NCBI GenBank assembly: GCA_964363045.1
Contig: CAYIGM010000001.1
Span: forward strand, 1 to 36,389
From: an uncultured Candidatus Saccharibacteria bacterium
GTDB lineage: Bacteria > Patescibacteriota > Minisyncoccia > GCA-002772825
Length of the DNA stretch: 36,389 nucleotides
Reading direction: 5' to 3'
Every line of letters begins with the position of its first letter. Within the stretch, counting starts at the first letter, position 1. The notes under the pieces are model-generated. The model saw nothing but the letters and a program-made list of their open reading frames with translations. It was not told where the DNA came from and ran no database searches. Made by a program: the position numbers and the translations under genes. Positions 1 to 36,389 of this stretch are shown piece by piece.

Positions 1-26
1 AACTATAATAGTAAAACTATACGAAT

Positions 27-236
27 ATGTCAAACGAAAAATCCACAATTGGGGACAATATAAAGAAATACCGAAATAAGCTCGGTATTTCTCAAGATGT
101 CTTGTCAAAAAAAGCAGACTTGGCTTTTCATACTATTGCTAAAATAGAAGCAGGCTCAACGCCCAACCCCACTATTGATACAGTTAAAAAAATCGCAGAC
201 GCGCTCGGCGTCTCGCTTGATGTTTTAATGAAATAA
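27..236 (+). CDS. XRE/Cro-C1 family helix-turn-helix regulator (restriction-modification controller-like)
   Basis: 69 aa; IKKYRNKLGISQDVLSKKADLAFHTIAKIEAGSTPNPTIDTVKKIADALGVSLD is a typical HTH_3 pattern. Confidence 0.9.
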   Translation: MSNEKSTIGDNIKKYRNKLGISQDVLSKKADLAFHTIAKIEAGSTPNPTIDTVKKIADALGVSLDVLMK

Positions 237-408
237 AATTATGAAAGAAAGTTATTTTTTCAAACCAGCAGTGGGCTAGACCTTGATTTCTACATTAAAA
301 CCACGGGCCCATTGTCCGAGCCGGAGCTCAAGCAGCTCCAATAGAAACACTTGGGGCCTTTTTCTTTTTTAAAAAATACTATATGCTAAATTGATATCAA
401 TAAATTGC

Positions 409-1728
409 ATGGCAAAAACTTACCACATTATAACTTTCGGCTGCCAATCCAATGTTGCCGATTCCGAACGAATAGCGGGCATACTTGAAAATGCCGGACT
501 TAAACATACGGAAAATAAACAAAAAACCGACATCTTGATTTTCAATACCTGCTCAATACGCCAAAAAGCCGAGGATAGGATCTTCGGCTACAAAAAAGAA
601 GCTGACAAACTTAAATCAAAAAAAAAGATAAACATTATTCTCACTGGCTGTATGATGCACTACGACGAAACAGAACTCAAAAGACGCCTCCCTTTTATAG
701 ACACATTTATAGATATAAAAGATATAGCGAATCTTCCTAAGCTACTAAAAATAAAAAATGTCCAACACTCGGTGTTGGACAGGGTAGATTATCTCTCAAT
801 TGAACCGAAATATACTTCCAAATTTTCCGCTAACGTTCCCATCTCATACGGCTGTAATAATTTCTGCACTTATTGCATCGTGCCCTATTCAAGAGACAGA
901 GAATATTCCCGATCTATCAAAGAAATAGTAAAAGAAGTAAGAAAACTAATAGAAAAAGGGTACAAAGAGATATGGCTTTTGGGACAAAATGTGAATTCTT
1001 ACAATGATAACGGCTTCAAATTTCCTGATTTATTAAAAGAAATAAACGCAATTTCCGGCGATTTTTGGATACGGTTCGCTTCCCCGCATCCGAAAGATTT
1101 TTCAATCGCTATGATAAAAGCGATGAAAGAATCCGGAAAATTCGCCCATTATATAAACCTGCCGGTTCAGTCGGGAGACAATAAAATATTAAAAAAGATG
1201 AACAGGCCGTACACCATAGAGCATTATAAGAAACTAGTTGCAAAAATAAGAAAAGCCATCCCGGATATTTCCATTTCAACCGACATCATTGTCGGTTTCC
1301 CCGGAGAAACAAAGAGTCAATTTAAAAATACGGAAAAACTTTTCAAAGAGATAGGTTTTGATATGGCCTTTCTTTCCGAATACTCGCCAAGGCCTGGCAC
1401 AACAGCGGCAATAGGAATGGAAGATGATGTGCCTCACAAAGAAAAAGGAGACCGAAAAAATAAAATCAACAGCATTCTCGCCAAAACCGCCCTTAAAAAT
1501 AACAAAAAAATAAAAGGCCAAACAGTCCGCGCGCTTATAGATAATAAAAATAAAGGCAGTTTTTGGGGCAGGACGAAGGGGAATAAGCTAGTTGAGATAA
1601 AGACAACAAGCTCGCGTCTTTCCCCTTCGCCTCACTCCTCCTCAAAGAACGACCTTAGGGTTGGAGAATTTAAAGAGATAACAATCACAGGCATAGGACC
1701 ATGGAAACTAAAAGGAGAAATAAAATAA
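409..1728 (+). CDS. miaB: tRNA-2-methylthio-N6-dimethylallyladenosine synthase (radical SAM methylthiotransferase)
   Basis: TFGCQSN, NTCSIRQKAE and TGC N-terminal Cys motifs; GCNNFCTYC radical-SAM motif; TDIIVGFPGET; YSPRPGT; C-terminal TRAM domain; adjacent to miaA. ATG 409 preferred over TTG 391. Confidence 0.93.
   Translation: MAKTYHIITFGCQSNVADSERIAGILENAGLKHTENKQKTDILIFNTCSIRQKAEDRIFGYKKEADKLKSKKKINIILTGCMMHYDETELKRRLPFIDTFIDIKDIANLPKLLKIKNVQHSVLDRVDYLSIEPKYTSKFSANVPISYGCNNFCTYCIVPYSRDREYSRSIKEIVKEVRKLIEKGYKEIWLLGQNVNSYNDNGFKFPDLLKEINAISGDFWIRFASPHPKDFSIAMIKAMKESGKFAHYINLPVQSGDNKILKKMNRPYTIEHYKKLVAKIRKAIPDISISTDIIVGFPGETKSQFKNTEKLFKEIGFDMAFLSEYSPRPGTTAAIGMEDDVPHKEKGDRKNKINSILAKTALKNNKKIKGQTVRALIDNKNKGSFWGRTKGNKLVEIKTTSSRLSPSPHSSSKNDLRVGEFKEITITGIGPWKLKGEIK
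759..781. repeat. perfect palindrome inside miaB (REP-like)
   Basis: TGTCCAACAC-TCG-GTGTTGGACA, 10-bp arms. Confidence 0.75.
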
Positions 1729-2618
1729 TAGTAATACTGGGGCCAACAGCCGCCGGTAAAAGCGATTTTGCGGTAAAAATTGCCAAAAAAATCAAAGGTG
1801 AAATAATCTCCGCGGATTCCCGCCAAGTTTACGCGGGGCTCGATATTGGCACCGGCAAAATCAAAAAAAAAGAAATGAAGGGAATTCCCCACCATCTCCT
1901 TAGCATAATAAGTCCCAAAAAATCTTTCTCTGTGGCCTTATACAAAAAGATGGCAGACGACTCAATACAAGATATTTTAAACAGAGGTAAAATTCCCATA
2001 ATAACCGGCGGAACCGGATTATATATACAAGCTGTCATTGATAACATTTTCATCCCGGAAGTGCCACCCAACCCGATATTGAGAAAAAAACTTGAAGCAA
2101 AAACTAATAGCCGGCTTTTTCAGATATTAGAAAAGCTGGATAAGCGCCGAGCCGAGGAAATTGATAAAAATAACCCGCGGCGGCTTATCAGAGCCATTGA
2201 AATAGCGAGAGTTATCGGAAAAATTCCCAAACTAAAATTAAAACCGACGTCGGACATCGGTTATCTGCAAATTGGGTTAAAAATAGACAGTCAAACATTA
2301 AAAAAACGGATTGAAAAAAGAATTAAAAAAATGATTCAATCAGGGCTTTTAAAAGAGCTAAAGAAAATGCGCCAAGCCGGCTTAAGCTGGAGAAAAATTT
2401 ATGAAATGGGTTTTGAATACAAATACCCCGCTCTATTTCTAAGAAAAAAAATCAGCCGTGGCGAAATGCTTGCCAAAATGCTGGTAGAAAATTATAAATA
2501 CGCCAAGCGTCAAATGACCTGGTTTAAAAAAGATGAAAGAATAAAGTGGTTTAACGCGGAAACGGGCGAGTTGAAAAAAGCCGAGCAGACAATTAAAAAC
2601 TTCCTTCTTGATTCTTAA
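1701..2618 (+). CDS. miaA: tRNA dimethylallyltransferase
   Basis: GPTAAGKS, SADSRQVY, DIGTGK, GGTGLY, YAKRQMTWF motifs. Confidence 0.97.
   Translation: METKRRNKIIVILGPTAAGKSDFAVKIAKKIKGEIISADSRQVYAGLDIGTGKIKKKEMKGIPHHLLSIISPKKSFSVALYKKMADDSIQDILNRGKIPIITGGTGLYIQAVIDNIFIPEVPPNPILRKKLEAKTNSRLFQILEKLDKRRAEEIDKNNPRRLIRAIEIARVIGKIPKLKLKPTSDIGYLQIGLKIDSQTLKKRIEKRIKKMIQSGLLKELKKMRQAGLSWRKIYEMGFEYKYPALFLRKKISRGEMLAKMLVENYKYAKRQMTWFKKDERIKWFNAETGELKKAEQTIKNFLLDS
2242..2262. repeat. near-perfect palindrome inside miaA (REP-like)
   Basis: AACCGACGT-CGG-ACATCGGTT, 8 of 9 bp pairing. Confidence 0.55.
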
Positions 2619-4095
2619 AAGGCTCTGTTGTTTTCGGTTTCATAGTTGGAAATAAAATAACTTCTTTTATATTCTGGGTATCGGAAAGAAGCATTACCAG
2701 TCTGTCCACGCCGACACCCACACCGCCGGCCGGCGGCATGCCATATTCCATCGCTTCAAGATACCCCTCATCGCTCGGAGAAACTTCCGCTTCCCCTTCT
2801 TTTCTTTTTCGGTCTTGCTCTAAAAATCTTTCTTTCTGGTCAAAAGGGTCATTAAGCTCCGAAAAAGCGTTGACTATTTCAATACCGCCGACAACCAGCT
2901 GAAATCTGTCTATAAATGAAGAATTATCGGCTTTTCTCTTGGCAAAAGGAGAAAATTCGGCCGGATAATCAATTATGAATGTGGGCTGAATAAGTTTCGG
3001 CCGGCATATTTTCTTATAAATATTATCTATGATTTTTTCCTTGGCTTCATGATTTTCCACCGTTATGCCGAATTGTTTCGCCTTAAGAGCGATATCATTG
3101 CGGCTTAAAGCAGAAGGATTCACCATAAGAGTATATTTTTTCAATAAATCAAAATAAGATATTATTGAAAATTTCTTTGAAAAATCTATTATATTGCCAT
3201 TATATCCGACAGAGAATTTTTTAAATATATTCTTCATTATTGTCTTAAGCATTTTCTCTATAAAAGCGCGCTGACTTTGAGCGTCAGAATAGGCCTCATA
3301 AAATTCAAGCATTGTAAACTCGGGATTATGAGTGGGAGAAATGCCTTCATTTCTAAAATTTCTTCCAATTTCATAAACTTTGGAGAATCCGCCTATGAGC
3401 AATTTCTTAAGATAAAGCTCCGGGGCTATTCTTAAATATAAATCCATATCAAGCGTCCGATGATGGGTCATGAAAGGTTCCGCCGTCGCTCCACCGGCTA
3501 AAGACTGAAGGATAGGGGTTTCCACTTCCAGATAATTTTCTTTATTCAAAAAATTTCTTACTTCTGAAATAATTTTTGAACGAATAACAAAGCGATTTTT
3601 AACTTCCGGCGACATCAACAGGTCAAGATACCTTTTTCTAAACCGCTCTTCCACATCTGACAATCCGTGCCATTTATCAGGAAGAGGCCTTACTGATTTA
3701 GAAAGCATCTTCCACGCAAGAACTTTAAGCGTTTTTTCATTTTTTTTTGTTTTAAACAAAACACCCTTCAATTCCACAAAATCGCCTGTATCTACAACAT
3801 CAATAAACAATTGATAGCCCTCTAAACCTATTTCGTCTTTTTTTAAATAGGCCTGCATCTTCCCTTCCCCGTCTGAAAAATCAAAAAAAGTTGAACCGCC
3901 ATGCCCGCGCACAGTCATAACTCGCCCTGCCATAAAAAAAGGCTTCTTCCTCTTGGAAAGTTTGGAAAAATCATCAATAACTTCTGCGGTTGAATAATCC
4001 TTTTTTGATTCTATCGGATAAGGATTCATACCGGCCGTCTTCAGTATATTTAATTTTTTAATTCTTTCATTGCGAATTTCTTCAAACGAACTCAT
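2593..4095 (-). CDS. lysS: lysine--tRNA ligase (class II)
   Basis: YLEVETP, YLRIAPELYLK, FRNEG..THNPEFTMLEFY, GMPPAGGVGVGVDRL; start at MSSFEE supported by an upstream extended -10. Confidence 0.98.
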   Translation of the reverse strand: MSSFEEIRNERIKKLNILKTAGMNPYPIESKKDYSTAEVIDDFSKLSKRKKPFFMAGRVMTVRGHGGSTFFDFSDGEGKMQAYLKKDEIGLEGYQLFIDVVDTGDFVELKGVLFKTKKNEKTLKVLAWKMLSKSVRPLPDKWHGLSDVEERFRKRYLDLLMSPEVKNRFVIRSKIISEVRNFLNKENYLEVETPILQSLAGGATAEPFMTHHRTLDMDLYLRIAPELYLKKLLIGGFSKVYEIGRNFRNEGISPTHNPEFTMLEFYEAYSDAQSQRAFIEKMLKTIMKNIFKKFSVGYNGNIIDFSKKFSIISYFDLLKKYTLMVNPSALSRNDIALKAKQFGITVENHEAKEKIIDNIYKKICRPKLIQPTFIIDYPAEFSPFAKRKADNSSFIDRFQLVVGGIEIVNAFSELNDPFDQKERFLEQDRKRKEGEAEVSPSDEGYLEAMEYGMPPAGGVGVGVDRLVMLLSDTQNIKEVILFPTMKPKTTEPFKNQEGSF

Positions 4096-4142
4096 AAAAA
4101 TTATTTTAGCATAATCTATCCATATAGCCAAGAAAAATCCAG

Positions 4143-5843
4143 TTACTCTTTCAGATAATCAGGCCGGTTCCCGGATAGCCATTCAAAAGCTTGCCGAGTG
4201 ACATATAAAGCTCCGATTGTATTATTCCTGTCCCCCTTCTCCATAACTACGGCAAATGCGATTTTAGGGTTTTTATACGGCGCAAAGCCTATGACCCAGG
4301 AATTCACATATTTAGAGCCTATTTCCGCTGTTCCTGTTTTTGCCGCAATCTCCACATTTGAAAGATCAAGGCCTTTGGCCGTACCTTCTGTCACCGCCAT
4401 TCTCATCCCTTCTTTAACCACATTGAAATATTCCAGCGGAATATCAATCTTTACGGAACTTTTAAATTTATCCGGCGAAACATCTTTACATTCTCCTTCA
4501 CACTTTTTAATCAAATGAGGATTCAAAAGAATTCCATCCGTGGCCACCGCCGAAACCATTTTCACCATTTGAAGCACAGTGACTAGAAAATCCCCTTGAC
4601 CGATTGAAGCATTATAAGTATCTCCAATTCTCCAAATATCATCATTAAGAGGATTATTCTTTTTAACTTCCGGACTCGGTATCAGTCCCACTCCTTCGCC
4701 CTCAATATCAACACCCGTCTTTTCACCCAAACCGAACATTCTTGAATATTCTCCTATCTTTCCAATTCCCAATCCTTTAATATCCTCAAAACCTCCGCCA
4801 ATTTCATAAAAATAAACATCTGAAGAAACAGCTAACGCCTTTCTCATATCAACCCATCCATGAGCTTTCCAGTCCGGAAAAATCGTTCTTTTGTCTGGAA
4901 AAAACGGATTGGGAAGCGAAATGGAGCCTGAACTGAATATCTCTTTTTCAGGAGCTATAATTTTCTCATTTAAAGCCGCCAGCGCCATGACCGGCTTCAT
5001 AATAGACCCCGGGGCATAGAGGCCGGAAACAGCCCTATCCACAAAAGGAGTTCTCTTGTCCGTCAGGTAAGAATTTATCTTCTCCCTTGGTTCGCCTCTT
5101 GATAGAACATTGGAATCATATTCCGGAAAACTCGCAATAGAGATAATCTCCCCTGAATTTATATCCATAAAAATACCCGCCCCGCCGGTAAATCCCCTTT
5201 CCGCGGACAAACTCTCTATATATTGATACAGCTTGGCTTGAAATTCCGAATCAATGGAAAGATATATATTCCCGCCGTCTTTAGGGAGATTCTGAACACT
5301 TTCTGATTTTATATTATTATGCGCGTCTGTTTCAATCAATTTAGAACCGGCCTCGCCCTTAAGAATATCATTATATATTTTCTCAATCCCGGCTTTCCCC
5401 ATCATCTCTTTGGAATAAAGCGCGTCTATATCCGAAGTATCTTCTTTATTCGGATAACCAATATAGCCGACGATATGCGAAAGCCCCCCACCGCCAAGAT
5501 ATTCTCTTGAATTAACATCGTTCCACGCAAGCTTTTGGCCAAATCTGTCATATATAATCCCTCTATCTGAGAATAATTTAATGGAGCGCAACCTATTATT
5601 TTCACTTAAAATAGAAAATGCTTCGCCGCCTGAAACTTGAACAGACCAAAGCCGAACCATAAACATAAACTCCACAATTATAAAAAAAATACTGAAAAGA
5701 AAAAAAATTCTCTTGCCGACGGGCTTTTCTATCCGTCCCTCAAGCTGTTCCACTTCAAATTGCGGTATATTTTTTGAATCAAGAAAAATCTCGTCAGGCT
5801 CAATTTCAATTTTTTTTCTCTTAAGAATCGTTGTTTTATTCAT
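4143..5843 (-). CDS. mrdA: penicillin-binding protein 2 (class B transpeptidase)
   Basis: N-terminal TM, RGIIYDR, PGSIMK (SxxK), SSD (SxN-type), KTGTAE motifs. Confidence 0.92.
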   Translation of the reverse strand: MNKTTILKRKKIEIEPDEIFLDSKNIPQFEVEQLEGRIEKPVGKRIFFLFSIFFIIVEFMFMVRLWSVQVSGGEAFSILSENNRLRSIKLFSDRGIIYDRFGQKLAWNDVNSREYLGGGGLSHIVGYIGYPNKEDTSDIDALYSKEMMGKAGIEKIYNDILKGEAGSKLIETDAHNNIKSESVQNLPKDGGNIYLSIDSEFQAKLYQYIESLSAERGFTGGAGIFMDINSGEIISIASFPEYDSNVLSRGEPREKINSYLTDKRTPFVDRAVSGLYAPGSIMKPVMALAALNEKIIAPEKEIFSSGSISLPNPFFPDKRTIFPDWKAHGWVDMRKALAVSSDVYFYEIGGGFEDIKGLGIGKIGEYSRMFGLGEKTGVDIEGEGVGLIPSPEVKKNNPLNDDIWRIGDTYNASIGQGDFLVTVLQMVKMVSAVATDGILLNPHLIKKCEGECKDVSPDKFKSSVKIDIPLEYFNVVKEGMRMAVTEGTAKGLDLSNVEIAAKTGTAEIGSKYVNSWVIGFAPYKNPKIAFAVVMEKGDRNNTIGALYVTRQAFEWLSGNRPDYLKE

Positions 5844-6117
5844 AAAAATTCATAAAAAATAAATGCTTTTTAAATTTATCTACCGCCAGAAAAACCGCCA
5901 AAAAAGACAAAGTAAAAATCCAATTTCTAAAACTGCCTAAAAAATAAAGGTTTGACGGGCCATAGAGCAAATCCATCAAAAAACCCAGTATAACGGCCTC
6001 CCAAAACCGGGGGAAAATAAAAATAAAAATAATTACCGAAATAAATGACAGCCACCACCAAGGCGCCCAAAATACGATAACAAAAAGAATGGTATCAAAG
6101 ATAAGCCGTTTAAGCAT
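5836..6117 (-). CDS. small integral membrane protein, probably a reduced MreD-like protein
   Basis: 93 aa, hydrophobic; GFLMDLLYG resembles the MreD GxLxDL motif; overlaps the mrdA start. Confidence 0.6.
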   Translation of the reverse strand: MLKRLIFDTILFVIVFWAPWWWLSFISVIIFIFIFPRFWEAVILGFLMDLLYGPSNLYFLGSFRNWIFTLSFLAVFLAVDKFKKHLFFMNFYE

Positions 6118-6134
6118 CTTTCTATTTTAACAGA

Positions 6135-6638
6135 TTATCTTCTAAAAAAGAAAATGGCCGGAAATGGCAAAATAATCCACCAGAAAATCGGGATATCTGA
6201 AAAGAATAAATATTTTAAAGCAGCTGAGAATTCAAAAACGGAATTTATATTAAAAAAATGAAAAAGAAAACTCATTATAAGCGCTGTGCCCAAAAGAGAA
6301 AACAGAGTCGCTTCAATCCAGCCGGAACGAGAAGAGGCGCCTTCTGAAACGCCGATTTTTATAAGAAAAATATTAAAAATTAAAATAAGAATGGCAAATA
6401 GAAAAAGTCTAAAAAGGAAAAAATCAATGGATTTTAAATTACCGGGGATAATAATATTAAAATAAGGAAAATTGCTAAAAATAAAAATAGCTAAATAAAA
6501 AGAGATGAAAAGGGTGATTGATTTGCCTTTTTTAACAGAAAGGGTATAAAAAAATATGGAAATTAAAAGAAAAGCGCATAATAAAATTTCCCAAGACGGG
6601 TTTGAGAGAATGGCATCTAATTGGGCTAACAGCGGCAT
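6135..6638 (-). CDS. hypothetical multi-pass membrane protein
   Basis: 167 aa with about 5 hydrophobic segments, co-oriented downstream of dnaJ. Confidence 0.75.
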   Translation of the reverse strand: MPLLAQLDAILSNPSWEILLCAFLLISIFFYTLSVKKGKSITLFISFYLAIFIFSNFPYFNIIIPGNLKSIDFFLFRLFLFAILILIFNIFLIKIGVSEGASSRSGWIEATLFSLLGTALIMSFLFHFFNINSVFEFSAALKYLFFSDIPIFWWIILPFPAIFFFRR

Positions 6639-6650
6639 AAATAATTTTTT

Positions 6651-7745
6651 CTATATTCCTTCATTTTTTAAATCTTCTACGAGCGTCTTTGCCCTATTTG
6701 AAAGGTTCCTAGGAGTTTTGACTATAACTTTAATCAGCAAGTCGCCTCTTTTCCTGTTGGCGTAAAAAGCTCCGTGCCCGCGAACTCTTAAAATCTCTCC
6801 GGAATCAACCCCTTTGGGAATATTTATTTTTATAAGACCGTCCAGTGTCTTTATCTCTCTTTTAGAACCAAGAATCGCTTCGGAAAATTTAACATCAAGG
6901 TCCATCAGTAAATTATGACCTTCTCTAATAAACATTTTATGGGGAAGAACATGAATTTTAACATATAAGTCACCAGACGCTCCATGAGCTATCGCCTCGC
7001 CAGCGCCGGCGAGTTTTATCATCTCTCCATTTTGTATGCCGGCGGGAATAAAAATCTTTATCTCCTCGCTTTTTTTCAAGACGCCATTTCCATTGCAGGC
7101 GGAGCATTTTTTCTCCGGAATCTTCCCTTTGCCGGCGCAAGCGCTGCATTCTTTAACGCTGGCGAAAGTGCCAAAAATTGATTGTTTGGTTTCCCTTACC
7201 CTGCCTTCACCCCGACAAGCCGGACATTCTTTAGTGCCGGCGCCAGGTTCGCCGCCCTCTCCGTGGCATTTATCGCAAGCGGTCAATTTGCTTATAAGAA
7301 CTTTGCGTTCCCCCCCGAAAATCGCTTCTTCAAAAGGTATCTCCAAATCAATTGAAATATCCCGCCCCCGACGCATTCTGCCGCGGTTGCCGCCGGCAAA
7401 TCCGCCAAGTATATCTTCAAAAATATCACCAAAATCAAAACTTGCCCCGCCGCCTTGACCGGAAAAATCCCAGCCCGAAGCCGGACCGCCTTGGGCGGAA
7501 AATCCTTCAAATCCACCGCCGGCTCCACCGGCGCCACCGTCAAAAACCCTACCATATCTATCATACTCGGCGCGCTTCTTATCATCCGTCAATATATGAT
7601 AAGCCTCGCTCGCCTCTTTAAATCGAGCCTCATCGCCGCCTTTTTTATCAGGGTGATATTTATGAGCAAGTTTTCTAAACGCCTTCTTAATCTCCTCTTT
7701 AGAAGCGCTTTTTGCCACACCTAAAACATCGTAGTAATTCTTCAT
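6651..7745 (-). CDS. dnaJ: chaperone DnaJ
   Basis: J-domain with HPD, G/F-rich linker, four CxxCxGxG repeats. Confidence 0.98.
7470..7499 (-). repeat. 30-bp double-hairpin element inside dnaJ (encodes [10 protein letters not shown])
   Basis: minus strand T-CCGCC-CAA-GGCGG-T-CCGGCT-TCG-GGCTGG, two adjacent GC-rich stems with 3-nt loops. Confidence 0.6.
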
Positions 7746-7767
7746 TATTTACATACTACAAGATTTA

Positions 7768-9654
7768 TTATTTTTTGTCACCTTCGCCCGAAGATTGATT
7801 ATCGTTATCCACTTCAGCATCGCGAATATTCTCTCCGCTGGCTGAAGCATTATTGCCTTGGTTCATATATTCTCCTATCTTTTGAATTTCAGCTGATAAA
7901 TCTTCCGTGGCTTTCTTTATCAGAGAACTGTCATCCCCCTCTTTGGCTTTATTAAGCTCAGAAATTTTTTCCTCTATTGCTTTTTTGATATCTTCCGGTA
8001 TTTTAGCGCCGGCATCTTTAAGAGCTTTCTCCGCTGTATAGACTAAAGCGCTCGCATTGTTCTTTATATCTATCATCTCTTTCTTTTTTTCATCTTCCTC
8101 TCTGTGAATTTCGGCATCTTCCTTCATTTTTTTTATTTCAGCGTCAGAAAGCCCGCCCGAAGCCTCTATCCTTATGGACTGCTCCTTCCCGCTGGCTTTA
8201 TCGCGAGCTTTAACATTAAGTATCCCATTCGCATCTATATCAAAAATCACTTCAATCTGCGGAAGACCGCGAGGAGAAGGGGGGATTCCATCCAATATAA
8301 ACCTGCCGAGAGATTTATTATCTTGCGCCATCTGTCTGTCCCCCTGCAAAATATGTATTTCAACCGAAGTTTGGTTATCGGCCGCCGTTGAAAAAACCTG
8401 CGCTTTAGAAGCGGGAATTGTCGTATTTTTTTCAATCAATTTTGTTGAAACGCCGCCAAGAGTCTCTATACCCAAAGAAAGAGGTATAACATCAAGAAGC
8501 AAAATATCTTTCACATCACCCTGCAAAATACCCGCCTGAATAGCCGCGCCCAAAGCCACCACTTCATCCGGATTGATTGTTCTGTTCGGCTCTTTGCCAA
8601 AAAGCTTTTTAACCGATTCTATGATAGCCGGCATTCTGGTCTGACCGCCCACCAGCACAACCTCGTCTATATCTTCAATCTTAAAACCGGAAGCGCTTAT
8701 CGCCCGCTTAGTAATCTCCGTAGACCTGTCTATATACTCGGAAGCCAATTCTTCAAGTTTTGCCCTTGTAAATTTAATTAAAAGGTGTTTAGGCCCGCTG
8801 GCATCAGAAGTGATAAAAGGAATATTGACCTCTGTCTCAATCGTGGAAGATAATTCGTGTTTTGCTTTCTCAGAAGCCTCCTTAAGGCGCTGGAGAGCGA
8901 GTGTATCTTTTCTGACATCTATGCCTGAATCTTTCTTAAATTCTTCCGCCACCCAATTCACAATTTTAAAATCAATATCTTCACCGCCCATATGGCTATC
9001 ACCGTCAGTAGATTTTACTTCTATCACATCATCGCCGACTTCCAATATTGAAATGTCAAAAGTCCCCCCGCCAAAATCAAAAACGGCAATCTTCTCATCT
9101 TTCTTTTTATTGAATCCGTACGCCAAAGCGGCGGCAGTCGGCTCATTTATGATTCTTCTGACTTTAAATCCGGCAATTTCACCGGCATCTTTAGTCGCTT
9201 TTCTCTGCGAATCGTTAAAATACGCCGGCACCGTAATTACAACCTCCTCTACTTTATCTCCAATTTTAGCTTGGGCGTCCTGCTTTAATTTCTGCAGAAT
9301 CATAGCTGATATTTCTTCCGGCCGATAACTCTTGTCCGCCATCTTAATCTTCACTCCGCCGTCAGAAGCCTCTTCTATTTTATACGGTATAAGTCCTCTG
9401 TCTTTCTGAATCTCTTTATCAGAAAATTTATGTCCGACAAGCCTCTTCACCCCAAAAACCGTATTCTCCGAGTTAGTGACAGCCTGACGCTTAGCCAGAA
9501 GACCGACTAAACGATCGCCGGTTTTGCTTATGGCGACAATGGACGGTGTTGTTCTGTTCCCTTCATCATTTTCAAGAATCTTCGGCTCACCGCCTTCTAT
9601 CACAGCCATAGCTGAATTAGTTGTTCCTAAATCTATACCTAAAATTTTTGCCAT
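7768..9654 (-). CDS. dnaK: chaperone DnaK (Hsp70)
   Basis: [43 protein letters not shown]. Confidence 0.99.
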
Positions 9655-9671
9655 AAATTTTTCTATTTTAG

Positions 9672-10232
9672 TTATTTCTTATAAATCCCTATTTTCACCT
9701 GAGAAGGCCTTACAACTTTTCCGTTCAATCTATACCCTCGCTGTAATTCCTCTAAAATAATATGGTCTTTTTCTCCGCTGTCAACCTCAATACTTCCAAT
9801 AGCCCTATGTTCTTCCGGATTAAATTTCTGCCCCTCTGATTCTATGCTCTTTAATCCGTTAGCCTCAAAAATGCTTGAAAATTGGGCGTATATATGTTCA
9901 ATTCCTTGCCGCCAACCCTTGGGAAGAGCCATCCAAGCCTCTTTATTGGCAAAAGCCATCTCAAAATTATCAGCAATTGCCAAAAAATCAAGCAAAACTT
10001 CCTCTTTGGCAATCTTGGCCGAATTCTTTCTGTTTTCATTCTCTTCCTTTTTAAAATTTATGAAATCAGCCTTGGCCCTCTGCCATCCTCCCAGATATTC
10101 CATTTTTTCTTTCTCGCACTCTTTCAGTTTCAACCGAAGCTTTTTAACAATATCCGAAGCGGAAACATCCTCATCTTCAATGATGACATCTTCCGCAACG
10201 ACATCCGTCATATTTTCATTCTCCTTATCCAT
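9672..10232 (-). CDS. grpE: nucleotide exchange factor GrpE
   Basis: [35 protein letters not shown]; directly upstream of dnaK. Confidence 0.97.
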
Positions 10233-10238
10233 TATTTT

Positions 10239-10247
10239 ATTATAGCA
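10239..10247 (-). promoter_or_regulatory. extended -10 promoter for a probably leaderless grpE transcript
   Basis: TGCTATAAT 6 nt before the ATG, no SD. Confidence 0.65.
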
Positions 10248-10331
10248 ATCATAAATAGAAAAACAATAATCGCGAAAACTTGCAAATTATACGAATATTT
10301 TAAGAGAAATCCTATCAGTAAAAGATTTGAA

Positions 10332-10793
10332 TTATCTTTTACTCCACTGAGGAGCTTTCCTGGCTTTTTTAAGTCCAAACTTGCGTCTTTCTTTGGCTCT
10401 TGGGTCGCGCTTCAGGTATGCGGCCTTTTTCAATCTTTTTCTAAATTCAGCATTAAATTTAATCAAAGCTCGCGCCAAGGCGTGCCTTAAAGCTTCAGAT
10501 TGGGCTTGGATACCGCCACCGCTGATTTTAGCCGTAATTTTAAATCTGTCATCGGCTTTCATTATTTCAAGCGAACTCATCGCTGTCTGGCGCAATTTAT
10601 CCGTTGGGAAATAATCACTGATATTTTTATCATTTATCATAATCTCGGATTTTTCCTTCCCTTTATTAAAAAGACGGACCCTGGCCACAGCTGTTTTTCT
10701 TCGCCCGACAGCTTCATAATACGCGCCTTTGGGAATTTCTTCTTTGTCGGCTCCGGCTATATTTATTTTTTCTGTTGTTTTTTCTGTAGGCAT
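10332..10793 (-). CDS. rpsI: 30S ribosomal protein S9
   Basis: AVGRRKTAVARV, GGGIQAQSEALRH, RKAPQWSKR. Confidence 0.99.
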   Translation of the reverse strand: MPTEKTTEKINIAGADKEEIPKGAYYEAVGRRKTAVARVRLFNKGKEKSEIMINDKNISDYFPTDKLRQTAMSSLEIMKADDRFKITAKISGGGIQAQSEALRHALARALIKFNAEFRKRLKKAAYLKRDPRAKERRKFGLKKARKAPQWSKR

Positions 10794-10794
10794 A

Positions 10795-11145
10795 TTAATC
10801 TTTTATAATTAAATTTTTCATCATCAATTTGTTCAGTTTATTTTTAGGCAGCATATTTTTAACAGCTCTTTTAAGCGCCTCTTTCATACCCAAGCGCTCG
10901 GAAAGCTTTTCCAGTGTCTCAAATTTTTGAGAACCCGGGTAACCGGAATGACTGATGTATTTCTTTTGCTTCATCTTATTTAAAGATGTATTTAAAAAAG
11001 ACACGTTCAACACCGTCACTTTTACAGGAGCGACTTCATTAGGTTTATAATCAGGAGAAGTCTTTCCATTTAAAATTTTAGCCGCCTCTGAAGCTACTCT
11101 GCCCAAAGCCCTGCCTTTTGCGTCTATTGTGTATTCTTTTTCCAT
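10795..11145 (-). CDS. rplM: 50S ribosomal protein L13 (short form)
   Basis: IDAKGRALGRVASEAAKILNGK, HSGYPG, AVKNMLPKN; precedes rpsI. Confidence 0.97.
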   Translation of the reverse strand: MEKEYTIDAKGRALGRVASEAAKILNGKTSPDYKPNEVAPVKVTVLNVSFLNTSLNKMKQKKYISHSGYPGSQKFETLEKLSERLGMKEALKRAVKNMLPKNKLNKLMMKNLIIKD

Positions 11146-11166
11146 AAGTAAGTAAGATAAATAAGA

Positions 11167-11514
11167 TTAAACGAATTCAATCACCGCCATCGGACTTGCG
11201 TCCCCCTTGCGGTTTCCCAGTTTTATAATGCGCGTATAACCGCCTTGGTTATTTTTATATTTTGGCGCTATCTCATCAAAAAGTTTTTTGGCGCTTTTTT
11301 CTCCCAGCTCGGCAATAATAATCCGGCGAGAAGAAAGTTTCTCACTTCTGGCTTTGGTCACCATCTTTTCTACAAAAGGCCTGAGTTCTTTTGCCTTGGC
11401 TTCAGTCGTTTTAATCTTTTCATGCTCAATGAAATTCTTAGCCAAAAGACGCATCAGCGCCTTTCTCTGATTTCTAACTCTGCCGAATTTTCGTCCTTTT
11501 TGCAAATGCTTCAT
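11167..11514 (-). CDS. rplQ: 50S ribosomal protein L17
   Basis: IKTTEAKAKE, GGYTRIIK, RKGDASPMAVIEFV. Confidence 0.99.
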   Translation of the reverse strand: MKHLQKGRKFGRVRNQRKALMRLLAKNFIEHEKIKTTEAKAKELRPFVEKMVTKARSEKLSSRRIIIAELGEKSAKKLFDEIAPKYKNNQGGYTRIIKLGNRKGDASPMAVIEFV

Positions 11515-11521
11515 AAATTCA

Positions 11522-12493
11522 TTACTCTTTTAACATAAGACCTAAATTGCCCAAAGCGCGCCTAATCTCCTGTATCCCCTTCTTTCCTAAATTTTCAATA
11601 AGCAAAAGGTCCTCTTCTCTTTTTCTAGTTAAACCGCCGACCGTCCTTATGCTCGCTTCAGAGAGCGTTTTCAATGTTCTTGAAGATAAATTAAGGTCTT
11701 CAATTCTCGTCTTAAGGTAATCCTCTTTTGACACCGCGTCAAGCTCTTCTTCAACCTCTTTCTTAACGGGCATTTCTTTCAATATTTCGGCATTTGAATT
11801 TTCATCCTCAAAGCCAACCATGGCTTTAAGCTGTTTAATAAGCAATTCTATGGCTTTCTCTAGCGCTTCACGAGGAGAGATAACACCGTCAGTCTCTATG
11901 GTAAACCGAAGTCTGTTATAATCAGTCCTGTCTCCGACTCTCATATTTTCCACCTCGTAATTAACCCTTCTAACCGGAGTAAACGCCGCATCTAAAACAA
12001 TAGTCCCCACTTCAACTTTATCTTTCTTCAATATCTCTCTCGGAATATAACCGAGCCCTTTCTCTACAGTCAATTCTATATTTAATTTTGAACTTTTATC
12101 CGTAAGAGTTGCAATATGCGCGTCTTTATTTATGACTTCAAGCTGACTTGAAATTTTTATATCAGCGGCCGTAACCTCTTTTGCTCCGCTCGCGGAGATA
12201 GTGACTTTCTGAGGTTCATCAGTGAGCATTTTAAATTTCACTTGCTTCAGATTCAAAAGAATCATTATTACATCTTCTTTTACTCCGGGTAAAACTGAAA
12301 ATTCATGAGGCGCGCCGTCTATCTTCACGGTAGTGACGGCGCTTCCAGGTAAAGAAGAAAGAATAGTCCTTCTTACGGAATTGCCTAAAGTATGACCATA
12401 GCCGGCATAAAGACTGTCTATCTCATAAACGCCCTTTGTCTCTTCCTCGGAAACGATTCTTGGTTTTGATGGTAAAATTATAGAGTAGTCCAT
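11522..12493 (-). CDS. rpoA: DNA-directed RNA polymerase subunit alpha
   Basis: GYGHTLGNSVRR, HEFS, FTPVRRVNYEVE, C-terminal domain IEDLNLSSRT. Confidence 0.99.
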   Translation of the reverse strand: MDYSIILPSKPRIVSEEETKGVYEIDSLYAGYGHTLGNSVRRTILSSLPGSAVTTVKIDGAPHEFSVLPGVKEDVIMILLNLKQVKFKMLTDEPQKVTISASGAKEVTAADIKISSQLEVINKDAHIATLTDKSSKLNIELTVEKGLGYIPREILKKDKVEVGTIVLDAAFTPVRRVNYEVENMRVGDRTDYNRLRFTIETDGVISPREALEKAIELLIKQLKAMVGFEDENSNAEILKEMPVKKEVEEELDAVSKEDYLKTRIEDLNLSSRTLKTLSEASIRTVGGLTRKREEDLLLIENLGKKGIQEIRRALGNLGLMLKE

Positions 12494-12515
12494 ATTATAT
12501 TATTATTTATAATAA

Positions 12516-13145
12516 TTAACGCGAATAAAGCTCAATAATTGAATTAATATTAAATTTAATCTCCTCTGGCGCGGCTCCGCTTATCACAGAACCTTCTTTT
12601 TTTTCTTTATCCAATGAAAGCCATGCGGGTGATTCAAATTTCTTCCACTTATCATCCAGACCAATAAATGGGCCCTTTAAAACGCTCCCTTCTCTAACCC
12701 CTATCTTATCGCCAATTTTTACGCTGTAAGAGGGGGTATTGATTCTCTTGCCATTAACAATTATATGCCCGTGAGAAACAAGTTGTCTGGCGCCGGCTCG
12801 ATTTGAAGCAAAACCCAGACGATAGACGACATTATCAAGACGAGATTCAAGAAGCTTCATCAGCTCAGAAGACGCAACGCCCTTTTTTTTCAATGATTCT
12901 TTTATATAATTGACAAACTGGCGCTCTCTCAAGCCATAAGAAAATTTTACCGCTTGTTTATTCCTTAATTGCGTTCCGTATTCGGAAGCGCCCCTTCTTC
13001 CGCCTTTTTTGGCGCCGCCTTTTCCGTGAATGCCCGGAGCGTAGGGCTTTACCACCATTTCGCATTTAGGGGTAAAACACCTCTCTCCTTTAAGAAAAAG
13101 TTTTTCTCCCGCTCGCCTGCAAATTTTACATCGTGAATTTTCCAT
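12516..13145 (-). CDS. rpsD: 30S ribosomal protein S4 (Zn-binding Cys form)
   Basis: CKICRR..LKGERC....C, LESRLDNVVYRLGF, ARQLVSHGH. Confidence 0.99.
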   Translation of the reverse strand: MENSRCKICRRAGEKLFLKGERCFTPKCEMVVKPYAPGIHGKGGAKKGGRRGASEYGTQLRNKQAVKFSYGLRERQFVNYIKESLKKKGVASSELMKLLESRLDNVVYRLGFASNRAGARQLVSHGHIIVNGKRINTPSYSVKIGDKIGVREGSVLKGPFIGLDDKWKKFESPAWLSLDKEKKEGSVISGAAPEEIKFNINSIIELYSR

Positions 13146-13157
13146 AAATAAAATTTA

Positions 13158-13592
13158 TTATACGCGCCTCGGTTTTTTAGACTTAGGGCCGTTATGGGGG
13201 ACCGGCGTTATATCCAATATGGAATTTATCTCAACCCCCCTCGCGGAAATAGTCCTTATGGCAGAATCTCTGCCGGCGCCAACTCCCTTCACCACCACAT
13301 CAGCGTCTTTTAATCCTATCAGCTTCGCTTTATCAATTACAACTTCAGCGACCTTAGAAGCGGCAAAAGGGGTCCCTTTTTTCGCCCCTTTAAAACCCAA
13401 CAGCCCGCTTGAAGACCAGATAAGCACGGCTCCATTGTCGTCTGATAACGATATCAAGGTATTATTATAAGTTGATAAGATATTGATTATCCCTTTTGAT
13501 ATCTTTTTTTTAGGAATACGCGCCATGGCCCTGGCCTTAAGGCCTTGGTCCATACTTGCTCCTTTTTTCTTAATTACAGATTTCTTTTCCAT
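13158..13592 (-). CDS. rpsK: 30S ribosomal protein S11
   Basis: STYNNT, GFKGAKKGTPFAA, DITPVPHNG. Confidence 0.98.
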   Translation of the reverse strand: MEKKSVIKKKGASMDQGLKARAMARIPKKKISKGIINILSTYNNTLISLSDDNGAVLIWSSSGLLGFKGAKKGTPFAASKVAEVVIDKAKLIGLKDADVVVKGVGAGRDSAIRTISARGVEINSILDITPVPHNGPKSKKPRRV

Positions 13593-13605
13593 TTTTAATC
13601 AATTA

Positions 13606-13986
13606 TTATTTTTTATCAACTTTTGTTCTTCCCGAACCCATGGTCTTCCTGACATTCCCTCTCCTGGTTCTTGAATTGGTCTTGGTTCTTTGCCCTCTTG
13701 AAGGAAGCGCTCTTCTGTGCCTCTCTCCCCTGTAAGATTTTATCTCCTTCAGTCTTTTGATATTCTCGGCAATATCTCTCCTCAAATCCCCCTCCAATAC
13801 ATAATTTTCAGCAATCTCTCTAATCTTCTTCTCATCCTCCGTCGTGAGGTCAGCCGCTAATTTATTTTTCGGAATTCCGGCTTCTTTCAATATTTTTCCG
13901 GCCCTGAAGCGTCCGATACCGTAAATAGCGCTAAGAGCTATCTCTAAATGTTTTTTATCCGGAATATTTATGCCTTTGATTCTCAT
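13606..13986 (-). CDS. rpsM: 30S ribosomal protein S13
   Basis: RIKGINIP, IYGIG, EGDLRR, YRGERH..LPSRGQRTKTNSRTR. Confidence 0.99.
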   Translation of the reverse strand: MRIKGINIPDKKHLEIALSAIYGIGRFRAGKILKEAGIPKNKLAADLTTEDEKKIREIAENYVLEGDLRRDIAENIKRLKEIKSYRGERHRRALPSRGQRTKTNSRTRRGNVRKTMGSGRTKVDKK

Positions 13987-13992
13987 AATATC

Positions 13993-14109
13993 TTACCCTT
14001 GTCTTTGTTTATGCTTGGGATTTTTCTGACAAATAATATAAATCCGGCCGTTCCGTCTTGTCATCTTGCAATCTTTGCATATTTTTTTAATGGAAGCCCG
14101 AATTTTCAT
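13993..14109 (-). CDS. rpmJ: 50S ribosomal protein L36 (not in the ORF track)
   Basis: manual translation [38 protein letters not shown], located between infA and rpsM. Confidence 0.98.
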
Positions 14110-14149
14110 AATAAAAATAATATATTTACAATGATATATGTAATTTGTT

Positions 14150-14371
14150 TTAAAATCTTTTTCTAATTCTTCCTTTTGTATCCGTCGGCGAACTCATTTC
14201 CATGCCGACATTATCGCCAACCAAGACCTTAATGCGATGCATTCGCATTTTTCCGGAGAGATAAGCTATTATTTCCCGACCGCCTTCAAGACGAATGCGA
14301 AAAGTAGCATTGGGCAAAGCCTCTATAACTGTCCCCCTGACCAGTTGGTCTTGTTCCTTATTTTCCATCAT
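14150..14371 (-). CDS. infA: translation initiation factor IF-1
   Basis: [32 protein letters not shown]. Confidence 0.99.
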
Positions 14372-14410
14372 TTAATTACTTAAAATCTAATATATCAGAA
14401 ATTGCGCGAA

Positions 14411-15730
14411 TTAGTCAAGCCCGGTCTTCAATATTTCTTCATATTTCACTTTTGAGCCGTCTTTCAGAACAAAACGCCACCAAGAAGGATGGAATATTAC
14501 TTCGGCTTTTTCTATGGGGTAATTTTTTAAAAATGACTCAATATTGCTGTTTCCTTTCTCCAAAAAATCTTTCTTTAAATTATCTTCGTTTATATTCCAG
14601 ACAAAATGACCGGCGCCCTCCATACTAAAGATGATTTTATCATTATCTTTTTTCCTTTCAGAAAGAGACGCTGAAATATCTTTCAAATTCATAATCCGAG
14701 CATCGGCTCCTTTTTCCAAATATTTGGAAACCAGAACATTTGACAAATCGTTCTCTTTTATTAAAAAAACCTTAAGTATCCCTTTTTCTTTTATTTTGAA
14801 ATCTTTCGCTTCGTCTCCAGAATGAGGATTATCTTTATCAGAAACAAAATCCAGCATAGTCAAATCAGCATAATACAAAAATCCGACTGGTATGCTCATC
14901 TCCGTCTTCTTTATCAAAGTCTCTTTTATTTCATTTCTTAAAACTTCTCTGACAGAAGAAATATCATCTTCGGTAATAATATTGGACTGGCCGACAAACC
15001 CTCCCGTCATTTCAGTTTTTGACCGGGCGTAAAATTTATCATATTTTGCATCACCCTTAAACCCCGGAACAGTGAAGTCGCTAAGACCCATATTATATTT
15101 CTCACCCGGCTCATCGGCATACACGGTGACTTCAACAGAACCGGGGATAATCTGCCCATTTTTAACCAGAGTGCCCGGCACCGTCGTCTGGCTGTCAATC
15201 CTGTAAATCTTGCCGTCCGGAGTTTCAAACCTCGTCCTCCTTACAAGCGTTTGAGGAGTGGCGCTGTATTCATTATAAATAACAATTTTACCGCTTGCTT
15301 TTTTTTCCATTTTTTTTATTCCGCTGGATTGGCTTGCCTTTTCACCGCCTTCACTCACTTCCATAAGCTCAAAATAAACATTTTGGCTGTTATTCGCTTC
15401 TTCTTTTTTTTGAGAATCAATCCCGGCAAAAGCTTCTATGCTGGTTTTTATGCTTTTAAACTCTTGCTTCGGGGTGATACGAAGCGTCACCCAAGAAAAA
15501 TTCCTCAAAATGAAAATAGCCGCGACTATAAAAAATAAAACAATAACTAATTTATATGCCAACTTCAATCTTGGCAATTTTATAAATTTTGGCATCTTTA
15601 CGGATAATCTTTTCTTATTCTTCGGCATTGCAATATCGCCGAAAGAATGTTCTTCTTTCTTGATTGTCTCAACTTTTATTTCCGGCTTCCTTCTTCTCAT
15701 CACCATATCTTGTATTATTTTTTTTGCCAT
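14411..15730 (-). CDS. single-pass membrane protein with an extracytoplasmic baseplate-J/gp47-like domain
   Basis: basic N-terminus, one TM (~aa 57-75), then KASGKIVIYN...TRFETPDGKIY...VPG...VEVTVYADEPGEKYN...MTGG; fold assignment is from pattern recall. Confidence 0.65.
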   Translation of the reverse strand: MAKKIIQDMVMRRRKPEIKVETIKKEEHSFGDIAMPKNKKRLSVKMPKFIKLPRLKLAYKLVIVLFFIVAAIFILRNFSWVTLRITPKQEFKSIKTSIEAFAGIDSQKKEEANNSQNVYFELMEVSEGGEKASQSSGIKKMEKKASGKIVIYNEYSATPQTLVRRTRFETPDGKIYRIDSQTTVPGTLVKNGQIIPGSVEVTVYADEPGEKYNMGLSDFTVPGFKGDAKYDKFYARSKTEMTGGFVGQSNIITEDDISSVREVLRNEIKETLIKKTEMSIPVGFLYYADLTMLDFVSDKDNPHSGDEAKDFKIKEKGILKVFLIKENDLSNVLVSKYLEKGADARIMNLKDISASLSERKKDNDKIIFSMEGAGHFVWNINEDNLKKDFLEKGNSNIESFLKNYPIEKAEVIFHPSWWRFVLKDGSKVKYEEILKTGLD

Positions 15731-15756
15731 AATTATTGATTGTTATTTAAATATTA

Positions 15757-16932
15757 TCACAGAAACTTGCCGGCAAAAAGAGCCTCCATCAGAAGAAACA
15801 CGTCTTTCTCCTCTTTCATGGTCTTTGATAATTTAAAAATTTTATCCAGCGACTCCGAGGAGATTCTATTCAAGCTGAAACTTCTGCCTAAGACGGTAAA
15901 TCGGGAGAAAAAATCATCCTGAACACATCCGGAAAATTCTTCAACTATCTTATCGTTGCCCGCCAAAAATAAATTTTGAGGCAACGGCGCAATCTCCGCG
16001 ATCTTCTCCACCGCTTCTTTAAAAAAGCCGGCCCATTCATTTTTCGCTTCGCCAATCGCTTTTGAAATTTTATCTGCGGCTCTCTCTTCAGAGTGGCCTT
16101 TTTCAAGACGAGAAAAAATTGAAGTCGTCTCTTTGATGAGAGTATTCAAAGCTTTGCCTATTTTCCTCAAAACAAAATTTTTTCCCAATGGAAAAGAGAT
16201 GGTCTCTTCAAGTATCCCTTTTCTGATAAGCGATATATCTGTGGCTTCGCCGGCGACATCAACAAATAAAAATCCTTCGTCATTGCCTACTGAACCTTTC
16301 AAAATATTGAACGCCACAAAGGGAAAAGTGCGAAATATTACGGGCGTTCCGGCAAAACTCTCCCGAATTATGTCTTCTATTCCTTCTTTAATCTTCGTCT
16401 TGCCCATACTCATATAAACATAAATGTCCAATTGGCGCGCTTTCTTGCCCAGAGGTTTTGCCGTGTCATAGCCGTTTAGGACCGACTTCATAATATTGTG
16501 CTCAAAAAGAGACAGCTCCTCGCCTGGAGAGATGGCGTCAAGCTCTTGCGCGTATGTTTTTTTAAATATCGCGGCTTCATCTCTTATCAAGCCGTCAAGT
16601 AATTTTTCATCAATCTTAAAGGACTGGTCTTTTCTGACTTTTATTATCCGGGTTTGAGAAACATGCAATAAAGAACTTAGGACACAAAACGCGAAATCCG
16701 GAGACTGGCGAGCCTTGCCCCTCAAAGACTGAACCGTCTTCTTGAATGCCTCTTCCAGATATTTATGAAATAAATGCGGATTAGCATCCTCTCTGAATTT
16801 TATATCAATATTAACGCTTGCCAAAATTTCAATTTCATTCTTATGGCTATTGCGAACCAATAAGCCGCCGACCGAACCGCTCCCTATATCAAAAACGGCG
16901 AATATTTTTTCCTTTTTGGTAAACAAAAACAT
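15757..16932 (-). CDS. FtsA/PilM-like actin-fold protein (degenerate motifs)
   Basis: VFDIGSGSV (phosphate-1), FVDVAGEATD (phosphate-2), FPLGKN, LAGN; start at 16932 follows TGTTAAAAT; alternative start 16950. Confidence 0.75.
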   Translation of the reverse strand: MFLFTKKEKIFAVFDIGSGSVGGLLVRNSHKNEIEILASVNIDIKFREDANPHLFHKYLEEAFKKTVQSLRGKARQSPDFAFCVLSSLLHVSQTRIIKVRKDQSFKIDEKLLDGLIRDEAAIFKKTYAQELDAISPGEELSLFEHNIMKSVLNGYDTAKPLGKKARQLDIYVYMSMGKTKIKEGIEDIIRESFAGTPVIFRTFPFVAFNILKGSVGNDEGFLFVDVAGEATDISLIRKGILEETISFPLGKNFVLRKIGKALNTLIKETTSIFSRLEKGHSEERAADKISKAIGEAKNEWAGFFKEAVEKIAEIAPLPQNLFLAGNDKIVEEFSGCVQDDFFSRFTVLGRSFSLNRISSESLDKIFKLSKTMKEEKDVFLLMEALFAGKFL

Positions 16933-16959
16933 TTGCTTTAATTTTAACATAAATACGAT

Positions 16960-16995
16960 AAAAAAAGCCCCTCAATCCTGTGGATTGAGGGGCTT
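16960..16995 (-). terminator. intrinsic terminator
   Basis: AAGCCCCTCAATCC-ACA-GGATTGAGGGGCTT (14-bp stem) running into a U tract on the minus strand. Confidence 0.85.
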
Positions 16996-17002
16996 ACTAT
17001 AT

Positions 17003-17035
17003 TCACCCAAAAGGCGGGTGGGTTCGCAGGCGCAT
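17003..17035 (-). CDS. putative 10-aa micro-ORF MRLRTHPPFG
   Basis: GAAAGGAG SD 6 nt before the ATG; ends just before the terminator. Confidence 0.4.
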   Translation of the reverse strand: MRLRTHPPFG

Positions 17036-17094
17036 GGCGCTCTCCTTTCGTTTTTAAAAAATTTAGCGAATACGATCGACCCTCGGCGTAGAGT

Positions 17095-17145
17095 TTAAGC
17101 GACCTCGCTGAAGCCGAATACCTTTGCCTTGCATCTCTTCATCAT
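17095..17145 (-). CDS. putative 16-aa micro-ORF MMKRCKAKVFGFSEVA
   Basis: GAAAGGAG SD 7 nt before the ATG; downstream of a sigma70-like promoter. Confidence 0.45.
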   Translation of the reverse strand: MMKRCKAKVFGFSEVA

Positions 17146-17198
17146 AGCTTTTCTCCTTTCCGGCTCTTTTGAGCCTTTATTTTTGGCCGTTATTGGCC

Positions 17199-17228
17199 TT
17201 TTTCAGGTATTATAAAATACCTGAAAAA
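17199..17228. repeat. perfect 13-bp inverted repeat (5' hairpin or operator)
   Basis: TTTTTCAGGTATT-ATAA-AATACCTGAAAAA. Confidence 0.7.
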
Positions 17229-17241
17229 ACTATCTTTTTAT

Positions 17242-17269
17242 ATTATACACATATAACATTTTTTATCAA
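17242..17269 (-). promoter_or_regulatory. sigma70-type promoter
   Basis: TTGATA-16 nt-TATAAT on the minus strand, overlapping the mreC stop. Confidence 0.6.
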
Positions 17270-18111
17270 ATTTTTGTATCCCTAGATACTTGAGGAAAAA
17301 TCGCATTAGTCAAATCCGGAAAAACTTCTACCCATTTAAGCTCCTGTATATTTAAAGGGGTCCGGAGAAGCACTTTCTGGAAAGCGTCCGCCATGTCAGC
17401 CTTTATAAATTCCATTATGCCGACAATGAAAGGATTCACTCCTGGAGTTATTATCAAACTCCCGACTTCAACTTTATCTATTCTCGGCAATGTAATTTCA
17501 AAATTACCTCCTCCGTTCCCCTTCGCCGTGGAAAAAATATTTAACCCGTTTATTAAAACATTTATTTCCTGCCCGGAGCTGGAATAAAGCCTGACTCTTG
17601 CCGTATCCGCAAAAACTTTTTCTACAAAACCCAATAGAATATTGCCATAAGAGCCGACTAGCATTCCTTCTTTCACCCCGCTATCCGTTCCGATATCTAT
17701 GATAAGAATATCATAAGGAACTTGAGGCGGCCGCAATATCACGGAAGCGGTTATGCTTTTCCTCTCGCTGTTTTTCCTTCCCAATATGCTTTTTAACTCA
17801 TCACTCTCTTTTTTTAAAACATCAAGCGACAATGCGTCGCTCTCCATTTCCAAAATTTTTTCTTTCAACTTCGCATTCTCTTGTTCCAGCGCTTTTTTAT
17901 TTTTCAAAATATAAAAATTTGACGAATACAAATTATATAAAGAATCCCTAACGGCAAACAATGGCGATGCCAAAGAAAAAGCGGCGCCTGAAAGAGATTG
18001 GCCGGAATTAGAATTAAGAAAAAACGCGGTAGCTAAAATCACCGCTGATATTATTATCGGAAAAGATATTTTCTTTCCTATTTTCCTATTGTGGCGGAAG
18101 GTCATCTTCAT
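17266..18111 (-). CDS. mreC: rod shape-determining protein MreC
   Basis: N-terminal TM, coiled coil LEQENAKLK, IIDIGTDSGVKEGMLV; follows mreB; start uncertain (18111 or 18105). Confidence 0.92.
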   Translation of the reverse strand: MKMTFRHNRKIGKKISFPIIISAVILATAFFLNSNSGQSLSGAAFSLASPLFAVRDSLYNLYSSNFYILKNKKALEQENAKLKEKILEMESDALSLDVLKKESDELKSILGRKNSERKSITASVILRPPQVPYDILIIDIGTDSGVKEGMLVGSYGNILLGFVEKVFADTARVRLYSSSGQEINVLINGLNIFSTAKGNGGGNFEITLPRIDKVEVGSLIITPGVNPFIVGIMEFIKADMADAFQKVLLRTPLNIQELKWVEVFPDLTNAIFPQVSRDTKI

Positions 18112-19138
18112 GCTGAATAAGAACATCTTGAAGCGCGTCAAGATTCTCAAGAATAATGCCGGTGCCTCTCACTACGGCGGTTAAAGGCTCGTCAGCCACA
18201 TGAACCGGAATTTTCACCTCGGAAGACAAGTGTTCGGCCAAGCCTTTAAGATACGACCCTCCGCCAACAAGCATTATCCCCCTATGCATAATATCAGACA
18301 CCAGCTCCGGCGGGGTCTCTTCTATAACCTCTTTTACCGCGTTAACAAGCGAACGAGTCGTTTTTGAAATTGCCTGTCTTATATCAGAAGCGGTCAATAT
18401 AACCTCTCTGGGCAATCCGGTAATAAGGTCCCGTCCTCTAACGGCGGATTCAAGGTCATCGTCGCTCTCCAGAACGGAGCCTATCGCTATTTTTACATCT
18501 TCCGCCGTCTGCTCGCCCAGCAAAACTTTAAATTCATCTCTCACGTAATGAATAATATCATGGTTTAACCTGTCACCGGCCATTTTCAAACTTTTTGATA
18601 AAACTATTCCACCCAAAGAAATTACCGCCACATCGGAAGTTCCTCCGCCCATATCTATCACCATATTGCCAACCGGCTCTGAAATAGGCAGACGCATGCC
18701 GATAGCCGCCGCCATCGGCTCTTCCACTATATAAACTTCCTTAGCGCCGGCATTTTTGGCGGCATCGCGAACCGCTCTGACCTCAACATTAGTGACTCCG
18801 GAAGGGACGCCGATGACCACTCTTGGGCGGGACAAAATACTCTTTTTATTCTCTTGAGCTTTTTTTATAAAATACGCTATCATCTCTTCCGCCACCTCAA
18901 AATCTGAAATAACCCCGTCAATAAGCGGCCTGATCGCGCTGATGTGAGCCGGCGTTCTGCCCACCATTTTTTTGGCTTCCGTGCCTATAGCCACAACCTG
19001 TCCGGTTTTCTGATTTACCGCCACAACGGACGGTTCATTGATAATAATCCCCTCTCCGCTTACATAAACAAGAGTATTAGCCGTACCAAGGTCAATACCT
19101 ATATTGTGCGAAAAAAAATTATTGAATTTTTTTAACAT
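18086..19138 (-). CDS. mreB: rod shape-determining protein MreB
   Basis: GIDLGTANT, NEPSVVA, RPLIDGVISDF, EEPMAAAIG, DMGGGTSD. Confidence 0.98.
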   Translation of the reverse strand: MLKKFNNFFSHNIGIDLGTANTLVYVSGEGIIINEPSVVAVNQKTGQVVAIGTEAKKMVGRTPAHISAIRPLIDGVISDFEVAEEMIAYFIKKAQENKKSILSRPRVVIGVPSGVTNVEVRAVRDAAKNAGAKEVYIVEEPMAAAIGMRLPISEPVGNMVIDMGGGTSDVAVISLGGIVLSKSLKMAGDRLNHDIIHYVRDEFKVLLGEQTAEDVKIAIGSVLESDDDLESAVRGRDLITGLPREVILTASDIRQAISKTTRSLVNAVKEVIEETPPELVSDIMHRGIMLVGGGSYLKGLAEHLSSEVKIPVHVADEPLTAVVRGTGIILENLDALQDVLIQHEDDLPPQ

Positions 19139-20363
19139 AATTTAAAATATCTTCTTTTTTTATAATACTCCCCTCTTCTTCACTGCGTTTTTTTATTTCC
19201 ACTCCGCCGTTTTTCATACTCTTTTCGCTGACGATAATCCTATACGGTATGCCGATAAGGTCGCTGTCGGCAAATTTTTCTCCGACACTTTTATCCGTTC
19301 GCTCATCATATAATACTTCTACTCCGGCTTTTTGCAAACTTTCATATATCTCATCTGAAATATCTTGAAGAGAATCGTTGAGAAGAATCAAATGAACATT
19401 AAAAGGGGCTACTGACGCAGGCCAAATTATGCCGCTTTTATCATTGCAAATTTCAACAATCGTCCCCATAAGTCTTCCTAAACCGATACCGTAACAGCCC
19501 ATCAATACGGAAACATTTTCACCTTTTTCATTTTTATAAGTTAAATCAAAAGCATCGGCAAATCTAGTTTTCAATTCAAAGATATTCCCCACTTCAATGG
19601 CTTTCTCTGTCTTGAAATCAGCTTTCCCGCATTCGGGACAAACTTTTTGTTCATTTATAATCTCGTCATTAACGGCAATCCTGCATTTTCCGCAAACATA
19701 AATCGTATCCTCGCCGGCGGGAGTTACGGTCTGAAATTCATGAGAATATTTTGAAAAACTCCCGCCGGAAGCAAAAGTAAGGTAAGTCTCTCCCCCGATG
19801 CCGGCTTTTTCAAAAATATTCTTATAAGCCAGCTTCATCACTTCATAATATCTTTTAAGGTCTTCTTCATCTTTATGAAAAGAATAAAAATCTTTCATCA
19901 TAAATTCCCGTCCTCGCAAAATGCCAGACTTAGCTCGAAGCTCCATCCTGAACTTATTTTGTATCTGATAAACATAAAGAGGCAAGTCTTTATACGATGA
20001 GACAAACTTTTTAACGAGCGGAACCACAATCTCTTCGTGAGTGGCCCCCAGTGCCGATTCCCGACCGCTTGAGTCGGCCACCTTATAAAGGTCGTCCATT
20101 GTCTCCCACCGGCCGGTCTTCTCCCAATTCTCTTTCGGCTGCATTGAAGGCATCAAAAGCTCCACGCCGCCAACCCTATTCATTTCGTCCCTAATTATAT
20201 TTTCAATTTTTTTTAACACCCGCAAACCCAGAGGAAGGTAGGTATACACACCGGACATAGTTTTGTCTATAAAGCCGGCTCGAATCAAAAAAGAAGCGTT
20301 TCTAGACACCTCATCTTTCGGAGCGTCTTTGATTGTCTTGGTAAAAAGTTTGGATTGCAACAT
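19119..20363 (-). CDS. proS: proline--tRNA ligase, short form without editing domain
   Basis: GVYTYLPLG, LGATHEE, KFRMELRAKSGILRGREFMMKDFYSF, IEVGNIF, MGCYGIG; 414 aa. Confidence 0.96.
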   Translation of the reverse strand: MLQSKLFTKTIKDAPKDEVSRNASFLIRAGFIDKTMSGVYTYLPLGLRVLKKIENIIRDEMNRVGGVELLMPSMQPKENWEKTGRWETMDDLYKVADSSGRESALGATHEEIVVPLVKKFVSSYKDLPLYVYQIQNKFRMELRAKSGILRGREFMMKDFYSFHKDEEDLKRYYEVMKLAYKNIFEKAGIGGETYLTFASGGSFSKYSHEFQTVTPAGEDTIYVCGKCRIAVNDEIINEQKVCPECGKADFKTEKAIEVGNIFELKTRFADAFDLTYKNEKGENVSVLMGCYGIGLGRLMGTIVEICNDKSGIIWPASVAPFNVHLILLNDSLQDISDEIYESLQKAGVEVLYDERTDKSVGEKFADSDLIGIPYRIIVSEKSMKNGGVEIKKRSEEEGSIIKKEDILNYVKKIQ

Positions 20364-20552
20364 TAGAGATAATAATATCCGAAAAACACCCGATAGTCAA
20401 AAAGCGCAACAGTCAGGGCTAATATGTTTTTGGGCTACCGAAATATTTTTTCCCTTGTTTCATCTTGGAGACCTTAATAGATTTCTTGGCTATGAATTGA
20501 GACGGCGTCCTATAGCCGGGTTTGCCTTTTTTCCCGCCCACTTTCGCGTAAT

Positions 20553-20657
20553 TTTTCATTATTTTAAAAAATTTGAGAAATATGATTTTCGTAGGATTTC
20601 CCTTGTGACCGTCCTTAAGAAAATCGTATCTCTCAAATTTTTATATTTTCATTATTT
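20553..20657. mobile_element. MITE/REP-like ~81-bp hairpin flanked by 12-bp direct repeats
   Basis: AAAAATTTGAGAAATATGATTTTC...GAAAATCGTATCTCTCAAATTTTT inverted arms; TTTTCATTATTT at 20553-20564 and 20646-20657. Confidence 0.5.
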
Positions 20658-21735
20658 AAAACAATTTAATAATGTCGTGAAAAGTTATCACCAGCATTAA
20701 CACTATAAGTATGGCGAAGCCCGCTGCATTTACCCATCCGGTGATTTTCGCATTGATAGGCGAACGTTTAATTGATTCTATCAGCAATAGAAAAATTCTT
20801 CCTCCATCCAGAGCCGGAAAGGGGATAATATTTAAAATAGCCAGATTGATGGAAAGAAAAGCGGTAAAACTTAAAAGATATATCAAACCGAATTTAGAAG
20901 CTTCGCCCACCAGACCGATGATTCCTATCGGTCCGCTAATTTGAGAAAGATTCGCCTTGGCGGTAAAAACATCTTTAAAAAATCCGGCCATTCCGACAGC
21001 CGTTGCAACAGTAAGATTTATCGTCATCTTCAATCCTTCATAAACCGCGCGATGCACAGACAATTTGACAATGCCAATCTCATCCATAGCTATGCCTATA
21101 GCCGGGGTATCTCCCAAAACGGCTTCTTGCGGCTTCACAAGCGTTGATGCTTCTTCACCCGCCCTTTTATATGATAATAGGATTTCCCTGTCCCCGCTTG
21201 AAGCGATAAAATTCTGAATATTTTCCGTAGATAATCGGCCAATAATACGCTCCCCATCTTCATAAGCCAAACCAATGATAACGTCTCCGTCCTTAAGGCC
21301 GGCTTTTTCCGCCGGAGAATCTTTCTTAACATCTAAAATCAACACCTTCGCGTCTTTTATACCTGCTCCTTCCGGAGCGCCGCCCACGCTCGCGGGAAAA
21401 CCGGCGGTAAAACCTATCGTTATAAGAGACCAGGCTAAAAGCAGGTTAAAGAAAACTCCGGCGGCAATTACCGCAATTTTGACATAGACCGGCTTATCAA
21501 CGAAACTCCTCGGTCCGCTTTCGTTATCTTCTCCGAAGATTTTTACAAAACCGCCGAAAGGGATAAGATTTATAGAATAAACAGTCTCCCCTCTCTTAAT
21601 CTTAAAAAGACGCGGCGGAAAACCGATGCCAAACTCATCCACTCTTATGCCGGATTTCTTAGCGGCGATAAAATGCCCGAATTCATGGACAAATACCAAA
21701 ACTCCCAATACGATAAAAAATAATAAAATACTCAT
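20656..21735 (-). CDS. rseP: RIP metalloprotease RseP (site-2 protease with PDZ)
   Basis: HEFGH, FGIGFPP, IPFGGFV, PDZ SPAEKAGLKDGD, NIIPFPALDGG. Confidence 0.96.
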   Translation of the reverse strand: MSILLFFIVLGVLVFVHEFGHFIAAKKSGIRVDEFGIGFPPRLFKIKRGETVYSINLIPFGGFVKIFGEDNESGPRSFVDKPVYVKIAVIAAGVFFNLLLAWSLITIGFTAGFPASVGGAPEGAGIKDAKVLILDVKKDSPAEKAGLKDGDVIIGLAYEDGERIIGRLSTENIQNFIASSGDREILLSYKRAGEEASTLVKPQEAVLGDTPAIGIAMDEIGIVKLSVHRAVYEGLKMTINLTVATAVGMAGFFKDVFTAKANLSQISGPIGIIGLVGEASKFGLIYLLSFTAFLSINLAILNIIPFPALDGGRIFLLLIESIKRSPINAKITGWVNAAGFAILIVLMLVITFHDIIKLF

Positions 21736-21756
21736 AGAATAATTTTCAATTAACAC

Positions 21757-22308
21757 CTACCCTCTTATCTCTATCTCCTTCTTTAAAGCTATTTCTTCAA
21801 GAGCTTTGTTTCCTTCATCAATAATCTTCTGAAGTTCGTCTTTCAATCTGAATTTATCATCCTCTGATATTTCGCCGCTTTTCTCATCTTTCTGTATCTT
21901 GCTCCAAACTTCATCCCTCTCTTTTTTCAGTGATATTCTCGCTTCTTCAAGTTTAGCCTTAATAATTTTATTCAACATTTCCCTCCTGTCGGCAGTCAAT
22001 TCCGGAAAAGAGATTCTTATGCCGTCATTTGAAGCCGAAGGATTTATGCCAAGATTTGAAGAAAGTATCGCGCCCTCTATCGCCTGCATCAAACTTTGGT
22101 CCCAAGGCTTTATTAAAATAGTCTTCGCGTCTTCCACGCTAATAGCCGCCACATTCTTTATCGGCTGTTTAGCGCCGTAAGACTCCACAAAAATACCGTC
22201 CAAGATAGCCGGCGTGGCGCGCCCGGTCCGCAGACCGGAAAATTCTTTCCTAAGCCATTCGGCTATCTCCTCTTTTCTCTTTTTAAGATTGGAAAAATCA
22301 TAAGCCAT
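21757..22308 (-). CDS. frr: ribosome recycling factor
   Basis: LRTGRATP, FPELTADRR, ISEDD. Confidence 0.98.
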   Translation of the reverse strand: MAYDFSNLKKRKEEIAEWLRKEFSGLRTGRATPAILDGIFVESYGAKQPIKNVAAISVEDAKTILIKPWDQSLMQAIEGAILSSNLGINPSASNDGIRISFPELTADRREMLNKIIKAKLEEARISLKKERDEVWSKIQKDEKSGEISEDDKFRLKDELQKIIDEGNKALEEIALKKEIEIRG

Positions 22309-22406
22309 ATTAAAAATTATTATATATTATTTTTTCATAATAAAAAAGTCTTTCAATGCGCGGTTGGGTCAAAATCAAAAATCTTTTGGAATTGAGGATC
22401 AAAATC

Positions 22407-23474
22407 CTATATCCTAAACTCAATCACATCGCCATCTTTAACCACATATTCTTTTCCCTCCGTCCTTAAAAGACCTTTCTCGCGCGCGGCCGCGTAGGAG
22501 CCGGCGTTAAGCATGTCTTGCCAATTGATGACATCGGCTCTTATGAACTTCTCTTTAAAATCAGTATGGATAGCGGTTCCCGCTTCCGGAGCGGTAGAGC
22601 CATTCTTTATAATCCACGCGCGCGTCTCCTCCGGCCCGGTGGTAAAATAATTCATCAACCCGAGCAGACTGTAAGATTCTTTTATAAGATTATCCAGACC
22701 GCTCTCCACCTCAAGCTCTTTCATCTCCTCTTTCGTCATACCGCTTAATTCTTCTTCAAGTTTAATGTCTAAAACGACATACTTCTTGACTTTCAGTTCT
22801 TCGGGGATCTCCGAAGAATTAGAAGTATTGTAGATATACAATACCGGCTTCATGGTTAGAAGATGAAGGTCTTTCACCAATTCCGCTTCCACATCCTCAA
22901 GTTTACTCTCACGAGTCGGCCCGCCCGCAAAAGCATCTCGGGCAGGCTTGCCGTTCTCCAGAGTCGCCCTCACTTTCTCTATGACATTCATCTGCTTTAT
23001 AGCCTCTTTGTCCTGCATTTTCACCTCGCGCTTCAGCTTGTCAGCTCTCTTAGTGACTGTCTCCAAATCCGCAAGCACCAACTCCGTTTCAATAATCTCA
23101 ATATCATTCAGAGGGTCTATCTTATTGTGCACATGAACAATATTGTCGTTTCTGAAGACACGCACCACTTGAGCGATAGCATCCACCTCTCGGATGTGCG
23201 AGAGAAATTTATTTCCCAAACCTTCGCCCTCGGCCGCGCCCTTCACTAGTCCGGCAATATCCACAAACTCCATAGCCGCCGGAATAGTTTTAACTGACTT
23301 TGAAAAACGGCTTAATTGACTAAGCCGTTCATCCGGCACTGCCACTACGCCAACCGAAGGGTCAATGGTGCAAAAAGGATAATTCTCTGCCGGAACCGCC
23401 TTTTTCGTCAAAGCGTTAAAAAGCGTGGATTTCCCCACATTCGGCAGACCGACAATTCCCACAGATAATGACAT
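22407..23474 (-). CDS. ychF: Obg-family ATPase YchF
   Basis: [47 protein letters not shown]; ATG 23474 preferred. Confidence 0.98.
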
Positions 23475-23515
23475 TCCTAATAATCTAACAGCTTTCAATA
23501 AAAATAAAAAGACAC

Positions 23516-24940
23516 TTAAATCACTTGCACCAAAATCAGATTAGTCGTGCCGGAAACGCCAAAGGGAATGCCGGCGGAAATCACAATCTTATCCCCCTTT
23601 TTTACAAGTCCGGTTTTCATCGCCTCTTTTTTGGCGATATCTATCATACCGTCATGATTTTTTATATTATTTATTTTTTTTGAAAAGGTGCCGAAACCCA
23701 GCGCCATCATATTGAGAATTTTCTCATCGTGAGTCAAGGCCAATACCGGTTGTTTCGGCCTCCACCTTGAAATCATTCTCGCTGTAAATCCGGAATTGGT
23801 AAAAGCCACAATGAGCTTGGCATCAAGCCGATACGCCGTCTGGCACGCCGACGCGCTGATAGAATCCACTACCGAAAGATTTATACCGTCATTTATGGAT
23901 TTTAAAACCTGTTCGTAAGGAAAAAATTTCTCCGTATGCCGGCAGACTGAAGCCATAGTCTCAATCGCTTCAACCGGATAAGCGCCGAGGGTTGTCTCTT
24001 CAGAGAGCATTATCGCGTCCGTGCCATCAAGCACGGCATTGGCAATATCGCTTACTTCCGCTCTGGTAGGCCGAGGATTTTTTATCATTGACTCAAGCAT
24101 TTGAGTCGCCGTAATAACCGGCTTTCCCTTCTCATTGCATTTTTTGATTATCCTCTTTTGAATAAGCGGGACCTCTTCCATCGGCAATTCAATGCCAAGG
24201 TCGCCACGCGCCACCATCACTCCGTAAGCCGAGTCAATTATTTCATCTAGATTGGAGATGGCCTCTTTTGTTTCAATCTTGGCGATAATTTTCGCCGATG
24301 ACCCATTTTTCTTGATAATCTTTTTAAGAATTTCCACATCTTCTGCTTTTCGCACGAAAGAAAGCGCGATAAAATCAACTTTATTTTTCAAAACAAAATC
24401 CAAATCTTTTTTATCTTTTGATGTAAGAGCGGAAATATCAACCGAAACACCTGGAAGATTCACCCCTTTCTTTGACTTTAATTCTCCTCCGATAATCACG
24501 CGGCAAATTATTTCGCCTCCCGAAACTTCCTCCACCTTAAGCTTTTTGGAACCGTCTTCCAGCATTATAAAATCGCCATTTTTTATTTTATCCGGCAAAT
24601 CTTTGCAATTGATGAAAACCTTATTTTCATCCCCCATTATATCTTTGACAGTGAGCGTGAATTTCGCCCCTTTCTTTAGAAATATCTTGCCGTCTTTAAA
24701 TTCTCCTATTCTGATTTTCGGGCCGGAAAGGTCGGCCAAAACAGCCATCGGCTTGCCGAGCTTTTTTGAAATTTTACGGACAAGATTTATCCTGGCAAGA
24801 TGCTCAGCGTGATTGCCATGAGAGAAATTGAGGCGCGCAACATTAAGCCCGGCCATGGCCATTTTTAAAAGCATCTCTTCATTTTCACTGACGGGACCGA
24901 TAGTCGCCACGATTTTAGTTTTCTTCGCGTTTATCAACAT
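23516..24940 (-). CDS. pyk: pyruvate kinase
   Basis: TKIVATIGP, ARLNFSHG, IIAKIE, MVARGDLG, ATQMLESM, PTRAEVSD. Confidence 0.98.
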   Translation of the reverse strand: MLINAKKTKIVATIGPVSENEEMLLKMAMAGLNVARLNFSHGNHAEHLARINLVRKISKKLGKPMAVLADLSGPKIRIGEFKDGKIFLKKGAKFTLTVKDIMGDENKVFINCKDLPDKIKNGDFIMLEDGSKKLKVEEVSGGEIICRVIIGGELKSKKGVNLPGVSVDISALTSKDKKDLDFVLKNKVDFIALSFVRKAEDVEILKKIIKKNGSSAKIIAKIETKEAISNLDEIIDSAYGVMVARGDLGIELPMEEVPLIQKRIIKKCNEKGKPVITATQMLESMIKNPRPTRAEVSDIANAVLDGTDAIMLSEETTLGAYPVEAIETMASVCRHTEKFFPYEQVLKSINDGINLSVVDSISASACQTAYRLDAKLIVAFTNSGFTARMISRWRPKQPVLALTHDEKILNMMALGFGTFSKKINNIKNHDGMIDIAKKEAMKTGLVKKGDKIVISAGIPFGVSGTTNLILVQVI

Positions 24941-25093
24941 AGACTATAAGCTTATATTTTATATTTTATTTTGCAAATTTTATAAACGCAAATATGTGAA
25001 TAAGGCAAATTCATCGGCTGGCAAAGATTATCAAAATATGTTTCTATAATATCAGAAAGCTGTTCCATTAAAAATATCAAAGGAGGCGCGGAA

Positions 25094-25609
25094 ATGAAAA
25101 AATCCATTATAGTCTTAATTACACTTTTGATTATGTTTATGGTTGCCACAAGCGTCGGGGCAGAAAACGAAAAGAAAGAAAAAGAAGATATGTTCATAAT
25201 CATCGCGCAAGACGAATTCAAGGGCGAACCATCCGTTGAATGCCGAATGAACATATCCGAACATGGCCGGCGATTAGTTATAAATTCATATTCAGGAGAG
25301 CATAAAGAAGACCAGTTGATTCAAACAATAATCCTTTCAAAAAGCGGCGGGAAAGGAACAATCATCTCTTACCATAACAAAGAAAAAGACCGGGCTTCTG
25401 TGGAAACATACAATATCTTTGAAAACTGGTGCCTTCCTTATTTCAAAGAGGGACCGGCGCCGGAAGAGATAAAAGAATTTATAGATCTTTTTTACAATCA
25501 CAATGATAAGCCAAAATTAAAAGCGGTCCTGCAGGACTCAAAAGACCCAACACCTGACAGACAAGAAAAGAGTGAGGATTTGACGCTCACCGGGCAATTT
25601 GAAATATAA
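25094..25609 (+). CDS. hypothetical secreted protein
   Basis: AGGAGG SD, MKK signal peptide ending VGA, downstream terminator. Confidence 0.8.
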   Translation: MKKSIIVLITLLIMFMVATSVGAENEKKEKEDMFIIIAQDEFKGEPSVECRMNISEHGRRLVINSYSGEHKEDQLIQTIILSKSGGKGTIISYHNKEKDRASVETYNIFENWCLPYFKEGPAPEEIKEFIDLFYNHNDKPKLKAVLQDSKDPTPDRQEKSEDLTLTGQFEI

Positions 25610-25643
25610 AACTAGAACTCATCTTTTTTCTTAACCTTTTTTA

Positions 25644-25670
25644 AAAACCCCGGAAACTATCCGGGGTTTT
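25644..25670 (+). terminator. intrinsic terminator (possibly bidirectional)
   Basis: AAAACCCCGGA-AACTA-TCCGGGGTTTT. Confidence 0.8.
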
Positions 25671-25682
25671 ATATTTGCGCGC

Positions 25683-25707
25683 TATGTCAACCTGCCACGT
25701 TGACATA
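25683..25707. repeat. left 25-bp palindromic site (recombination-site- or REP-like)
   Basis: TATGTCAAC-CTGCCAC-GTTGACATA; inverted copy at 26504-26528. Confidence 0.9.
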
Positions 25708-25720
25708 TTACCCCCAGCTA

Positions 25721-25749
25721 TTGACATTTATAGCGCAATCTGCTAACCT
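25721..25749 (+). promoter_or_regulatory. sigma70-type promoter of the beta-barrel gene
   Basis: TTGACA-17 nt-TAACCT with extended TGn. Confidence 0.7.
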
Positions 25750-25835
25750 ATTTTAAGATTTAAATTTGAATATAAAAAAGATTGGCGCATTGAGCGCACA
25801 GTTCTTAACAATCAAGCAAAAATAAGGAGGCGCAA

Positions 25836-26429
25836 ATGAAAAAACTGTCTATTCTGTTTTTTATCGCGATTTTTCTTGTCGCGGGCGGGGTGATGTTTTA
25901 CCCCGGCTCGGCAGGGGCCGAGACCTTCCTTTCTGCTGGCATCGGGGCCGAGCAGATAACATTCAGCAACTGCAGTGGGGACTGCGATTTGCTTAAAAAC
26001 AACTCGGAGGCGGTCATCAGTCTCCGGATGGGCAAGTACTGGAACAGACCACTGGCGATACTGCCGGTGGACATAGGGGTGGCGGGAACCATAAGTCAAA
26101 CCGGTCACATGCACGTGGACAACAAAGGCATAGACGAGCGGACCGGCGACATCTCATTACTCCTCCGGTACCGTTTAGAAAAGTTCTCGCTCTACGGCGG
26201 GTACGGAGTCGGCAGTGTGATTACAGCCACCAATCTCGGAGACTGCAACCACGGCGCCCGCTTCCTAACCGCGGGGGTAGAGGGGAAAGTATCGCCACAA
26301 TCGGCGACATGGTACATGGAGTACCGTCAATACGGTACTCACCATGACTTTATGGAGGGCGCGAGTGAGGAGATAACCACTCGCGAACACGTGAAGTCCA
26401 TGACCGCGGGTGTCAGGTATACTTTTTAA
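25836..26429 (+). CDS. outer-membrane beta-barrel-like protein (8-stranded OmpA/OmpX-type)
   Basis: signal peptide (AGA), alternating amphipathic strands, YGGYGVG, C-terminal AGVRYTF beta-signal; TAAGGAGG SD. Confidence 0.75.
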   Translation: MKKLSILFFIAIFLVAGGVMFYPGSAGAETFLSAGIGAEQITFSNCSGDCDLLKNNSEAVISLRMGKYWNRPLAILPVDIGVAGTISQTGHMHVDNKGIDERTGDISLLLRYRLEKFSLYGGYGVGSVITATNLGDCNHGARFLTAGVEGKVSPQSATWYMEYRQYGTHHDFMEGASEEITTREHVKSMTAGVRYTF

Positions 26430-26448
26430 CCCGCGATACTGACGCTTC

Positions 26449-26488
26449 AGCGCCGCTATATGTGGTAAACATATAGCGGCGCTTTTTT
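26449..26488 (+). terminator. intrinsic terminator
   Basis: AGCGCCGCTATATGT-GGTAA-ACATATAGCGGCGCT-TTTTT. Confidence 0.9.
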
Positions 26489-26503
26489 ATTATCCCAACA
26501 CAT

Positions 26504-26528
26504 TATGTCAACGTGGCAGGTTGACACA
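26504..26528. repeat. right 25-bp palindromic site, inverted relative to the left site
   Basis: TATGTCAAC-GTGGCAG-GTTGACACA; 24/25 match to the reverse complement of 25683-25707. Confidence 0.9.
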
Positions 26529-26533
26529 AGTAG

Positions 26534-26561
26534 TTGCATTTGAATAAAAATAAGGTAGAAT
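26534..26561 (+). promoter_or_regulatory. probable tRNA promoter
   Basis: TTGCAT-16 nt-TAGAAT upstream of tRNA-Ala. Confidence 0.55.
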
Positions 26562-26585
26562 ATTTTAATAAGCCAGCTAGCGTGC

Positions 26586-26661
26586 GGGCCGGTAGCTCAT
26601 CTGGTAGAGCGCCTCATTTGCACTGAGGAGGTGGCGGGTTCGAGTCCTGTCCGGTCCACCA
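26586..26661 (+). tRNA. tRNA-Ala (anticodon UGC)
   Basis: 76-nt cloverleaf; acceptor GGGCCGG/CCGGTCC with G3:U70; anticodon arm CCTCA-TTTGCAC-TGAGG; TTCGAGT T-loop; encoded CCA. Confidence 0.98.
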
Positions 26662-26712
26662 TTAAACCGATATTTATTATTAGCAATTTTATTAACATAA
26701 TCAAAAAAATAT

Positions 26713-27021
26713 ATGAACGAGAACAAAACACAAAATACATTAATCTGGATTATTCTGGCCATCAATGCCTTAACTCTTATTTTGATAATAACCCTAACCA
26801 TTGTCGGCTGGAACGCTATCACCCAAAAAACCGACCAATTGGACGGGGTGACAAAAGAAGAACTCCCGGCTCAGCAGCAAGCCCAAAAAACGCAAAAAGC
26901 GCCGACTGGCACCGAACAGCAATCTCCTGAAAATAAAACGACTCACGGCCAATGCGGCGACAGTGTTTGCGATACCGTTGAAAAAGCCAATTCCGGCATC
27001 TGTCCGCAAGACTGCAAATAA
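26713..27021 (+). CDS. small membrane-anchored protein with a C-terminal 4-Cys module
   Basis: N-terminal TM, Q/T-rich linker, CGDSVCDTVEKANSGICPQDCK. Confidence 0.85.
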   Translation: MNENKTQNTLIWIILAINALTLILIITLTIVGWNAITQKTDQLDGVTKEELPAQQQAQKTQKAPTGTEQQSPENKTTHGQCGDSVCDTVEKANSGICPQDCK

Positions 27022-27054
27022 ATAATAAGTATCATTAAAAATTAAATATTTTTT

Positions 27055-29154
27055 ATGTTTTCATCTAAAAAAGGTTTTATCACTGCCCAGATAATTGTTC
27101 TGGGAATTATTTTTACCGCGATAATCGGCGCCATTGGATTCGGAATTTACCATTTCTCAAAACCTGATGGTGGCAATCCGGCGGAACAAAATTACAATGG
27201 CAATACTTATGACAATACCAAAGAAAATGATTGCGGCGCGGATTGCAGTAAAGAACAAAGCGGTAAAAAGCAGAATAATGCCGTAAACAGCGCGACCCAC
27301 GAAAGAGAAATTAATTTTCATCAGCTCGCTACGGGTAAAAAATTCAGTAATATTCTAAAACTTTTTAATCCGATTATTGACGAGCAAAATAGAAAACTTT
27401 ATGTTGTTGGGTCAAAAACCAACTATGTTGGCGTGGTTGATGTGGATAAAGACGAATTGATTGATGTATTCAACATCGGCGTTCCCGGCGGATTTCTGAT
27501 TTTCAATAGCCAAAAACTTTATTCTTATGATTTTGCCGCGAACAAATGTTATCAGATTGACCCAAGCCAGAAAAAAGCGACGGAAATTTCCATAGATACC
27601 TGCAAAACCATTGTGCCAAGCAAAGGAAAAGATAAGTCCGTAAAATGGGGCAATTATTCTTTCCAAGAGACCGGGTATCAATCTTTTGCTGACGGAACAA
27701 CCGGCTTTACAACAAACTGGAATCAAAATTTAAATGGAGCTTACGGAATTATTGAAATATATGATTCGGCAAACAATAAAAAAGGCGAAATAACTCACGG
27801 TCCGGACGCGTTATACTTTACAATAGACCAAAAAACCGGCAAGCTTTATACGACCAACACAGGAGACGGCTCTATTTCCATATTTGATTTAAATAAATTA
27901 GAATCAACGAACTATTGCCAAAACAACAGCTGTAAAATAAAAGACATTGACATTGGTAATTCAGCCGACGAAGTAATAGCCGATTCTTCCGGTAATTTAT
28001 ATGTAAGAAACAGGTTGGGGGGAAGCGTGATTTATAAATATAACTTGAATTCAAAATTACTTACAATTATTGATAATGAAAATCATGTTAATGGCGGAAT
28101 CGGTATGTGGCCGACGGATATGGAATTAAGCAAAGATGAAAAAAGATTATATGTCTTAAGCCATTATGGCGCGCTAATAGATGTAATTGACACAACGACA
28201 AATAAAGTCACAAATAAAATAAAATTTGAAACTTCATTAAAACCGCGCACTGACAGTATCTCAGCGATGGCCGTGGACAAAAGCCGAGATAAAATTTATG
28301 CCGTTTGGCCGGAACTTGGGGTGATTGGCGTGGCTGACGGGATAAACAATAATGTCTTAAAGACAATAGATTTGACAAAATACGGATTTGATAAATCAAA
28401 AGCCGCCAATGCTGGTCCCGGCCTTGTAAATCTTACCGTCAACGAAAAAACCAATAAATTATACGCATATTTGTACAACGAGCAAAAATTACTGGTTTTT
28501 AACGGCGATTCTTTTACCAAAGAAAATGACGCTTCTTTGTCGCTCAAAAACAAAAAAGAATTATCTTTAATGAGCAATGATGATAAATCGGCGCTATATT
28601 TGGGAAACAAAATCATTGACCAAAATTCTCTAAAAGAAACGGGAAATTTCTCCAAGGGCCAAAGTGTTATCGCATTCAATAATAAAAATAATGCGGTTTA
28701 TCTGTCAGATATGTCTTCATTGGGAGCGGGCAAATCTCAGGAAAAAGTTTATGAATTTGACAATAATATTCTAACTAGAGCATGGGTGCTTGATGAAATC
28801 GGGAGTATAGCATCGCGATTTTCCTTTGATTTTGATAAAAATATCTTCTATACGGCTTATTTTGAAAGCGGAATAATAAAACAATATAGTCTGGATTCCG
28901 GAAGTAAGCCGAGTGACGCAAGCTCGTCATCCTCCAATCAGGTTCAGCAACCGACGAATAATCCAAGCGCGTCAAGCACTGATTGCGACCTTAATAAAGA
29001 CGGGAAAATTGATGAGATAGAGCAAAAAATGTGTTCAACCAAAGGAAGCCAATCTTCCGGGGGACAAGCGCCAAGTGGCCAAACTAAATGCGGCGACGGC
29101 GTCTGCGATGCCGTTGAAAAAGAGACGGGGGCTTGTTCGCAGGATTGCAAATAA
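27055..29154 (+). CDS. surface beta-propeller (YVTN/YncE-like) protein with a pilin-like N-terminus and C-terminal Cys module
   Basis: KKG|FITAQ plus hydrophobic helix; repeated KLYV/KLYTTN/RLYVL blades; S-rich linker; DLNKDGKID EF-hand-like loop; CGDGVCDAVEKETGACSQDCK. Confidence 0.85.
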   Translation: MFSSKKGFITAQIIVLGIIFTAIIGAIGFGIYHFSKPDGGNPAEQNYNGNTYDNTKENDCGADCSKEQSGKKQNNAVNSATHEREINFHQLATGKKFSNILKLFNPIIDEQNRKLYVVGSKTNYVGVVDVDKDELIDVFNIGVPGGFLIFNSQKLYSYDFAANKCYQIDPSQKKATEISIDTCKTIVPSKGKDKSVKWGNYSFQETGYQSFADGTTGFTTNWNQNLNGAYGIIEIYDSANNKKGEITHGPDALYFTIDQKTGKLYTTNTGDGSISIFDLNKLESTNYCQNNSCKIKDIDIGNSADEVIADSSGNLYVRNRLGGSVIYKYNLNSKLLTIIDNENHVNGGIGMWPTDMELSKDEKRLYVLSHYGALIDVIDTTTNKVTNKIKFETSLKPRTDSISAMAVDKSRDKIYAVWPELGVIGVADGINNNVLKTIDLTKYGFDKSKAANAGPGLVNLTVNEKTNKLYAYLYNEQKLLVFNGDSFTKENDASLSLKNKKELSLMSNDDKSALYLGNKIIDQNSLKETGNFSKGQSVIAFNNKNNAVYLSDMSSLGAGKSQEKVYEFDNNILTRAWVLDEIGSIASRFSFDFDKNIFYTAYFESGIIKQYSLDSGSKPSDASSSSSNQVQQPTNNPSASSTDCDLNKDGKIDEIEQKMCSTKGSQSSGGQAPSGQTKCGDGVCDAVEKETGACSQDCK

Positions 29155-29173
29155 ATATCATTAGAAATACATG

Positions 29174-29214
29174 AAATAAAACCCCCTCTTCACACAGCGG
29201 GGTTTTATTTTTTT
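29174..29214 (+). terminator. probable intrinsic terminator
   Basis: AAATAAAACCCC...GGGGTTTTATTT followed by a T tract. Confidence 0.65.
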
Positions 29215-29240
29215 CATAATTATGTATAATTAATTTTACT

Positions 29241-29693
29241 ATGACAAAATATTTAACACCTGAAGGTTTGGAAAAAATCAAAAAAGAGCTTGAACACCTA
29301 AAAACCGTCAAAAGAAAAGAGATTGCCGAAGAGCTTGAAACCGCAATTTCTTTCGGAGACTTAAAAGAGAACGCTTCCTACCAGTCAGCCAAAGACGCCC
29401 AGGGCCTTATGGAAGAGAAGATTCTGGAGCTTGAAGATATTCTGCGAAATTCAGTAATCGCCCTCAAGAACAACAGCGGTAAAATTCAGATAGGTTCAAC
29501 AGTTTGCGCAAAACTGGATAACTCCGAAAAGACATTCTGCATAGTGAGTCCCGGCGAAGCCGACCCATCCGCGGGAAAAATTTCTTATCAGTCGCCGATA
29601 GGCAAAGCTCTTTTAGGAAAACTCGTCGGAGAAAAAATCAAAATTGAATCTCCGAACGGAATAAAAAACTGTGAAATACTGGGTATTAAATAA
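29241..29693 (+). CDS. greA: transcription elongation factor GreA
   Basis: YLTPEG, GDLKENASY, ISYQSPIGKALLG. Confidence 0.97.
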   Translation: MTKYLTPEGLEKIKKELEHLKTVKRKEIAEELETAISFGDLKENASYQSAKDAQGLMEEKILELEDILRNSVIALKNNSGKIQIGSTVCAKLDNSEKTFCIVSPGEADPSAGKISYQSPIGKALLGKLVGEKIKIESPNGIKNCEILGIK

Positions 29694-29700
29694 TCTTATT

Positions 29701-30678
29701 TTACCTATTCTCCAGCGCAAGTGTAATCAAATGGTCTAAAAAATGCGGTAAAGAAACACCTATTGCCTCTAAAGATTTCGGCAAGAGTGACTCGGTGGTG
29801 AGGCCTGGCAAAGTATTTATCTCCAGCAGATAAATTCCTTTTTCTGACACTATAAAATCAGACCGCGAATAATATTTGCAATTTAAAGTCTTATGAGCCA
29901 GAACGGCAATCCGCTCTATCTCTTCTTTAACCTTCCGGCTAAAGCCGGAAGGGCAAATCTCCGTTGCCTTGCCGTTGTATTTGAAAGAAGTGTCGAAAAA
30001 ACATTTCTCAACAGGAAATATAATCTCAACAACAGGCGAAGAATAATAATCTCTCCCCCGAAATTTCTCCACGACACCGCAGGTAGCTTCTCTGCCCACC
30101 ACGCGTTCTTCAATCAATACTTTCTGGCCGTATTGAAACGCGCCGGAAATAGCGGAAACAAGCTCATTAAAGCCATTAGCGACGGAAACTCCCAAAGAAG
30201 AGCCTGACGATGAAGGTTTGACCACCCAAGACGGACCCAAAACTCTCAAAACCTCAAGAGCCGCGTCTTTTGCCGATTGATTATCAGAAACAGAAACACC
30301 GCGCGGAACTTTGATGCCGGCGCCGGCAAATACTTTCTTGCTCAAGACTTTATCCATACCCAAAAGAGAAGCCGCCACGCCGGAACTCGCATAAGGAATA
30401 TTAAAACTGTCAAAAATTTGCTGTATTTTTCCGTCCTCGCCGAAATTTCCATGAAGAGCATTAAACGCAACATCTATATTAGTAAAAACTTTTGATCGAG
30501 AAACCAACAGTCCATCCATATACCATTCACCATTTTTTGTTATAAAAATATCTTTAATCTGATATTTATCGGGAAAAGATTGAAGTATGGCGGAAATAAC
30601 ATTCCCGCCTGTCTTTAAAGACACCTCGTGCTCAGGAGACGGTCCGCCCCTGAAAATCCCCACTTTTATCCTAGTCAT
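29701..30678 (-). CDS. ddl: D-alanine--D-alanine ligase
   Basis: GGPSPEHEVS, LHGNFGEDG, MDK, GSSLG, KY omega loop, LEINTLPG. Confidence 0.96.
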   Translation of the reverse strand: MTRIKVGIFRGGPSPEHEVSLKTGGNVISAILQSFPDKYQIKDIFITKNGEWYMDGLLVSRSKVFTNIDVAFNALHGNFGEDGKIQQIFDSFNIPYASSGVAASLLGMDKVLSKKVFAGAGIKVPRGVSVSDNQSAKDAALEVLRVLGPSWVVKPSSSGSSLGVSVANGFNELVSAISGAFQYGQKVLIEERVVGREATCGVVEKFRGRDYYSSPVVEIIFPVEKCFFDTSFKYNGKATEICPSGFSRKVKEEIERIAVLAHKTLNCKYYSRSDFIVSEKGIYLLEINTLPGLTTESLLPKSLEAIGVSLPHFLDHLITLALENR

Positions 30679-30685
30679 TTTTTAA

Positions 30686-31918
30686 TTATACCACGGACCT
30701 TAATTTTTTATGATACTTGATTGCGAATCTATGCGCCTCATAATTAGAAAGAAGTATCTCTTTCTTGAAATTATCAATCTGTTTTTTTGACCCTAAAAAT
30801 CCGGATGGTCTGTGCCTCTTATTTTTAATAACGCTGACTACCGGTATTCGTAATTTATTTTCCTTCAAAATTTTTTCCGCTATATTTTTCTGCGCCCTGC
30901 CGCCATCTACAACAATCAAGTTAGGCAATGGCCACTCTTTATGAGAAAACCTTCTTAATAAAATCTCCCTCAAAGAAGCTATATCGTCAGACTCTTTAAC
31001 TCCCCTAATCTTAAACAGACGATAGTCCGGCTTACTAGGCGCGTCGCCTTTTAAGACCGCAAACGCGCCGACGGTAAATTTGCCGGAAATGTGAGCCGCA
31101 TCATAAGCCTCTATCCTCCACTTGGAAGCTAATCTTCCAAGTGGAGGTAAATCTTTTATAAGAGCGACATCTTGAATATGTTTTAAAGAAAAAATTTTAT
31201 TTTTTACGCTTGCCGCCGATTCAAATTCCCGCTTTTTCGCAAAATCAGACATCTCCTTCTTCAAATTTTTTATAACACTTTCTTTTTTCCCTTCGAAAAA
31301 TAATCTTATATTCTTTATCGTTTCAAAATAATCTTTCTTTGAAATTTCTCCGGTGCATACGCCCGGGCAAAGGCCTATTTGCCTGTTGAAACAAGGTTTT
31401 GCCTGCGCCAGTCGGCCCGCCTGCGGAGAACATGTATCTCTAAAAGGAAATATCCTGCGGATAATTTTTAACGCGGTTTTTAAACTCCCCCCTTCCGGGA
31501 AAGGGCCGAATAAATATTTAACTTTCAAACCCCTGGCCTTTCTTTCATTTTTCTCAATATCGCGCCAACGAAGAATCAGTACCCTCGGAAAATCTTCTTC
31601 TGTAATAGCCATATAATTAAAACTTTTATCATCTTTTTCTTTAATATTGAATTTCGGCTGATATTTTTTTATAAGATTCGCTTCAAGTATCAACGCCTCA
31701 AGCACGCTGTCTGTCTTCTGAAATTTCATTTTGGCAGACGAACCAACCATTTCTTTAATCCTTAAATCTATTTTCTGGGAAGGATTTTGAAAATATGAAG
31801 AAACGCGCGAACGCAAAGAAGTCGCTTTACCTATATAAAGAGGTTCGCCTTTCTTATTAAGAAAAAAATAAACACCCGGGCCTTGAGGAAGATTCTTAAC
31901 CTGAGCCGACAATTTCAT
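30686..31918 (-). CDS. uvrC: excinuclease ABC subunit C-like protein lacking the C-terminal HhH domain
   Basis: GVY..YIGKA..LRSRV GIY-YIG domain, Cys cluster, UVR domain, RIEAYDAAH...VVDGG...EAHRFAI RNase-H-like domain. Confidence 0.9.
   Translation of the reverse strand: MKLSAQVKNLPQGPGVYFFLNKKGEPLYIGKATSLRSRVSSYFQNPSQKIDLRIKEMVGSSAKMKFQKTDSVLEALILEANLIKKYQPKFNIKEKDDKSFNYMAITEEDFPRVLILRWRDIEKNERKARGLKVKYLFGPFPEGGSLKTALKIIRRIFPFRDTCSPQAGRLAQAKPCFNRQIGLCPGVCTGEISKKDYFETIKNIRLFFEGKKESVIKNLKKEMSDFAKKREFESAASVKNKIFSLKHIQDVALIKDLPPLGRLASKWRIEAYDAAHISGKFTVGAFAVLKGDAPSKPDYRLFKIRGVKESDDIASLREILLRRFSHKEWPLPNLIVVDGGRAQKNIAEKILKENKLRIPVVSVIKNKRHRPSGFLGSKKQIDNFKKEILLSNYEAHRFAIKYHKKLRSVV
31115..31147. 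repeat. perfect 33-bp palindrome inside uvrC
   Basis: CCTCCACTTGGAAG-CTAAT-CTTCCAAGTGGAGG, 14-bp arms. Confidence 0.85.
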
Positions 31919-32026
31919 ATATTAATTATACCAAAAATAGCATATCTTTACAATATCAATAAAATATTATATAAATAAGCTAAATAAAGCTGTTCTTTAA
32001 TTTAACCTATAATCGGAGGTTCTATT

Positions 32027-32623
32027 ATGAAAAAAGCAATAACGGCAATTATTGTATTATTCTTATTTTGCCTCTCAGTTTCAGCTTCAGCAACAAAAAT
32101 TCCCCTGAAAAGACCCGGCCAACCGCTGTTTAATCCAAACCAAGAAATAATGAAGGGCCAGTGGCAAGAATTACACGCCACTGTCATTGACTTGATAAGA
32201 AATGAAGTGGCAATCAGAAACAATCTTGTGATAATGTCCGCGGTATTAGACAGTAATGATTGTCATCCAAAATCCGGAATCAGTCGCAAGAAAACCGCAA
32301 AAAACCAAAAGGAATTCGGAATCAAAAAAGAATCAAAACGAAAAGACAAGCTGGTCATCAAAAAAACAATGGCGATTATAGACCGGGCGATTGACAATAT
32401 GATACTCCTGGCCAATAGATTGGAAAAAGTGGCTGAAAAATCCAAGCTTTTCTCTGCCGGAGAAGATTTTGATAAATATGGATTTGTCAGTGGCCTACGA
32501 GAATTGAATACATCCTTCCGGCTTGATGTTATCAATGAAAGAACTGTGGAAGCCGGAAAGGATCAAATAATTAAATCAAAAGAGTTGCTGGCTGAAGTCA
32601 GCAATACTTATCAATGCCGGTAA
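32027..32623 (+). CDS. hypothetical secreted, helical protein
   Basis: GGAGGT SD, MKK signal peptide ending ASA, own terminator; inserted on the opposite strand between uvrA and uvrC. Confidence 0.8.
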   Translation: MKKAITAIIVLFLFCLSVSASATKIPLKRPGQPLFNPNQEIMKGQWQELHATVIDLIRNEVAIRNNLVIMSAVLDSNDCHPKSGISRKKTAKNQKEFGIKKESKRKDKLVIKKTMAIIDRAIDNMILLANRLEKVAEKSKLFSAGEDFDKYGFVSGLRELNTSFRLDVINERTVEAGKDQIIKSKELLAEVSNTYQCR

Positions 32624-32645
32624 ACTCGGCATTCCGCTGTTATTC

Positions 32646-32707
32646 AAACGCCGTCATTTTCAACAATGGCGGCGTTTTTTTACCCGTCGCTTTCAAGCGA
32701 CGGGGTT
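32646..32707 (+). terminator. tandem hairpins between convergent genes (terminator plus a second GC-rich stem)
   Basis: AAACGCCGTCATT...AATGGCGGCGTTTTTTT, then CCCGTCGCT-TTCA-AGCGACGGG. Confidence 0.8.
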
Positions 32708-35269
32708 TTATTTTCTTAGCCACTTCTTAAGATAAGAACCAGTATAGGAACCTTTTGTATTTGCGACATTTTCCGGTGTTCCCTTAGCCACCACTTTGCC
32801 TCCGCCTGACCCGCCCTCCGGCCCCATATCTACGATATAATCCGCGCTCTTTATCACATCCATATTATGCTCTATCAACAATACGGAATTCCCTTTTTCA
32901 ACAAGCTTATTCAATACCATAAGAAGATTTTTTACATCTTCATAATGCAATCCGACTGTCGGTTCATCTAAAAGATAAATGGTTTTCTGCGTAATGGGCC
33001 GATAAAGTTCCGAAGAAATTTTAACTCTTTGGGCTTCGCCGCCGGATAAAGTCGTAGCCGATTGCCCCAATTCTAAATATCCGAGCCCCACATCGCTTAA
33101 AGTCTTAAATCTGTCATAAATCGCCGGAATATCCTCAAAAAACGACAACGCTTCTTCAACCGTCATCTCAAGCACTTCAAAAATATTTTTCTTTTTATAC
33201 CTTATGTCCAGAGTCTCTTTATCAAAACGCTTGCCTCCGCAAATATCGCATTTAACATAAACTGTCGGCAAAAAGTGCATCTCAACCGCCACCGTTCCAT
33301 TCCCCTGGCAAGCTTCGCATCTTCCGCCTTTTACATTGAAAGAGAATCTGGAAGGCCCCCAACCGCGCACTCGCGATTCCTCAACCGAAGCGAAAAGGTC
33401 GCGAATATAAGTGAAAGCGCCGGTATATGTCGCCGGATTTGAACGCGGAGTCCGGCCTATCGGCGACTGGTCTATCATTATAACCCTTGAAAGATATTCC
33501 GCGCCGGAAAAAGATTGGCAGTTAAAGATATCGTTGCTCCTGTATCTTCTGTCAAATTTGGCCTGAAGATTCTTATAAAGAATTTCGTAAAGAAAAGTTG
33601 ATTTACCGCTTCCGGATACGCCGGTTATAGCGCAAAACTTACCCAAAGGAATATCAACATTCAAATCTTTTATATTGAAAATTTTTCCTCCTCTGACTTT
33701 AATAGCCCCTTTTTCCGAGACTCTTCTTCTCTCCGGCGTTAAAATACTAGCCACACCCCTCAAATAATCCAGAGTGAGGGATTTATATTTGCCAGACTTG
33801 TCGGTTAAAAGCTTTTCAAGATATCCTGAAACCACAATCTCACCGCCGGAAACTCCGGCACCCGGGCCTATATCCACAAGATAATCCGCGGACAAAATGG
33901 TATCTTCATCGTGTTCAACCACGATTATTGTGTTGCCGATGTCGCGGAGGCTCTCAAGTGTCTTTATAAGACGGTCATTATCCCTCTGATGCAATCCGAT
34001 AGTCGGCTCATCAAGCACATAGAGCGTGCCAACAAGCTGGGAGCCAAGCTGAGAAGCGAGCCTGATTCTTTGAGCCTCGCCGCCGGAAAGAGTATTGGCG
34101 CGCCTATTAAGCGACATATAATCAAGGCCGACGGAAAGCAAAAATTGCAATCTATTCTCAATCTCCTTGAGTAAAACTTTAGCTATCTCCCTGTCCCGTT
34201 CACTGAGCTTTATATCTTTAAAAAAACGAACAGCATCAGATATTGATAAAGCGATAAGGTCAACGATATTTTTATCATCTACGAAAACATAAAGAGCTTC
34301 TTCTCTCAAACGGGCGCCATGACAGGAATCGCACGGGTCATCGCCAAAAAGATGTTTAGTCCCGAGTCCATGACAAGCCGAGCATGCCCCGTAAGGCGAG
34401 TTAAAAGAAAAAAGACGAGGCTCAATTTCCGGAAAAGAGAAGCCGTCATAAGGGCAAGAGAATGAAGATGACATCAAAAATTCATCGCCTGTATCGGAGA
34501 AATTAATCTTAACCACCCCTTCCGCTTCACGAAGCGCGAGCTCAATGGCTTCGGACAAACGCGACCTAAAATCGCCTTTCGCTCCATCTTTGCCGGAAAG
34601 AGATATCTCGTCTATTAAAATATCTATATCATGTTTTTTATTTTTTGCGAGTATTATTTGCCCGCGAAGATTTTTTATATTGCCGTCAATTCGCGCTTTC
34701 TCATATCCTTTGCCTAAAAGGTCATAAAGAAGTTGGTAATACTCGCCCTTCCGTCCGCGCACAACCGGAGCAAATATCAACACGCTCCCGGATTTAGATT
34801 CGGCTTTAATCTTGCTTTTGATTTTTGAAATATTTTTTAAAACAATATTTATTATCTCTTCATTGGAAAGCCGTTCAATCTCTCTCTGGCACTTAAGGCA
34901 ATGCGGTTTGCCTATCCTCGCATAAAGAACGCGAAGGTAATCATATATTTCCGTAATGGTCGCCACTGTGGAACGGGGATTTGAAGAACGGGATTTTTGG
35001 TCTATGGAGATTGCCGGTGAAAGACCGGTAATTTCATCAACATCAGGCTTTTGCATCTGAGCCAAAAATTGCCTGGCATAAGCGGAAAGAGATTCCACAT
35101 AACGCCTCTGTCCTTCGGCGAATATGGTGTCAAAAGCGAGCGAAGACTTTCCCGACCCAGAAAGTCCGGTAAAAACTGTCATTTTATTGCGCGGAATCTC
35201 CAACGACACATTTTTCAAATTATGAGTCCTGGCCCCTTTTATTATTATTTTTTCATCTTTATTTTTCAT
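32708..35269 (-). CDS. uvrA: excinuclease ABC subunit A (insertion domain absent)
   Basis: [48 protein letters not shown]; ATG 35269 preferred. Confidence 0.98.
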
Positions 35270-36368
35270 ATTGCATTTTTTCAAGCTCTCTTAGTTCGTC
35301 GCGTAAAATTGCCGCTGTTTCAAAATCAAGTTCTTTTACGGCTTCATTCATTTGTCTCTCTTTGTCTTTAATCAATTTCTTCGGATTTTTTTCAAATAAT
35401 TTTCTATCTATCAAAAGAACGGATTTTACCGTCTTTTCATGCCGGCTTTCAAGCTCTTCCGTAATATCATGAATTCTTTTAATAATCGTCTTGGGCGTAA
35501 TTTTGTGTTTTTTATTATAAGCCACCTGTATTTTTCTTCTGTTATCCGTCTCTTCTATCGCCTTAATCATTGAACCTGTAAGCTTATCAGCGTAAAGTAT
35601 GACTCTTCCGGCAGAATTTCTCGCGGCTCTGCCTATTGTCTGAATAAGAGAAGTTTCACTGCGCAAGAATCCTTCTTTATCAGCATCAAGTATGCCAATA
35701 AAAGAAACTTCCGGCAAATCAAGCCCCTCGCGAAGAAGATTGACCCCGACTAAACAATCAAATTCACCCCTTCTAAAATCCGTAAGTATTTTTATCCTAT
35801 CAAGCGTCTTTATCTCACTATGCAGATATTCCGCTTTAATTCCCCGATCTTTCAAATACAGCGCCAAATCTTCAGCCATTTTTTTCGTAAGAGTCGTTGC
35901 AATAGAACGTTCATTTTTTGAAGCGGTCTGTTTCGCTTCTTCTATAAAATCAGCGATTTGTCCACCATACCCTATTTTTTCATTTTCCATTATCGGCTTA
36001 ATTTTGATTTCGGGGTCAACAAGCCCTGTCGGACGAATAATCTGCCGGACAATATTTTCGCTTACTTCATTTTCATATTTCCCCGGCGTAGCGGAAGTAT
36101 AAATAACCTGTCCAATACGCTTTTCAAATTCTTTAAAATTCAAGGGTCTATTATCTCGAGCGGAAGGGAGGCGAAAACCATATTCTACCAAAGTCTTTTT
36201 TCTTGAAGCGTCCCCCGCGTACATCCCGGCGATCTGCGGTATTGTTATATGAGATTCATCAATAATAGTTAAAAAATCAGGGCTTCCGTCATTATTATGC
36301 GGAAAATAAGAAAGAAGAGTTTCCGGGGGGGCGGCGCCCGGCGGGACGCCGAAATTAACAGAAAAATT
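35259..36368 (-). CDS. uvrB: excinuclease ABC subunit B, C-terminal part (5' end lies at or beyond the window edge)
   Basis: [64 protein letters not shown]. Confidence 0.95.
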
Positions 36369-36389
36369 TTAAAATAAACATCAGGATCC

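Follow-up and report, generated by a model that had tools for sequence, protein, structure and literature searches.

What are the two short inverted sites that enclose a single gene ahead of tRNA-Ala in the DNA studied here, and did they take part in bringing that gene in? The window, meaning the whole stretch of 36,389 nucleotides that was analysed, has as its source organism a tiny groundwater bacterium. An initial annotation had described two 25-bp sites with palindromic arms around a 7-bp asymmetric core, and had offered a choice between core sites of a tyrosine recombinase and paired palindromes of the REP/REPIN-RAYT kind. We find that the sites belong to a dispersed hairpin repeat which, in other genomes, flanks the gene of a RAYT-like Y1/HUH enzyme, and the window sites are very probably REPs of a RAYT system. 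On balance we favour the reading that RAYT-recognised REPs bracket a horizontally acquired OMP-like gene as a REPIN/REPtron-like cargo unit, now an orphan. The features of the locus are collected in Table 1.

Table 1 Features of the repeat-bracketed gene and of the slot upstream of tRNA-Ala, in window positions.
Feature	Position	Strand	Remarks
Hypervariable slot, pyk to conserved tRNA-Ala promoter block	24958..26532		homology breaks against genomes G002 and G003
171-aa strain-specific ORF	25094..25609	+	outside the REP pair, same slot; 1/41 genomes
REP copy 1	25683..25707		TA-TGTCAAC-CTGCCAC-GTTGACA-TA; 9-bp hairpin stem; inverted-repeat arm
Candidate promoter TTGACA-17 nt-TAACCT	25721..25749	+	unconfirmed; -35 at 25721-25726, -10 at 25744-25749; fails consensus scan
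Shine-Dalgarno AAGGAGG	25824..25830	+	5 nt before ATG; read from the sequence
Cargo gene	25836..26429	+	197 aa, predicted secreted OMP-like 8-stranded beta-barrel; signal peptide; C-terminus ...RYTF
Terminator-like hairpin of cargo gene	26449..26493	+	15 pairs, hairpin 26449-26483, then T run
REP copy 2	26504..26528		reverse complement of copy 1; GTGGCAG tip; last arm = ACACA
Conserved block TTGCAT-16 nt-TAGAAT, probably tRNA-Ala promoter	26534..26561	+	kept in G002 and G003; not listed by promoter scan
tRNA-Ala (TGC)	26586..26661	+	ARAGORN

Both 25-bp sites are present as described, and an inverted-repeat search paired the arms 25685-25707 and 26504-26526 (23 nt each) with 23/23 (100%) complementary positions and 796 nt between them. 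The pattern TGTCAAC-N7-GTTGACA, with <=2 mismatches, matches twice in the window; shuffled sequences gave a mean of 0.04 matches, and 0/100 shuffles reached 2. Folded as single-stranded DNA, REP copy 1 gave -6.2 kcal/mol on the + strand and -7.1 kcal/mol on the - strand (z -3.6 and -4.5), and the folds of the sites as a whole ranged from -5.2 to -7.1 kcal/mol (z -2.4 to -4.5), with stems of 7-9 bp in 25-nt sites. The 7-bp core is the tip of a longer near-palindrome of 21 nt, built as 10-1-10 and containing a single C.C/G.G mismatch. This tip is indeed asymmetric in the four copies of the source genome (G000), but it caps a near-palindrome which is fully palindromic in relatives, with CTGCCAG or GTGCCAC tips. 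In the window the tips read CTGCCAC ... GTGGCAG, an inverted orientation that matches the tight inverted doublets of genome G346, in which 4-11 nt lie between copies.

The 21-mer has 4 exact copies in G000, a Patescibacteria genome of 587,509 bases (0.59 Mb), while the reversed control has 0, and the window holds the only such REP pair of this genome. One copy sits within the mnmA coding sequence, and in 2/4 the distance from the end of the copy to a following tRNA gene is 57-59 nt, the gene being tRNA-Ala in the window and tRNA-Gln on contig C11; the flanks of the four read gcgcTA, acatTA, agcCA and actAT. Within the class the distribution is patchy (11/401 genomes), with 1-12 copies per genome in the other genomes. 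Almost all of its occurrences are in Parcubacteria-type MAGs. GTDB species representatives, when scanned, gave at least 80 motif loci and, among the matches listed, nearly all were in Patescibacteria MAGs, judged by record title. Viral contigs gave 0 matches. In 71/114 distinct copies, taken from loci found with a seed pattern that fixed T, G, C and A in the tip, the tip is palindromic except for the unpaired centre base, and so cannot give direction there. At least 4 extra complementary nucleotides lie beside the core in 52/109 distinct copies; their sequences are lineage-specific, and lower-stem pairing that is kept with different letters in this way amounts to covariation.

As REPs, these sites are typical in some respects and unusual in others. 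At 25 nt they have the hairpin of an imperfect palindrome of ~20-40 nt, and the copies are dispersed, but there are 4 in G000, one of them intragenic, where many extragenic copies would be expected. A flank profile of 109 copies contained no conserved tetranucleotide outside the stem, neither GTAG nor CGTC; REPs carry one of these two at one end, according to the abstract of PMC3733652. Orientation and distance to genes were inconsistent between copies, and an all-against-all ORF comparison found no neighbour genes common to motif copies besides the RAYT gene and syntenic housekeeping genes. Seen across genome and relatives, the motif is a dispersed hairpin repeat, some copies of which are paired around varied cargo.

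We regard the sites as REP elements, and not as tyrosine-recombinase core sites, because the motif brackets an HUH/Tyr protein whose best structural match is 4er8. In 13 public loci, and likewise in genome G307, two motif copies ~660-700 bp apart bracket an ORF of 211-236 aa, and among 310 motif-adjacent ORFs this RAYT-like ORF represents the sole family with motif copies on either side at two or more loci. A cognate RAYT (E<=1e-45) is present in 3/11 motif-bearing genomes, two of the three being kin, and in 0/390 motif-free genomes (Fisher p = 1.5e-5). H73 and H75 (NHFHLL) are invariant and Y100 nearly invariant in an alignment of 16 sequences, and ISDra2 TnpA aligns with the protein across the HUH region. 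Profile searches matched ISDra2 TnpA with E 1.3e-4 and E. coli TnpArep (4er8) with E 0.017. For the AF2 model (pLDDT 89.7) the best Foldseek match was 4er8_A (E 3.9e-4, TM by target 0.60), the REP associated tyrosine transposase of E. coli in complex with a REP hairpin; next came 2vjv, 2a6m and 2xo6, with IS608, ISDra2 and IS200 transposases. Unlike curated RAYTs, the protein, at ~215-230 aa, scores below the curated cut-offs (Pfam Y1_Tnp, 19 vs 23 bits; NCBIfam REP_Tyr_transpos, 16 vs 80 bits). On its HUH and Tyr residues and its predicted TnpA_REP/IS200-type fold, it is a RAYT-type Y1/HUH enzyme.

The transposase stop codon of cognate REPtrons falls inside the downstream REP (...VNLAG*), and REP copies gather near RAYT genes in loci L075, L108 and L133. 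The REPtron has the same setting in several genomes, with an RNase R gene on one side and an SMC_N-type gene on the other; this synteny suggests vertical persistence rather than frequent movement. The REP/REPIN-RAYT branch of the initial annotation is the one that gained support, and the RAYT/TnpA-Y1 gene bracketed by the motif, proposed there as an object of search, exists in other genomes, with none found in G000.

The 8 RAYT-like paralogs encoded by G000 have 25-41% identity to the cognate RAYTs, the best of them reaching ~35-41% with the cognates tested. Around seven of the eight lies a private palindrome family (2-11 copies each by the patterns used); for the eighth, on contig C21, a flanking pair was not found, and one palindrome lies in its 3' part. 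A cognate RAYT for the window motif was found in none of the genomes G000, G001, G002, G003 and G011, with no match above 43% identity. The absence of an encoded enzyme, already noted for the window, thus extends to the whole genome where this motif is concerned. A degraded RAYT gene within the cassette was considered and rejected: compared with all loci by BLASTN, 25601-26600 matched only at the repeat and the tRNA block. The open full-text literature yielded no paper pairing REP/RAYT terms with Parcubacteria or CPR; the supplements of RAYT surveys (PMC6006769, PMC5581495) may list Patescibacteria.

The gene between the two REPs is foreign to its surroundings. It is GC-richer than they are, as had been noticed from the letters, with GC 0.544 and GC3 0.672 against GC 0.38-0.46 and GC3 0.37-0.51 in the neighbours; the non-coding DNA on the left within the repeats has a host-like composition (GC 0.352). 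None of 40 relatives was found to have the gene, which leaves it in 1/41 genomes, G000 only. The protein database contained just 2 homologs, 63% and 59% identical and both on short contigs, and in JGI metagenome contigs there were 0 relatives among 598 pattern matches. No second copy of the cassette was found. The product scored 33.1 bits against Pfam OMP_b-brl (cut-off 28.7), and its AF2 model (pLDDT 70.7) has 8 long strands and matched OmpA-TM, NspA, Ail, OmpX and OmpW in Foldseek (E 1e-6 to 1e-4). Together with the signal peptide and a C-terminal aromatic residue, these predictions make it look like an OMP_b-brl protein. Omp85 (PF01103) had 0 matches in G000, which is 98.9% complete, and matches in 7/14 control genomes. 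The account of one promoter, Shine-Dalgarno sequence, gene and terminator enclosed by the sites holds for the last three, the terminator being a terminator-like hairpin, but not for the promoter, since between site 1 and the cargo gene a consensus scan turned up nothing resembling a promoter.

The bracketed gene is part of a longer variable slot. Homology ends at ~24957 with G003 and at ~25008 with G002, and it resumes at 26533 in both, 5 nt beyond the outer edge of REP copy 2. In the slot G003 has ~200 nt with a GC-rich palindrome and G002 has two other genes, and both keep the tRNA-Ala promoter block without the motif. Comparison of the pyk-tRNA-Ala interval in relatives, which had been suggested as a check, revealed a variable interval from which gene and sites are both absent; the refuting outcome named there, the same gene at this locus with no sites around it, did not appear. 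On the left, strain-specific DNA continues beyond site 1: the adjoining 171-aa gene, in which no Pfam/NCBIfam family was found above cut-off, is also strain-specific. The full motif was found beside the tRNA-Ala promoter block in 0/119 metagenome contig loci, with one fuzzy false match from a pattern that was too loose.

In Logan contigs from runs X1, X3, X7 and X8 (3 studies) only the arrangement of the window occurs, and contigs of run X3, which belongs to a different study from X1, bridge both site 1 (25412-25749) and site 2 (26447-26632) with 0 differences. Inversion, excision and an empty site were not seen in these contigs; because such contigs drop rare forms, the single orientation is weak evidence. 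Joints of the form '25705 to 26505, skips 799' were considered as an empty site and rejected, the shorter side having 22 letters and 7-11 other letters lying between, as in tight REP doublets from elsewhere.

Motif pairs in other places have varied contents. Among 29 adjacent motif pairs <2.5 kb apart in public loci, 12 enclose a RAYT gene, 4 are doublets (4-93 nt), 3 span 205-381 nt and 10 enclose other genes. The latter include toxin-antitoxin pairs of the MNT/HepT and HigB/ParE-like kinds, proteins of 286, 293 and 303 aa, and secreted proteins. In G000, segments of deviating composition also lie between copies of two other palindrome families, C10:14047-16286 (GC 0.345 vs 0.402) and C21:4698-6141 (GC 0.298 vs 0.422). 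No cargo family recurs between motif pairs of different genomes, and no relative of the cargo was found in another REP-flanked context. The unique gene, the variable slot and the varied cargo in pairs agree with the earlier suggestion that capture or exchange is likelier than ON/OFF switching, movement of the unit as such being a conjecture.

A possible mechanism would begin with a Y1/HUH RAYT that recognises the REP hairpins as folded single-stranded DNA. A cognate RAYT, acting in trans, would nick and rejoin single-stranded DNA at both hairpins, and such action may have placed the repeats, possibly the whole unit, upstream of the tRNA-Ala promoter. The RAYT family is common in Parcubacteria-type Patescibacteria, and motif pairs in other genomes bracket the cognate gene as a REPtron or form tight REPIN-like doublets. 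Since the 796-bp spacer holds an OMP-like gene with its own RBS and terminator, the unit may be seen as REPIN/REPtron-like, with cargo in place of the transposase or the short spacer. It is probably an immobile orphan because G000 has no cognate RAYT, and mobilisation here and now is unlikely for the same reason. That the bracketed REP-cargo-REP unit was once mobilised as one piece, with repeats and cargo moving together, is a tentative proposal, and we would put the chances somewhat against it.

The most serious alternative, which we nevertheless judge unlikely, is a coincidental bracket at a hot spot, where REP copies and OMP-like gene arrived separately and the REPs are perhaps relics of a lost REPtron. 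In this reading foreign DNA would reach the slot upstream of tRNA-Ala in other ways, and the REPs, settling or persisting in the two adjacent intergenic spaces, would have no share in moving the gene. The slot has three different contents in three congeneric genomes and the motif in one only, and the 171-aa neighbour is equally strain-specific, yet unbracketed. Moreover, REPs cluster near RAYT genes anyway (the three loci named above), the lack of a recurrent cargo family and of a cognate enzyme in G000 suits separate arrivals, and in a compact genome with short intergenic spaces, repeats in neighbouring spaces must bracket exactly one gene. However, when 4 sites are placed at random in 0.59 Mb, the chance that two lie within 900 bp is 0.018, that is, just 1.8% of placements. 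Coincidence also has to account for the bracketed gene being the compositional outlier of the region, for the outliers between two more palindrome families of G000, and for a relative orientation of the pair that is the same as in the G346 doublets.

Are the sites instead 9-7-9 core sites of an Xer-like recombinase or integrase, and the 846-bp segment invertible or exchanged as a pdif-like module? We consider this very improbable, although inverted arms around 7 nt, with tips that are reverse complements, fit the architecture, and the genome does contain one PF00589 gene (C21:9690-10220). This sole gene is on another contig, no recombinase gene adjoins any of the 4 copies, and the recurring gene that the motif brackets encodes a Y1/HUH enzyme, not an integrase. 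Furthermore, PF00589 was matched in 14/14 control genomes, against 11/401 genomes for the motif, and the palindromic tips described above also leave this branch of the initial annotation unsupported. The single orientation in public contigs, which drop rare forms, argues weakly in the same direction. As regards an invertible segment of the serine invertase type, the only PF00239 match in G000 is a fragment (C11:3-233), and the contigs show one orientation. pdif modules of Acinetobacter plasmids have one or a few cargo genes between inverted short recombination sites, with the enzyme acting in trans; those sites, which are 28 bp long with a 6-bp spacer, are of the XerC/XerD kind and work through tyrosine recombinases. 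The locus resembles them in its cargo bracketed by inverted short sites, and differs in its hairpin site and in the associated enzyme, a Y1/HUH transposase.

It is similarly hard to believe that a dimeric transcription factor uses the motif as its operator, or that the palindrome has a structural or insulating effect on neighbours that include tRNA genes. The dyad is near-perfect, two of the four copies precede tRNA-Ala and tRNA-Gln at 57-59 nt, each arm contains TTGACA, and one G003 copy could serve as a -35 box (TTGACA-16 nt-AAGAAT). As a general account, the arm as -35 box was rejected, as it fits that one G003 copy and none of the 4 in G000. Against a regulatory role stand the inconsistent orientation and distance to genes, with one copy intragenic, the lack of a family common to neighbouring genes, and the tRNA-Ala promoter block that G002 and G003 keep without the motif; patchy distribution and the transposase tie fit a mobile repeat better. 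Likeness to parS, a sigma-54 promoter or dif was considered and dropped, as neither spacing nor sequence appears to match. An assembly chimera, in which a GC-rich fragment of another organism was joined at short inverted repeats, would explain a GC outlier bounded by repeats but is extremely unlikely, given X3 contigs that cross both junctions with 0 differences, the host-like left non-coding part, a standard Shine-Dalgarno sequence, and 25-nt repeats that are shorter than the usual assembly word length.

If the sites are REPs bracketing cargo, several known systems offer parallels. REP/REPIN-RAYT systems of Pseudomonas and Enterobacteria consist of dispersed hairpin palindromes (Nunvar 2010; Bertels & Rainey 2011; PMC3390384, PMC5581495). 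In this literature, as here, every type of repeat goes with a single-copy Y1/HUH gene that it flanks (PMC3390384, PMC5581495), inverted doublets are the presumed mobile unit, and several RAYT/REP pairs coexist per genome. Classic systems have hundreds of copies, and the spacer of Pseudomonas REPINs measures ~60-70 bp, against 2-12 copies per genome and a protein-coding spacer of 796 bp here. Two inverted REPs are thus shared with a REPIN, whereas the short non-coding spacer and the genome-wide repetition of the doublet are not. Other differences are the lack of a conserved flanking tetranucleotide, the copies inside coding sequences, and the host, a 0.59-Mb Patescibacteria genome with 8 paralogs. 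The E. coli REPtron, a term used in PMC6006769 for the tnpA_REP gene with flanking REPs, has the same REP-gene-REP layout, and 4er8 from this system is the best structural match of the motif-flanked protein. Between the window REPs, however, lies OMP-like cargo and not a transposase.

Members of the IS200/IS605 family can carry passenger genes. With IS608 and ISDra2 (PDB 2vjv, 2xm3) the system shares a Y1/HUH enzyme on single-stranded DNA hairpins and units of ~700 bp. It departs from them in having no near-identical whole-element copies, the G000 paralogs sharing 25-41% identity with the cognate RAYTs, and in the conserved synteny of the REPtron in several genomes. Both ends carry the same palindrome, and neither a target tetranucleotide nor differing left and right ends were recognised. 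Integron cassettes are single-gene units whose attC sites are imperfect palindromes that act as folded single strands, and toxin-antitoxin cargo is common among them. L075, L108 and L133 resemble integron arrays beside the enzyme gene, but IntI, attI and Pc are missing, the cargo has its own RBS and terminator, and repeat orientation is not uniform. A broader reading, which we think improbable, is that REP/RAYT in Parcubacteria is more than a set of selfish non-coding repeats and serves as a gene-cassette platform, in which hairpin pairs delimit units of 1-2 genes (toxin-antitoxin pairs, secreted proteins and, at this locus, an outer-membrane barrel of diderm type) and a Y1/HUH enzyme would excise and reinsert single strands in an integron-like manner.

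The prevailing view takes REPINs as non-coding passengers of a domesticated transposase, and most descriptions of them come from Proteobacteria. The 8 paralogs of G000, 7 of them with a private hairpin family, extend REP/RAYT logic to ultra-small Patescibacteria genomes, and the locus goes beyond the usual REPIN picture in having a protein-coding gene where a spacer or transposase is expected, and a predicted barrel of outer-membrane type without Omp85. Even if bracketed units stay where they are, the repeats remain useful in strain comparison as markers of variable slots. If the units do move, organisms that have few other mobile elements would be able to capture genes by way of Y1 enzymes. 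Were the platform reading true, surface and defence genes would be supplied in this way to tiny, recombination-poor symbiont genomes, and the OMP-like cargo could come from a diderm donor or host.

The window contains, exactly where the initial annotation had placed them, two 25-mers (sites 1 and 2) upstream of tRNA-Ala, whose 23-nt arms are fully complementary and lie 796 nt apart. The pattern TGTCAAC-N7-GTTGACA (up to two mismatches) matched only these two sites in the 36-kb window, against a mean of 0.04 matches in shuffled sequence, and two matches were reached in 0 of 100 shuffles. The palindromic arms described earlier were confirmed, but what had been proposed as an asymmetric 7-bp core forms the tip of a near-palindrome of 21 nt in which a single pair is mismatched. 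Between the sites lies, as proposed, a single ORF (the cargo), preceded by a Shine-Dalgarno sequence (AAGGAGG, 5 nt 5' of the ATG), followed by a terminator-like hairpin (15 pairs) and then a T run, and GC-richer (GC 0.544, GC3 0.672) than its neighbours (0.38-0.46 and 0.37-0.51). The promoter suggested for it (TTGACA-17 nt-TAACCT, 25721-25749) failed a consensus scan.

Sites 1 and 2 are very probably REPs of a RAYT (REP-associated tyrosine transposase) system. The initial annotation had suggested looking for Xer-like or RAYT genes flanked by the motif, and a RAYT-like ORF was indeed bracketed in this way: in at least 13 public loci one ORF of 211-236 aa lies between two motif copies ~650-700 nt apart, and genome G307 holds another, whose protein is 57% identical. 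Among the matches listed, with 310 motif-adjacent ORFs, no other family had the motif on both its sides at two or more loci. An NH(F/Y)H.. motif (H73, H75) is invariant in these proteins and Tyr100 nearly so. Their sequence matches to Y1/REP transposases, though weak, agree with one another: Pfam Y1_Tnp (E 0.0016; 19 bits, below the cut-off of 23), NCBIfam REP_Tyr_transpos (E 0.007; 16 bits, below the cut-off of 80) and, for a 16-sequence profile searched against PDB sequences, ISDra2 TnpA (E 1.3e-4) and E. coli TnpArep (E 0.017). The best PDB match of the AlphaFold model (pLDDT 89.7) is 4er8, a REP-associated tyrosine transposase bound to its REP hairpin, followed by the IS608, ISDra2 and IS200 transposases. 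Within the sample of the class, this cognate gene (E<=1e-45) was present in 3 of 11 motif-bearing genomes, two of the three being kin, vs 0 of 390 motif-free genomes (Fisher p 1.5e-5), and its stop codon falls within the downstream repeat (...VNLAG-stop). The motif-RAYT-motif loci are a REP/RAYT ('REPtron') arrangement, as described in PMC6006769 and PMC3390384. In loci L066, L079, L083, L096 and L110 the cognate units have a GC content of 0.32-0.36, with flanks at 0.41-0.50, and often have an RNase R gene on one side and an SMC_N-type gene on the other.

When folded as single-stranded DNA, both strands of both sites form hairpins (-5.2 to -7.1 kcal/mol; z -2.4 to -4.5). Among the matches listed, 52 of 109 distinct copies have at least four extra complementary bases directly beside the 21-mer (chance ~0.4% per copy), and these stem extensions are lineage-specific (CCAAGG/CCTTGG, AAACT/AGTTT, CCCCG/CGGGG, AAACA/TGTTT). 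Across copies a conserved tip is combined with a covarying lower stem, as expected for a structure read by a protein; loci from GTDB were seeded with a pattern fixing four of the seven tip bases, so that tip statistics are biased and counts are lower bounds.

The search of the whole genome (G000; 587,509 bases, 37 contigs, ~40% GC) recovered exactly four copies of the 21-mer, and none of a reversed control pattern; the anticipated inverted pairing held for the two copies around the cargo and not for the two elsewhere. Two of the four copies lie just upstream of a presumed tRNA promoter, with the 5' end of tRNA-Ala or tRNA-Gln following after 57-59 nt, which could reflect preferential insertion or an insulating function. 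Another copy lies in mnmA, as does one in the relative G003, and translates to LCQRGRLT; the corresponding 21 nt are very different in G001 and G002 (DAGKGRVK, KAGKGQIN), with no indels. Here mnmA coding DNA has been overwritten in frame by the repeat. The motif was found in 11 of 401 sampled genomes of the class, with 1 to 12 copies each (three of the four genomes of G000's genus, five of family f45 and one each of f9, f20 and f93), control patterns being near zero. An exact scan of GTDB species representatives (one genome per species) gave at least 80 motif loci. Record titles among the matches listed are almost all of Patescibacteria MAGs (Zambryski-, Nomura-, Kaiser- and Campbellbacteria, Paceibacterota, 'Parcubacteria group', some Saccharibacteria), with one Anaerolineae MAG and one Rhabdonatronobacter isolate; viral contigs gave 0 matches. 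In f45 the repeat takes the form of tandem 13-nt units (GTCAACGTGGCAG, 2-3 times) ending in an inverted arm, and in genomes G107 and G280 the array sits within a conserved ORF of 662-696 aa.

TBLASTN identified eight RAYT-like genes in G000, 25-41% identical to the cognates. Seven of them each have a separate palindrome family at their flanks, of which the patterns used found 2 to 11 copies in the genome; the C21 paralog, at a contig start, carries a single palindrome within its 3' portion, and a search for a flanking pair found none. The RAYT-like ORF on C13 itself contains two in-frame copies of its family's palindrome. Because the TGTCAAC motif flanks none of the eight genes and no cognate RAYT was found in the assembly (98.9% complete; MAGs often lack repeats), the motif is an orphan REP family in G000, and its sole pair encloses an OMP-like gene, not a transposase. 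Searches of G001, G002, G003 and G011 gave no gene more than 43% identical to the cognate.

Positions of repeats, genes and enclosed cargo (G, genome, G000 being that of the window; C, contig; L, locus)
Feature	Location	Remarks
Site 1	window 25683-25707	arm 25685-25707
Cargo ORF	window 25836-26429	
Site 2	window 26504-26528	arm 26504-26526
tRNA-Ala, 5' end	window 26586	
Motif copy	G000:C11:15609-15629	57 nt upstream of tRNA-Gln (~15687)
Motif copy	G000:C15:3268-3288 (L004 1501-1521)	within 3' part of mnmA coding sequence
Motif copy	G003:C20:209612-209632 (L012)	within mnmA coding sequence
f45 tandem arrays	L031 ~2620-2669; L035 3253-3300; L039 3300-3350	
RAYT-like paralogs	G000 contigs C12, C8, C21, C14, C2, C19, C13, C4 (L134-L141)	
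C13-family palindromes in frame	L140 554-590, 847-873 (G000:C13)	encode ..QLGGDAAKLG.. and ..QLGGVAAKLV..
C4-family palindrome copy	window 2243-2261	ACCGACGTCGGACATCGGT
Slot palindrome	L018 3015-3062 (G003:C34)	GGCCTGCCTCC..GGAGGCAGGC type
Slot genes	L019 3087-3599 (G002:C5)	both on opposite strand
Direct DNA repeat	window 26951-26986 and 29087-29122	encodes Cys-rich module
Gene of 121-aa protein	G000:C10 ~15782-16147	Cys-rich module
Other cargo		MNT/HepT pair
Other cargo	L075	two HigB/ParE-like pairs, one each side of RAYT
Other cargo		286-, 293- and 303-aa proteins without family
Other cargo	G307	GC-rich 122-aa ORF
Outlier within another palindrome family's pair	G000 C10:14047-16286	GC 0.345 vs 0.402; two secreted proteins
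Outlier within another palindrome family's pair	G000 C21:4698-6141	GC 0.298 vs 0.422; two small ORFs, presumably BrnT/BrnA-like

The cargo protein (197 aa; C-terminus ..YTF) scores above the Pfam OMP_b-brl cut-off (33.1 vs 28.7 bits), and its structural model (pLDDT 70.7), a signal helix and eight long strands, matches OmpA-TM, NspA, Ail, OmpX and OmpW. As modelled, it looks like an OMP-type 8-stranded barrel. The closest Atlas clusters, OMP families of diderm phyla, serve as a lead only. Searches of G000 found no other PF13505 (OMP_b-brl) match and no Omp85/BamA, for which diderm controls were positive in 7 of 7 cases. The gene occurs in one of 41 genomes searched, G000 itself, and a set of 5.8 billion proteins contained two homologs (63% and 59% identity).

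The contents of the slot between pyk and tRNA-Ala, which the initial annotation had singled out for comparison, do differ between G000, G003 and G002, and the motif is absent from it in the latter two. The tRNA-Ala promoter block of G003 follows pyk after ~200 nt, with a GC-rich long palindrome in the cassette's place that may belong to a different repeat family. G002 has two other genes, encoding a prepilin-like protein (N-terminus ..GFTLIELLVVIAIIG..) and a 121-aa membrane protein. Homology to both relatives restarts at 26533, 5 nt past site 2; because the 171-aa ORF on the left of site 1 is likewise found in G000 alone, the strain-specific DNA (~24958-26532) exceeds the bracketed unit. Downstream of tRNA-Ala, secreted proteins of 102 and 699 aa have in common a Cys-rich C-terminal module (..CGD.VCD..E......C.QDCK), also seen in a 121-aa protein of G000; the 102-aa protein weakly matches Pfam RET_CRD.

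The biochemistry of TnpA_REP and IS608-type enzymes is established. By analogy with these, a RAYT would bind single-stranded DNA at the folded repeat, cut next to the repeat with its tyrosine and rejoin the ends. A doublet of two hairpins (REPIN) is the presumed mobile unit, and a gene-spaced doublet could in principle use the same reaction. The REP-gene-REP unit may have moved as one piece, although this is somewhat less likely than not. At least 29 adjacent motif pairs less than 2.5 kb apart were found in public loci; among the matches listed, 12 of the 29 enclose a RAYT, 10 enclose other genes, four are tight doublets (4-93 nt between) and three are spaced by 205-381 nt. No cargo family recurred between motif pairs of different genomes among these matches, which counts against movement as a cassette, as does the fixed REPtron position between the RNase R and SMC_N-type genes in several genomes. 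The main rival, that repeats and gene came separately to a hot spot, seems rather unlikely. It is highly improbable that the sites are tyrosine-recombinase sites, as their arms and supposed core had suggested, that they are an operator, or that the locus is a chimera. Against a chimera, contigs of sequencing run X3, from a study other than that of run X1, cross both junctions with zero differences; contigs do not reveal rare inverted or excised forms.

REP, REPIN, RAYT and REPtron are already known. The open-access literature yielded nothing pairing 'repetitive extragenic palindrom' (any ending) with Parcubacteria and nothing on RAYTs in CPR, and the supplementary tables of RAYT surveys may list such members. 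What appears to be new is the host group for REP/RAYT systems, the density of paralogs for such a small genome, the presence of repeats within coding sequences, and a protein-coding gene where a spacer or transposase would be.
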